From a virus (Duplodnaviria > Caudoviricetes), in IMG/VR virus record IMGVR_UViG_3300020388_000692, positions 1 through 54,915 of that record: DNA of 54,915 nt, one strand, 5' to 3'. The number at the start of each line of letters is the position of its first letter. The first letter of the stretch is position 1. A program made the translations under genes and the position numbers. Positions 1 to 54,915 of the stretch are shown here, piece after piece. The notes below the pieces were generated by a model that was not told where the DNA came from, made no database searches, and worked only from the letters and a program-made list of their open reading frames with translations.

Positions 1-76
1 AGTTGTTTGCTGCCTTGGGTAGGTTCCACTTCGCAGCGAATAACATTTCCATAGACTGACGGGTTTCTGGTCTCAT
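1..76 (-). CDS. small conserved-looking cyanophage protein, truncated by window edge (MRPETRQSMEMLFAAKWNLPKAANN...)
   Basis: Hand translation from ATG at 76; open to the window edge; resembles a small cyanomyovirus family from memory. Confidence 0.55.
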   Translation of the reverse strand, partial: MRPETRQSMEMLFAAKWNLPKAANN

Positions 77-124
77 ATTTGTAGCACTTTAGGATTTCCT
101 TATACAGGGAGTAATGGTGTTGCA

Positions 125-301
125 TTATCCTTCGTCTGTAAGCAATACTTCACCACGCATCTCCATAAGTTTGATTGACGCAAGAGTTTCTACGCATTCC
201 CAATAGCATTCTCCACTGACCATGGTCTCATCACAAAAGTCTGTCGCAATATCTTCTTGGAGGTGGCGGAGTGAAACGAGGTCTTCGTGTTGGATTTCCA
301 T
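125..301 (-). CDS. hypothetical 58-aa protein (MEIQHEDLVSLRHLQEDIATDFCDETMVSGECYWECVETLASIKLMEMRGEVLLTDEG)
   Basis: Hand-translated ORF directly downstream of a perfect sigma70 promoter. Confidence 0.7.
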   Translation of the reverse strand: MEIQHEDLVSLRHLQEDIATDFCDETMVSGECYWECVETLASIKLMEMRGEVLLTDEG

Positions 302-324
302 TGTCGTTTGTTGAATACCTGTTT

Positions 325-353
325 ATTATAGCAGGTCTGGGTCAGGGTGTCAA
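325..353 (-). promoter_or_regulatory. early (host sigma70-type) promoter
   Basis: TTGACA-17 nt-TATAAT, perfect consensus, with TG extended -10. Confidence 0.85.
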
Positions 354-1906
354 GGATCAAAAGCAGTAAGGTCTTGACCATCAAAGTCACTGGACCGAAT
401 CTCTGACTTCTTCGCTCTCTGCTCTTCATATGCTGCACCTTGCAAGAGTCCCCATGCTTGTAACTCCTCCTCGTCTCTGTATGATCTCAGTGCCTGAGAG
501 AGCGCATTGAGACGCTGTGCTTCTGCAAGATTAGCATTGACTGAGTTGGTGAGTGCTGTCTCTGCATTAGTAATAGTAGTGTTTCTTGCATCACATGCTG
601 CTCCAGTCTCGGAACCTGGTGGTCCCACAGATGTATTTGTAGCAGTTGCTGTTGCTTCTGTAAGGGTGCTGCTAGTGGAGACTAGAGTTGTTCCTAATGT
701 AACATAGGTTGTAGCAGCAGTATCATCAGTAGAAATTGGCCAACTAAAGTTACCTTCGTAGTAAACTTCCTTACCAGCACCAATGAGAGGTTCAGGTTTT
801 CTTAACGCCTCATTCCACTGCTCAGGACCCTTAGGGTGTCCGTTATTAACAATCTCTGATTTGTGTCCTATACCCAATTGATTATCTAAGATTCCAATTG
901 TAACAGGATCAATAGGACTTTTTCTATAATCAAAGTTATCAGCAATATCTTTTGTATCTCTGATGACTACAAACTTTTGTTCATTGATAGTTTTCTGTGC
1001 TTCTGCATCAAGTAACAATGTTGGTTTAGGATCGTTTGTTCCAACAAACATAATCTCAAGAGTAACAGCTACTGTTGCAGAGTTACTTAATTGAAATGCT
1101 GGTCGTGTAATCTGTGCATTTGTAAAAGTTCCTGCATTCTGATCATAAAATGGAAGAGTTGTTACTGCTGTCGTGATTCCAATCACAGTCGTGCCCTCAG
1201 GGAGGACATTAAACATAGAGACTGCTGACCCTACTGTAACTGCAAGAGTTGATCCAGCACCAACAGCAACAAATAAATCCGAACCAATACCAATGTTTCC
1301 TTGGATTGTTGTAGTGATTCCAAGAACGTTTGTACTTCCAAATCCAGTTACTCTTGGTAAACCACCTGCGGGAAAAATCGTTGGGTTATCTAGATTGTCA
1401 GTAATAATATCCCCTACTTTGATACCTGTAATTCCTGTAGGACTGGTCACAGCAACTGTAGATATACCAGTGCCAGATGCTAGTTTTACATTACCTACTA
1501 CTTCAGTAATTATATTTGAACCATAGTCTCTGTTCAGTGGTTTTCTATAATACTTCTGACCATAATAATTTACCTGATTTCTAGTGTTATTCTTTACTAC
1601 GGTGTAGACTGTGTAATCATTGCCGTCATCATCCGTATCACTCTCTGTGACTTCCCAAGTAAGATCACTCCTACATCCACTCGAAATCCTATCAAGATAT
1701 GCCTGCTGAACTGGTTTGACATTATCGTTGATGTTTTGAATGAGATTTGGAATCTCTTTATCAATATTGATAATCATTTCATCGATCTCATCGATCTTAA
1801 CATCTTTCAATGCAAGCAATTTAAGAAGACCGTCTTTAGTTTCCTCACTCTGCTTGAGTTGTGATGCTAAGTCTCTAATTATATCTGCCTTTCTAGTGCC
1901 TGCCAT
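350..1906 (-). CDS. putative virion structural protein (518 aa; Thr/Gly-rich beta core, coiled-coil ends)
   Basis: Last gene of the gp5 operon; VGI(T/S)T-type repeats typical of cyanophage virion proteins. Confidence 0.55.
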   Translation of the reverse strand: MAGTRKADIIRDLASQLKQSEETKDGLLKLLALKDVKIDEIDEMIINIDKEIPNLIQNINDNVKPVQQAYLDRISSGCRSDLTWEVTESDTDDDGNDYTVYTVVKNNTRNQVNYYGQKYYRKPLNRDYGSNIITEVVGNVKLASGTGISTVAVTSPTGITGIKVGDIITDNLDNPTIFPAGGLPRVTGFGSTNVLGITTTIQGNIGIGSDLFVAVGAGSTLAVTVGSAVSMFNVLPEGTTVIGITTAVTTLPFYDQNAGTFTNAQITRPAFQLSNSATVAVTLEIMFVGTNDPKPTLLLDAEAQKTINEQKFVVIRDTKDIADNFDYRKSPIDPVTIGILDNQLGIGHKSEIVNNGHPKGPEQWNEALRKPEPLIGAGKEVYYEGNFSWPISTDDTAATTYVTLGTTLVSTSSTLTEATATATNTSVGPPGSETGAACDARNTTITNAETALTNSVNANLAEAQRLNALSQALRSYRDEEELQAWGLLQGAAYEEQRAKKSEIRSSDFDGQDLTAFDP

Positions 1907-2859
1907 TATTCATCCTCCTCCAAGTGGTGTGGCCACTGTGTTTGTCTACGATCATAATCCCATCCACCAATTACAAAACCAGTATTGTCACCTGGATAAT
2001 CATCAGGACTCATTCCATCATAAACGACATGAAGTTTTTCTTGAGTGATAGGATTAACCCATCGTGCTACCCATACCTGATAGAAGCAATCGATTGGTGC
2101 AGAAGCATTATTAGCAACTGTGACTCTATCATTGTTAATTGATTCTACAAATAATTCTTGATGAATACCAAAGGGAGTTAAGTTAACAGTAATACTATCG
2201 TAGTCTACCAGACCATCCCAATATTCGGGTAATTCTATCACATTACCATCCTTAAGTCTACCCCTGATATAAATTCCTGCCTCTGGTCCCTCTGTACATA
2301 TATGTCTAATTCGTTTTCCTTTTGTTTTCCAATGAGGCATATCAAATGGTGCTGGTTTGCAACCAGCAGGCACTCCAAAAGCAGTGCTAACATTACCAAC
2401 GAAATTTAAAGCTATTACTTCCTTTGCATCAATCAACCCTGCTTCAAGTATACCGTTACAGACAGTTGCTCCATTAAAAACAATCTCCCCATTACCAATG
2501 TTTATAGCTTGCTTTAAATCAACAGAGTTCTTAGTAGTAAATCCGTTCTTTATGTTACCACCAAATGATGTCTTCAATCCAAAAGCAGTATGCACTGCAT
2601 AAACATTAAAGGAACCAAAGATGTTAGCAACACCAGTAACTTCTAAAGAAGCTGGTAGAGTTAGTCCGGGTATTGCTTGAGGTGGTCCAATAGTCACACC
2701 TGCTCTTATTACACCGAACTGTAATGACTCTCCAAAGACACTAATACCTGGGTTAGTGAGGACACCATTAGCACCAAACTGTCCTAGACTGAGTTTGGAT
2801 GCATCAAAGGCACCTATCTGGCACTTTGCGGCTGAAACCTTAGGAGCTTTAACTGACAT
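1906..2859 (-). CDS. putative baseplate spike-associated protein: beta-helix-like N-terminus plus C-terminal chaperone-like domain
   Basis: Gly/Asn-rich repeats, then PFDMPH..RHICTEGPE..YIRGRL..IELPEYW..LVD..SITVNLTP, a motif seen at the ends of phage spike/fibre proteins; downstream of gp5. Confidence 0.55.
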   Translation of the reverse strand: MSVKAPKVSAAKCQIGAFDASKLSLGQFGANGVLTNPGISVFGESLQFGVIRAGVTIGPPQAIPGLTLPASLEVTGVANIFGSFNVYAVHTAFGLKTSFGGNIKNGFTTKNSVDLKQAINIGNGEIVFNGATVCNGILEAGLIDAKEVIALNFVGNVSTAFGVPAGCKPAPFDMPHWKTKGKRIRHICTEGPEAGIYIRGRLKDGNVIELPEYWDGLVDYDSITVNLTPFGIHQELFVESINNDRVTVANNASAPIDCFYQVWVARWVNPITQEKLHVVYDGMSPDDYPGDNTGFVIGGWDYDRRQTQWPHHLEEDE

Positions 2860-2862
2860 AAT

Positions 2863-3480
2863 TTATGACCCAGTACCTAAGATTAGATTAATTCTCTCAA
2901 GATTATTGATAATTTTCCCCAAGAGAGTTGGAGATAGAACTGCATCTTGACCACTAGACATATTGACATCACCTGTTTGTGCATGAATTTCACATGCTGA
3001 TCCACCCTGAATACGCAGTGCTGCTTTAGCAGTTACATCAGTTTGGGTTCCTTTAATACTAACCTCTGGGGCATTACAAGTCAAAGTCTTTGGAGAATCA
3101 ATAAAGACATCACCATCAGCATCTGTTGCTTTAATTTTTACGTTGGCACCTTCTAATATCAGATCACCATCAGGGCATGTGATTTTTATGTTTCCGGTCC
3201 TCGCATCAAGAACAATTGCAAATGCACTATTGTCTTCTTGCTCTCCACCAGCAGTCATTTCAATAGATTTATTTGCTATTATCTTAGCATTTCCTTTCTT
3301 ATAGAATTGAATACCCTGATTCTCATCAGTAGCAACTATAAACTCAGCAAGTCCATGACTTTGAGTCATACAATTTGATTCAATATTAAATCCAGGACGA
3401 CGCATTGCAAAGTAGTCCCTTGCAAACTCATCCAATCTCTCATCTATTCTCTTGTTAATTTCTTCTTCTGTCATATACAA
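2863..3480 (-). CDS. gp5 C-terminal-like beta-helix spike protein
   Basis: Repeating xGxIxIx units (GNIKIT, GDLILEG, GDVFID, GDVNMS); immediately follows gp5; true start perhaps 3474. Confidence 0.6.
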   Translation of the reverse strand: MYMTEEEINKRIDERLDEFARDYFAMRRPGFNIESNCMTQSHGLAEFIVATDENQGIQFYKKGNAKIIANKSIEMTAGGEQEDNSAFAIVLDARTGNIKITCPDGDLILEGANVKIKATDADGDVFIDSPKTLTCNAPEVSIKGTQTDVTAKAALRIQGGSACEIHAQTGDVNMSSGQDAVLSPTLLGKIINNLERINLILGTGS

Positions 3481-5948
3481 TCAATAACACTAGTGATACC
3501 TACGAGACCAGATCTAGCAACACCTGATGTGTCTACATTTTCCATCTGCTTATAAGTTAGAATAGGAATAAGATTTGCTCCCACTCCATTCCTACTATTT
3601 ATTGTGATCTTTGGAATGAAATTATATTCAGAATTAAGGTCAACTGGTATTCTAACATCAATGATAGATCCATTTCCTTCAGTGGGTATAGGTGCAACAA
3701 CAGCCACTGATCGGTCACCATCACGTATAATATTAGGTAGTGTAACAACAGGATCAAATACTATTCCTACTAGATCATCTGTGGGTACATCAGAATTGAT
3801 AGTATCCTCTCCAATGAGACGCGGTAGTGGAATCAGTACACTATCACCAATTGTATATCCAATGCCTGGTCTATCAACAAAGATTGCAGTAATAATACCA
3901 ACAGGATTGGGTACGATTGGCGATACATTAGGACAGTATCCAAAACCAGAACTAACAACTACGATCTGACTGATCTCTCCATTAGGATCAACCAGAACCT
4001 TAAGTTGTGCATTACGACCATTGTTAGTGTTATCAACTATGGATGCTGCTGTGGTTGAATCATATCCAGAACCTCTGCTTGTGATCTGTGTGGCAATGAT
4101 TCTTCCAAACTCACTAACAATGGGAGTTGCAGATGCGCCACTACCTTTACCAGTTATCTCAATCTCTGGTGTAATGCATTTATCAAATACAAATCCAGGT
4201 GGCATAGGCATAAGATCCCTCTGCCTGGTTGGATTATTAACTTTCAGAGTACAAGAGTCAAAGATACTATTGGTTCCAAAGAATGATGATGTTGCAATTG
4301 CACTTTCGATTGAACCCAATGCTCCGTTAAGTGCTCCTGCAGAATTACCTCCTGTCAGTTTATCAGTTGCTTTCAGCACTGATTCTAATCTCATTCCATT
4401 ATATTCTGACTGATTGAATTGATCTGTTCCAAAGAAGTTACCAATACCAGTTGATGCCTCATCTGATATCTGTGTAAGATCAGCAGACACACCCTTGAGT
4501 AGATTGATATTACTGACTTGTCTATCCCAATCGTCTGCTGCTCCTTCTATCGAACCACTCAATGTTGATGCCCACTTGGATGGAGTGGTACACTTCCTAC
4601 CATCACAACCAATGAAACTCAAGATTTGAGCAGCAAGATTAGATGCCTTTCCAATGAACTCTGAGATTGTTCCGATACCACCAGTCAACCAATCAAGTCC
4701 TGACAGAACTGGTTCCATTGCATTTTCAAGTTGCTCAAATACTTTAGCGAAGATACCAGAAACAAACTGTTCAGCAGCACAGACAGGACCACTAACTACA
4801 TCCTCAATCAATGAAGTGAACATGTTCTTCAGGAAGTCACCCAGATCACCAAGAAGTTTTTCAAAGATACAGAAGATGATATCAAGAATTTTTTGATATG
4901 CTGCTCTGGATGCCTCGTCTCCAAGAAACTCAAATGGGTTGACAAGATTTAAAGTACCTAAGAATTGTGAGAAAAGAAAATTTAACTTTCCAATGATTCC
5001 ATCTCTAACATTATTCAACACACCTTTGATAAGTCCTTTGACTTGTCTTAGAATCCTTCTAAGTTCAGCATCCATGTCAATGATCTTATTAGCAATAGGA
5101 TCAACGAACTTACCAAGAGAACTTTCTAAACTATTTGTGAGGGTAATGAAGTCTGTAAGTATCTGAGTGATCTGTCCTATCGTATCGTTCTGACAGTTAC
5201 TTGGATTTACATGATTCTTTGTTCCATTTTTTTCACCAACCTTTGCACTATCACTAGCTTGCCCCTGCACAGCTGTAATTACACCCTCCGTTTGACCTTG
5301 ACCAGGATCTCCTGAAGCAGTTGTAATTGAAAGAGAAGGGATTTCCGTCTCATTAGTTACACCAGTCTCAACAGGAGCGTTTGGATTGAAAGTTCTACTT
5401 ACAACTTTGATCTGACCCTTACTTGCGGAAGAGGATGTTGATGCTGGTTTGACTAGAGCAGTACTAGAATTACTAGGAGAAATTAGTGGTGATCTTTTAG
5501 TAGTTAGATGTTCATTGCGACCGGTCATATTTCTAAAACCGGAAGACTTATTATTCTTTAACTCTGATTCACTGATACTATTTCTAATCCCACCATGTCT
5601 GCTGATGAGACCCATGATGACTGGTTGTTGTGCCTCTTCTCCATCAAGGAAAAATCCAATACAAGTTTCACCACCTTGAAGACAAATTTCATCACCCATA
5701 CCACCCTGACCACTGCCAGTTGCAGGGTTCAACATAACTGTTGCCCAAGGCAAGTCTTCCTCTGCTAATTCATTAGTCCAAGGATGATATCCGACAATTC
5801 TAACCTTTACTCTTTGGTTATAGGACTTCGACTGGGACATGACAGTGTTGACATTTTTCCAGGTGTCTTGATCAGCAACCCTGCCAAACCACCATACGAA
5901 GCCATCTCTTCCAGCGAATTCAGTTTTTAGTAGAACGTCATCAATCAT
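3471..5948 (-). CDS. gp5: baseplate hub subunit gp5 (OB-fold N-terminus; no T4 lysozyme domain evident)
   Basis: FVWWFGRV..RVKVRIVGYH..EDLPWA..GFFLDGEEAQQPVIMG is the T4 gp5 OB-fold signature; GSGY repeats at the C-terminus. Confidence 0.9.
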   Translation of the reverse strand: MIDDVLLKTEFAGRDGFVWWFGRVADQDTWKNVNTVMSQSKSYNQRVKVRIVGYHPWTNELAEEDLPWATVMLNPATGSGQGGMGDEICLQGGETCIGFFLDGEEAQQPVIMGLISRHGGIRNSISESELKNNKSSGFRNMTGRNEHLTTKRSPLISPSNSSTALVKPASTSSSASKGQIKVVSRTFNPNAPVETGVTNETEIPSLSITTASGDPGQGQTEGVITAVQGQASDSAKVGEKNGTKNHVNPSNCQNDTIGQITQILTDFITLTNSLESSLGKFVDPIANKIIDMDAELRRILRQVKGLIKGVLNNVRDGIIGKLNFLFSQFLGTLNLVNPFEFLGDEASRAAYQKILDIIFCIFEKLLGDLGDFLKNMFTSLIEDVVSGPVCAAEQFVSGIFAKVFEQLENAMEPVLSGLDWLTGGIGTISEFIGKASNLAAQILSFIGCDGRKCTTPSKWASTLSGSIEGAADDWDRQVSNINLLKGVSADLTQISDEASTGIGNFFGTDQFNQSEYNGMRLESVLKATDKLTGGNSAGALNGALGSIESAIATSSFFGTNSIFDSCTLKVNNPTRQRDLMPMPPGFVFDKCITPEIEITGKGSGASATPIVSEFGRIIATQITSRGSGYDSTTAASIVDNTNNGRNAQLKVLVDPNGEISQIVVVSSGFGYCPNVSPIVPNPVGIITAIFVDRPGIGYTIGDSVLIPLPRLIGEDTINSDVPTDDLVGIVFDPVVTLPNIIRDGDRSVAVVAPIPTEGNGSIIDVRIPVDLNSEYNFIPKITINSRNGVGANLIPILTYKQMENVDTSGVARSGLVGITSVIDCI

Positions 5949-5954
5949 TAGTCG

Positions 5955-6182
5955 TTAGTCTTCGTAAATCCTACACTCGTCTGCATCTGGATGTGTGTCA
6001 CAATACATTTCTAATGGGGTAGGATCATGATGATCACCTTGCTCAATTTCTTTCTTATGGTTCTCCACATACTCTTCTAACTCATGCAGTTCGCCTTCAA
6101 TGTGACGACGCATCTGTGGATTAGTTGTGGGATCTTCAAGGATTTGCTTATCCTTCTCAATATGCTTTTCGATACTTTCCAT
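5955..6182 (-). CDS. cp12: CP12 Calvin cycle inhibitor
   Basis: C-terminal PLEMYCDTHPDADECRIYED CP12 motif; 75 aa. Confidence 0.95.
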   Translation of the reverse strand: MESIEKHIEKDKQILEDPTTNPQMRRHIEGELHELEEYVENHKKEIEQGDHHDPTPLEMYCDTHPDADECRIYED

Positions 6183-7478
6183 TTAGTTTACTCCGTATGA
6201 ATCTCTTATCAATTTAAGACTTGTTGTGTTTAGACCTTGACTTAGATGATGTCTAAGTTGTCTTATAAGGTAACGTCCACTAATTTCTTTATCTGGTTCT
6301 GTAGATTTGCCGGAATTCATTTCAGAAAATTCACAATGCACAATGTCACCAACTTTTAAGTTTACGTTACATGGTATCATAATATTTAGTGACTGCGAGA
6401 AAAGTAAATTATATCTAGCAGTGGACTTTGCTAAGTCTGCAGGAATTCTACCTGAATTATCTGTTCCACCTCCAGAATTCATTATACCATTATCTGTAGA
6501 TTTGACAAGTATTCTACTAGGATACTCTACTAAGTCAGAGGATATTGATAATCCATCTTGCTTAGTCATCTTCTTGTTGCCAATCTCCTCTGTGATATCA
6601 TAATTATAAACAGTTATTTCGTTGTCATCAATATTATACAGGTAAGTTTGATTCTTAAACATTCCAAATCTTAATGCTGCCCTCACATCAATGTTTCTAT
6701 CAAACGAGAAACTTATAATCTTAAATCTATTAGCTGTCTCAGCAGATTTAATAACCTTACCAGTATAATTATATCTAAATATCTGCTCTTCTCTTGCGCT
6801 TCCAATCAGTTCAGTTAATTTATCAATACTCTTAAAGTTAAATCCTTCTCTGTTTTCATAGAAAAAGAATCCAACTGTCCCTCGTGCTTTTTCTTGTTTG
6901 GAACCATTTGGTTCTGGATCTAATTCTCCTGCCCTAGATGATAATGTCTTTGGACTTAACCACTCTAATATTTTAAATGGTTTCCTCATCGAACCAATCC
7001 ACTTATAAGAATTCGCAGATTCTTCTATGTTCTCATCTAAAAACTTCGTAGTTTTTAAATCGTTTACAAGAACATCTTTTACAGATTCACTTATCTTTCC
7101 AGTATATTTTCTAAAACATCTACTTGATTCATTGTTAAGGCACTCTTGTGTTGCAATGTGCAGAGTAAAAGTCTCTGCCATCCTGCTTCCTTCCTGACCA
7201 GTGACCATATAGATACGAAGAGATTCTTGTTCACCAAGAAATTTTAATTCACCAAATCCGGTATCAATTTCTACTTCTACTTCTTCACCACCTCGTATAG
7301 GGAGACCACTCACAATAGAATACTTGTTAGTACATTGAGCTATTATGGAAACTGTAGGACTCAATATATCCTCATAATAATCAACAGATAGGATTGAGTT
7401 TGTAATGTCAATTTTATTACCATCCAAAGATTTGATGGTAAACTGCTTTGGTTTATAACCTTGTACTGCCTCTGACAT
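6183..7478 (-). CDS. baseplate hub protein (gp27-like)
   Basis: YYEDILSP, FFFYENREGFNFKSID, LKVGDIV..SGRYLI..LRHH motifs typical of hub proteins; lies upstream of gp5. Confidence 0.65.
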   Translation of the reverse strand: MSEAVQGYKPKQFTIKSLDGNKIDITNSILSVDYYEDILSPTVSIIAQCTNKYSIVSGLPIRGGEEVEVEIDTGFGELKFLGEQESLRIYMVTGQEGSRMAETFTLHIATQECLNNESSRCFRKYTGKISESVKDVLVNDLKTTKFLDENIEESANSYKWIGSMRKPFKILEWLSPKTLSSRAGELDPEPNGSKQEKARGTVGFFFYENREGFNFKSIDKLTELIGSAREEQIFRYNYTGKVIKSAETANRFKIISFSFDRNIDVRAALRFGMFKNQTYLYNIDDNEITVYNYDITEEIGNKKMTKQDGLSISSDLVEYPSRILVKSTDNGIMNSGGGTDNSGRIPADLAKSTARYNLLFSQSLNIMIPCNVNLKVGDIVHCEFSEMNSGKSTEPDKEISGRYLIRQLRHHLSQGLNTTSLKLIRDSYGVN

Positions 7479-9044
7479 TTACTTTGCGCCCAGTTTTCTG
7501 TACATCTGTTTTTTATGTAGGTCTTGAGGGTCTGAAGCAGTTAGAATTAACACTTCGGGTGGAGCACCATCTGCTCCCGTAGGAATAGGCATAATCCTGG
7601 TTGGTGATCCTCCACCACCTTGATTCATTCCTTGATTATTAAGAATGATCATACCACCACCATTCAATGCTTGCTCTGCTGCTGGAGACAACATTGAAAC
7701 ATTCATATCAGGGGGAACAGTATCTAGAAGTTCTTGGATATCATACTGTTCAGCATCTTGTGTGGGTAGTTCTACATCACCAGTCAATACATCTCGGTAT
7801 AGAATTGTATTGTCCATCAATTCTTTGTTTGACATGTATGCAAACGCATCAAATACTTGTTGTATGTTACCGGTATAAGGTGCTATCAAGTTCTGGAAAC
7901 TTTGAATCATACTATCAAATATATTGGGTTGCTGTTGTTGCTGCTGCTGTGAATTATTCTCTGGACGAGGAGCAGCTGGAGGTGTTGCACCAGGTTGAAC
8001 TGGTTGTGCGGGTTGTGATGCCAGACCATTCAAGAACGCTACCGGGTCTCTTGTTCCTGCAAAACCATAAGTCTCTTTTCTTCCATCTCTAATCTCATAA
8101 TGAAAGACACCAGTTTGGGATGTTCCTCTTTGGACTGGGGTGCCTGCTGGAATTACATCTCCTACTTTAACTAAATTCCTATCACCTTCTGCAATTCTTT
8201 CTGTAACTCCAAGTTGTTCATTAAAGATATCAACGTAATTTCCATATCCACCACCACCTCCGCCATAAGCAAGAGTAACCTCTCCACCAATTCTAGAAAA
8301 GAAAGTATCATTAGGACCAGCATCAAAGTCTTGTCCAGCATGTTTTCTATCTGGTATTCCATCACCATTATCATCTCTGTCAGCACCATATTGTTGAGCG
8401 GATGCATATGAACCAGTCCCAGTTGGTGGTAGTGGAGGTAGAGATGCTTGACTGGGAACAGCAGGTGCTAGCGGTGCAGGGTCAGGTGGTGGTGTAGAAG
8501 ATTTACGAGAGGATGAGTTAGGATTATAAGGTTGTCCAGAAACCATCGGTTCATTAAATGGAGTTATTGGTGTTGCTGCTGGTGGTGTAGGAAGGGGTGC
8601 TGCAGCAGATGCAACTCCAGATAGATCTGGTAATGCAGGTGTAAGACTTTCAACTTCTGTACCCGTAAGACCAAATACGTTGTTTCCAATGTTAGTAATA
8701 GATTTTAGACCGCCACCAGTAAGAAAAGACATGGCACTGGAGACCATCTGCTGGATGCCATCGAAACCTCCAATAGCAGCAAAACCAATACCACCAGCAC
8801 CGATTGCAGCTATGGCACCAAGAATTCCAAGTCCACTGCCTCTATCTTTTGTTGCTTCATCATGTAATTCATCGAGTTCTTCTTTACTAGGTAGTTCAGA
8901 TTTTTCTGCAGCAACACCCTGCATCCATCTTTTAAACTTCTCAAGATCTTCTTTACGATCAATATCCATGGATTCAACAATCCTAATGGATGAATCGACT
9001 TCAAACTTTTCTGGTTTTGGATTTTGCTTGAAGAGATTAAACAT
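7479..9044 (-). CDS. virion-associated protein with M23 peptidase domain
   Basis: RKHAGQDF (HxxxD), GGYGNYV, VKVGDVI..G and VFHYEIR; Pro/Gln-rich linkers; hydrophobic N-terminal segment. Confidence 0.75.
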   Translation of the reverse strand: MFNLFKQNPKPEKFEVDSSIRIVESMDIDRKEDLEKFKRWMQGVAAEKSELPSKEELDELHDEATKDRGSGLGILGAIAAIGAGGIGFAAIGGFDGIQQMVSSAMSFLTGGGLKSITNIGNNVFGLTGTEVESLTPALPDLSGVASAAAPLPTPPAATPITPFNEPMVSGQPYNPNSSSRKSSTPPPDPAPLAPAVPSQASLPPLPPTGTGSYASAQQYGADRDDNGDGIPDRKHAGQDFDAGPNDTFFSRIGGEVTLAYGGGGGGYGNYVDIFNEQLGVTERIAEGDRNLVKVGDVIPAGTPVQRGTSQTGVFHYEIRDGRKETYGFAGTRDPVAFLNGLASQPAQPVQPGATPPAAPRPENNSQQQQQQQPNIFDSMIQSFQNLIAPYTGNIQQVFDAFAYMSNKELMDNTILYRDVLTGDVELPTQDAEQYDIQELLDTVPPDMNVSMLSPAAEQALNGGGMIILNNQGMNQGGGGSPTRIMPIPTGADGAPPEVLILTASDPQDLHKKQMYRKLGAK

Positions 9045-10927
9045 TAAACGAAGATCCCTAATTCAAATGCATTCATGTTATCAGGATGCCCAGCAGGAAG
9101 ATTTGGAAGAGTGGGATTACCACCACCTCCTGGATTTGAAGGAGACTGAGGAGACTGAGGTCGTGATGCTACTATTGGTTTTTGTCCCTGCACGCCTGGA
9201 AGAGTAATAAAACTTACAGGAGTTCCTTTGGGTTTTGCTGATTGCTGTTGAGATGCAGCAGGTTGAGCAGCAGCAGGTTGAACTTTCTGCTGTAATGATT
9301 TATTGAATGCATCTATAATCGACTGCGTGGGTTTTACATTTTGACCTGAATAATAACTTCTTCCTTCACCTGGAGCCCTTCCTTTATCACCAGGACCATA
9401 TAAGTTGGGGAACGATGCAATTTCAGGTGCCATCATATCAATAACATTACGACTTAAACCTTCTTTTTTTAGAAGTTCAGGTGTAACACCTCTGAATTCT
9501 GCTGCCCTATTTAAGAACATTTTATCTTGCATCTCATTGGTGAACAAAGTATCACCAGGCAAGTTCATATCTCTTTGGACATCTCGTAAAGTACCTGGCA
9601 TAAACTGATATCTACCAGTAGCAGCAGACCCAGAAGCATATCCTGCATTTCTACCTTTCACTTGTCCAGTCGTCATCATAGCATGAACTTCATCAATAGT
9701 AAGTTCACCTTTTTCAAGTTCAGGAACTACTTGTCCACCAAAAATTGTTCCATAACTTTTTGATGTTCCTTCAGCAAAAGAAACAGAATCAAGTAGAGCT
9801 TGTTGTTCTGGTGTTCCTACTCCAGTTGAAGTACCAGTTCGACTTTGTTGAATCAATGAAGGTATACCTGGACCAGATCCTAATGTTCTTGACTGACCAA
9901 ATAGATTTCCCATTCCTAGGAAATTACTCGCAGTATTTGCCTGACCAGTAAGACCCAAAGCGGCAAGAATGTTATTGATTATATCTCCAATGAAACCTGT
10001 TCCGCTTTCGATTCCACCCATAGCAAGACTACCAGCACCAGACATCATGGCACCACCTAAACTTCCCAGAGTATCGTATTTTGCTAAGAAGTTAATTCCA
10101 TCAGGACCAAGCAATCCTTTCTCGATAACATTTCCATCAGCATCTACAATATCTTTATATGGTTGTAATGGATCTGGCGGAGTAATGGGTTTCGCCTTTA
10201 CTATATTACCATATACGGAGTGTCCCATATTTTTGAGATCCTGCATGAATGGGATGGTGACCCCATAGGTAAAATTCCCAATATTTAACTGTATCTTTGT
10301 TGGAAGATTCTCTATGAACTTGGCTATCTTTTTAACTTCTCCAATGACTATATTAACTAGGTTAATGGCAGGGATTATAGTATTATTAAGATATCCGCTT
10401 ATCTTATTATAAAACTTTTCTATGTTGCTATCTAGATCAGATAACTTTCCTTTAAGGTCTTGGAATATTCCATCTGCTCCACCCTTAAGAAACTCAAATG
10501 CTTTCTTTATCTGGGGAGCAAATAATGCTGCAACACCAGCTACAACTGCTCCAACCAGTCCGACCATGCCCAGTGTTTTGAGGAATCCTCCACCGCCACC
10601 ACCTCCAGACATTCCTTTTATCTGTTTTATAACACCCTTAAGTGTTGCACTTAAACTCTTTGCGGCAATGAATGTTCCAACTAAAAGATTTTTAAGTGAA
10701 TTAACTGCTCCCTTTATTACTCCCTCATTCTTACCAAGGAATTTTGCATAGTCACGACCAGTTGCCCTACCAAAGCGACTCTCTCTTTGCCTTGGATCAC
10801 CTTCAACCACATTTGCCATAGTAGAAGCAGGAGCAACCATCATCCCTCGCTGACGTGAAAAGATTGAACTTGCGCCGCCTGGTGTGGGTTGGATGAATCT
10901 CTTTGCTCTTACTCCTGATGCTGCCAT
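9044..10927 (-). CDS. tape-measure-position protein with lambda-R-like lytic transglycosylase/lysozyme domain
   Basis: ALLDSVSFAEGT..Y..ATGRYQFMPGT..QDKM motif; amphipathic helical N-half; follows gp26/gp51. Confidence 0.7.
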   Translation of the reverse strand: MAASGVRAKRFIQPTPGGASSIFSRQRGMMVAPASTMANVVEGDPRQRESRFGRATGRDYAKFLGKNEGVIKGAVNSLKNLLVGTFIAAKSLSATLKGVIKQIKGMSGGGGGGGFLKTLGMVGLVGAVVAGVAALFAPQIKKAFEFLKGGADGIFQDLKGKLSDLDSNIEKFYNKISGYLNNTIIPAINLVNIVIGEVKKIAKFIENLPTKIQLNIGNFTYGVTIPFMQDLKNMGHSVYGNIVKAKPITPPDPLQPYKDIVDADGNVIEKGLLGPDGINFLAKYDTLGSLGGAMMSGAGSLAMGGIESGTGFIGDIINNILAALGLTGQANTASNFLGMGNLFGQSRTLGSGPGIPSLIQQSRTGTSTGVGTPEQQALLDSVSFAEGTSKSYGTIFGGQVVPELEKGELTIDEVHAMMTTGQVKGRNAGYASGSAATGRYQFMPGTLRDVQRDMNLPGDTLFTNEMQDKMFLNRAAEFRGVTPELLKKEGLSRNVIDMMAPEIASFPNLYGPGDKGRAPGEGRSYYSGQNVKPTQSIIDAFNKSLQQKVQPAAAQPAASQQQSAKPKGTPVSFITLPGVQGQKPIVASRPQSPQSPSNPGGGGNPTLPNLPAGHPDNMNAFELGIFV

Positions 10928-11110
10928 TTACATTCCTTGTTGTTGAATTCGTGCATTCTCTTCTTCAACATATTGATTTAACATCGCAAGATATATATCT
11001 CTCTCCCATGGCATCATGTTTTCAATCTCTGTTAAACTATATTTATGATGCTGCATGAGAGAAAAGTTGACCTTGTAATACGATTCAAGATCAATATGTG
11101 CCATAATCAA
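10928..11110 (-). CDS. gp51: baseplate hub assembly catalyst gp51
   Basis: YYKVNFSLMQHHKYSLTEIENMMPWERDIY signature. Confidence 0.9.
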   Translation of the reverse strand: MIMAHIDLESYYKVNFSLMQHHKYSLTEIENMMPWERDIYLAMLNQYVEEENARIQQQGM

Positions 11111-11829
11111 CCGAAAAAACTTTGTAACCCTTCTAATACAACCTCGTTCTCAACCTTTGTATTTGGGTTGGTAACCTTAATAGTATGTGAGAGTTTAGGC
11201 ATAGTAGCAAAAAACTTTTCAATCTTTTTAAATTGAGAAGAATTCAAACCATCCAACCATGACATTAATTCTTTCTTAGTCACATCAGATGTAGACCATG
11301 CGTCTTCTTCATTGAAGATGACATCAATACATGATCCAATAATTTCAAATGACTTATTCAAATCTTCAGCAGAATCATCAAAACTAAAGTTATTAGAAAC
11401 AAATTGATCTAATGATGGGTACTTCATACGAAGGGTCAGACTACCATCCAAGTCAATGTCTGGTGTATGCTCTTTGTCCTTTACAACTTCAATCTCATCA
11501 ATGTAAATCTTGACGGGAACTGTTGTCTGTCCATCATCAGGACAGGTGATGATCAGATCAACTGCTTCACCCACAGACTTGCCTCTGATATTCAAGAACA
11601 GATATTCAATATCAAAGGTAGCAAGGTTCTCAACCTTAACACCTCTGGTCTGGATGCAATCCTTCAATGTATTTTTAACTGCAGTTGCAATCTGTTTTTC
11701 GTCTTCGCTTTCTAAAGCAAGGATGAGAATTTTTTCTTCTCTAACAAGGAAAGGACGATATTTAATTTTCTTTCCTGTTGATGGTAGTTCCAACTCATAA
11801 GTCGGGGTAGAAATCTTTGGTAAAGGCAT
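11107..11829 (-). CDS. gp26: baseplate hub subunit gp26
   Basis: MPLPKI..YELELPSTGKKIKYRPFLVREEK..FDIEYLFLNIRGKSVGE..LEGLQSFF. Confidence 0.95.
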   Translation of the reverse strand: MPLPKISTPTYELELPSTGKKIKYRPFLVREEKILILALESEDEKQIATAVKNTLKDCIQTRGVKVENLATFDIEYLFLNIRGKSVGEAVDLIITCPDDGQTTVPVKIYIDEIEVVKDKEHTPDIDLDGSLTLRMKYPSLDQFVSNNFSFDDSAEDLNKSFEIIGSCIDVIFNEEDAWSTSDVTKKELMSWLDGLNSSQFKKIEKFFATMPKLSHTIKVTNPNTKVENEVVLEGLQSFFG

Positions 11830-11850
11830 AATGATAGATTACGATAAAAT

Positions 11851-11857
11851 TATTTAG
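11851..11857 (-). promoter_or_regulatory. T4-type late promoter variant (CTAAATA) for the gp26 operon
   Basis: TAAATA core about 22 nt upstream of the gp26 ATG in the intergenic gap. Confidence 0.55.
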
Positions 11858-11866
11858 TGGGGTATA

Positions 11867-12610
11867 TTACTTCTTTCTAGGGATCTGTTTCGACACAGTA
11901 TACCTAGCGTAGTTAAAGTTCACAGTAACTTTTGTTATTGAACTTCCGTCATAAGAAAATGGAATGGCAGCAATATTCATTGGGAATGCATCAATAAAAT
12001 TATATACTAAGATGGGTTGCTCAAGGAGTCTCTTTTCAATTTTGTCTTCTCTAATTACTTCGTTTGGATTTTTCCAGAATCCTCTTTCAAATTTGACGAT
12101 AGAAATCTTGGTCTTATACTCTTTGGGATATCTCATCCTAAAGAAACTATTACTTTCATCAAAGTCTGCTGCACCTTCCTCATCACCATCATATGTTGCG
12201 CTGCCTCTGCTGAGTGGATCGATCCAGTTTAACCATTCCTCAAAAATACGAACAGTATTATACTCTTTGTCAACATAGAAAGTCAAATCAAAGTCAGCAA
12301 AGATTCTACGCATTGGGAATCTTTCTAGAACTCCTTGACGACTTCCTGCTTCTTCTGCCATGTCAAAAGATGATCCTGGCAAAACTGCATCAGAACATAA
12401 GAAATCATATGTCTCTTCTGTGGATTTAGATTGATCAAACAATCCACATCTGGTGAGGTATCTATTCAAAGGACCAACACCACTCTGTCGAACAGTAGAA
12501 CGTCCAAGATTTAATGTCACCATAAACTGGGAAGTTTGAGACAACCCACCAAAGGTTTCCTGGACATCATTTATCTTCTTGTATAGAATCTCAGGCGAAT
12601 ATGTTGCCAT
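11867..12610 (-). CDS. gp54: baseplate tail-tube initiator gp54 (gp19-like fold)
   Basis: FLCSDAVLPG, LTFYVD, FEEWLNWI, AFPMNI..VTVNFNY; divergent from gp4. Confidence 0.75.
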   Translation of the reverse strand: MATYSPEILYKKINDVQETFGGLSQTSQFMVTLNLGRSTVRQSGVGPLNRYLTRCGLFDQSKSTEETYDFLCSDAVLPGSSFDMAEEAGSRQGVLERFPMRRIFADFDLTFYVDKEYNTVRIFEEWLNWIDPLSRGSATYDGDEEGAADFDESNSFFRMRYPKEYKTKISIVKFERGFWKNPNEVIREDKIEKRLLEQPILVYNFIDAFPMNIAAIPFSYDGSSITKVTVNFNYARYTVSKQIPRKK

Positions 12611-12617
12611 CTAAATA
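12611..12617 (+). promoter_or_regulatory. late promoter variant (CTAAATA) for gp4-gp2-gp48-gp53
   Basis: TAAATA core about 26 nt upstream of the gp4 ATG at 12643. Confidence 0.5.
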
Positions 12618-12642
12618 CTTTGAAACTACTTATATACTATGT

Positions 12643-13083
12643 ATGCCGTATAGTGGAAGGTATCTCCCGTCGCACCCTAAGAAGTATAATGGGAATGCTA
12701 AAAATATTATATATCGTTCTCTTTGGGAGAGAAAATTTTGTTCTTATTGTGACTTGAATGAATCAGTGAAGGAGTGGCAGTCGGAAGAGTTTTGGATACC
12801 ATACATCTCACCTGTAGATAAAAGAGTTCATCGATACTTTCCTGACTTCTTTATCAAGTATGTAGATAGGACAGGTAAGTTGAGACAGATGGTTGTTGAA
12901 ATCAAACCTAAGAAACAGGTAGCACAACCAAATATGAATCCCAAGCGGAAGACTAAGGCATGGCAGAACTCTATCATAACCTGGTCAGTCAATCAAGCAA
13001 AGTGGAAAGCAGCACGAGAGTTCTGTGCTGACCGCAAGTTTGAATTTAAGATCATGACCGAAGACGATCTAGGAATCAAGTAA
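12643..13083 (+). CDS. gp4: head completion protein gp4 (TnsA-like nuclease fold)
   Basis: YSGRY.P.HPKKY..IIYRSLWERKF..HRYFPDF..VEIKP..NQAKWKAA; start moved to MPYSG. Confidence 0.95.
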   Translation: MPYSGRYLPSHPKKYNGNAKNIIYRSLWERKFCSYCDLNESVKEWQSEEFWIPYISPVDKRVHRYFPDFFIKYVDRTGKLRQMVVEIKPKKQVAQPNMNPKRKTKAWQNSIITWSVNQAKWKAAREFCADRKFEFKIMTEDDLGIK

Positions 13084-13607
13084 TGCCAAGGAAGACTCTC
13101 AAGCAAAGACAGCAGGAAGCAGCAGAGGCAAGAGGTACTATTGGTCAAAGGATCATGGCACGAGCAGGTGGTGGTAAGGACCCCAACTGGTATGCAAATG
13201 AACTGTTCACTGAACTACAAAATAATCGTGGTGAAGCAGGACTAGGTTCTCTCTGTTTCTTCCAATACAATGCAAAGAGTCCTGAAAGATATCCTTTCTA
13301 TGATAGAAGACCCCTTGCTTACATCATTGAAATCAGCAGTACCAGAATACTTGGTGCCAACTTACATTACTTAAATCCTGGTATCAGAGGAGAAGTTGCT
13401 GCTTCCTTGATAAATAAGAAACAAGTGGACTTTTCCGTAGGTTATTCCAAACTTATACACAGTTACATTCCGAGTAACATGGGTGATATGTATGCTATTC
13501 CAGTTGATGGAAACGAGTATCGTGATGTCGCAAAATTAGTCACTGAAAATTTTGTAGACAAGACAGGAATATTTGTGGGTCCAGAAACAGCGTGGGACAG
13601 TATTTAA
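13083..13607 (+). CDS. gp2: DNA end protector gp2
   Basis: FFQYNAK..PFYDRRPL..GANLHYL motif; follows gp4. Confidence 0.8.
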   Translation: MPRKTLKQRQQEAAEARGTIGQRIMARAGGGKDPNWYANELFTELQNNRGEAGLGSLCFFQYNAKSPERYPFYDRRPLAYIIEISSTRILGANLHYLNPGIRGEVAASLINKKQVDFSVGYSKLIHSYIPSNMGDMYAIPVDGNEYRDVAKLVTENFVDKTGIFVGPETAWDSI

Positions 13608-15518
13608 ATGTCAGCAAGCACAGACGCCAGAGTATCACCACAAGATAAGAATAGGATTCTATCCAGTATTGGTGGTAAAGATAAAAACTGGGTCACTAAA
13701 ATTAATAACAAGACCTTCTTTATGCAAGTTAGACTTGCAGAGAGTGGTGAAATACAATTAATGGCAGTAGAGAAGGCAGGTACTATTGAACGTCCATACC
13801 TATTAGCTAACCTAGAAGATGGACAATGGAATTATGGTGGTTCTGGTAGAATATTTGATAGTTCATTGGGGACTGGTCTAGGATCTCTATTGCAACCAGT
13901 TCAGGCAGTGGTATCAAATGATGAAACAACTGCAAAAGCAATCATAAATGCGGCAACAGTAGATGGTAAGGATATTTCATTAGATGATCAATTACTCTTA
14001 GCAAGTCAAACAGCACAGCAACTGTATACTAATAGATCAACCAATCAACAACCAGGGCAAGCAGTTCCCAATCCCAATGCCTTTTTACCTAGCAGTGTAA
14101 CAGGTGGTCCACAAGCCATAGCAACACAACCATTTAATCCAGGCGCACAAGCTACAGTTGTACCTGGTAATGCAGTTGCAGAAAATAATGAACCCGGAGT
14201 AGAGGGAGAAGAGAATATAATTGAGGAAGTAGGTGATAAATTAAAGGTAATAGCAAAAAGTGCTATTGATACCATTGGTGGAATATTAGAAGATCTGAAA
14301 ATAACTGAAGAGGACATTGCAAAGTTTGACGCAATGTTTGAAGCAGGTGGTGGCGATGCAATTAAAAGTGCAATGTATCCACTTGATAACACCTACGGTG
14401 AAATTCGAGGACAGGACTTTGTTACCATTGACCAGTTCATATATCAACCTCCAAGAAAAGATCAAATCCTTGGTACAGACACAGATGGAAATAGGATAAA
14501 TCCAGTTACAACAATAACTAAAGGTCAATATAGACTTACACCATTGAAAAAGTTTGTGGCACGGGTCAGTTTGCCTATGCCAAATAATATTACAGACTCC
14601 AACAATGTTGCTTGGGGTGATGATGCGATGAATAATCTTGCTGCAGCACTCACCGCTTCTGTTATGAGAAATCCAACTGCTGGATTAATTGGTGGAGCAG
14701 TATCAAGTATGATTAATGGTCCTCTAGGACAAATGCTTACTCTTGGATTGGTTGGTCTAGACAATGATGGTATCGTGGGTCCTAATGGGGAGCAATTAAA
14801 TGATCTCCAAGCAAGAATAATAGCACTGGCTAAATCTTTGGAAGCAGAAGGTGCCCAGACACTACTGAAGACAAATCAAGGTGCAGCGTCTTTGGGCATG
14901 TTGGGTGTCAATGTTTCACCAGAATCAATTCTTTCCAGAGGTTTTGGTGTTGTTCCAAATAGTAATTTAGAATTACTGTTCAATAATGTAACACTTAGAG
15001 ACTTCCAATTCAGTTGGAGAATGAGTCCAAGAGATGAAAGAGAAGCACGAGAAGTCAAAAAAATTATTCGTTTCTTCAAGCAAGGAATGGCAGCAAAGAC
15101 CATGCAAAACACAGCAGGAGAAAGAAGCATCTATCTAGGATCACCAAACGTCTTTAGACTTCAGTATCGAACTGCTGGTGGAAGAATCATTGAAGGTGTA
15201 AATAGAATCAAACCTTGTGCTGTTGTTGGCACATCAGTCAACTACACACCAGATGGTCAATGGTCAGGATATGATGAAGGTCAACCAGTGAGTTGCACAT
15301 TCTCAATTCAAATGAAAGAACTCGAACCTGTATACGCATCTGATTATAGTAAGAATGTGATTGGATCTAGGAGAAGTCAAGATAGAATAGTTGAAACTTT
15401 TGGAGAAACAGAGACAGTATTTGATGGAGGTGACGTAACATCAACAACCAGAACATTTGATCTTGCTGCAGGTGACGGAGATCTTTATCCAATTAGACCC
15501 AACGAGGTAGGTTACTAA
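13608..15518 (+). CDS. gp48: baseplate tail-tube cap gp48 with long N-terminal extension
   Basis: LPMPNNITDSN.V.W, PNSNLELLF..LRDFQFSW.MSPRD..EA..V..IIRFFK, VNYTPDG. Confidence 0.9.
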   Translation: MSASTDARVSPQDKNRILSSIGGKDKNWVTKINNKTFFMQVRLAESGEIQLMAVEKAGTIERPYLLANLEDGQWNYGGSGRIFDSSLGTGLGSLLQPVQAVVSNDETTAKAIINAATVDGKDISLDDQLLLASQTAQQLYTNRSTNQQPGQAVPNPNAFLPSSVTGGPQAIATQPFNPGAQATVVPGNAVAENNEPGVEGEENIIEEVGDKLKVIAKSAIDTIGGILEDLKITEEDIAKFDAMFEAGGGDAIKSAMYPLDNTYGEIRGQDFVTIDQFIYQPPRKDQILGTDTDGNRINPVTTITKGQYRLTPLKKFVARVSLPMPNNITDSNNVAWGDDAMNNLAAALTASVMRNPTAGLIGGAVSSMINGPLGQMLTLGLVGLDNDGIVGPNGEQLNDLQARIIALAKSLEAEGAQTLLKTNQGAASLGMLGVNVSPESILSRGFGVVPNSNLELLFNNVTLRDFQFSWRMSPRDEREAREVKKIIRFFKQGMAAKTMQNTAGERSIYLGSPNVFRLQYRTAGGRIIEGVNRIKPCAVVGTSVNYTPDGQWSGYDEGQPVSCTFSIQMKELEPVYASDYSKNVIGSRRSQDRIVETFGETETVFDGGDVTSTTRTFDLAAGDGDLYPIRPNEVGY

Positions 15519-16258
15519 TGTCTTATTTTAGAGAGTTACCAAATATATCTGCTGTCTCATTACTACCAGGTAGACAGAGAAGCAATGAGAGAGTTCTAGT
15601 CAAGAACATCTATAAGAGAGCAAAACTTAGAACTGATGTTGATTATGCGATTACTGCATTTGATTTTAGAATGATCAAGGAAGGTGATAGACCTGACACT
15701 ATTGCTGCTTCTTTATATGGAGATCCAGAATTAGACTGGGTAGTTCTAATCACCAATAACATTATCAATATTAGAGACCAATGGCCCCTGAGTAACAATG
15801 ACCTTCATGATTATTTGTTAGATAAGTATGGTTCTGAGGCAGCACTTCTTGAACCACATCATTATGAAACAAGAGAGATCAGAGATGCTTTTAATAGAAC
15901 CGTTTTAGAACCAGGACTTGAGGTTGATTCAGATTTTACATTTACATATGCAACACTGCAGGGCAACACTGTAACCACAGACAAAGCAAATTACGATGCC
16001 ATCCAAGCAAGCACCGAATTTGATGATGCATACAAAAAAACTTTTATACTATTAAGTGCATCTGCTGCGGGTCCAGTCAGTAACTTTAAGTTTGAAACAC
16101 AGCAAAATGATGCTAAGAGACTCATTCGTGTTTTGAAACCAGACTTCCTTGGTGGGTTCATATCTGATATGAGAAACATCATGAAGTACGAGACTTCTTC
16201 TCAGTATATCAACAGAACTACCAAGGCAGCATACAACCCAAGAGAATCTGGGGTATAA
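15518..16258 (+). CDS. gp53: baseplate wedge subunit gp53 (LysM-like)
   Basis: MSYFRELPN..GDRPDTIA..LYGDPELDWVVLITNNI..QWP. Confidence 0.92.
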   Translation: MSYFRELPNISAVSLLPGRQRSNERVLVKNIYKRAKLRTDVDYAITAFDFRMIKEGDRPDTIAASLYGDPELDWVVLITNNIINIRDQWPLSNNDLHDYLLDKYGSEAALLEPHHYETREIRDAFNRTVLEPGLEVDSDFTFTYATLQGNTVTTDKANYDAIQASTEFDDAYKKTFILLSASAAGPVSNFKFETQQNDAKRLIRVLKPDFLGGFISDMRNIMKYETSSQYINRTTKAAYNPRESGV

Positions 16259-16280
16259 AAAAACCCTCCTTTCGGAGGGT
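16257..16280 (-). terminator. rho-independent terminator after gp32
   Basis: ACCCTCC-GAAA-GGAGGGT followed by T-run. Confidence 0.85.
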
Positions 16281-16287
16281 GGAAAGA

Positions 16288-17247
16288 TCAGGAGTTGACC
16301 AGTTTAGCAAAGTAGTTGAGGGAATCATCTTCCTCTTCTGTGCTACTGCTTGGAGTGATGTCAGGGTCATTGAATGACTTACTGCGACCTTCACTCAGAT
16401 CCTCATAGGATGCACCAGCGGCACTGGGTTCAGTGTAATCGCCACGACGCTCACGCTCCCATTGTGCTTCTTGCTCTTGGGTTTCACGGTCCTGCATCTT
16501 AGGTGTGCCCTTGAGTCCAAGAGCATACTGCAGACGCTTTTCAAGTGCAGCGTAGTCCTTGAAGTTCTTGGGATCAAGGAACTCATTCAGGTCATGGAGA
16601 TTGTTATAGAGTTTCTCCAGACGGTCGTCATCATCGAACAGTGCGCTAGGTTTGTCGAACTCAGACTTGTCGTAGTTCTGGTAACCTTCTACCTTACGGA
16701 TCTTCAGTTTGAAGTTAGCACCAGTCCAGAAGTCGAAAGGATTGATAGGTTCTTCGTCATCAAACTCAGGCTTCATTGCTTCCATGATTTTGTCATGGAT
16801 CTTCTTACCATACTTGTATAGGAAGACTTTGCCTTCGTTGTCAGGGTTAGCAGGATCGCTAACGACAAAGATGTTGCTGTAGTAGGACAGCTTACGCTTT
16901 TGCTTACGTGCTTGCTCCTTACCAGAGTCGGTGCCGTTGTTCCAAAGAGTAGAGTTGTACTCAGAGATAGGGCACTTCTGTCCCAAAGTAGTCAAAGAGT
17001 TCTCGATAAACCATCCACCTGGACCTTGGAATGCATGGGTATAGACTCGTGCCCAAGGCAGTTCGTTACCTTCTGCTTCAGGGAGGAAACGAATGACAGC
17101 GTAACCATTACCAGTCTTATCGACTGATGGTTTCCAGATACGCTCGTCTGCACCGTTACCTTTTTCGTTGAGCTTCTCGACAGACTTGATCAGTTTGTCA
17201 GTAAGGGAACCAGTGCGGGATTGCTTTTTAAGATTTGCGAAAGACAT
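16288..17247 (-). CDS. gp32: single-stranded DNA-binding protein gp32
   Basis: DERIWKP..GNGYAVIRFLP..FLYKYGKKI..NPFDFW.GANFKLKI; acidic tail. Confidence 0.97.
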   Translation of the reverse strand: MSFANLKKQSRTGSLTDKLIKSVEKLNEKGNGADERIWKPSVDKTGNGYAVIRFLPEAEGNELPWARVYTHAFQGPGGWFIENSLTTLGQKCPISEYNSTLWNNGTDSGKEQARKQKRKLSYYSNIFVVSDPANPDNEGKVFLYKYGKKIHDKIMEAMKPEFDDEEPINPFDFWTGANFKLKIRKVEGYQNYDKSEFDKPSALFDDDDRLEKLYNNLHDLNEFLDPKNFKDYAALEKRLQYALGLKGTPKMQDRETQEQEAQWERERRGDYTEPSAAGASYEDLSEGRSKSFNDPDITPSSSTEEEDDSLNYFAKLVNS

Positions 17248-17292
17248 AGGATTGATTGGATAGATTAGGATGAATTAGGATTCGTTGGATAA
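17248..17292 (-). repeat. five ATCC(T)AA-type repeats in the gp32 5' leader
   Basis: ATCCAA cga ATCCTAA ttc ATCCTAA tct ATCCAA tca ATCCT-ATG. Confidence 0.7.
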
Positions 17293-17302
17293 CGACAAGT
17301 GT

Positions 17303-17331
17303 ATTATAGGACACGAGGTCTCACTTGTCAA
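17303..17331 (-). promoter_or_regulatory. early promoter of gp32
   Basis: TTGACA-17 nt-TATAAT, perfect consensus. Confidence 0.85.
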
Positions 17332-17650
17332 GTGTTTTTTCTAGTTTTTGGATAGTGTGATCAAGTTGCTGGAAGAATTTCTCCATGCCGTCGATCTCGG
17401 AGTAACCGAACATCTTTGCTGCTTCGACCACCTTTGCCTTGATTTGCAAAGCATCAGGGTCATCCGACAGAGAGATACGGAAAAAGAAAATCTTTTGCTT
17501 CTCAAGGAATGTCTTGAGTCGCTTTAAGTGTTCTCTCCTTTCTTCAACACTATACTTACCAAGGTTCATAAGATCCATGGTGAGTTCTTGTTGTAGTTCC
17601 TCAAGATCCATGATGGTATCACGAACTTGATCGGAGTCAAAAAATCTCAT
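17321..17650 (-). CDS. conserved cyanophage/cyanobacterial protein (DUF1825-like)
   Basis: FFDSDQV..LEKQKIFFFRISLSDDPDA motif; lies between gp59 and gp32. Confidence 0.75.
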   Translation of the reverse strand: MRFFDSDQVRDTIMDLEELQQELTMDLMNLGKYSVEERREHLKRLKTFLEKQKIFFFRISLSDDPDALQIKAKVVEAAKMFGYSEIDGMEKFFQQLDHTIQKLEKTLDK

Positions 17651-18264
17651 ACTACTTGCTCTTTAAGAATCGACTTGTACTTGTTCACATTAATATTTAG
17701 GAATGGTTTATATTTTTTTATCTTGAGACTGACGGTATCCCACACCGGGTCATCGAGTTTTTTATCGAAGTTCTTCACGTATTCTAGAATGATATCTAGA
17801 ATCACCATGGTCTCAATAGACAAAGCACCCTGCAGATATTTCTTCAATACCTCAGGGTGTGACTGTCCCTTAATAGAGAACAGTTTTTGAAAGTTTTCTC
17901 TGTTGACAAAGACTTCTACCTCAGTCTTAAACATATAACTCATAGTCTGGGATCGTTTCCTCCAAGACTTTAAGTTATCCTCACCGCTGGATATGATCTC
18001 TCCAATCCACAGTCGGTCAGGGTCATCGCATTCAACAAAGTTTGCTAGGAAATAATCTTTGATCTCCTCATCAGTCTTCTTACGAGACATCCGCTCAAAG
18101 AAATAACGATCCTTGCGTTTGTTATATGCTTGAACAGATGCTTTAGATTTACCACCATACTTAAAGTAGTTGTAACTCTTCTTGGTGAAATGATTTTTGA
18201 ATGCTAGGTATGTTTTGTATACATCAATGGGAGTCACGGCGTTCTCTTTCATCAAGTGCTTCAT
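17647..18264 (-). CDS. gp59: helicase loader gp59
   Basis: VYKTYLAFKNHFT..YNYFKYGGK..RKDRYFFE..SIET..KIKKYKPFL; real start probably GTG at 18237. Confidence 0.9.
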   Translation of the reverse strand: MKHLMKENAVTPIDVYKTYLAFKNHFTKKSYNYFKYGGKSKASVQAYNKRKDRYFFERMSRKKTDEEIKDYFLANFVECDDPDRLWIGEIISSGEDNLKSWRKRSQTMSYMFKTEVEVFVNRENFQKLFSIKGQSHPEVLKKYLQGALSIETMVILDIILEYVKNFDKKLDDPVWDTVSLKIKKYKPFLNINVNKYKSILKEQVV

Positions 18265-18379
18265 TAATAATTTGCTTTAACTCGATACGTTCTTCTGGTG
18301 TGAAGATTGTCCTTACCTTGACAGGCATAGGATCATAACTACTTGGTTTCTTTGAAACATACTTTCCGGGAACACTCAT
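18224..18379 (-). CDS. hypothetical 51-aa protein (MSVPGK...)
   Basis: ORF filling the gap; shorter start chosen to avoid overlapping the neighbour. Confidence 0.5.
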   Translation of the reverse strand: MSVPGKYVSKKPSSYDPMPVKVRTIFTPEERIELKQIINEALDERERRDSH

Positions 18380-18389
18380 TCCCTGTGTG

Positions 18390-18581
18390 TCAATCTTGTC
18401 CTTCATCATCAACCCTATCGAATCCTTCAATTTGTTCTGCCATAACTTCATGCTCACCCTTGATGAGATACCAATGGTGTCCTTCTCGTTCACCAAGATA
18501 CTTTAATTCCTCATCCATCCATGAATGCTCACGCATTGCTGCTTGAATTTTATAATGTAATAATTCACTTTTAGAAATCAT
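18390..18581 (-). CDS. hypothetical protein
   Basis: 63-aa ORF overlapping the gp33 stop. Confidence 0.65.
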   Translation of the reverse strand: MISKSELLHYKIQAAMREHSWMDEELKYLGEREGHHWYLIKGEHEVMAEQIEGFDRVDDEGQD

Positions 18582-18832
18582 AATGGAAGTTTTGCTCGTG
18601 TAGTTTTCTTCAGGAAGTTAAGTTGAGTAGCATCATACTTAAGTTTTTCCTTCAGTGGTTTTGATATCAGTTTACCAACAGATTCCATCTCGATCTTGTT
18701 CTCTTCACAAAATGTGAGGATAGCATCGATGTAATTGAATTTATATTCCTTGACCAGGTTCTCAACCTCTTGTGCAAACTTTGCTTGGCACAAGAACTTC
18801 TCCTTGATCAGGTCATCAACTTGATTCTCCAT
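18578..18832 (-). CDS. gp33: late transcription coactivator gp33
   Basis: KFAQEVE.LV..NYIDAI..FCEENKIE.ESV.KLISKPLKEKLK..LNFLK..LP; start at MENQ. Confidence 0.92.
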   Translation of the reverse strand: MENQVDDLIKEKFLCQAKFAQEVENLVKEYKFNYIDAILTFCEENKIEMESVGKLISKPLKEKLKYDATQLNFLKKTTRAKLPL

Positions 18833-19502
18833 GTTCTCCTGTTTTGTAATCGACGAACTTTTTGATGTACTCTGTGAGAAGTTTAATATAGTAACTCTTG
18901 TTTGTTTTTTCATAGACTTTGCATTCTCCGTTTTCGGCAACCATAATAGTAACAATTTTCTTGACTGGGATACCAGTCATTTCAAAATACATGCAAGCGT
19001 AAGCAGTCTCTTGCACGAAATAATTTTCAATCCATTCCTCGGGTTTAATCTTGGCCGAGGTCTTAAAGTCGATGACTGCAAGTTCTCCATCGTACTCTGC
19101 GATGCAGTCTACTCGTCCTGCGAGACCAAGATAGTCGCTATACAGCGACTGTTCTATAACATGTATGTTATTTATACGATCCAAATCTTTCTTTGCTGAT
19201 AGAAGGAGGAACTTCGTAGCAGGAAGCATCTCAATATCCTTGATAGGAACATTCTTAATGTATTGTTCTACTGCATCATGGAACTTTGTCCCACGAAATG
19301 TAGACTCTCTAAGAACTTTATTTGCTTCATCGTTCCCAACTTTCTTTCTCCACTTAACGAAGACTTCACGGTTGTAGAAACTTGTGACAGATGTGATAGA
19401 TGGATACATCTTTCCTGACGGGACTTCATAGAAACGAGTCCCGTCAATCATGGTTGCTGTTAAATCAGTCTCACCTTTTAAATTATCTAAATGGACAAAC
19501 AT
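18816..19502 (-). CDS. PD-(D/E)XK exonuclease (cyanophage exonuclease A type)
   Basis: YPSITSV..RGTKFH..LAGRVDCIAEYDGELAVIDFKTS..YFVQ..AYA. Confidence 0.88.
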   Translation of the reverse strand: MFVHLDNLKGETDLTATMIDGTRFYEVPSGKMYPSITSVTSFYNREVFVKWRKKVGNDEANKVLRESTFRGTKFHDAVEQYIKNVPIKDIEMLPATKFLLLSAKKDLDRINNIHVIEQSLYSDYLGLAGRVDCIAEYDGELAVIDFKTSAKIKPEEWIENYFVQETAYACMYFEMTGIPVKKIVTIMVAENGECKVYEKTNKSYYIKLLTEYIKKFVDYKTGEHGESS

Positions 19503-20269
19503 TAAATACCGAGTGCAATTTTAGTCATGATATAGTTACGGACAAATCCAGACCTAACAATATCATTAACGTCATACTCCACACAGGTAAAGTCGTCGGT
19601 CATTGCTTGGATGATTTTCATGAAATCGAGGATTCCGTTTCGTTCGTTGGTCTTCACGAGGTCAGACTGTGCTGCGTCACCACAGAAAACAATCTTACAG
19701 TTTTCACCAACTCTGGTTATTATACTATCTAACTCGTGAAAATTCAAGTTTTGCATCTCGTCAACGATGATGATGCAGTTATCCATGGTGGTTCCACGAA
19801 GGAATGATGTAGACCAGAAACGAATAGTCTCCTGTGCCTTGAGTGCTCCATAAAGCATCTCAAACTCATTCTCATCCTGCATCTCAAACATATACTTTAC
19901 CATATTCTTGTACGGAATCTGGTACAGTGCTGCCTTATCTTCATGATCACCTGGAAGGAAACCAATCTCACGAGTAGCAACGAGAGAACGAACCACATAC
20001 ACCTTTTCATAAGGTGTGAATTGATCTAATACATCTTTGAGTGCAAGATAAAGAGCAATGAATGTCTTACCTGTACCTGCTGCACCATAAGCAAACATGT
20101 TCTTGCCTGCTTTGTATGACTCAAAGAACTTTTCTTGGTTATCTGTCAATGGTTTAATATCAACCATCAGATCAGAATTGATTGGTTTCTTTCTCTTCAG
20201 TTTTCGGGAACTCATACTACCAATGCCACTAATGGCATCACTGTTTCCTTTTCTTTTTCTTGCTGGCAT
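19502..20269 (-). CDS. phoH: PhoH family ATPase
   Basis: GAAGTGKT Walker A, REIGFLPG, SFLRGTT, DEMQN, GDAAQSDL, DIVRSG. Confidence 0.96.
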   Translation of the reverse strand: MPARKRKGNSDAISGIGSMSSRKLKRKKPINSDLMVDIKPLTDNQEKFFESYKAGKNMFAYGAAGTGKTFIALYLALKDVLDQFTPYEKVYVVRSLVATREIGFLPGDHEDKAALYQIPYKNMVKYMFEMQDENEFEMLYGALKAQETIRFWSTSFLRGTTMDNCIIIVDEMQNLNFHELDSIITRVGENCKIVFCGDAAQSDLVKTNERNGILDFMKIIQAMTDDFTCVEYDVNDIVRSGFVRNYIMTKIALGI

Positions 20270-20271
20270 AC

Positions 20272-20520
20272 TTAGATTTTAGTGATGTTAGAACCTGGGG
20301 TTTTCTTGACTTTAGATAGAACATCGTTCCATCCTGGATTCTTCTTGCGAAGTTTATCTTTCCATTCACCGACTTCACCGGACTGTGGACAGGTAGATGG
20401 ATCACTCCAATCTCTGTGCCAGTCAGGATTATCTGTACACCACTGAGACCATTCAGTGACACTCATCACGACTTCTTTCTGTTCGCCAGTCTCTTTATGG
20501 ACTACTGGGTATGTTGCCAT
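20272..20520 (-). CDS. conserved T4-like cyanophage hypothetical protein
   Basis: MATYPV..TGEQKEV.MS..W..NPDW.RDW..GWNDVL; TAATAAATA late-promoter-like site just upstream. Confidence 0.75.
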   Translation of the reverse strand: MATYPVVHKETGEQKEVVMSVTEWSQWCTDNPDWHRDWSDPSTCPQSGEVGEWKDKLRKKNPGWNDVLSKVKKTPGSNITKI

Positions 20521-20546
20521 AGTTACAAAACTCAATGAATTATTTA

Positions 20547-21182
20547 TTAGACCCACTCAAGGGCTTCGGAAACAGTAGGGAACTGTTCGATGAATACTTT
20601 CTTAGCATCCTCTGCGACTTGCATATGCTCCTTCTGAGTGCCGTTAGCAGTCCTCAGAGTTATGTAATGTATCCATGACCTACATGAACCTGTCATGTAA
20701 ATTTTAGTGGGCGTACACAGTGGAAGCACATTTCTTGCACATTCCTTTGCCACACCTCTTTCAAGCATCTGCTGATACAGAGCCATTGATGAATCAAACA
20801 GAGTCTGCATCTGAAGTTCCAAGTTCTGAGTCAGGAAAGGATCGAGATCATCAATAGAGTTTTGACGATTCTTTGTATCTTGACGGCGTAATTCAGGTAA
20901 AGGAATTTTATTACTAAGCAGAGATGAATCTGCATACCGTTGAGAAAATTCTTGATAGGTGAAACTACGGTGCCTTAAAATTTGAGCCGCAATTGCACGG
21001 GTAGTATCAATCTCTAAAGTCATTGTAGACTGCTCAAAGACAGACCAATGATTATGCTTAATACAATAACGTAAAAGACCTGCATACTTATCATTTTCCT
21101 GGTTACTTGGGTTGGAAACCCTGGCGATATATGCCATGGTCTTTTCTGCGTCAGGAGTAACGCTTACTAGTTGTACTCTCAT
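20547..21182 (-). CDS. thyX: flavin-dependent thymidylate synthase
   Basis: HWSVFE, QILRHRSFTYQEFSQRY, KECARNVLP. Confidence 0.97.
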   Translation of the reverse strand: MRVQLVSVTPDAEKTMAYIARVSNPSNQENDKYAGLLRYCIKHNHWSVFEQSTMTLEIDTTRAIAAQILRHRSFTYQEFSQRYADSSLLSNKIPLPELRRQDTKNRQNSIDDLDPFLTQNLELQMQTLFDSSMALYQQMLERGVAKECARNVLPLCTPTKIYMTGSCRSWIHYITLRTANGTQKEHMQVAEDAKKVFIEQFPTVSEALEWV

Positions 21183-21185
21183 AGT

Positions 21186-21353
21186 TCAGTCGGGATAACC
21201 ATCATCGTCTTCAAAAACCTCATCGTAGTCTCCTACAAGTGTAGTATTTCTTTCATATGTATATGCATCTATATCTGAGTAAACCTCAGACTCCAGAGCA
21301 TCTACAAGAGATTTGAGATTACGTACAATGAGTTTTAATTTTTCTTTGTCCAT
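21186..21353 (-). CDS. conserved acidic small protein (MDKEKLKLIVRNLKSLVDALESEVYSD...)
   Basis: Start reassigned to the ATG downstream of the promoter at 21376-21404. Confidence 0.75.
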   Translation of the reverse strand: MDKEKLKLIVRNLKSLVDALESEVYSDIDAYTYERNTTLVGDYDEVFEDDDGYPD

Positions 21354-21375
21354 AAACTCAATACCGTATGCTACT

Positions 21376-21412
21376 ATTTTACACAAAAAAAGCGTGTCTG
21401 TCAAGACACGCT
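21376..21412 (-). promoter_or_regulatory. overlapping terminator and sigma70 promoter
   Basis: AGCGTGTC-TTGACA-GACACGCT-T-run hairpin; its loop is the -35, 17 nt from TAAAAT. Confidence 0.75.
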
Positions 21413-21418
21413 GTAGAA

Positions 21419-21589
21419 TTAACCTAGTAATCTCCTACATATTCGTTTGCAACTGGACTGTGAGTCATCGCACTCTATTAAACAATCAAAGTAGTCGTTT
21501 GTTAAATCTATTTCGTCATTGTATAGATTTAAGTTGTGTCCAATATTCCTCCATTCTGCTAATTGGTTACTTGACATAACATTATGCAT
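21419..21589 (-). CDS. 56-aa protein with twin CX3C motif (...DYFDCLIECDDSQSSCKRICRRLLG)
   Basis: Hand-translated; bounded by terminators on both sides. Confidence 0.7.
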   Translation of the reverse strand: MHNVMSSNQLAEWRNIGHNLNLYNDEIDLTNDYFDCLIECDDSQSSCKRICRRLLG

Positions 21590-21712
21590 GGTTTAATCCG
21601 TAAGAGTTTGCTTCATAATATTAAATTAGGGGTTTCAGATCATTGGCAGTATTTTAATTCTATACTATCTAGTCAGCGTATGCTAACTTAATGAAGTTAG
21701 TGTAATGTTTAC

Positions 21713-21741
21713 AAAAAAAGACAGGCAGTAAAGCCTGTCTT
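21713..21741 (-). terminator. rho-independent terminator after the DUF4278-like gene
   Basis: AGACAGGC-TTTACT-GCCTGTCT-T-run. Confidence 0.85.
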
Positions 21742-21747
21742 TAAAAT

Positions 21748-21915
21748 TCACTTAGCGTAGGTCTTACCACGATAACAGAATGTACCGTGGGTTTCCTTGC
21801 TTTCTACACAACGAGTATCATACTCAACACCACGATAGGTGGTGTGAAGAACTTGTGCGTTGTGGATTGCAGATGCCTTTTGGATCTGCCTGCGAATCAG
21901 GTTTAAGGTGTTCAT
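21748..21915 (-). CDS. DUF4278-like (IF17 N-terminus-like) 55-aa protein
   Basis: MNTLNLIRRQIQKASAIHNAQVLHTTYRGVEYDTRCVESKETHGTFCYRGKTYAK; two YRGxxY motifs; AGGAG SD; downstream of glnA-like RNA. Confidence 0.8.
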   Translation of the reverse strand: MNTLNLIRRQIQKASAIHNAQVLHTTYRGVEYDTRCVESKETHGTFCYRGKTYAK

Positions 21916-21951
21916 AGTAGGTTACTCCTAAAGTAGTTGGATTTTTAGGTC

Positions 21952-22177
21952 CGTTCCTTTAGTCGTTTGCGTCCCAAGGACATTCAGGAGTTGCCTCCTG
22001 AATTGTCAAAACTATTTCATCTTTTATAGCACCCATCATTTCTTCCTGTCTTTTGACACGCTGAATAATTTCAGATGCATCTTCACAGGTGATAGTTGCG
22101 TATAATAATAAATCAATCATGGGATGAACGCTCCGTTCCGCGACTTACTTGCGTCCCGCCCTAGAGCGGGATGAACG
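21952..22177 (-). ncRNA. double glutamine-riboswitch-like (glnA motif) RNA
   Basis: Two copies of CGUUCAUCCC...GGGACGCAA...GAACGG; E-loop strand AAGUA; complementary AGUCG/CGACU; begins at the promoter start site. Confidence 0.75.
21959..22120 (-). CDS. 53-aa protein nested in the riboswitch (MIDLLLYATITCEDASEIIQRVKRQEEMMGAIKDEIVLTIQEATPECPWDAND)
   Basis: Hand-translated ATG-to-TAA ORF; both ends lie in aptamer helices. Confidence 0.65.
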   Translation of the reverse strand: MIDLLLYATITCEDASEIIQRVKRQEEMMGAIKDEIVLTIQEATPECPWDAND

Positions 22178-22185
22178 ACAGGTCT

Positions 22186-22214
22186 AGTATAGACCATTAT
22201 CTCTATTTAGTCAA
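22186..22214 (-). promoter_or_regulatory. sigma70 promoter for the riboswitch leader, with overlapping CTAAATA late-like site
   Basis: TTGACT-17 nt-TATACT, ending about 8 nt before aptamer 1. Confidence 0.75.
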
Positions 22215-22398
22215 GCAGTTTTGTATCATCAGATACAGAATTTTCCTTTAACAGGTTGGAGACTACCTTCTCCGTACCGTCCATAACCTTGATCTGATAC
22301 AGGTTGGACTTCATATACTTTTTAATTTTCTTGTACTTCTTCTTGACTTGCTCGATACCATCAAAGTTGATATCAACATTCAGACTCTTGTCACTCAT
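22207..22398 (-). CDS. hypothetical protein
   Basis: 63-aa Lys-rich ORF, ATGA-coupled. Confidence 0.65.
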   Translation of the reverse strand: MSDKSLNVDINFDGIEQVKKKYKKIKKYMKSNLYQIKVMDGTEKVVSNLLKENSVSDDTKLLD

Positions 22399-22688
22399 TT
22401 CTTTTTCTTTTCTTCTTTCTTAGGTTCGCTACCAGGAGCGTTCCACATCTTAGGGTTGACGTTACCACCAGACTGCCTCATGGTAACAAACCTATCGTGA
22501 TACTTATCCCAGTAGTGATCAAAGATATCTACTTGCTTGTTAGCGACAGCCAAATCAAACTTTGAGTTACCTTCCTCATCCTTGTATTCAATGATGTAAC
22601 ATGTATATGGGAGAGACTTATCATTTCCCATTTCAACATCAACATCTTCTTGGAGGATTCTTATCTTAGTCAACTGCGACCTCCCCAC
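22395..22688 (-). CDS. conserved cyanophage hypothetical protein
   Basis: KSLPYTCY..VDIFDHYWDKY..NPKMW. Confidence 0.7.
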   Translation of the reverse strand: MGRSQLTKIRILQEDVDVEMGNDKSLPYTCYIIEYKDEEGNSKFDLAVANKQVDIFDHYWDKYHDRFVTMRQSGGNVNPKMWNAPGSEPKKEEKKKK

Positions 22689-23296
22689 TTAATATCAGGA
22701 TATGCCTCAGAAACAATCTCCTTGTTAATACTATACTTCTCTTCCAGGTTCTTATCCTTTACCAGGCACAGAATCTCTGCGTCAAGTGGATGCAGACCTT
22801 CAAGCATATTAATAAACATTGTCTCTCTACGAAGAGACTTCAGTTGGTCGTTACCACCCTTACAGAAGTTATAGAACCTTTGGTATTCCTTGCGGATAGT
22901 GGTCTTACCCGCCTTCAGGTCACTCATACCCAGAGAAGCACTATCAAGATATTCCATAGTACCAACTGCCTGAGCAATTTTGGTGCTCAAAGTGCCAGTG
23001 GTGATCTGTTCATCTTTCATGCTGGAGTATGGGACTTCTCCAGGGGGGAGCAGAGAGATTACACTTGGGTCAAAGTTCCAAATGAATAATGCTTTAAGTG
23101 AATCGTGCTCGTATTTCCTCAGGACTTCTACCTTCTTTGCTCTTGTCTTCTGTTTATTGACAAGAGCAAAGATTTCAAAGACAAAAGGATTGGGTGGCAG
23201 TTCCATTGTTGCTGGTACTGCCTTTCTTCTAGGAGGGTTCGCTTTCTTAATCGTCGCCTTCCTCGTCGTGGTCTTGGGTTTCGTAGTCATTTTCAA
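22670..23296 (-). CDS. conserved T4-like hypothetical protein
   Basis: IWNFDPSV.SLLPPGEVPY..RRETMFINMLEGLHP.DAEIL. Confidence 0.8.
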   Translation of the reverse strand: MKMTTKPKTTTRKATIKKANPPRRKAVPATMELPPNPFVFEIFALVNKQKTRAKKVEVLRKYEHDSLKALFIWNFDPSVISLLPPGEVPYSSMKDEQITTGTLSTKIAQAVGTMEYLDSASLGMSDLKAGKTTIRKEYQRFYNFCKGGNDQLKSLRRETMFINMLEGLHPLDAEILCLVKDKNLEEKYSINKEIVSEAYPDIKWGGRS

Positions 23297-23474
23297 ATCG
23301 TACTGCTAAAATTTCATCTGGTAATACATTACCATATTCATCCAACATTTCAGGATGCATATATGGCATGGTCTGTCGCTGAAGCACTTCTCTTGTAAGA
23401 TATCCAACTACTAATCCAAGGAGTAGGAATTGAATTGTAACAAGAGAGAAAAGGGTTATAGTTGCGGCAGTCAT
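23247..23474 (-). CDS. small membrane protein
   Basis: N-terminal TM helix; HPEM.DE.GN..PDEILAVRFEN. Confidence 0.7.
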   Translation of the reverse strand: MTAATITLFSLVTIQFLLLGLVVGYLTREVLQRQTMPYMHPEMLDEYGNVLPDEILAVRFENDYETQDHDEEGDD

Positions 23475-23692
23475 AGTCCTTCTCCGAGAGATTTCTTTTT
23501 GATTAGTAATGATATCTCAAAACTAAAATGAATCTCCCTTCCGAAGAGAGAGACCATTTTGGCAAACTTAATATAGTTTCCCTTTCGAGGTTTGCGTCTC
23601 CCTCCTATTAGTAATTCTACACCTTTATTTATTGTTATCTCAGAGAACTTTGTTTTCCCTGAGGAACTTGATCGTTTCACTACATCCTCCAA
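23471..23692 (-). CDS. hypothetical protein (start uncertain)
   Basis: INKGVELL..RR..SLFGREIHFSFEISL; 5' end overlaps glutaredoxin. Confidence 0.55.
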   Translation of the reverse strand: MEDVVKRSSSSGKTKFSEITINKGVELLIGGRRKPRKGNYIKFAKMVSLFGREIHFSFEISLLIKKKSLGEGL

Positions 23693-23876
23693 TCTTTTTT
23701 TGATCCGCTAGGATTTGAGGAAATGATGTACCTTGTCCGAACTCACCATAGAATTCGTTTGCGGTAAAGTCTCTTCCAAGTTTATACTCTACAAACTTCT
23801 GTTCAGTTAATGAGAGCACCTGAACTACCTTATCACAGTAAGGACATCCTGGTTTGGAATATACAATGAATGTCAT
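23640..23876 (-). CDS. nrdC: glutaredoxin
   Basis: YSKPGCPYC, SFPQI, IGG. Confidence 0.92.
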   Translation of the reverse strand: MTFIVYSKPGCPYCDKVVQVLSLTEQKFVEYKLGRDFTANEFYGEFGQGTSFPQILADQKKIGGCSETIKFLRENKVL

Positions 23877-24517
23877 TTCTGTGCCTCTGCCCAGTCATGA
23901 TCAAAGATTGCAAGACCCATATCGGTGAGGATATGATCGTACATCTTATCAAACACGGAGGGTGGCATAGTCACGACGCTAGCACCATTATACCAGGAGC
24001 GGACTGCACGGTGGACACTGCGGATAGAAGCAGAGAGCACCTGCGTAGGAGCACCCGTGATACGATACAGTTCAGAGATAGACCGAACTACCTCCAGACC
24101 TGCCACTGATTGGTCATCCAGACGCCCCACAAAGGGCGAAACATAATATGCGCCTGCCCTAGCGGCAAGCACTGCCTGAGCGGCAGAGAAGATCAGAGTG
24201 ACGTTTACGCGAATGTTGTTGTATGAGAGTTGTCTGCATGCCTCAATACCATCACGAGTCATAGGGACTTTGATGGTAGCAGGGAATCCAAACTCCTCAA
24301 CCAAACGACGACCTTCTGCGATCATCTCATCAGCAGTTCCAACAACTTCCATACTGATATCATTGATACCCATATCTTTGATCTCTTGATAGACATCATC
24401 AGGTTTCCGACCACTCTTCATAATCAGAGTGGGGTTAGTGGTAATGCCGTCAATCAATCCAGTGTCATTATATTTACGGATTAGTTCTGTATCTGCGGTA
24501 TCCAGAAAAATCTTCAT
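23873..24517 (-). CDS. talC: transaldolase (TalC/FSA type)
   Basis: IFLDTAD, GITTNPTL, TIKVP, NVTLIFS, YVSPFVGRLDD, LSASIR. Confidence 0.96.
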   Translation of the reverse strand: MKIFLDTADTELIRKYNDTGLIDGITTNPTLIMKSGRKPDDVYQEIKDMGINDISMEVVGTADEMIAEGRRLVEEFGFPATIKVPMTRDGIEACRQLSYNNIRVNVTLIFSAAQAVLAARAGAYYVSPFVGRLDDQSVAGLEVVRSISELYRITGAPTQVLSASIRSVHRAVRSWYNGASVVTMPPSVFDKMYDHILTDMGLAIFDHDWAEAQK

Positions 24518-24735
24518 TTAAGTCCGTCTAATAGTTCTCTTTCGTCATTATATAGAAAATTCATATCTTTGTCAAGAAAATATTCGATTCCCATCACAAC
24601 ATCAGGCACCAACCATTCATGAACTGGAAGACAATACTGCCAGTTCACAGGTTGAACACAATTCATAACCACTACTGACCAAAAGGCAGTAGTGTAATTG
24701 ATAATACTTGTCATGTTACTTTCCCAATCACCCAT
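24514..24735 (-). CDS. hypothetical protein
   Basis: FWSVVVMNCVQPVNWQYCLPVHEWL; coupled to talC. Confidence 0.65.
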   Translation of the reverse strand: MGDWESNMTSIINYTTAFWSVVVMNCVQPVNWQYCLPVHEWLVPDVVMGIEYFLDKDMNFLYNDERELLDGLK

Positions 24736-25640
24736 GACCTCAGTCCATGTGGTACATCTGAAATAATTTCTTGCGACAATTGAACTGCATCCTCAGGTAC
24801 AACTATACAGAATCCAATGCCAAGATTGAATACATTACGCATCTCATCCTCAGCAATATCTCCTGCTTTCTGTATCTTATTGAAGAGTTCTGGTCTTTCC
24901 CAAGAGTTATAATCAACATCAACAGTTAGACCTTTAGGGAGACACCTAGGAAGATTCTCTGGGATACCACCACCAGTGATGTGTGCCATACCGAGGATAG
25001 GGACCACATCCAACATATCCTGAATAAGAGGAGAATAAATTGTAGTTGGTTTTAGCAACTCTGGCATCTCTTTATACTTAATATAATTCCTCCACAACAT
25101 ATCATTGACAAGAGTGTATCCATTACTATGAAGACCGCTACTCTCAATACCAATGACTACATCACCTGCTCTGATATTTTTACCATCAACGATATCAAAC
25201 TTCTCTACAATACCAGTACAGAAACCAGCAAGGTCATAGTCAGTTGCTCTAAAATGTTCGGCAGTCTCACCACCTAGGAGATCCATCTGAGCAATCTCAC
25301 AACCTTTAGCAATACCACTCACAATGTCACTGACATTAGCATCCAGTGATTTGGTAGAGATATAGTCTAGAAAATATAATGGTTTAGCGCCAGAACATAT
25401 AACGTCATTGACGCACATAGCAACGAGATCCTGACCAATAGTGGTGTAATCATCAGCAATTCTACAAATATTAATTTTAGTTCCAACACCATCAGCACCA
25501 GATACCAGCACAGGTTTCTCGTATCCTAATGGAATCTCCATCATTCCATTGAATCCACCAATACTAGGCGATAATGTCTTAATATACTCTACAAAGGATC
25601 GACCCTTTTGAATATCAACGCCAGAAGTTTTATAGTCCAT
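24711..25640 (-). CDS. purM: phosphoribosylaminoimidazole (AIR) synthetase
   Basis: YKTSGVDI, DGVGTK, GQDLVAMCVND, PLYFLDY, GGETAE, SSGLHSNGY, AHITGGG, FNLGIG. Confidence 0.96.
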   Translation of the reverse strand: MDYKTSGVDIQKGRSFVEYIKTLSPSIGGFNGMMEIPLGYEKPVLVSGADGVGTKINICRIADDYTTIGQDLVAMCVNDVICSGAKPLYFLDYISTKSLDANVSDIVSGIAKGCEIAQMDLLGGETAEHFRATDYDLAGFCTGIVEKFDIVDGKNIRAGDVVIGIESSGLHSNGYTLVNDMLWRNYIKYKEMPELLKPTTIYSPLIQDMLDVVPILGMAHITGGGIPENLPRCLPKGLTVDVDYNSWERPELFNKIQKAGDIAEDEMRNVFNLGIGFCIVVPEDAVQLSQEIISDVPHGLRSWVIGKVT

Positions 25641-25770
25641 CTTTCGACAACTCCTTGACATGTTTCTTCAATCGTTCTTTCTCTTCTGGGTTTCCAGGTC
25701 TCTTTGCATTACCTTTGTTATGCATTTTTTGATACTGTTCAGCACCCAGGTTGTCTAGAAAGTCATTCAT
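25630..25770 (-). CDS. hypothetical 46-aa protein (MNDFLDNLGAEQYQKMH...)
   Basis: Hand-translated; ATGA-coupled to the upstream ORF. Confidence 0.55.
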   Translation of the reverse strand: MNDFLDNLGAEQYQKMHNKGNAKRPGNPEEKERLKKHVKELSKDGL

Positions 25771-26039
25771 CCTACAATCTCTCCTGCTCTAATTTTTTGT
25801 AGTTGGTCAAGTTTCCATATAATATATTCAATACTTGGAATACACTGAGGATTCCAACCAACGAACCCATATGTCTCACCAGAATTCATCACCCAACAGG
25901 GAGCATCATCATTATCAAGGTCCAATGATGCTCTGTATGCTTCTTCACCCATCAGTACAACTGCTCTCTCACTTTCAGTCAATACACTGAAGCAGGTGAA
26001 GGCATGTTTTCTGATTTCATCTGGGAGATAATCTTTCAT
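25767..26039 (-). CDS. hypothetical protein
   Basis: 90-aa ORF coupled to purC. Confidence 0.65.
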   Translation of the reverse strand: MKDYLPDEIRKHAFTCFSVLTESERAVVLMGEEAYRASLDLDNDDAPCWVMNSGETYGFVGWNPQCIPSIEYIIWKLDQLQKIRAGEIVG

Positions 26040-26734
26040 GTAACTGCTAGTGGTTGTAACTTATCTAGAATCTGACGATAGGCAGGAACAATATCACCCT
26101 CATCCTTTCTGAATAGATCCTTATCGAATCTTTCCTCCCCACCAATCTTCCATAGTCTCATACTATCAGGACTGATCTCATCAGCGAGATACAGATCACC
26201 ATGAGCATCATATCCATACTCAACCTTGAAGTCAACGAGATCAATACCTAGGATATAAAATAACGAACGAAGAATGTCATTGATACGCAATGTCATTTCA
26301 ATAAAAGGTTTTGGATCATATCCCATGAGACGCACACGGTCAGGTGTGAGCAGAGGATCATGTTTACTGTCATCCTTCAAAAAGAATTCAACGATAGGTT
26401 GTGGAAGTGGTTGACCTTCATTGAGGGTTGTCTCACGAACAATAGATCCAGCAGCACGATTTCTACAAATAACTTCCAAGGGAACGATATCTACCTTCTT
26501 ACAGATCATCTTATTAGCACCAACCATATTGATATAATGAGTTGGAATAAGTTCCTTAGCAAGTTTCTCAAAGATGAGAGCAGAGATACTACAACAGAGA
26601 GATCCTTTACCTAACGGATGATCTTCCTTCTCACCGTTGCCTGCCGTTACCTTATCATGATATTCAATAATAACTTGTTGTGAATCATCACCTTGATAGA
26701 CAGTTTTGACTTTGCCCTCAATGATCACTTCCAT
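26036..26734 (-). CDS. purC: SAICAR synthetase
   Basis: EGKVKTVY, PLEVICRNRAAGS, EFFLKDD, LVDFKVEYG, LADEISPDSMRLW, DKDLFR. Confidence 0.96.
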   Translation of the reverse strand: MEVIIEGKVKTVYQGDDSQQVIIEYHDKVTAGNGEKEDHPLGKGSLCCSISALIFEKLAKELIPTHYINMVGANKMICKKVDIVPLEVICRNRAAGSIVRETTLNEGQPLPQPIVEFFLKDDSKHDPLLTPDRVRLMGYDPKPFIEMTLRINDILRSLFYILGIDLVDFKVEYGYDAHGDLYLADEISPDSMRLWKIGGEERFDKDLFRKDEGDIVPAYRQILDKLQPLAVT

Positions 26735-26877
26735 GTTTTTACCTCCGTTTGATACTCAATAACAATTTTCTTACTGAATTTACCTGACTGTTGGTATATA
26801 TTCCACTCCGTAGATGTAGCACCATCCATCTGGTCTACCATCTGTTGAATCACTCTGAGACGATCATCATCATTCAT
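26725..26877 (-). CDS. hypothetical 50-aa protein (MNDDDRLRVIQQMVDQ...KKIVIEY...)
   Basis: Hand-translated; fills the purS-purC gap. Confidence 0.55.
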   Translation of the reverse strand: MNDDDRLRVIQQMVDQMDGATSTEWNIYQQSGKFSKKIVIEYQTEVKTWK

Positions 26878-27151
26878 TACCAATACCCTCCGGGAACTTT
26901 TCGATTTCAGTCAATTCATAATCCCAGTCTTCCATGACTGTGTTAGCAAGGAATCTATCAGATAACATTTCAAGTTCCTTCTCAGCATATTCTCTAGTTT
27001 CTGCTTCTAACCAAATATCAACTACTTTACCCAATCTCAATTTCTTGATGTCTAACTTAGACAATCTTTTACAGGCATCTCTGACAGCATTACCAGGAGA
27101 ATCATCAACCTGTGCTCTCAGGCGAATGAATATCAATGCTTTGAACTTCAT
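26870..27151 (-). CDS. purS: FGAM synthase small subunit PurS
   Basis: IRLR..VDDSPGNAV..LRLGK..LANTVMED. Confidence 0.88.
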   Translation of the reverse strand: MKFKALIFIRLRAQVDDSPGNAVRDACKRLSKLDIKKLRLGKVVDIWLEAETREYAEKELEMLSDRFLANTVMEDWDYELTEIEKFPEGIGNE

Positions 27152-27176
27152 AAAAAAAGAGGGTCTTTAACCCCCT
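27152..27176 (-). terminator. terminator closing the psbD operon, abutting the purS ATG
   Basis: AAGGGGGTT-AAA-GACCCTCTT-T-run; a TTGCAG-17-TATACT promoter-like site lies just upstream. Confidence 0.55.
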
Positions 27177-27189
27177 TAGTATACCATAT

Positions 27190-27318
27190 TCAGAGCATTC
27201 CTGCAAGCATTATCAGGAAGCAGATGAGGGTGAATGCAAATACTACTGCACAACCAATTATCAATTCTTTTATGGTTGTGCTTTCACCGTTTGGTTCATG
27301 ATGTGAATGATCTGACAT
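27190..27318 (-). CDS. 42-aa membrane peptide (MSDHSHHEPNGESTTIKELIIGCAVVFAFTLICFLIMLAGML)
   Basis: Hand-translated; TAATG-coupled to psbN; single TM helix. Confidence 0.6.
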   Translation of the reverse strand: MSDHSHHEPNGESTTIKELIIGCAVVFAFTLICFLIMLAGML

Positions 27319-27431
27319 TAGTCTTCGTGATCGTCAAAAGGGTCGTCTAGTCCTTTTGAGGGAGGACCAAACCCTAGGTAGATACCATATACTGTCAGTG
27401 CAAGGACTGATAAACTAATTCCAACAATCAT
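27318..27431 (-). CDS. psbN: photosystem II assembly factor PsbN-like (37 aa)
   Basis: MIVGISLSVLALTVYGIYLGFGPPSKGLDDPFDDHED matches the PsbN pattern Y..Y..FG.PS..L.DPF..H.D. Confidence 0.85.
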   Translation of the reverse strand: MIVGISLSVLALTVYGIYLGFGPPSKGLDDPFDDHED

Positions 27432-27664
27432 TGTTCTTCAAATAATTTTTCTAATCTTTGTTTTTGATCATTGAATTGTTCACTGTTCATACCAGAGACA
27501 TCCACATACATTACTTCTTCACCAGGTTCTGGTGCTTCTGGATGCCTTCTGGTTATGATGGGTCTGTTCATCTCACTGATGGATTGAATGTTTCTATACA
27601 TCAGTGCAAATGCTGCTCCACCAATACCAAATAAACAAGCAAAGTAGAGTAATCCGATTAGCAT
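27428..27664 (-). CDS. DUF2973-like membrane protein
   Basis: LY..CL..I.GAAFALMYRNI..RHPEAP. Confidence 0.65.
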   Translation of the reverse strand: MLIGLLYFACLFGIGGAAFALMYRNIQSISEMNRPIITRRHPEAPEPGEEVMYVDVSGMNSEQFNDQKQRLEKLFEEQ

Positions 27665-28092
27665 TAGGACCCCATAAGATCGAAGTTTTCTTTTAATACT
27701 GTACCGTATTTAATTTTAATCAAATGATCCACTGAGAACATTCCGGGTCCACATAGTAAGACACAGAGTGCTCCTCCCCAATACAGACCTAGGAGTTCCA
27801 ACAGATAAATGTTGAATCCACTAGTCATAACTGCATGATAGATTGCAATCGACATGGTGCCTACGATTGATAGAGCACCGAGTCTAGCACCCACCCCTAC
27901 AATCAATGCCCAACTACCTGCGATCTCAGAGAAAGCAGCAATGTAGGACAAGAAGATTGGGAATGGTAAATGCAATGGTCTTACGAACGCATTTGCAAAG
28001 TTCTCAATGTCATTTAATTTTTCATATCCATGATGGATAAGAAGCACCCCGACACAGAGTCGGAGTGCGAGGAACCCGAAAGAGTTTATCAC
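27664..28092 (-). CDS. DoxX family membrane protein
   Basis: [37 protein letters not shown]; GTGA-coupled to psbD. Confidence 0.85.
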
Positions 28093-29144
28093 AGAGCGTT
28101 ACCCCTTGGTAATACTTCTTCAGGGAATACAAAGTTCTCATGTGGTTGGTCGGCAGGTGCCATCCAAGCACGGAGACCTTCATTGAGCAGAATGTTCTTA
28201 GTGTAGAACGTTTCAAACTCAGGATCTTCTGCTGCTCTAATTTCTTGTGATACGAAGTCGTAAGCACGAAGGTTAAGAGCAAGTCCAATGATACCAATTG
28301 ATGAAGTCCAGAGACCCATCACAGGTACGAACAACATAAAGAAGTGCAACCAACGCTTGTTACTGAAAGCAACACCGAAGATCTGTGACCAGAAACGATT
28401 GGCAGTAACCATCGAATAGGTTTCTTCTTCTTGAGTTGGTTCAAATGCTTTGAATGTGTTTGCCTGTTCTCCATCCTCAAACAGTGTGTTCTCTACAGTA
28501 GCACCGTGAATGGCACAGAGCAGAGCACCACCAAGGATACCGGCGACACCCATCATGTGGAACGGGTTGAGCGTCCAGTTATGGAATCCCTGGAGGAAAA
28601 GTAAGAAGCGGAAAATAGCGGCAACCCCAAACGATGGCGCGAAGAACCAGGACGACTGTCCCAGAGGATATAAGAGAAAGACGCTGCAAAAGACAGCAAT
28701 AGGACCAGAGAAAGCAATAGCATTGTAGGGTCTAATTCCGACGAGACGAGCGATTTCAAACTGCCTGAGCATGAAACCTATGAGAGCGAATGCACCGTGT
28801 AGCGCGACGAAAGGCCAGAGTCCACCGAGTTGGACCCAACGGACGAAACTGCCCTGAGCCTCAGGACCCCAGAGAAGAAGAAGGCTATGACCCATAGCGT
28901 CAGCAGGAGTCGAAACTGCTGCTGTAAGGAAATTCGCGCCCTCAAGATACGAACTTGCCAGACCGTGGGTGTACCAGCTGGTGACGAAAGTTGTCCCAGT
29001 AAGCCACCCGCCAATAGCAAGATAAGCTGTAGGGAAGAGCAAAATACCAGACCAGCCCACAAAAACGAACCGATCGCGTTTAAGCCAGTCATCCAGGATA
29101 TCAAACCATCCCCTCCTTTGTTGAGTTAAAGTTGATGCGACCAT
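28089..29144 (-). CDS. psbD: photosystem II D2 protein
   Basis: [16 protein letters not shown]...[10 protein letters not shown]. Confidence 0.99.
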
Positions 29145-29146
29145 GA

Positions 29147-29377
29147 TTATTTAAAACCTCCATTTGTTTTTTTCTTTTTGTCGAGCACTTCCACATGTGA
29201 TTTGAAGAGTGGTGGAGTGCTAAACCATTGTTCCATTACCTCTTCATAACTCTTAAAGATTATACTCTCTTGGTTAGAAAAGATAAATCGGTATTCATGC
29301 CTATCGTAAGGCACATCAGAAGTTTGAGCGAACCAATCAGGTAACACTTTTTCTTCTGGATCTAAACTGCCATGCAT
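29147..29377 (-). CDS. hypothetical protein between psbA and psbD
   Basis: 76-aa ORF; PYDRH.Y..SHVEVLD. Confidence 0.7.
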
Positions 29378-29399
29378 AAAACTTTACAATTGTAGAGAT

Positions 29400-29425
29400 A
29401 AAAAAAAGGAGGTCCGTAGACCTCC
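29400..29425 (-). terminator. terminator after psbA
   Basis: GGAGGTC-TACG-GACCTCC-T-run (UNCG loop). Confidence 0.88.
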
Positions 29426-29444
29426 CACATTATAGCAGATTTTA

Positions 29445-30524
29445 TCAACCGACGCTAGGAGCAATCAGAGCCACAGGAGTGGACTCAGCAGCAGCGAGGT
29501 CGAGTGGGAAGTTGTGAGCATTACGCTCATGCATTACTTCCATTCCGAGACCTGCACGGTTCAATACGTCAGCCCAGGTATTGACTACACGACCTTCGTT
29601 TTCGAGGATCGACTGGTTGAAGTTGAAACCGTTGAGGTTGAATGCCATGGTGCTTACGCCCAGGGCGGTGAACCAAATACCCACGACGGGCCATGCAGCA
29701 AGGAAGAAGTGCAAGGAACGTGAGTTGTTGAATGATGCGTATTGGAAGATCAGGCGACCAAAGTAACCGTGTGCGGCGACGATGTTGTACGTCTCTTCTT
29801 CTTGACCGAACTTGTAACCATAGTTCTGGGACTCGCTCTCAGTTGTTTCACGAACAAGTGAGGAAGTAACGAGACTTCCGTGCATAGCAGAGAAAAGAGA
29901 TCCACCGAATACCCCAGCAACACCGAGCATGTGGAACGGGTGCATAAGGATATTGTGTTCTGCTTGGAATACAAGCATATAGTTAAAAGTACCAGAGATA
30001 CCAAGAGGCATAGCATCAGAGAAAGAACCTTGACCGAAAGGATATACGAGGAATACTGCACTTGCTGCAGCGACTGGTGCTGAGTAAGCAACCATGATCC
30101 ATGGACGCATACCTAAGCGGTAGGAAAGTTCCCACTCACGACCCATGTAGCAGTAGATGCCGATGAGGAAGTGGAAAATTACGAGTTGGAAAGGACCACC
30201 ATTATACAGCCACTCGTCAAGCGATGCGGCTTCCCAGATGGGATAGAAGTGAAGACCAATTGCGTTGGAAGAGGGAACAACTGCACCAGAGATGATGTTG
30301 TTACCATACATGAGTGAACCAGCGACGGGTTCACGGATGCCATCGATGTCCACAGGGGGAGCAGCGATGAAGGCGACGATGAAGCAAGTAGTTGCTGCCA
30401 ACAGAGTTGGAATCATCAGCACGCCGAACCAACCGACATAGAGGCGGTTATTGGTAGAAGTTATCCACTCGCAGAAATTCTGCCAACTGGATTGTGATTG
30501 TTGTTGTCTTGAAAGTGTTGTCAT
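29445..30524 (-). CDS. psbA: photosystem II D1 protein, no intron
   Basis: NRLYVGWFG...[13 protein letters not shown]; start MTTLSRQ, 359 aa. Confidence 0.99.
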
Positions 30525-30529
30525 TTTTG

Positions 30530-30646
30530 AAAAAGGGTTATGTATGAGTGCGGGGAACACTGATTATAGTATTCCTGACCTACCCTCCAGGTCAGGTATG
30601 AGAGACTGTTGTTTATACACGCTGTTTAGTCTCGGTGAGGCGTGTG
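30530..30646 (-). ncRNA. PhotoRC-II-like structured psbA leader
   Basis: ACACGC/GCGUGU interleaved with GAGACU/AGUCUC; CCUGACCU-GGAGGGU-AGGUCAGG hairpin; lies 5' of phage psbA. Confidence 0.7.
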
Positions 30647-30688
30647 AAGAATAGTTAAGAGATGTGTTGGTCTCGTAACTTACTGACT

Positions 30689-30722
30689 TATTTATAATAC
30701 TACGGTTTCCCGTATTCGTCAA
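30689..30722 (-). promoter_or_regulatory. composite early + late promoter for psbA
   Basis: TTGACG-17-TATTAT overlapping a perfect TATAAATA. Confidence 0.8.
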
Positions 30723-30868
30723 GCCCCTGATGACGGTGCATAAAGTGGTTGCATCATGCCACCATCGGAACCATCATCATCTTCATCCTTACTTGCCAAC
30801 GCAAGCATCAGAAAGTAAGGAGTGATGATAAAAATTAAGGTCTGTAGTAGTGTCCAATCGTAACTCAT
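30719..30868 (-). CDS. 49-aa membrane peptide with acidic DDDG..GGMM tail
   Basis: MSYDWTLLQTLIFIITPYFLMLALASKDEDDDGSDGGMMQPLYAPSSGA; ATGA-coupled. Confidence 0.65.
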   Translation of the reverse strand: MSYDWTLLQTLIFIITPYFLMLALASKDEDDDGSDGGMMQPLYAPSSGA

Positions 30869-30930
30869 GATTTTTTCACTACTGCAGCAATTGGAATCAG
30901 CATGACTATTGCTGCTACTACAAATGCCAT
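30865..30930 (-). CDS. 21-aa hydrophobic micropeptide (MAFVVAAIVMLIPIAAVVKKS)
   Basis: Coupled at both ends (TGATG, ATGA). Confidence 0.5.
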   Translation of the reverse strand: MAFVVAAIVMLIPIAAVVKKS

Positions 30931-31037
30931 CAGAAAATGCCGGGGATGATTTGTCCGGTGGTTGCGTATGCGCCCATTGCTGCGACTACACCCAGCATTG
31001 CTGCCCAACCATTAATACGTTCTGCTTTTTCGTTCAT
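30930..31037 (-). CDS. hli: high-light inducible protein (35 aa)
   Basis: MNEKAERINGWAAMLGVVAAMGAYATTGQIIPGIF; GGAG SD. Confidence 0.95.
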   Translation of the reverse strand: MNEKAERINGWAAMLGVVAAMGAYATTGQIIPGIF

Positions 31038-31080
31038 TTGATTTCTCCGTTTAAGTATTGTGTGTTTAAAAATTCAGTCT

Positions 31081-31299
31081 TCAGATGCCGAAGGCACCAA
31101 AAAAGAAAAGACTACCGGTTGTTGCATAAGACAGGAGTCCAGCAACGAACCCAAGCATCGCCACGCGACCATTCAGTTTCTCAGCTTTCTCGGCATAGGT
31201 CTCATAACCATAGCGTTCTGCTGCAGTTTGATCAATGTACATTCTTGGCTCAGTAGCCCACATATTCTGTTGTCCACGGTCGTTGCTTGTTACGGTCAT
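31081..31299 (-). CDS. hli: high-light inducible protein (72 aa)
   Basis: AEKLNGRVAMLGF motif; N-terminal NMWATEPRMY. Confidence 0.93.
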   Translation of the reverse strand: MTVTSNDRGQQNMWATEPRMYIDQTAAERYGYETYAEKAEKLNGRVAMLGFVAGLLSYATTGSLFFFGAFGI

Positions 31300-31326
31300 T
31301 AGTCTTGTATGAAGAACTGTTACAAT

Positions 31327-31355
31327 ATTATATAGGAAATGTAAAGTTCTGTCAA
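31327..31355 (-). promoter_or_regulatory. sigma70 promoter for the hli cluster
   Basis: TTGACA-17-TATAAT. Confidence 0.85.
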
Positions 31356-31443
31356 CCCCCTGCAACGGTATACTGGTATACAAGGGGGGTTTTCTCAGGA
31401 ATCTCTAATCTAAATAGATTTACATGCGTATATACTATCCCTT

Positions 31444-31932
31444 ATGAAACGAGCGTTAGTGCTTTTTGCTATGTTTGGTTTGGCGGCACCAGCACATGCC
31501 GATATTACCCATAAGTTAAGTTCCAGCGTTCAGCTCAATGTTAACTCTGCTGCAACCCAGGCAACTAGGATCGGTTCCTCGTACAGTGTGTCAGGTAGTG
31601 GAGTAGATACTACGGATGGTACGACAGCAAATACTATTTCTGCTGGTACTATCACTAGTGGGGTTTATGCTCCAGGAGCAATCTCAGCAACTCAGGATAC
31701 CCCTGGTGCTGCGTTCTCGTATTCTGCTACTTACATACAGGCTGATGCTGTCCCAACCTCTGCTCCTAGTGTAGGTGCTGTGCAGAACTTCGGTTCGATG
31801 ACCAGTAATGCTGCTGGTGTTGCTGGAGACCTGGCAGGTACTATCACCACTGCTGGTGCTATGACGATCGTTGGTGGTGGCGCTGGTACTCAGGCAACCG
31901 GACAATTTGTCACCGAGTTGACTGTGAGGTAG
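31444..31932 (+). CDS. secreted Ser/Thr/Gly-rich protein
   Basis: Signal peptide ending PAHA; CTAAATA about 30 nt upstream. Confidence 0.8.
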   Translation: MKRALVLFAMFGLAAPAHADITHKLSSSVQLNVNSAATQATRIGSSYSVSGSGVDTTDGTTANTISAGTITSGVYAPGAISATQDTPGAAFSYSATYIQADAVPTSAPSVGAVQNFGSMTSNAAGVAGDLAGTITTAGAMTIVGGGAGTQATGQFVTELTVR

Positions 31933-31934
31933 AA

Positions 31935-32378
31935 ATGAGACGCCTATATAAATCAATAGGTGTCTTGGGACTGGTCTTCGGACTAGTCTCACCTTCCCAC
32001 GCAGTACCAGTAGTTCCAAACTTCACTCAGGGCTCGATGACTTCCACGACGGAGACAACGAGCACTATTAATGAAACTATTAATTCTATGGATTATAACA
32101 CAGGATATCAGTATTCTGTGACTGGAACAAATCTGCAATCGTCTGGGGGATTAGCACCTAATTCTGTAACCAATCAACAAAATACCAATGAGGGCGTGAT
32201 TTCGACATGGACCGGACTCAATATGAATTCAAGACCAACCTTCACTCAAAGGAATGTGGGAGCACCGTTTCAGTTCACGGAGACGTATCAGGCACCAGGT
32301 CTTTCAAATCATACAATAATACAAAGAGAACAAACAATAGAAAGCATCACCACAACAACAAGTATCTTCGCACAATAA
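31935..32378 (+). CDS. secreted Thr-rich protein
   Basis: Signal peptide ending PSHA; mature VPVVPNFTQGSM. Confidence 0.8.
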   Translation: MRRLYKSIGVLGLVFGLVSPSHAVPVVPNFTQGSMTSTTETTSTINETINSMDYNTGYQYSVTGTNLQSSGGLAPNSVTNQQNTNEGVISTWTGLNMNSRPTFTQRNVGAPFQFTETYQAPGLSNHTIIQREQTIESITTTTSIFAQ

Positions 32379-33244
32379 AAGCATTATGTCTATCTGCACT
32401 GTCTGCGGTTGTAACTGTCCCTGCTCATGCAGCAGATGTAGGGGGTGTAAGTGCAACAGCAAATCCCGTCGCTAATTCATCTGGCTCAGTGACCAACCAG
32501 GCCATTCAGGTCTTACAGGGTCCTTACATCACCAACACATACGGTGACGGTATCAGTTGTCAAGGACCCACTATGAATGTGACCCCGTATGTAACAGGGT
32601 CTCTTTCTCAACAAAAACCATTTGAACCCTACTTCAATGACCCTGTATATGATATGAGGGACTTGAATGAAGATGGTTCATTAGATAACCCAGGTGGTAT
32701 TCTGTACTATGTTCCTACGAGAACTGGACAGAAGGATAATCAGAACTTGTCTATAGGTTTCAGTGCAACACTGTCTGTGCCTATGAATAAAAAGCAGCAA
32801 AGATTATGTGAAGAAGCAGCAACCACACATAATGAGTATCGTGCTCAACTACTTGCCAATAAGCGCCTCGACTTTGAGATAGCCAGACTCAAGAATTGTG
32901 GAGAATTAAAAAGGAATGGAATTTCTTTCCATCCCAAGAGTCCTTACTATGCGGTGTGTGCTGATGTCATGGTGAATAATGTCACCTACATCAAAGATCA
33001 CGTTCATTCTATTCCTACTTCTTCATCGGTCGAACAGAGCGTAGTACCTTCACAGCCTGATTCCGCTGTCGTTGCTCCGCAACCCGCTCCGCCTGCGATT
33101 GTACCGGGATCTTCTTTCCCCGTATCGACGCCACCTTCTTCAGCACCTTCTTCACAGTCGGTTTCACAACCTTTAACAGTAGATCAGCAAGAGGCTTTGC
33201 GAGCAGTGCGGAAGATGTCGCTACCACAGCGATACTCGCGGTAG
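32375..33244 (+). CDS. secreted/outer-membrane protein (start uncertain: ATA at 32375 or ATG at 32207)
   Basis: Signal-like KALCLSALSAVVTVPAHA; beta strands (LSIGFSATLSVPM); four Cys in the mature region; Pro/Ser-rich tail. Confidence 0.7.
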   Translation: MKALCLSALSAVVTVPAHAADVGGVSATANPVANSSGSVTNQAIQVLQGPYITNTYGDGISCQGPTMNVTPYVTGSLSQQKPFEPYFNDPVYDMRDLNEDGSLDNPGGILYYVPTRTGQKDNQNLSIGFSATLSVPMNKKQQRLCEEAATTHNEYRAQLLANKRLDFEIARLKNCGELKRNGISFHPKSPYYAVCADVMVNNVTYIKDHVHSIPTSSSVEQSVVPSQPDSAVVAPQPAPPAIVPGSSFPVSTPPSSAPSSQSVSQPLTVDQQEALRAVRKMSLPQRYSR

Positions 33245-33788
33245 TAGCAGCAACCTGAGGAGCAGGTAAATACTGTGCCTGCCAAGGTATATCCTCATAG
33301 AGAGTTACACATATCTCATTTCCATTTACAATCTGCAATTCATAACCGGATACCCTTTCCTTTTTATTCTGTGCCACATCACCAACTCGTGGTGCATTAG
33401 GACCAGGGCATTCGGTTTCTTCTTTTTTTACACCAGGAACAGGAGTATTCGGCACCTCTGGTGCTGCAGGAATATCTTCTGGTGCTTTTACCGGAGGAAC
33501 AGGTGCTTCCTGTGTATAGATTAAATCTTCAGGTGTATAGTCCATCGCATCATATGATGGATATTCACCAGAGCATAAAATTCTTGTCCCTTTAGGATCA
33601 TCGACAGTCAGTTGCTCGTCACCGTCACGGTGATCTTCTACGCAACCAGGCATCTCAATGATGGGAACACCCAATTGTACTGTTACAGGAACAGGTATTG
33701 AATAAACAATAGGTGGTGCTACATCGACATTAAAAATATTAGTCGGTGGAATCCGTAGATTAGTAACACCTATTTCACGAATCTCCAT
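33015..33788 (-). CDS. membrane-anchored protein with Pro-rich linker and basic tail
   Basis: Paired Cys; hydrophobic VAATTASIAVVATSSALLAKPL; Lys/Arg-rich C-terminus. Confidence 0.75.
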   Translation of the reverse strand: MEIREIGVTNLRIPPTNIFNVDVAPPIVYSIPVPVTVQLGVPIIEMPGCVEDHRDGDEQLTVDDPKGTRILCSGEYPSYDAMDYTPEDLIYTQEAPVPPVKAPEDIPAAPEVPNTPVPGVKKEETECPGPNAPRVGDVAQNKKERVSGYELQIVNGNEICVTLYEDIPWQAQYLPAPQVAATTASIAVVATSSALLAKPLADLLLKVVKPTVKKVLKKVASIRGKKIPVQSQAERVAEQRQRNQAVKVLRSVRPMKK

Positions 33789-33790
33789 CT

Positions 33791-34051
33791 TCAGAAGGGC
33801 AGTGCTCCAGCGTCAACGCCGCCGACACCACTAGGAATTGCTCCACCAGTTGCGCCAGGGAGTTCAGGCATAGCACCGTTCATCATACCAGGAAGTGAAT
33901 CAGTGACCGCGCCCATGACTGCTTTGGTTACATTTGCTTTGATACCTTCGACTATGTTATCCTTATTAAGAAAAACATAAGCGCCGCTGCCGACAACGGC
34001 AGTAGATACAGCAAAAGACGCGAGAGCGAGTACATTAATGACTTTTTGCAT
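33791..34051 (-). CDS. small membrane protein
   Basis: MQKVINVLALASF..GAYVF TM segment. Confidence 0.75.
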   Translation of the reverse strand: MQKVINVLALASFAVSTAVVGSGAYVFLNKDNIVEGIKANVTKAVMGAVTDSLPGMMNGAMPELPGATGGAIPSGVGGVDAGALPF

Positions 34052-34125
34052 GGTCTTTTTTTATTTACAGTAGTTTTACCATCCGCGACTAGTTTTTGTA
34101 ACAGATGATAAAACTATGTATCACT

Positions 34126-34422
34126 TTAATAAAGCATCTCCTCTGCTTCTGCTTGAACAACACAATCGCTAGTAGGATATGATACACAAAGTAGTGCAAA
34201 TCCCTCTTCGATCTGGTCATCATCCAGGAATGATTGGTCTTCCTGGTTTACAGTGCCTTCCAATACTTTACCAGCACATGTAGAACATGCACCAGCACGA
34301 CAGGAGTATGGAAGATCGAGTTCTGCTTCGTCTGCTGCGTCAAGGATGTAAGTATCCCCATCGCATGGAACAACCGTCTCCGTTCCATCGGCGGAACGAA
34401 TCGTTACGTTATAAGTTGCCAT
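34126..34422 (-). CDS. petF: plant-type [2Fe-2S] ferredoxin
   Basis: [33 protein letters not shown]. Confidence 0.97.
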
Positions 34423-34440
34423 TTTCCTCTGCTACTTAAA

Positions 34441-34764
34441 TTATTTTACATGAATTGTGCCAACCATACCAGCACCCTGGTGTGGTCCGCAGAAGAAATC
34501 GTAATCTCCTGCGTCTGCGAATTTAATGTCTTGTACCTCCCCTGGATTAAACATAAGAGACTCGCGTGATAGATCAGCGCGACCCTCTACAATAATGTTG
34601 TGTGGTGGGAGCATACCGTTGACAAAATGTACAGTGTCACCTGCGTCAATTGTAACATCAGATGGGTCAAAAATCAAGTTTCCATTTGATCCCATTGATA
34701 CATCCACTGCCCAGGCAGGAGCAGCAAGGAACAGTGTGGCGAGAAAGGCAAATAATACTTTCAT
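34441..34764 (-). CDS. petE: plastocyanin
   Basis: Signal peptide; PPHNI; FFCGPHQGAGMVG copper ligands. Confidence 0.96.
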   Translation of the reverse strand: MKVLFAFLATLFLAAPAWAVDVSMGSNGNLIFDPSDVTIDAGDTVHFVNGMLPPHNIIVEGRADLSRESLMFNPGEVQDIKFADAGDYDFFCGPHQGAGMVGTIHVK

Positions 34765-34765
34765 T

Positions 34766-34969
34766 TTAATCCTCCAAATACTTTTCGATTACTTCGATAC
34801 GTTCTTCTTCTTTTGCAATTGCATCAATTTGATCCTGGATTGCACCGAGAACGTCAGGGTGCTCACCAATACCCACAGGGTTTGTGAGGTATATCTCAAT
34901 ATTCATTTTCGCTTTCTTTATACTCCCAACGGACAATGCCTTGAGAGCTTCTAACATTTCTCTTCTCAT
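34766..34969 (-). CDS. conserved small hypothetical protein
   Basis: NIEIYL.NPVGIGEHPDV..AI. Confidence 0.75.
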   Translation of the reverse strand: MRREMLEALKALSVGSIKKAKMNIEIYLTNPVGIGEHPDVLGAIQDQIDAIAKEEERIEVIEKYLED

Positions 34970-34971
34970 AA

Positions 34972-35442
34972 TTAGTCTACTAATGTACCGTGTGCTCTAC
35001 GAATCTCTCGCAATGCTTCGAGATTCATATCTTTTGTTCCCCCATCATAGGGGTGAGCGTATCCTTCTGTGATCATTTGTTCGTTGAGGGACAATTCTGA
35101 GTCCCCAATGTATAACCACCCAAGAAGACGGCCATATTTACCGACACCGCCATCAAGTTCAGTACGGATAACAAGATCATCGTCACCAGCCACAGCACCT
35201 TCGAGTTTCGCTTTGAGCCAGTAGGTTGCGTCGATTCCAAGTTCCTTCTCCTCTAAGTTTCTGGTCCTTTTCTCCGGCGTATCAACTCCTGCAACTCTAA
35301 CTCTTTCTTTCTTGTATAGATCAAACCCGAGATCAATAGTAACATCAATAGTATCGCCATCTACAACCCTGTTGATTTCTATTACTCTAAAATTATAGCA
35401 ACTCTTTCTGCTTGGGGGCGTCATTCCTGCCATAGTTCCCAC
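34972..35442 (-). CDS. thermonuclease (SNase-like) endonuclease
   Basis: RVVDGDTIDV, RVRVAGVDTPE, GKYGRLLG, LNEQMITEGYA. Confidence 0.9.
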   Translation of the reverse strand: MGTMAGMTPPSRKSCYNFRVIEINRVVDGDTIDVTIDLGFDLYKKERVRVAGVDTPEKRTRNLEEKELGIDATYWLKAKLEGAVAGDDDLVIRTELDGGVGKYGRLLGWLYIGDSELSLNEQMITEGYAHPYDGGTKDMNLEALREIRRAHGTLVD

Positions 35443-35795
35443 TCCTTTAATGCTTGTTTTAGAACATCCTCTACTGGAGTTCTCTCCTTTTCTGCTTCAT
35501 ACTGTTTGATTTTCTGAGTCAGAACACCGACAGTCATTTCTTCTTTTTCAAATGTTCTTGCGTCAGCAGCAGTTACTAAACCAATCAGTGTGACAGCAGC
35601 AGTGATTACTGCACCAGCACCCCATACCCATTTCTCAAGTTTACGAATTCTCTCACGAAGTTTTTCTATTTCTTCGTTCGTATCATCAACACGCTTATGA
35701 ACCATTTCAATACGACGAATAGAATTATCTAGAGTGCTGTCCATTACAGCAATCTTTGTATCCTGTTCTGCATCTTTATTAGTAAGGTCACTCAT
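35421..35795 (-). CDS. coiled-coil plus TM protein (XhlA-like architecture)
   Basis: Coiled coil, then RIRKLEKWVWGAGAVITAAVTLIGLV. Confidence 0.6.
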   Translation of the reverse strand: MSDLTNKDAEQDTKIAVMDSTLDNSIRRIEMVHKRVDDTNEEIEKLRERIRKLEKWVWGAGAVITAAVTLIGLVTAADARTFEKEEMTVGVLTQKIKQYEAEKERTPVEDVLKQALKEWELWQE

Positions 35796-35931
35796 CGTCC
35801 AACTCATCGAATGCCATTCTCATTATATAGACAATATAGTATGTAACACCGGCAAGTAGTATTATTAGAGATATAATAACACTCCATACTGGATCACTTA
35901 CATTCTCCAAAGGTCGCAAAAGTAAATTCAC
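35788..35931 (-). CDS. 47-aa single-TM protein (MNLLLRPLENVSDPVWSVIISLIILLAGVTYYIVYIMRMAFDELDDE)
   Basis: Hand-translated; GTG start; clear TM helix. Confidence 0.6.
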   Translation of the reverse strand: MNLLLRPLENVSDPVWSVIISLIILLAGVTYYIVYIMRMAFDELDDE

Positions 35932-35959
35932 ATAATGAGTTCAATTACTTATATCTATA

Positions 35960-36514
35960 TCATTCTGGTTCGCAATCCATTTGCATTGTTGCGATTTCCG
36001 CACCAATATCTGCACCAGTATCTTGTCCTAACATTACCATCCAACCAGATACTAACCAACCAACATATGGAATACCTGTGAAGATAGGAGCAATGCCTGA
36101 TGCGACACTAGCACCGACCATTCTTCCGGTTGACTCTCCAGCGCCCTCCGCTTTTATGCATTCCAGGTTTTGAGCAGTCAACTTTCCCTCAGCACCTCCT
36201 AGATGCCTTGCCCCATCCATTGTATATTCTTCTTCTGTAATTAGATTCGTAGTTCCACCGATACCAAAGAATCCATTCTTCTTGTCTAATGTCTTTGTAA
36301 CCCCCATGACCTTAGGATCATTAGCGTTATATCGTATACTGTAACCATCCGTGCCTGCGTCTACACTATATGATGTGTAGTTACCTACAGGTAGATTTAT
36401 GATTGGAAGTTTATCCTTACCAATCAGGTGTCCCAATAAACCAATATGAGCGACACCGAACAGTGTTCCTACTGTCAGTGCCGCCCACTTAAATGGTGAT
36501 CGCTTGTTAGTCAT
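35960..36514 (-). CDS. membrane protein with C-terminal glycine-zipper-like hairpin
   Basis: N-terminal TM; GRMVGASVASG..IPYVGW..G...GA.IGA. Confidence 0.7.
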   Translation of the reverse strand: MTNKRSPFKWAALTVGTLFGVAHIGLLGHLIGKDKLPIINLPVGNYTSYSVDAGTDGYSIRYNANDPKVMGVTKTLDKKNGFFGIGGTTNLITEEEYTMDGARHLGGAEGKLTAQNLECIKAEGAGESTGRMVGASVASGIAPIFTGIPYVGWLVSGWMVMLGQDTGADIGAEIATMQMDCEPE

Positions 36515-36517
36515 AAC

Positions 36518-36946
36518 TTACATCTTGTAAGGTTCTTCTGCCTTATCAACCTTTAAGGTCACAGGTGCTTGCTCAATACGGAGAGTTTGATGTGGTGCAG
36601 TTTGTGCAGCTGCCTGGATCAATCTTTCCATATCTGCTTTACTGATTCCACCACCATTGCTACCACCCTCTCCAGATTTCTTCGCTGCCTGAACACCGAA
36701 AGTAGCTAAGACCCCGGTAAAGACACTGGCGATGAATGTTGGATCAAGTTTTTGTTCGGGTATTCCGAGTGCAGGAGGTAGTTTGATGTATGCCAGAGTG
36801 AGAATTCCACCAGACCAAACAAGGATACCAAGGCGGACAAAGGTAGAAAGAATAGCAAGTTGTTCTTCCTTGTCATCGACATGCTCCTTGAGTTTTCCAA
36901 TGAAACCTTTTTTCTTCTCGTCGGGTTTCTTGACATCTTCTGGCAT
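36518..36946 (-). CDS. two-TM membrane protein (possible holin)
   Basis: VRLGILVWSGGILTL and DPTFIASVFTGVLATFGV. Confidence 0.65.
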   Translation of the reverse strand: MPEDVKKPDEKKKGFIGKLKEHVDDKEEQLAILSTFVRLGILVWSGGILTLAYIKLPPALGIPEQKLDPTFIASVFTGVLATFGVQAAKKSGEGGSNGGGISKADMERLIQAAAQTAPHQTLRIEQAPVTLKVDKAEEPYKM

Positions 36947-36966
36947 ATTTAATTGGTAAGGCAGCT

Positions 36967-37641
36967 TTATTTAGAGAGATAACCTTTTTCAACCAAGTAT
37001 TGACGAGTAAGTGGTGTTGGTTCATAGTCAGTCCACATAGTTCCACGAGCACAAGACTCAAGTGCTCTAGCAGTCATGCCTTCAGTTTTACCTGCCCAGT
37101 ATGCTTCCTTCTCCCAAGGAATCGCATGAGGCATAGTCTTGTATGTACGCTTTACAATCTCCTGATACATCGGGGGAACAGTATCCTCAGGCAGAATGAT
37201 AGCAATCATATTGTTTTTAATCGTTCCTGCCATACAATCCTGTGCTGCATGCCATCCCTCATGACGCATGACACTCATCAACACACCAGGACGGTGCATA
37301 TATGCTTTGTTTAAAAAGAAATTATTGCTTACAGTGTGGTATACACCACGGTGCCCTACAGGGAAATACTTCTGGTCTGCTAGAAAAACTTTAACTCCGA
37401 TCTTACCAAGTGGTCTGAGGAAAGAATCAAACTCACGAGCAATAACGTCATAATCAGAAGAAGGTATCTCAGTTTTGATATCTGAGATGGAGTTAATTTC
37501 TTTGACATCTTCTACGCATTCTTGAAGCAACATGCATCCCATAGAATGCATAGTGAAATATTGGTTATCTTTGAGGGGGTCGGAATGGGCAGGTAGGGCA
37601 ACCGCTGCCGCAACAACCGCCGCTGTAACAAGTCTCTTCAT
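36967..37641 (-). CDS. secreted HExxH zinc-metallopeptidase-like protein
   Basis: Signal peptide; MRHEGWHAAQDCM; downstream WEKEAY. Confidence 0.7.
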   Translation of the reverse strand: MKRLVTAAVVAAAVALPAHSDPLKDNQYFTMHSMGCMLLQECVEDVKEINSISDIKTEIPSSDYDVIAREFDSFLRPLGKIGVKVFLADQKYFPVGHRGVYHTVSNNFFLNKAYMHRPGVLMSVMRHEGWHAAQDCMAGTIKNNMIAIILPEDTVPPMYQEIVKRTYKTMPHAIPWEKEAYWAGKTEGMTARALESCARGTMWTDYEPTPLTRQYLVEKGYLSK

Positions 37642-37937
37642 TTGTAGTATGCCTCATAGTATTTTACAATGCCACTACTATTTACATGCCCTTGGGAAAC
37701 CCAATCATGACAACATGTTTGAATACTCTCCATACTACAGATTGGTTCTCCATTTTCTTTGGTCAAACCACCATACTTATTCAACAGGATATTGTAGACA
37801 ATTTGTCTAAGTTCCATCTTCTCATCGCAGTAGCGCCAATCGTCAACCATACCTTCCTTTTGCAATCTGTTGTAGTTATAACACCCATCAAATGTGAGTT
37901 TGATTTTTGGTTCTTTAGATTCCGTCATGATAGTCAA
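37638..37937 (-). CDS. hypothetical protein
   Basis: DWRY..KMELR..CCHDWVSQGH. Confidence 0.65.
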   Translation of the reverse strand: MTIMTESKEPKIKLTFDGCYNYNRLQKEGMVDDWRYCDEKMELRQIVYNILLNKYGGLTKENGEPICSMESIQTCCHDWVSQGHVNSSGIVKYYEAYYK

Positions 37938-38574
37938 CTAGTCCCTCCCAGTAAAGGTAACTCCAAGTTCTTTTAGGTGGGAAGTATGTCTCCCAGATTG
38001 GTGTATCTGAGTTACATGCCTCCAGTGCATCAACAGTCATCCAAGGCATATTCATTGCCCAGACTGCTTCTCGTTCAATCCTGACAGTATGTGGATCGAA
38101 TCCGTAGCGAGCAAAGGTTTCTTGAATAACTTCATCAGGGATAGTGGTTGCTTCAAGCATAGGCATAATGTCAGAATTGTGCATACCACCACCCATACAA
38201 TCCTGTGCTGCATGCCATGCCTCGTGACGCAATGCTCTGATGAACATTCCAGGATCATCAGTATATCTCTTATTAAAATAGATCTTATTCACATCAGAAT
38301 AGTACAAGGCACGATACTCATCCACAAAATACTCTGGAATTGATTCGTAAACCTCAACACCCATCTGATCAAGATTTGCCAGGATAGTTCTGACCTCATC
38401 ATGATGTTGATGATCACTCATCTTGACTTTACTTACACCAGCAGTGCATTTACCCTGACGCATGCATTGCATTGCTTCATAAGTATAGAAGACAGGATCT
38501 TCTTTCTCCTCATGTGCAAGAGTGGGAACAACTAATGCAACTGAAGCAAGCAGACCAAAGAAAAGTCTTTTCAT
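37915..38574 (-). CDS. secreted HExxH zinc-metallopeptidase-like protein (paralog)
   Basis: Signal peptide; LRHEAWHAAQDCM; IEREA. Confidence 0.7.
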   Translation of the reverse strand: MKRLFFGLLASVALVVPTLAHEEKEDPVFYTYEAMQCMRQGKCTAGVSKVKMSDHQHHDEVRTILANLDQMGVEVYESIPEYFVDEYRALYYSDVNKIYFNKRYTDDPGMFIRALRHEAWHAAQDCMGGGMHNSDIMPMLEATTIPDEVIQETFARYGFDPHTVRIEREAVWAMNMPWMTVDALEACNSDTPIWETYFPPKRTWSYLYWEGLVDYHDGI

Positions 38575-38589
38575 AATAAAAAATTCAAA

Positions 38590-38985
38590 TTAGCGGTATT
38601 GACCCCAACCTGTACCAGATGTCCAGTCAAGGTCTACATTCTCTTGAAATGTTTCTGAACCTCCTTGATCCCACGGCAGACCATTCTTGGTTGCCTCTTC
38701 ATACATGATTTCATGGATGTCGTCGGGTTCAAAGTATTCTTCCCCGGTGATAGGATCATAATTGAGAGTTTGTCCTGTCACCACATCTCTAGCAGTGTTT
38801 ACCTCTATATTATAAGGTGGAGCAAACCAGTCGTCAAGCGGGGTTGTGACACATGCAGGAACGCCTACATATGATTCCAAATCAATCTCTTGACAATCAA
38901 CAATATCTTCATCAATTGCACATTCAACCTCAGTCGTTGAAATACCAACAACCTTCTTAATGAGAGATTTGATACGCTGGATCAT
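38590..38985 (-). CDS. acidic hypothetical protein
   Basis: ATGA-coupled to the hydrolase gene. Confidence 0.6.
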   Translation of the reverse strand: MIQRIKSLIKKVVGISTTEVECAIDEDIVDCQEIDLESYVGVPACVTTPLDDWFAPPYNIEVNTARDVVTGQTLNYDPITGEEYFEPDDIHEIMYEEATKNGLPWDQGGSETFQENVDLDWTSGTGWGQYR

Positions 38986-39380
38986 GATTCCCAATGATAG
39001 TGGTAGAAGTTTCCTCTAGTATCGCACATTGGATCTTGGGACGCAACTCTATATCTGAGCATACTTTGACCTTTAAAATCAGTCCTATCACCAATGATGC
39101 TGTATGCCTTCAAAAGGTTTTGCTTGCCTTCTTCTGACATAAGTGTTTTTACAAGATGAGGATCCGCAGTTGGACGCCACCTAGTGAATCCTTCATACTG
39201 CCCTGGTGCATAAACAACGTCAGCAACAGTGTTTGGATAGTATGGAGAGTTGACACGGTTGAGAACAGACACTGCTACACAATATGAGTCGAAACTTCCA
39301 CGATGGGTTTCAACTTGAATTGTTCTAGCAAGGTGATCGTAGTCAACAGCACTCAGTGCTAAAATAGTTTCTAAAATCAT
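38982..39380 (-). CDS. cell wall hydrolase, SleB/Hydrolase_2 family
   Basis: LARTIQVE..VAVSVLNRVNSPYYPNTVADVVYAPGQY..GNFY. Confidence 0.85.
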   Translation of the reverse strand: MILETILALSAVDYDHLARTIQVETHRGSFDSYCVAVSVLNRVNSPYYPNTVADVVYAPGQYEGFTRWRPTADPHLVKTLMSEEGKQNLLKAYSIIGDRTDFKGQSMLRYRVASQDPMCDTRGNFYHYHWES

Positions 39381-39385
39381 AAGTT

Positions 39386-39409
39386 AAAAAAAGGGGGGCT
39401 CTGCCCCCC
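39386..39409 (-). terminator. terminator after the beta-barrel gene
   Basis: GGGGGGC-AGA-GCCCCCC-T-run. Confidence 0.8.
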
Positions 39410-39428
39410 ACACGATACAATGAATATA

Positions 39429-39794
39429 TCAGAAGCTGTACTTAAGACCCAACTTGCCACCATAACCGTTGTTATCGGAATCGTCAGCAGTCAGGAAGGA
39501 CAGTTCGCCATATACGCCCAGTTGATCAGTCACAGGAACGCCAAGACCCGCCTTACCAGAGAACTGAACATCGCTCTCTTCGCCGTCAGGAGAAACCAGA
39601 GCAGGGCCAGCCTGGACATAGTAGGAAGCAGCACCCAGGTCGCCTTCATAACCTACGTGAAGGTCGGTGGTAGCGCCAGAGTAGTCATCGCCAGTCCAAC
39701 CAGCGTTGGTCTCGACATTGACATAAGGACCTGCAAGGGCAGCGCCAGCGGACATGGACAGTGCAGCAGTTGCTGCGAATACAGATTTGATCAT
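39429..39794 (-). CDS. small outer-membrane beta-barrel protein
   Basis: Signal peptide; alternating strands; C-terminal GLKYSF BAM-type signal. Confidence 0.8.
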   Translation of the reverse strand: MIKSVFAATAALSMSAGAALAGPYVNVETNAGWTGDDYSGATTDLHVGYEGDLGAASYYVQAGPALVSPDGEESDVQFSGKAGLGVPVTDQLGVYGELSFLTADDSDNNGYGGKLGLKYSF

Positions 39795-39815
39795 TTGTTA
39801 AACCTCTTAGTTACT

Positions 39816-39877
39816 TGCGGAGTGATTACCCGCAGATGGATAGGGACTCGACTCGTCCCGTTGTGGATATTATAGCA
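39816..39877 (-). promoter_or_regulatory. extended -10 (TGCTATAAT) and two-hairpin 5' leader
   Basis: GGGAC-GAGUCGA-GUCCC and UGCGG-GUAAUCACU-CCGCA upstream of a GAGG SD. Confidence 0.55.
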
Positions 39878-39942
39878 CAGATTGGGCGCGAATAGTTGGG
39901 GCGGTAGGTCTGTAGCAATTCGTAACATTAGTCACGAATAGG

Positions 39943-39992
39943 TATTTATACATCCGAAATTGTAGTATAACCGAACCTTCTCCCGTTGTCAA
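39943..39992 (-). promoter_or_regulatory. tandem sigma70 and late promoters
   Basis: TTGACA-17-TATACT (39964-39992) and TATAAATA (39943-39950). Confidence 0.75.
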
Positions 39993-40147
39993 CCCCTGTA
40001 TTCTTCCAGGGCTTGAAGGACATAGTTGAGATACCGGTGTGCCGTGTCCCGTTCTCCCTGTGTTCTTGACTGCTCCCAGTCAACTTCGTGCTTCAGTTTC
40101 AGGACACGGCACTTCAATTCTTCTTTAGTTACAAAGTTCTTAGGCAT
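39989..40147 (-). CDS. hypothetical 52-aa protein (MPKNFVTKEELKCRVLKLK...AHRYLNYVL..LEEYRG)
   Basis: Hand-translated ORF. Confidence 0.65.
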   Translation of the reverse strand: MPKNFVTKEELKCRVLKLKHEVDWEQSRTQGERDTAHRYLNYVLQALEEYRG

Positions 40148-40173
40148 CTATGTTTTTTGCGATACATTATTTA

Positions 40174-40389
40174 CTAGTCAAACAATGGAAAAGACTGTTT
40201 TCTTAAGTTTTTGAGGGATTCTGGGTCATTTCCATACTCTCCCATGTGCATATACACACAATCAATATACCTCAAGTCATCATGAGGGGCACCGTATGTG
40301 TAGGTATCACAGAATCTTACAATCTCTTGTGGGACATCCATGCGTCTGATAACAGCACCGGGGTCCTCCATAAAATAGTGGGGGATCAT
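40174..40389 (-). CDS. hypothetical protein
   Basis: Coupled ORF; LRYIDCVYMHMG.YG. Confidence 0.6.
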   Translation of the reverse strand: MIPHYFMEDPGAVIRRMDVPQEIVRFCDTYTYGAPHDDLRYIDCVYMHMGEYGNDPESLKNLRKQSFPLFD

Positions 40390-40577
40390 CGTCTTAAATA
40401 CCGTTCACATTTTTCAGGGTTTTTCTGACACCACTTGAGGACATAAGCATCAGGATCTTTATCCATGGAATGGTGTGCGTGATTATGCAGCATTCCAATC
40501 ATAATCAATAATCCCACCGACAGTATATTGAAATGTGTCGCTGGATGAAAAAGTATTGCTTTCAGATATTGTATCAT
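40386..40577 (-). CDS. small membrane protein with HNHAHH
   Basis: TM segment then His cluster and WCxxxPxxC. Confidence 0.65.
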   Translation of the reverse strand: MIQYLKAILFHPATHFNILSVGLLIMIGMLHNHAHHSMDKDPDAYVLKWCQKNPEKCERYLRR

Positions 40578-40786
40578 TCAGTTTCAGTAGGTAGGTTAGG
40601 CCAACCAGCAGGACACATAGGAACCTGGTATTTGCCATTCATAACGTAGTCAATAGAATCTTGGGTTACCAACATAGGTTTCTGTGGAGTAGAATCATGG
40701 ACGGAAGGCATATCCAACCACACTTTACCTACTTCTTCTGCTGGTGTAATGCTTCTTACACATAGGTCAGGCATTTCGTAATCCAT
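40574..40786 (-). CDS. hypothetical protein
   Basis: 70-aa coupled ORF. Confidence 0.6.
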   Translation of the reverse strand: MDYEMPDLCVRSITPAEEVGKVWLDMPSVHDSTPQKPMLVTQDSIDYVMNGKYQVPMCPAGWPNLPTETE

Positions 40787-41583
40787 TACTTTTGCTCCAT
40801 AGGGGGTAGTCTTCCCAGATAGGGATCGTAATCAAACAACTGTTCCCAGTTTTCAAGTTGAGATGCTTGATTGGTCCACCACTCACGGATACCATCTCGA
40901 CTTGGAACATGGTATGCATCAATGTGACCCTTATCCCAAATCATAGATTCAAGATGTGGTGGAGAGAACAGCAGGATAGGCATAGCAAAACTGTTACCGG
41001 ACTCATAAATCAAGTGCTCTGAGTTGCATCTTGGTTTTGCTTTGTAGTCCAATTTATATTTACCATCCCGGTAGCACAAATCCATCAGTTTCTTAGCATG
41101 ATGTCTTGTAATCATGTAGCAGGCAGTAGAGAAGTCATTGACGAATCTCTTATGCAGTGCTACATGCAGGGCACCGGGATTGATGACTGCAAGTTGAACC
41201 AGGTCATAGTCGAAGGGCATCCTTGAATAGAACTCCTTCCAGGTAAAGGGCCAATGCTTGACCACAGTCAGGTCACAGTCATCCTCCATGATGATAGCAC
41301 AGGGAGTGTCAGATGTGGTATACCAGTGATGAATCGCTTTCAAGTGTGATGTACAGCATCCAACATCAGTTGGACCCATTTGATCAGGATAGCGACCCTT
41401 CAGGATGCCGCTCAGGTCATCATCACCAGTGCCATCGTATCCAGAGATACGGATGTAGTCTTCGATCTCCCAGTATGCAAACTGGTCCTCCATATACTTC
41501 TGGCGTTCTGGACTACGATCCAGGTTTGTGTAGTAGATAGGTGGGAGACCTTTGAGTTTATATGCTGATTTGTTCTTATCCAT
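40786..41583 (-). CDS. glycosyltransferase family 25
   Basis: YYTNLDRSPERQ..GCCTSHLKA..IMEDDC..STACYMIT. Confidence 0.85.
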   Translation of the reverse strand: MDKNKSAYKLKGLPPIYYTNLDRSPERQKYMEDQFAYWEIEDYIRISGYDGTGDDDLSGILKGRYPDQMGPTDVGCCTSHLKAIHHWYTTSDTPCAIIMEDDCDLTVVKHWPFTWKEFYSRMPFDYDLVQLAVINPGALHVALHKRFVNDFSTACYMITRHHAKKLMDLCYRDGKYKLDYKAKPRCNSEHLIYESGNSFAMPILLFSPPHLESMIWDKGHIDAYHVPSRDGIREWWTNQASQLENWEQLFDYDPYLGRLPPMEQK

Positions 41584-42466
41584 TTTTAATCCATTCTAAT
41601 ACGTCAACCTCAGGTTTCCACCCAATAACTGATTTAATCTTATCTATGTTTGCAAGAGTAGTCTCCATTTCTCCTGCTCGTTTTGGTAGATACTGCTGAT
41701 TATCTGAAATCAAATTAGCAATCTCTTGAATTGAATAGTTCTTACCGCTACCTACATTGAAAACTTCACCTTCATGTCCTTGGAGAGGCATGATTGATGC
41801 GAGGTAGTTAGCACGAGCAACGTCTCCAACATACACAAAGTCTCGCTTCTGTAAACCATCACCAACGATAGTCAGTGGTTCTCCTGCTGCTTTCTGTCTC
41901 TCAAAAATACCAATGACTGGTGCGTACTGACCCCTAGTAGGAGACCGATCACCAAACACATTGAAGTATCTAAGAGACACCGTATCCAAACCATACAGTT
42001 CATAGTACATCTTACAGAACTTCTCTGCTGCAACCTTAGAAGCAGAGTATGGATTCAAGCAGTCGTCTGGTTGTGTCTCAACACTTGGAGCAGGATTGTT
42101 ACCATACCCAGAAGAAGTAGAGGAGTATACGAATCGCAGCACACCTGCCTCCCGTGCTGCTTGTAGCATCACAGTTGTTCCGACACAGTTTCTAGTGATT
42201 GCATCGATAGGATTCTCGATAGCAGGTTGTAGACGTGACTCAGCGGCAAGGTGGAAGACATAATCAACATCCTCCATTGCAGTGCTCATTGCAGAATAGT
42301 CAGTGATGTCAGCGTTCAGATATTCTACTCCTGGTGTGGTATAGAACTGATCGTTGTTTGCACTACGATTATCAATCACAACAACTTCCTGCCCCAACTC
42401 AGCAAGGTAGTCTACAATGTGAGATCCAATGAATCCACATCCACCGGTTACTAAACTCTTAGTCAT
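41576..42466 (-). CDS. NAD-dependent nucleotide-sugar epimerase/dehydratase
   Basis: VTGGCGFIGSH, FHLAA, YSASK, LRYFNVFG, RDFVYVGDV. Confidence 0.92.
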   Translation of the reverse strand: MTKSLVTGGCGFIGSHIVDYLAELGQEVVVIDNRSANNDQFYTTPGVEYLNADITDYSAMSTAMEDVDYVFHLAAESRLQPAIENPIDAITRNCVGTTVMLQAAREAGVLRFVYSSTSSGYGNNPAPSVETQPDDCLNPYSASKVAAEKFCKMYYELYGLDTVSLRYFNVFGDRSPTRGQYAPVIGIFERQKAAGEPLTIVGDGLQKRDFVYVGDVARANYLASIMPLQGHEGEVFNVGSGKNYSIQEIANLISDNQQYLPKRAGEMETTLANIDKIKSVIGWKPEVDVLEWIKNG

Positions 42467-43208
42467 ACTTCTCATCTCGCCTCGGCATAATAGAATCGTG
42501 AATCAATGTTTTGAGTCTGGTACTAGAGTACTCATGGTCTCTAGACAACCAAACAATTGGAATACCCAGATCGATACCACTATAACTTCCATCAGAATAA
42601 TCATCTCCCAGGAAACGTTTAGCATACTCCCCAGACTCTAGCATTGCAAGATATTGTTGCTCAGTGTCATAGAAAACAACATCATCAACATTCCGCATAC
42701 CCAGAAGAATCTCTTTACGCTCCTCTGCTGTCTGCACTGGTTTCAGTTTATGTGCTCTCTCGGTTGATGGATCAACATGAAGTGCAATAGTTAGGTGATT
42801 ACAATACTTCTTTGCATCAGCAAACATGCGAATATACCCTGGATGGATTACATCAAAGGCACCTGCAATGATTCCTTTCTTTTGTGGTTGATCTAGAATC
42901 CAATCGAATACATTGGCACCCTTATCGTCAATGAAGATATCAGCAGTAGGTTTATGGAACATAGGTTCCAGTTCGTGATACTTCACACCCCAATTACTAA
43001 GACTCATCATAGTTTGAACTGTCCAATCTTTACCTGACCCTCTACCACGAGCAGTCATGATAATAATATGATGCCCCTCATCATAAAGACGATTGATTGT
43101 CTCTACCATAAAGGGGATAGGGAGTGAATCCCAGTATCTTTGATTGTGACCGTCAGGATCACAGGGTGTATCACAGATTGTCCCGTCTAGGTCAAAGCAG
43201 AATTTCAT
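42459..43208 (-). CDS. fusion of HAD phosphatase and cytidylyltransferase-like domain
   Basis: FDLDGT..TARG..FIDDK, then AGAFDVIHPGY..ER..L..GDDY..YSST. Confidence 0.8.
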   Translation of the reverse strand: MKFCFDLDGTICDTPCDPDGHNQRYWDSLPIPFMVETINRLYDEGHHIIIMTARGRGSGKDWTVQTMMSLSNWGVKYHELEPMFHKPTADIFIDDKGANVFDWILDQPQKKGIIAGAFDVIHPGYIRMFADAKKYCNHLTIALHVDPSTERAHKLKPVQTAEERKEILLGMRNVDDVVFYDTEQQYLAMLESGEYAKRFLGDDYSDGSYSGIDLGIPIVWLSRDHEYSSTRLKTLIHDSIMPRRDEKYD

Positions 43209-43720
43209 ACCACTCCATGCAGGAAGATTTGATGAACACATTCTACCACACCATATGACCTACTATTAATCCAATAGTTCCATAGAGCATTAACTGCAAT
43301 GGTTCGTATTCTATTATTACATTCAAACCCAGTCAGTACTCCGTAAGATACTTTATTATCCTCACACCAATTCACACAGTTAATCATGTTCTTGGATTCA
43401 CCACCAGAACTCATAATAACTACAAGAGTATCATTCTCGACATAATACTCTAAGAATTTTTGATATGCTTTCTTATATCCAAAGTCATTGGAAAGCATAG
43501 TAAGCATAGAAGGGTCAGAGAGAATAGATACTTTCTTACCCCTGAACTTCATATAGTCCTGAGAGATATGGGATGCTACGCTGCTGCTACCGCCATTACC
43601 TAGGATAATAATTCTATTGTGGCAGTTAAATGCTGCCTGAAATCTTAAAAACTGTTCTTGTGCATGGGCGCATTTAAGTGCCTCTACATATTCTTCAAAT
43701 GGATTTACCATAGACACCAT
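43205..43720 (-). CDS. gmhA: SIS-domain phosphoheptose isomerase (GmhA-like)
   Basis: LGNGGSSSVASH, NDFGY, SSGGESKN, YGVVECVH. Confidence 0.82.
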   Translation of the reverse strand: MVSMVNPFEEYVEALKCAHAQEQFLRFQAAFNCHNRIIILGNGGSSSVASHISQDYMKFRGKKVSILSDPSMLTMLSNDFGYKKAYQKFLEYYVENDTLVVIMSSGGESKNMINCVNWCEDNKVSYGVLTGFECNNRIRTIAVNALWNYWINSRSYGVVECVHQIFLHGVV

Positions 43721-44642
43721 CAGTTCCGACTCGTATTCTAACAGAGTCGTATGGTATTGTCAATGTTCCAGGTTTAGAAAATGTCAGGAAGAACCCACCA
43801 TTACCAGCACCACACAGTCGGTGTGCTAGGACGGTATCGTTGAGTTCTAGTGCAGAGTCCATCATCTGGATAGTCTCGTTCTCTGCGATAGTTGATGATG
43901 TCTGCTTTTTCTGTCTCCAACTCTTACTCATCAGATTCAGGAAACACTTGTAACTCTTGTTGGATAGCAGATAGTATGCTTCGTCACATGTTTCCAGAAG
44001 AGGTTTGACTTTATCCAGGTTCTCTGTCACATTCTTGAGAATCTTCTTGGAGTTTCTAGTAACACCAGTAAAGACAAGATGTGTATCATAGTGGTCAAAC
44101 AGGTCAGTGGGTAGGAACTCATAGGTGATACAGTCATCTCCCATAAAATTGATGCGTTTGAATCCACCGACACCACATCCGTATGGGTCTTGGTATCCAC
44201 AGTATGGATTATAGACCCTTTCCAACTTATATGCGAGTTTGCATGCGTCACTATCGGTAATCGGGATACCCAGGAACATGGTGCATGCCTTGATAAGACT
44301 GATTGTATATGAAGAAGAGGACGCAAGTCCGCTACCCTGTGAGTATGCATCACTAGTCAGGGTGACCTGAACTGGTGGCATATCATAGTGCTCCAATACG
44401 GTCCTTACAACCTCGTTCTGGATGTCTTGGATGCTAGAGACTTCTTCTCTTCTAGAATAGTTGATGATATATTTGTGCTGCTCTCTATTGAAACCAAACT
44501 TGTCCTGTGTGATAGTCACATATGTCTTAAGACTGGATGTAAAACTAATTACAGAACCACGTCCATACTCCTCTACGAAGTATGGATTGTCTGTAGAACC
44601 ACCGAAGAGTGATACACGAAGAGGACAGGATGCAATAATCAT
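43695..44642 (-). CDS. GHMP sugar kinase (HddA-like heptose-7-phosphate kinase)
   Basis: PLRVSLFGGSTD, GSGLASSS, GYQDPY, LCGAGNGGF. Confidence 0.85.
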   Translation of the reverse strand: MIIASCPLRVSLFGGSTDNPYFVEEYGRGSVISFTSSLKTYVTITQDKFGFNREQHKYIINYSRREEVSSIQDIQNEVVRTVLEHYDMPPVQVTLTSDAYSQGSGLASSSSYTISLIKACTMFLGIPITDSDACKLAYKLERVYNPYCGYQDPYGCGVGGFKRINFMGDDCITYEFLPTDLFDHYDTHLVFTGVTRNSKKILKNVTENLDKVKPLLETCDEAYYLLSNKSYKCFLNLMSKSWRQKKQTSSTIAENETIQMMDSALELNDTVLAHRLCGAGNGGFFLTFSKPGTLTIPYDSVRIRVGTDGVYGKSI

Positions 44643-45463
44643 ATGTATTTCTTCAGGTACTCCTGGTTACCATAATACTCCAAAAGTTGCTGCTTGTCCA
44701 TTCTCTGTAATTTTTCCCAGAGTTTGAGATTATCTTGCATATGTGGATTGCCTGTATAAGAGGTTGGCCAAGAGTTATTACCTCTACTATGCTCCAAGTG
44801 ATACAACCAACTATCAATTCTACCTACATTATATCCAAGAGTAGTGAATCTGAAAAATCTTTCTTTGTCTTCTGGAGCAGAACCCTTAAAGTTCTCATTC
44901 TCCATACCACCTTCAATATAAACATCACGATCAAAAAACTGAACCCATCCAAAGTCTGAGGTAGATTCATTTGAATTGTCCACTAAGGTATTGAAATCAA
45001 ATTCAGAGTCAATAAATTTGTTGACTAGTTCATCTGTAGCATCAACTTGATATTGATATACACCTTGACCATATGGATAAACTACATCACATTGACCGGA
45101 GAGGATAGAAGAATACGCAGTGACATACGATTCAACTGGAAGAAGAACATCACAATCGTAATTGATAATGACCTTTGTCTTTGCTTTCGATAACATTTCA
45201 TTCAGAATATGCATCCTGTAAAATACAGAGTTATCAGACTCCTCAAAGATGTGAGTCAGTTTGTCAAGACTGATACCATCAGCATTTTCCAACAAAGGTA
45301 GAACATCAGTACTAAACACCGATTTGGTGTCAACTTCTTTGACAATGATATTCGTATCAAAGTTGTTCAGCAAAAAATACAGAACAGTAAGAACATTTCT
45401 CAATCTATCCTGTGACTCGATTCTGATAGGAATAATAAAAGTTGCATTCGTTAGATCTTTCAT
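44639..45463 (-). CDS. GT-A glycosyltransferase (GT2/GT7-like)
   Basis: TFIIPIR..DRLRN..YDCDV..GGMENENF.G..PED.ER..LYHLEH. Confidence 0.8.
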   Translation of the reverse strand: MKDLTNATFIIPIRIESQDRLRNVLTVLYFLLNNFDTNIIVKEVDTKSVFSTDVLPLLENADGISLDKLTHIFEESDNSVFYRMHILNEMLSKAKTKVIINYDCDVLLPVESYVTAYSSILSGQCDVVYPYGQGVYQYQVDATDELVNKFIDSEFDFNTLVDNSNESTSDFGWVQFFDRDVYIEGGMENENFKGSAPEDKERFFRFTTLGYNVGRIDSWLYHLEHSRGNNSWPTSYTGNPHMQDNLKLWEKLQRMDKQQLLEYYGNQEYLKKYI

Positions 45464-46410
45464 TGCATCTCTCTTTCGTTTTCAGAATCCATATGAACTG
45501 GATCAATGTACTCATCCTTTAAGTGTCCACGAACCCAACTCTTTGGATGCATGTCCTTAATATGAACATAGCATTCATTATAATCTTTACCATTTGGTGA
45601 GGTAAAGTTTGGACCATAGTAGGGATGCTGATATACAATCTTTTTATTCTCAGACTTTTGTAACCAAGCACCCCACCAAGAGAAAGTAGAATTTGGAATG
45701 ATGCCGCCATTACATAGACTCATCAAGCATAGATCAATCCAAGGTGATAGGGTATACTCCATTTTACCTCTACCATTCCACACTAAGTTATCAGAATACT
45801 CTCTGTGTTCTTGCAACAGAAATCTATCCTGTTCAAATAACTTTTGATTCTTCACCCAATCCATCTTATCAGTCAAGATCAGAACAGGTGTGTCCTTAGG
45901 AAAATGCTCTAGCATTTCTTCAAACCATCGTGCATCTGCAATGGGAAAGAACTCTGGTCTACCAGTAGAATCACTTCTTCTTATATGCAAAAAGATGATG
46001 TCATCACCATACTCTTTAACAAACTCTTGACAAGGTTCTAGAATCTCATCCTTAAATGTAAAGTCTTCACGAATGATATCTTCGATGTGCTCAAAGTATT
46101 TTTCTGATTGACGATATCCATCAAGATTAATATTGTCAGGACAGTTCTCAAACAGTTCAACATCAAAGTCGTGTGACGACTCACCGACAGTGGGACAGTT
46201 TTGTGGAACAAACCCAAAGTTGCTCTCACCAACTGTACTCATCTTAAATCCATCAAACAGAACGTATTCTGCCATCGGTAAAGTATTGTAGTCTAAAGGA
46301 GGAATACACCACTGGTAGTTATGTTTTGCAGCGATGCCCCTTAATGCAGCGTATTGGAACATCTGGTTTCCAAGTCTACCATTGATGCCCAATCGATTGT
46401 ATCCAATCAT
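45460..46410 (-). CDS. alpha-1,2-fucosyltransferase-like, GT11
   Basis: GRLGNQMFQYA, GYRQSEKYF, LHIRRSD, DLCLMSLC..NSTFSWWGAWL. Confidence 0.9.
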   Translation of the reverse strand: MIGYNRLGINGRLGNQMFQYAALRGIAAKHNYQWCIPPLDYNTLPMAEYVLFDGFKMSTVGESNFGFVPQNCPTVGESSHDFDVELFENCPDNINLDGYRQSEKYFEHIEDIIREDFTFKDEILEPCQEFVKEYGDDIIFLHIRRSDSTGRPEFFPIADARWFEEMLEHFPKDTPVLILTDKMDWVKNQKLFEQDRFLLQEHREYSDNLVWNGRGKMEYTLSPWIDLCLMSLCNGGIIPNSTFSWWGAWLQKSENKKIVYQHPYYGPNFTSPNGKDYNECYVHIKDMHPKSWVRGHLKDEYIDPVHMDSENEREMQ

Positions 46411-46412
46411 AA

Positions 46413-47450
46413 TTAAAAGTTTATTACGTCCAGAACTCTAATAATTTGCTTTTTAGAACCGATAGTTATTCTAACACAGTTATCTAGGTTTGCAAAGGAA
46501 CTGCGATCTCTGATTAAGATTTTATTCTCTTTCATCTTTTCCAATACTCTTACTGAGTCTGGAGTCTTCACAAGAATAAAATTAGCAGCACTCTCTACAG
46601 CAGTATATTGTGGTGGCAGATTGTCAATGAAGAACTTCTTAGCATCATTCATCTCTTCAATTCTTGCATTTAAATAGTCAAGGTCATTCAAGCAAGCAAT
46701 ACCACAAAGTTGTGCAAGTGCATTGACAGTCTTTCCATTCTTAATCTTTCTAAGGTGGAACAGTAAATCAGGGTGTGCCATTACATATCCCAGTCTTGCT
46801 GCTGCCAAACCAAATGCCTTAGAGAATGTTCTTGTGACAATCAAGTTCTTATGAGAGATAACAAGATGACTACATGATTGACCTGCAAACTCATAGTATG
46901 CTTCATCAACCACAAACAAAGTGCCTGGATTAGAATCAACTAGATCTTCAATCTCTTCTACAGGAATTAATTTACCTGTTGGATTATTTGGATTAACCAG
47001 ATAAACCACATCACTCATCATGCATGGTGCAAAGTCCCAGACATGCTCACCAAGAGGATCAATAATTTGAATCTTCTCATAATTTTGCGTGTTGACAGAG
47101 ATAAAAGTATCTACCTGTGTATAGGAAGGTGCGTAGGATATTACATTTGTCTGACTATCAACAAAGACTGTAAAGATATCTTTGAGTCCATCATCAGAAC
47201 CATTGTATACTTCAATGAACTCGGAGGGAAGACTCACATACTTAGATAGTTCATCTTTTAGTTTTGATGCAGTAATATCAGGATACCTTTCATATCGATA
47301 AAAGGTTTTCATTACTTCAAATACTTTGTTTGAAGGAGGAAACTCAGATTCATTCCAATCAAAACATTCCCAATCTTGAGAAAGATTTGCTCTGCCACCT
47401 ACATTATATGGTTTGAGAGCGTCGATACTTTCCCTAACTTTAATTAGCAT
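46413..47450 (-). CDS. PLP-dependent aminotransferase class I/II (HisC-like)
   Basis: DWNES, RYPD, NGSDD, NPNNPTG, DEAYYEF, RTFSKAFGLAAARLGY. Confidence 0.9.
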   Translation of the reverse strand: MLIKVRESIDALKPYNVGGRANLSQDWECFDWNESEFPPSNKVFEVMKTFYRYERYPDITASKLKDELSKYVSLPSEFIEVYNGSDDGLKDIFTVFVDSQTNVISYAPSYTQVDTFISVNTQNYEKIQIIDPLGEHVWDFAPCMMSDVVYLVNPNNPTGKLIPVEEIEDLVDSNPGTLFVVDEAYYEFAGQSCSHLVISHKNLIVTRTFSKAFGLAAARLGYVMAHPDLLFHLRKIKNGKTVNALAQLCGIACLNDLDYLNARIEEMNDAKKFFIDNLPPQYTAVESAANFILVKTPDSVRVLEKMKENKILIRDRSSFANLDNCVRITIGSKKQIIRVLDVINF

Positions 47451-48675
47451 TAGTCATTCCCCAGTAATCAACAACACTAACTTTAGATACATCGAGTGTT
47501 GCAAGTGATTTATCTGGATGCATTATAGCAACAACATCAGATTTATTCACACATTCTTGTGCATTTCCACACTGATGAACTTTTTCACCATCGCCATTTA
47601 AATTAGCAAATGATTCTTCCAATGGATCATACGCATATACACTTATTCCATACATGCCCAATAGATCTCTAATTAATCTAGCAGATGGTGAACCAACTAC
47701 AACAGGAGAGTTAGGTTTGAATGATACTCCAATCACTCCGACTCTCTTATGCTGAGAACATTTTTGTAGGATGCTTTGATATAGATCTTCATTGACCTCA
47801 TCAGCAAACTTCAAGTGCTTTGCTTCTTTCTTTCTATCAGCAGCAAACTTAATGAATGCCATAGTGTCTCTAGGGAAACAAGTTCCACCATATGGAGTAC
47901 CAAACTTAAAGAAGTATGGAGAGATACGTTTGTCCAAACCAATCACATCTGTAATATTATGCACATTGACATTCTCCATACCATCACAGACCTGACCCAG
48001 GAAATTAACAAAGGCAATCTTATTCACAATAAAAGCATTAAGAGATACTTTAGATACTTCTGCTTCTTCTAAAGTCAGTGACTTCTCTGGTGGATCATTC
48101 AAATGAAAATTCTTCCAGATCTCGTGTGTCATATCATAATCTCTCTGACTGTTTGCACCAATCAGGAAGAACTCTGGATTCTTGAAATCCTGAATCACTG
48201 CACCAAGTCTAACAAAGTCAGGAACATAAGAGAAACCAAAACTCTCTTGATACTTCCTACCAGAAATCTTCTCGACCAAATGAATGAGTCTAGCAATCGA
48301 ACCTGGCAGCACAGTAGAAGACAGAACAATCAAATGATAGTCTTTATCACTACGCTTTAGATTAACAGCAAGGTCTGTCAGTGCAGACTCAACAAACTCA
48401 TCGGAGTATCCACTGTCACCTAGTTGTGTATTTACTAGAATGATCGATGCGTCAGTCTCTTCTACTGCTCTCTTATACGAATCAGTAAATCCAATAAAGT
48501 TTTGATGTGGGAAAATAGCATCAAGTCCTGGTTCATAGAAAGGTAATTCTTGATGATTCAATTTATCAAGAACATATTCATTCTTATCTACACCCAGAAT
48601 CTTATTACCAGATTCTGCAAGACAACATGCTAATGGTAGTCCCAGTTTACCGAGACCAATAAAACTTACGTTCAT
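47440..48675 (-). CDS. UDP-glucose/GDP-mannose dehydrogenase family protein
   Basis: IGLGKLGLP, PFYEPGL, STVLPG, DKRI..YGGTCFPRD, SFKPN. Confidence 0.9.
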   Translation of the reverse strand: MNVSFIGLGKLGLPLACCLAESGNKILGVDKNEYVLDKLNHQELPFYEPGLDAIFPHQNFIGFTDSYKRAVEETDASIILVNTQLGDSGYSDEFVESALTDLAVNLKRSDKDYHLIVLSSTVLPGSIARLIHLVEKISGRKYQESFGFSYVPDFVRLGAVIQDFKNPEFFLIGANSQRDYDMTHEIWKNFHLNDPPEKSLTLEEAEVSKVSLNAFIVNKIAFVNFLGQVCDGMENVNVHNITDVIGLDKRISPYFFKFGTPYGGTCFPRDTMAFIKFAADRKKEAKHLKFADEVNEDLYQSILQKCSQHKRVGVIGVSFKPNSPVVVGSPSARLIRDLLGMYGISVYAYDPLEESFANLNGDGEKVHQCGNAQECVNKSDVVAIMHPDKSLATLDVSKVSVVDYWGMTNAN

Positions 48676-50018
48676 TTTACCTCATTAATAATACTTCTAA
48701 TCTTCTGAGTTCTTTTATCTCTGGGTATTTCAGATACTCTCATTATATCATAATTCATATCACCCAATCTAGACTTCAATCCACTGAGGATATCATTATC
48801 TATGTTACCTGAGCAGTCTGAGTTCTGGACATATTTGAATGTAATGTCCTTGTGAGACTTCTGAATGATTTGAAACATCTTGACTGCTGGCATCTTCTTA
48901 TCGATCCAACTATAGAAGTTCACTCCAGGAAGTCTAGCACCAGTGGATGAAACTAGGATGTCACTACTGCGTCCATTGATCTCTTTCACTTTTCCATCTT
49001 CAAGAACAAAAGTATCTTCTGTTTTATATCTAATCAATGGCATGTAGTAGTTGATAAACCCAGTAGCAATCAATCCATATGTGCCATCAAAGTTATCATA
49101 AAATTCATCAACACCATACTCATAATTCTGATGATAGTCTTGCGAATCTTCAGTTTGATGCATGAATGATACCTTTTCCATTTGTCCATAGTGTCCGCAT
49201 GGTTTAATACCAAATACATCTACAACTTTATCATACCACTGGTTGAGCATTTTCTCAGATGTGACATGAATCTTTTCAATTAGATCCATCTTGAGATTAT
49301 TCTCTTCACATAAACATGCAAGGATATATGCCGATGAAGGATATGTACAAATGGTTTGATAATTTTCAGAATTAATCTTATCAACATACTGTCCAATAGT
49401 ATTATCATTAAGATGATAGGCAGACATATAAAGTCTCTTCAGTTCATAATCATAATACCAAAGTGGAGAATCGCTATTCTTGGGAACATATCTTCTCAAC
49501 CAGACACTAGGAGTATCATACATCTGTGCTCCTTGTTCAAGATATGCTCGCATATTAAATGCTGCTTCTTTCTTGAAGACTTCATCATTCACATAGAACT
49601 TTAACTTATCACCACTTGAACCACTAGTAGTAATGGGATAACTTTTTTCATAGGCATAATCAGTTGCTATCATTTGATCAGCATTATCCATGATGATCTT
49701 CTTAGTCAGAATAGGAAAGTTTTTTAGATCTTCAATACATCTAAAGTCCTGTGGTTTCCAATCATTGTGAATGAAGATATGTCTATAATATGGAACACTA
49801 CGGTAGCAATGAGAAAGAAGTTTTCTCAACTGTAGAAACTGGTAATCTTTTTTAGTTTGCAGATCCCACTTAGAAGACTTCAGCAAAAAGGAAAGCGTAT
49901 CTTCATATACTTTCCCATACCTTTTAGAAAAAGGAACTGAATTGTAATAGAATCTCTTAGCAAAGTTAGGAGAGACTTTTACAATTTTATTGATGCTTCC
50001 CACTGAAAAAATCCTCAC
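48672..50018 (-). CDS. phenylacetate-CoA ligase-like adenylate-forming enzyme (CapK-like)
   Basis: VPYYR, LKNFPILTK, TTSGSSG, YPS, TSE, YGQME, MPLIRYKTED, GRSSD. Confidence 0.85.
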   Translation of the reverse strand: MRIFSVGSINKIVKVSPNFAKRFYYNSVPFSKRYGKVYEDTLSFLLKSSKWDLQTKKDYQFLQLRKLLSHCYRSVPYYRHIFIHNDWKPQDFRCIEDLKNFPILTKKIIMDNADQMIATDYAYEKSYPITTSGSSGDKLKFYVNDEVFKKEAAFNMRAYLEQGAQMYDTPSVWLRRYVPKNSDSPLWYYDYELKRLYMSAYHLNDNTIGQYVDKINSENYQTICTYPSSAYILACLCEENNLKMDLIEKIHVTSEKMLNQWYDKVVDVFGIKPCGHYGQMEKVSFMHQTEDSQDYHQNYEYGVDEFYDNFDGTYGLIATGFINYYMPLIRYKTEDTFVLEDGKVKEINGRSSDILVSSTGARLPGVNFYSWIDKKMPAVKMFQIIQKSHKDITFKYVQNSDCSGNIDNDILSGLKSRLGDMNYDIMRVSEIPRDKRTQKIRSIINEVK

Positions 50019-50313
50019 TGTTGATTGCTTTGTCGTCTATGTAATAATCTGCTCCATACTTTACACCGGCTCTTAAAGTATGGAACTTCAATCCCCATGA
50101 ACGAAGTTGATCGAATGTCTTCTCATAATGATTGATTTTAGAATTACATCCCCTTGCTGTTTCAACAATAATGTAGTTACCTTCATCAAACAGTTTGTTG
50201 ACTACTTCTATTCTATCAGGAAATGGTTCTGCTTCAAAGTATCTCCATCTACCCCTTGAGTTTTTCACTGTATTACAGAGAGTGTGGTCTAAGTCAAATA
50301 CGTATGTTTTCAT
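49987..50313 (-). CDS. small HAD-like capsule-biosynthesis phosphatase
   Basis: FDLDHTL, TARG, YYIDDKA. Confidence 0.8.
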   Translation of the reverse strand: MKTYVFDLDHTLCNTVKNSRGRWRYFEAEPFPDRIEVVNKLFDEGNYIIVETARGCNSKINHYEKTFDQLRSWGLKFHTLRAGVKYGADYYIDDKAINSEDFFSGKHQ

Positions 50314-51212
50314 TAGTCTAAGATGATTTGGGATTCGTCAAAGTTACCATCATAATCAGAGTATAGAACATTCTCAGGAATTTTATGATGAAAATTAGTT
50401 CTGCTGATAGACAATCCCTTTCCATATAAAGCAGAAATATAACTAAAGGAACTATTTGATAGAACCTTTACATCTGAGTTGATCAAATGGTATAAAGAAG
50501 TAAGAGGATGCTCATCAATATGAAATCTAATTGGTAATCCCAACTTAGTAAATGCCTCAAACTGAGAGAGATCTCCTGGTGTTTGGGATCTAGAATAGAT
50601 GTGATACTCTTTATCTACAAAGAGACTTTGAGTTTTTCTATTGAAAATCTCATCAAACTTCTGAAGCAGTGCCACATAATACTTCTCTTTAGTGTTGCCC
50701 TGAACAAACTGCTCTCTAGATTCACTCCTATCATTATCCCTACCTTCAATAAAGTTTGTAATGTGAAGTGAGATATTCAGTTTATCATTGTCAAAGTATT
50801 GTTTTGATTCGTCAAGTGTAACACAGTTTGCTAGGTCAGGAATAAATTTACTCCACAGATCAGCATTTGCATCTGCAAACTTCATCATATCATGATTTGC
50901 AATCTCCACATAGATGTCTTCTCCCTCCTTGTTTTCATTAACAAAGTTTTGGAGATCAGCATTGATATGATCAAACTTGATTGCATCATCAGGAGGTTCA
51001 ATTTGATTTGGAAAATTAAAGAAGTTTGTTACATCCCTACAAAAGTTTTCCTGAGTATCATGCTCTTGGTAGTGCTGCAAGTTTTCAAACTTTGTGCTGG
51101 CAAATTCAACTCCGAGAAGTTTAGAAAGTGTATAGGTATGAATTTGACATTGTGCAACAGCACCTATACCTTCAGTTTGCACTCCATCTGCTCTATTAAA
51201 AAGGTAAATCAT
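50313..51212 (-). CDS. putative glycosyltransferase (GT-B fucosyltransferase-like)
   Basis: EGIGA..Q, ISLHI, HIYS, LINSDV..SNSSFSY. Confidence 0.55.
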   Translation of the reverse strand: MIYLFNRADGVQTEGIGAVAQCQIHTYTLSKLLGVEFASTKFENLQHYQEHDTQENFCRDVTNFFNFPNQIEPPDDAIKFDHINADLQNFVNENKEGEDIYVEIANHDMMKFADANADLWSKFIPDLANCVTLDESKQYFDNDKLNISLHITNFIEGRDNDRSESREQFVQGNTKEKYYVALLQKFDEIFNRKTQSLFVDKEYHIYSRSQTPGDLSQFEAFTKLGLPIRFHIDEHPLTSLYHLINSDVKVLSNSSFSYISALYGKGLSISRTNFHHKIPENVLYSDYDGNFDESQIILD

Positions 51213-52147
51213 TATGCTCCCCAGAATTGTTTTTGAATCAGTTCACAAGTATTCTTAATGTTCATAGACAATGCACCCAAAAACATATTGCTACAAGTCC
51301 CTAAGATATGATCACTTTTGCTGGTAAGGATAACATCTAGGATACAATCCTCAACTTCTTTCTGATACTTTTCATCAGTTAATTCATAAGTGTCTCTACC
51401 AACTCCTCTCCAATCATCGAAGTCTTCAAATCTAGGACGATCAGTAAAGATACAATCTTCACCAAATTCTTTTACAAATGCATCAACATATGGTTGATTC
51501 TGTGTAGTGAGTAGAACTGCATCGTAATCACTCATACGATCTCTGACGTTGTTGACTGCTCCCTGAATGAAAGCAGGCGCTACATCTTCAGTAGCAACTT
51601 TACCTGTAGAGGGATCAATGTAATGATAGATGGTTCTAAGCATAACAGAAAGAACTTTCTTGCCTTCTATCAATTTTTCTTCTTGGGTAACACGCTTACC
51701 AAATTTCTTTGTGTAGGAAAGTTTGTTCCACTGGTCATTGAATACCTTTCTATTCAATTCTAAATGATCAATATCTTGATACACCTGAACCATACCACCC
51801 TTACCACTATACTTCAAAACATCTCTAGGGTAATGATCAATGCAGTTAACGAAGAGTTCAGGATAATGCTCCAGGAAAATAAACTGTTCTGGATACTCTT
51901 TCTTTATGGCATTGCCAACAAAAATATCAGTAAGAACATTCTTCTTAAGAAGTTCACGATCAAACTGACTAGATCTAATATAAGGTTCTTCTGGTGTTGT
52001 TAAACAATTATTCCAATCATGAGTTTTATTACAAACATGAAGAGAAACATCAATATCATTAGTTTCTTCAACTGTCATCCAACTGAAAAAATTGAGGAAT
52101 GCACTGAACACTCCACAACCATTTCCAACTATTACATTTTTACTCAT
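51212..52147 (-). CDS. NodZ/O-fucosyltransferase-like protein
   Basis: GCGVFSAF, LSVMLR, LLTT, DVILTSKSDHILGTCSN. Confidence 0.6.
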   Translation of the reverse strand: MSKNVIVGNGCGVFSAFLNFFSWMTVEETNDIDVSLHVCNKTHDWNNCLTTPEEPYIRSSQFDRELLKKNVLTDIFVGNAIKKEYPEQFIFLEHYPELFVNCIDHYPRDVLKYSGKGGMVQVYQDIDHLELNRKVFNDQWNKLSYTKKFGKRVTQEEKLIEGKKVLSVMLRTIYHYIDPSTGKVATEDVAPAFIQGAVNNVRDRMSDYDAVLLTTQNQPYVDAFVKEFGEDCIFTDRPRFEDFDDWRGVGRDTYELTDEKYQKEVEDCILDVILTSKSDHILGTCSNMFLGALSMNIKNTCELIQKQFWGA

Positions 52148-52989
52148 ACTACAATCCAATCCTTACAATACAAATCCGACAGGTCTTTGTCTGCATATGC
52201 AGGACCATACCATTTCTTTGGAGCAACAACCTTTCCCTTACTATTTTGTAACCAAGCACCCCACCAACTGAGAGAACTATTTGCTATTATAGCATGGGAA
52301 CATAAGGACATCAAGCACAGATCAATGTAAGGTTCGTATGAACCATCACTGTACTTGTCCTCTGGAACAGAAATTACAAACCTATCACCTTCAAAGAACT
52401 CTTGCTCCTGAACCCAGTCAGGAGAATCTGAGAATACAATCACTGGTTGATCTTTATCAAAATGTGAAAGTGCTTCTTCGTAATATTCTAATGTCTGTGG
52501 TGGGTGTTGATGTGAACACTGAGTGTAAGACCACTTAAATCCACGAGGATCTGTAAGATTAGGATCTCCTCTGCGAACATGAAGCATGATAGGTTCTTGA
52601 TCTACATACTGACTCATAAAATCAGCACATGGTTGAAGAATACTATCATGGAATGTAAAGTCCTTACGAACTATATCTGCAGCATTTACAAAATACTTTT
52701 CAGTTTGAAAGAATCCATAAAGAGATACATTATCAGGGCAACCATCAAATAACTCTTTAGAGAAATGAAAGTGTGGTTCCTGTACATACCTTTCAGTTGC
52801 AATAAAATGAGTAGGGATATGGTCTAACTTAAAGCAGTCATGAAGACTATAGTTCTCAATACCCTCATGCTCTGTAGGAGGGATACAAACATTATACCCA
52901 TGATGTGCTGCGATACCGCGCAGTGCTGCAAACTCAAACATCTGGTTTCCCAATCTGCCTAAGTTGCCTAGATGATCAAATCCAATCAT
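52144..52989 (-). CDS. alpha-1,2-fucosyltransferase-like, GT11
   Basis: GRLGNQMF, GFFQTEKYF, HVRRGD, VFSDS, NSSLSWWGAWL, APKKW. Confidence 0.92.
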   Translation of the reverse strand: MIGFDHLGNLGRLGNQMFEFAALRGIAAHHGYNVCIPPTEHEGIENYSLHDCFKLDHIPTHFIATERYVQEPHFHFSKELFDGCPDNVSLYGFFQTEKYFVNAADIVRKDFTFHDSILQPCADFMSQYVDQEPIMLHVRRGDPNLTDPRGFKWSYTQCSHQHPPQTLEYYEEALSHFDKDQPVIVFSDSPDWVQEQEFFEGDRFVISVPEDKYSDGSYEPYIDLCLMSLCSHAIIANSSLSWWGAWLQNSKGKVVAPKKWYGPAYADKDLSDLYCKDWIVV

Positions 52990-53837
52990 TGATATTCTTT
53001 CCTCATTTCATCAAATACTTTTTGAATCCCTTTGTCGATACCAGTCCTTGGTAACCACCAAGCAGAGATAAAGATATCTGCCTCGTTCCTCTTATCCATC
53101 TGAACACTATCCTTGGCAAGACCTGGTTTGATCTTTACATCCATTCGGTCAATCCGATTGAAGCAACCCTGAATAATATGGGCAACATCTTTAATAGAAG
53201 TAGAATTGAATGATGTGATGTGCAGTGGATCTTCTGGTTTGAAGTCTGTATAGTTTCTCATCACAGTCTCTAAACCTTCACAGCAATCTTCAGCATACAG
53301 GAACTGTCGTTCTTCTGTGCCGTCAGTCATCATCTCAAACTCACCCTCTTCAAATCCTTTACGAATAAAGTCAGTGATAACATGTGCTTTATCCATGTCC
53401 TTTTCTATACCATATACATTCCAGAACTTGACAGTCAGTCCTTTGAGTGCAGTGGTGTATAATTCTCCAAGTTTTTTACAAGCACCATAGGGAGAATACC
53501 CCATGTTACTCATCTGAGAGGATGCAAATACAAATCTCTTATTGTATTTCTTGAGAAGGTCAAATACATTGACCATCATACGGGCGTTATTGTTTAGAAA
53601 ATCAAAAGTATGTTGATACTTTTTTAGATATCTAGATCCGCCAACATCAAAGGCAAGAAAGAACACAAAGTCTGCATTCTTAATTGCACGATCAAGATTG
53701 AGATTAGGAATTTCAGTTAGATCTTCACCATGATGTCTAGCAATATCAAACTCAGTGACTTCATAATCGTTCTTACGAAGATACTCGGTCAAGTAGGCAC
53801 CAATCTGCCCGCTCGACCCAAGGATTGTGACTTTCAT
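52986..53837 (-). CDS. NAD-dependent epimerase/reductase (extended SDR)
   Basis: LGSSGQIG, FLAFDVGG, YGACK, RQFLYAEDC. Confidence 0.85.
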   Translation of the reverse strand: MKVTILGSSGQIGAYLTEYLRKNDYEVTEFDIARHHGEDLTEIPNLNLDRAIKNADFVFFLAFDVGGSRYLKKYQHTFDFLNNNARMMVNVFDLLKKYNKRFVFASSQMSNMGYSPYGACKKLGELYTTALKGLTVKFWNVYGIEKDMDKAHVITDFIRKGFEEGEFEMMTDGTEERQFLYAEDCCEGLETVMRNYTDFKPEDPLHITSFNSTSIKDVAHIIQGCFNRIDRMDVKIKPGLAKDSVQMDKRNEADIFISAWWLPRTGIDKGIQKVFDEMRKEYQ

Positions 53838-54907
53838 ACCAATTCTACGTTCTTTGTTACTTGTCTTACCTTCATCTGTGACTCAATCCAATGATAAGTC
53901 TTAAAGATACCTTCTTCAAGAGTCTGTGAATAGTCCCATCCAAGTTCTCTACGGACTACATCGTTGTTAGAGTTGCGACCACGAACACCAAGAGGACCAT
54001 CAATGTGCTTGACTGTTACCGTCTTACCGGATACCTTCGCAGCAGTGTCTACCAGTTGATTGATAGTGACCATCTCTTCAGAACCAATGTTGACTGGTCC
54101 AATGAAGTCAGACTGCATCAGTCGGTATGATGCTTCGATGCACTCATCAATATACAGGAAGGAGCGGGTCTGCAAACCGTCACCCCATACTTCAATCTCC
54201 CCACCCTCATCGGGTAGATAAGCAACCTTTCTACAGATTGCTGCTGGTGCTTTCTCTCTTCCACCTTCCCAGGTGCCTTCCGGTCCAAAAATATTATGAT
54301 AACGGGTAACCCTAACAGGAATACCGTAATTGCGGTGGTAAGCAAAGTAAAGACGCTCTGAGAAAAGCTTCTCCCATCCATATTCACTATCTGGGTTTGC
54401 GGGATACGCTGATTCTTCACGGCAGTCTGGGTTATCGGGATCTAATTGGTTGTGCTCTGGATACATGCAGGCAGAACCAGAATAGAAAATTCTAGTATTG
54501 TTCTTACCCTTCTCTTCGTTCATCTTGCGCTGACACTCCAGCACATTCAGATTGATAGACACTGAGTTGTGCATGATGTCTGCATCGTTCTCACCAGTGA
54601 AAACAAAACCTGCACCACCCATATCAGCAGCAAACTGATAAATCTCATCAAAGGGTTGAATATAACGATGTGGTACTGAGTGATAGAAGTTACCACGGTC
54701 TCCCTTGTATTCTAGGACACGACGGACAAAATCAACATCACGAAGATCACCCTGAACGAATTCATTTGCTTCAGTTTCAGTGAACTCAGGACGCTTAAGG
54801 TCTACACCACGAACCCAGTATCCTTCTGCTCTGAGTCTCTTGACCATATGACTTCCAATGAAACCACCAGCACCCAACACGAGTGCTTTTTTGACATACT
54901 GTGCCAT
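53834..54907 (-). CDS. GDP-mannose 3,5-epimerase-like SDR
   Basis: GAGGFIGSH, QFAADMGGAGF, SACMYP, YGWEK, HNIFGPEGTW.GGREKAPAAICRK, GPLGVRGRNSNN. Confidence 0.88.
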   Translation of the reverse strand: MAQYVKKALVLGAGGFIGSHMVKRLRAEGYWVRGVDLKRPEFTETEANEFVQGDLRDVDFVRRVLEYKGDRGNFYHSVPHRYIQPFDEIYQFAADMGGAGFVFTGENDADIMHNSVSINLNVLECQRKMNEEKGKNNTRIFYSGSACMYPEHNQLDPDNPDCREESAYPANPDSEYGWEKLFSERLYFAYHRNYGIPVRVTRYHNIFGPEGTWEGGREKAPAAICRKVAYLPDEGGEIEVWGDGLQTRSFLYIDECIEASYRLMQSDFIGPVNIGSEEMVTINQLVDTAAKVSGKTVTVKHIDGPLGVRGRNSNNDVVRRELGWDYSQTLEEGIFKTYHWIESQMKVRQVTKNVELV

Positions 54908-54915
54908 AATATTTT

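Follow-up and report, generated by a model that had tools for sequence, protein, structure and literature searches.

The closest described counterparts of the locus analysed here are cyanobacterial, where the link between glutamine riboswitches and DUF4278 genes is already known (PMC6212724). In picocyanobacteria, for example in the Prochlorococcus MED4 gene reported by Klahn et al. 2018 (PMC6212724), a small YRG-repeat protein is encoded directly behind a glutamine-II aptamer (Downstream-peptide, RF01704) and an NtcA-type box lies at the promoter, an arrangement to which the phage locus is similar. The second counterpart is the leader of Synechocystis gifB, the gene of IF17, which contains a type 1 glutamine riboswitch (RF01739) acting as an ON switch. 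Like the phage leader it has P1, P2, P3 and an E-loop, its product contains DUF4278, and the concept of an alternative helix that masks the Shine-Dalgarno (SD) sequence has been proposed for it (PMC6212724). According to the portions of this literature considered here, both host riboswitch types have been measured as ON switches and an alternative structure occluding the ribosome binding site (RBS) has been postulated, the step from ligand binding to translation being only postulated so far.

Glutamine riboswitches are also known in T4-like cyanophages (PMC9964418; PMC9004378). The glnA RNA of the T4-like cyanophage S-CREM1 is a 99-nt hit to RF01739 with 44.0 bits (PMC9964418), and tandem glnA RNAs have been noted earlier (Weinberg 2010, PMC2864571). 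The RNA family and the tandem arrangement are the same as at our locus, but a downstream DUF4278 gene, an expression platform and a nested gene are not described in the parts of those two reports considered here. Likewise, the portions covered of the literature on cyanophage glutamine riboswitches, DUF4278 and IF17-like or glutamine synthetase (GS) inactivating factors yielded no description of a phage DUF4278 peptide, its expression platform or a nested gene.

The cyanophage cassette described here is a variant of the known glutamine-riboswitch/DUF4278 arrangement, with a masking platform that is comparatively well supported. In contrast to the host glutamine-II cassettes, whose aptamer has the pseudoknot form, the phage aptamer is a glutamine-I-like three-way junction with two interlocked cores, and the phage SD abuts the masking helix. 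In two host genomes, one Synechococcus and one Prochlorococcus, glutamine-II riboswitches (51-71 bits) precede DUF4278 ORFs by ~27 nt. Most host proteins seen have three repeats, whereas the phage protein has two YRG repeats and a phage-specific N-terminal helix. With respect to gifB, the masking strand of the phage originates from within the aptamer core, whereas that of gifB, as far as the published account was covered, is proposed to consist of bases at and after the 3' end of P1. Hundreds of natural cyanophage variants offer comparative evidence for a concrete anti-SD helix from the aptamer core.

The cyanophage cassette

The window, that is the whole stretch of 54,915 nucleotides analysed, is a fragment of a T4-like cyanomyovirus. 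Its gene content includes two genes of the Photo_RC family (photosynthetic reaction-centre), thyX, phoH, talC, purM, purC, gp32 and gp59. Region 21713-21951 forms the output end of a cassette that is conserved in T4-like cyanophages and consists of promoter, aptamers, a nested ORF, a gene for a 55-aa protein and a terminator, every element being located on the minus strand. This region matches 428 phage records, of which 352 bear the name Synechococcus phage, and 587 relatives of the 55-aa ORF were confirmed in viral contigs. Isolates with the cassette include ACG-2014d and S-SM2.

The comparative set comprises 80 viral loci obtained via the protein and further loci obtained via a DNA pattern from the aptamer 3' half. 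It contains 139 distinct platforms (GACGC to AUG), 128 of which were aligned with the window as the first sequence, and the downstream YRG peptides among the collected loci fall into three classes. A smaller peptide alignment run against genome contigs returned only 6 loci, several of which are probably phage contigs in host bins. Cassettes of the phage type are also carried by a 189-kb contig (Prochlorococcus single-cell assembly) and a 194-kb contig (Synechococcus MAG), both of which probably represent phage genomes that were binned together with the host. Parts of the cassette are also carried by metatranscriptome contigs from two studies, one of them identical to 21747-21952, in which start, end and strand are not readable and DNA carry-over is possible.

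Two interlocked aptamer cores

The placement of the 55-aa gene behind a glutamine riboswitch, as originally predicted, is supported by our analysis, in which P1, P2, P3 with the AGUA/GAA E-loop and the linchpin pair could all be located. The 5' half of the outer aptamer (22141..22177) contains the P1 5' strand CGUUC (22177..22173), the P2a hairpin (22171..22154), CGCAAGUA and the P3 5' strand AGUCG (22145..22141). The 3' half (21951..21975) is formed by the P2b 3' strand GGGA, CGCAAA, the P3 3' strand CGACU (21965..21961), AAA, the P1 3' strand GAACG (21956..21952) and the linchpin G 21951. The 3' strand of the E-loop is AAA in the window and GAA in other phages. G 21951, which follows GAACG, occupies the position of the partner in the long-range pair and sits in a small hairpin in the unbound fold. 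The phage linchpin is C:G rather than G:C; the long-range pair is reported as C19:G41 for glutamine-II and as G23-C60 for glutamine-I in the accounts considered, and the phage orientation is therefore that of type 2, in which it differs from gifB.

Only unit A of the aptamer (22179..22130) is matched by the Rfam Glutamine model (RF01739) in the window, with 26.2 bits against a gathering score of 35 bits, because the 162-nt ORF in P2b blocks the model from extending across the whole aptamer. Where P2b is short, as in some relatives, unit A supplies the 5' half and unit B the 3' half; joined via the shared P3, these reach 39.3, 41.0 and 43.6 bits, and the cut-off is passed only in this interlocked register. 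Neither unit has its own P3 in 92 of the 128 distinct leaders, including that of the window. Instead, AGUCG after AGUA in unit A (22145..22141) forms P3 with CGACU in unit B (21965..21961), with all five pairs present in 90 of the 92 type-1 leaders and the compensatory change AGUCA/UGACU in 3. In the remaining 36 leaders P3 is not shared and each unit has a local mini-P3 of its own (AGCCGACU), which looks like the ancestral side-by-side form.

The inner strands form a hairpin of their own, GAACG-GAG-CGUUC (22126..22138), which is indicated both by covariation and by the minimum free energy (MFE) fold of the full leader. The nested ORF has its GGAG SD within the loop and stem of this hairpin. 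Among the 128 distinct leaders, GGAACG/CGUUC is found in 123 and a double change in 5 (GCAACG/CGUUG in 4 and GCAACC/CGUUG in 1), with no single change. The shared P3 and the inner-strand hairpin together imply that one aptamer core is nested in the other and that P3 is common to both. The helix closing P2b, UCCC (22124..22121) with GGGA (21975..21972), has 4/4 pairs in all 128 leaders, and compensatory variants are present as UCCU/AGGA in 21, UCCG/CGGA in 2 and CCCC/GGGG in 1.

The loop of P2b accommodates a nested ORF of 53 aa (21959..22120), which matches phrog_504 with an E-value of 7.6e-21 and ends at a UAA stop codon (21961..21959) within the masking helix described below. An intact nested ORF of 49-66 aa, which starts at an AUG directly behind CGUUCA and terminates within that helix, is present in 100 of the 105 leaders with an insert of more than 100 nt, and a short hairpin takes its place in 23 of the 128 leaders. 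The stop codon is 43 nt away from the AUG of the 55-aa gene. The last codons of the nested ORF (WDAND, stop) are dual-coded with the aptamer 3' half. The nested peptides are highly divergent (100 distinct sequences in 100 leaders), with two cysteines and the RNA-imposed C-terminus retained.

The helix that masks the Shine-Dalgarno sequence

An alternative helix of the kind expected for an SD-sequestering platform, which draws on bases of the aptamer core and on the SD region, is conserved and covarying. The 5' strand of this helix, referred to as helix H, is CUAAAG (21957..21962), which shares bases with the 3' strand of P3, with the E-loop strand and with the nested ORF's stop codon. Its 3' strand is CUUUAG (21928..21933), the final two bases of which are the first two of the AGGAG SD. 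Across the 128 distinct platforms 97.1% of 767 cells are paired, compared with 21.9-75.3% for slid registers of the same helix, and the observed values were reached by none of 500 shuffles. The middle pair is A-U in 52, G-C in 41, G-U in 30 and another combination in 5 of the 128 platforms; each of the A-U, G-C and G-U types is found in all three downstream peptide classes, and A is opposite C in 0 of 52. All six pairs are complete in 132 of 139 distinct platforms. This A/G position is also constrained from elsewhere, as it is the middle base of the nested ORF stop codon (UAA or UGA) and belongs to the E-loop.

On a tree built from 83 class-A coding sequences, a minimum of 22 changes falls on the aptamer-side base. 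An independent-pairs test restricted to well-supported branches was underpowered, with only 5 pairs, of which ~2.8 changed in the same direction and 0 in the opposite direction (p 0.25). Phylogenetic independence of the changes in helix H is thus indicated by the sequences and not formally shown. A possible extension of the helix by C 21965/G 21925 across a tandem G.A is paired in 91.7%, which is uninformative because both sides are conserved for other reasons.

The MFE fold of the window platform consists of helix H and a small hairpin in its loop, GGA (21952..21950) with UCC (21941..21939), and nothing else. Of the MFE folds of the 139 platforms, 126 show helix H in full and 137 show the small hairpin (21939..21952 in the window). 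The stems of the small hairpin covary, occurring as GGA/UCC, GGG/CCC, GGAU/AUCC, GGGU/ACCC and GGC/GCC, and the hairpin takes up the final G of P1 as well as the linchpin G (21951). In 131 of 139 platforms, just two of the four bases of the SD core are paired by helix H. For the window platform, the fold energy of -10 kcal/mol lies within chance of its shuffles (-7.7 +/- 2.3; z -1.0), and RNAalifold returned no consensus structure for the alignment of 128 platforms.

Some relatives carry an extra hairpin of ~30 nt (e.g. a CUCG-GAAA-CGAG stem-loop) inserted in the loop of helix H. It is located between GGAACGG and the SD and is closed by the same GGG/CCC pairs. At the start of the 55-aa gene, AUGAAC (start and codon 2, 21910-21915) is exactly complementary to GUUCAU in the aptamer 5' strand (22171-22176), and the two are paired in the full-leader MFE fold. 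AAC serves as codon 2 of 79 among 83 class-A genes, compared with 91 of 151 for the other Asn codons. It may be that this complementarity serves as a mask of the start codon.

The 55-aa DUF4278-kind microprotein

The 55-aa ORF with its two YRG motifs is present at 21748..21915 (minus strand) and contains TYRGVEY and CYRGKTY, and its AGGAG SD, read from the sequence at 21925..21929, has the AUG (21915) 9 nt downstream; the ORF, its motifs and this SD had been noted in the original prediction. The protein matches phrog_545 with an E-value of 5.4e-34. As far as can be judged from sequence, the ORF is a real cyanophage gene and widely conserved; in phage isolates both small ORFs, this one and the nested 53-aa one, are annotated as "hypothetical protein".

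A repeated YRG motif is a hallmark of the DUF4278 family, and Y27 R28 G29 and Y48 R49 G50 are invariant across 133 sequences. The proposed DUF4278 identity stands at the level of the family, but not on the score of the window protein alone. Residues 25-54 of the latter align to positions 3-34 of the 57 in Pfam DUF4278 (PF14105) with 22.8 bits (E 1.2e-4), which falls below the gathering score of 25.3 bits. A DUF4278 match at E <= 0.01 was obtained for 130 of 133 phage relatives (best 1.7e-7), and hhalign of the phage alignment against five host DUF4278 proteins, each above the Pfam cut-off and originating from one MAG (Synechococcus) or one single-cell assembly (Prochlorococcus), gave a probability of 94.6% and an E-value of 6.7e-8.

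In the AF2 model (pLDDT 82) a helix spanning residues 3-23 is followed by two beta-hairpins with the YRG motifs at the turns. Searched by sequence, the PDB contained no match to the peptide at E <= 10, and Foldseek with the model gave none there at E <= 0.001 (top hit E 2.9). Matches in the ESM Atlas are unnamed phage clusters only, together with one cluster in which 13% of members carry DUF4278. His18, His24, Cys35, His43 and Cys47 are kept in most peptides of the 55-aa class. These residues could be a metal site, the cysteines being absent in some members.

The 55-aa protein is best read, from these sequence comparisons, as a phage copy of the host DUF4278 microproteins that are under glutamine-riboswitch control. 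Abundant ocean phages would accordingly carry their own copy of a glutamine-controlled host microprotein, and its retention under control by nitrogen status argues for importance during infection.

An IF17-like inactivator of GS, as which the protein had been proposed, is unsupported by its architecture. DUF4278 corresponds to the N-terminal part of IF17 (PMC6212724), which is dispensable for inhibition and promotes stability; GS inhibition is carried by the IF7-like C-terminal moiety with its arginine and lysine residues, as described in the sections of the IF17 work considered. The DUF4278 match of the phage protein ends at residue 54 of 55, leaving no such moiety, in which it differs from the product of gifB. 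A function of the phage protein as GS inhibitor is not supported by its sequence, and in the IF17/DUF4278 literature, as far as covered, the action of short picocyanobacterial DUF4278 proteins on GS is left open. Among longer proteins, the homolog search gave none named IF17, and its top hits look like over-extended gene calls. The GS hits in the PDB include Synechocystis GS 3NG0, with no chain named inactivating factor among them. Complex prediction for the peptide with two copies of a marine Synechococcus GlnA gave no verdict in either direction, with a score of 0.01.

Proposed mechanism and alternative readings

From the overlap between aptamer and helix H and by analogy with the hosts, we consider it rather probable that the cassette is a glutamine-ON switch, in which translation is opened by the ligand and helix H with the small hairpin represents the unbound, SD-masking state. 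Without ligand, CUAAAG (21962..21957) would pair with CUUUAG (21933..21928) and cover the first two bases of AGGAG, while enclosing the 3-bp GGA/UCC hairpin, which would sequester the linchpin G 21951 together with the final base of P1. The glutamine-bound aptamer would use the same CU (P3 3' strand) and AAA (E-loop strand) as helix H, and would require the GGA bases of the small hairpin for P1 and the long-range pair. Because the CU, AAA and GGA bases are shared, ligand binding and SD masking should be mutually exclusive, and this exclusivity together with the ON behaviour of the host types leads us to infer that glutamine is the opener. The 55-aa protein would then probably be made only at high host glutamine. 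It is likely that a ribosome terminating at the nested ORF stop inside helix H acts as a second opener and would also unmask the SD. The masking mechanism should be directly testable with few mutants, and the cassette offers a compact system for finding the target of the microprotein.

The original prediction had assigned the masking to a different helix, in which CCUAAA (21949..21944), just after P1, pairs with UUUAGG (21932..21927), and had taken the protein for an IF17-like inactivator of host GS. The two hexamers are present and complementary in the window (21927..21949), bases at or after the P1 3' end of Synechocystis gifB have been proposed to pair with the RBS in the part of that work considered, and DUF4278 is indeed part of IF17. 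However, the pairing is not conserved and is unsupported in relatives, with 71.3% of cells paired over 128 distinct platforms, the outer pair unpaired in 68 of 126 scored sequences and pair-type measures no better than those of shuffles. A 6-bp A/U-rich complement so near the SD is, taken alone, within chance. This helix is also absent from the MFE fold of the window platform, in which CCUAAA is the loop of the covarying small hairpin. As, in addition, the shared domain is the IF17 moiety that is dispensable for inhibition and the IF7-like moiety is absent, we regard this reading as very improbable. The more general idea of an SD-masking expression platform holds, with helix H, which uses the same SD-proximal strand, being the pairing that is backed by covariation.

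Helix H might also be read as a standing part of a glutamine-II-like pseudoknot, equivalent to its stem P2, such that the SD is always partly covered, or more so with glutamine, and the element is no switch or an OFF switch. The order CGUUC ... CUAAAG-GAACG ... CUUUAG does have the topology of glutamine-II P2 around the pseudoknot strand, stem P2 of glutamine-II forms both with and without ligand in the account considered, the linker end CGA-CU is common to phage and host, and the long-range pair of the phage aptamers is of the glutamine-II type C:G. We nevertheless find this quite unlikely, since P3 and the E-loop depend on the CU and AAA bases of helix H, P3 itself covaries, only the P3-containing fold exceeds the Rfam cut-off and the measured behaviour of both host types is ON. 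It is also unlikely, in our view, that output is set mainly by coupling, with ribosomes ending at UAA (21961..21959) opening helix H and glutamine acting only indirectly, by way of how accessible the nested ORF's SD is in the inner hairpin. The frequency with which the nested stop codon falls within helix H in leaders with a long insert and the location of GGAG in the inner hairpin speak for it, but the 23 leaders devoid of a nested ORF retain helix H and its covariation, and the gap of 43 nt between stop and AUG is also against it.

In extension of the glutamine-ON reading, it is a somewhat doubtful possibility that the cassette works as a gate with three inputs, namely NtcA/2-oxoglutarate at the promoter, glutamine at the two interlocked cores that share P3, and ribosome traffic on the nested gene, the last because its stop codon sits in the anti-SD helix. 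During infection the microprotein might in that case replace short-lived host DUF4278 regulators and act on a host nitrogen-assimilation protein, either GS or another partner.

Promoter region, terminator and neighbouring genes

Just 5' of the -35 element lies an NtcA-type box, GTA-N8-TAC (GTATCTGATGATAC, 22223..22236, minus strand). Among 87 distinct promoter regions from relatives, 51 contain an exact GTA-N8-TAC, in most cases 53-61 nt 5' of the first CGUUCA; ~0.03 per region would be expected by chance. That cyanomyovirus genomes carry NtcA sites is known in general terms from the literature considered. Two host DUF4278 genes have an NtcA-type box directly 5' of the riboswitch.

A sigma-70-like promoter, TTGACT-17-TATACT (22186..22214, minus strand), is predicted with 10 of 12 consensus matches. 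Its -10 element is inside a palindrome (22195..22181, GGTCTATACTAGACC), whose arms vary among relatives yet remain complementary. Just 5' of the palindrome, CTAAATAG (22203-22210, minus strand) resembles a T4-type late promoter. If such a late promoter is used, the palindrome would become a 5'-terminal RNA hairpin. The palindrome at the -10 element and the late-promoter-like sequence make the position of the transcription start uncertain.

The strong terminator that had been noted after the 55-aa ORF corresponds to an intrinsic-terminator-like hairpin with a U tract (21711..21742, minus strand), the hairpin itself (21742..21717) having 10 pairs (5 G-C) and a 6-nt loop and being followed by the U run. 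A crude rule detects a hairpin with a U tail behind the gene for 72 of 137 relatives. With a promoter-like site, an NtcA-type box and this terminator, the cassette looks like the self-contained unit that it was suggested to be. The nearby genes purC, purM and thyX named in the same context were found, and talC as well. Elsewhere in the window, a PhotoRC-II RNA (30561-30657, minus strand; 68.2 bits) is located immediately 5' of a photosynthetic reaction-centre gene (29445-30560).
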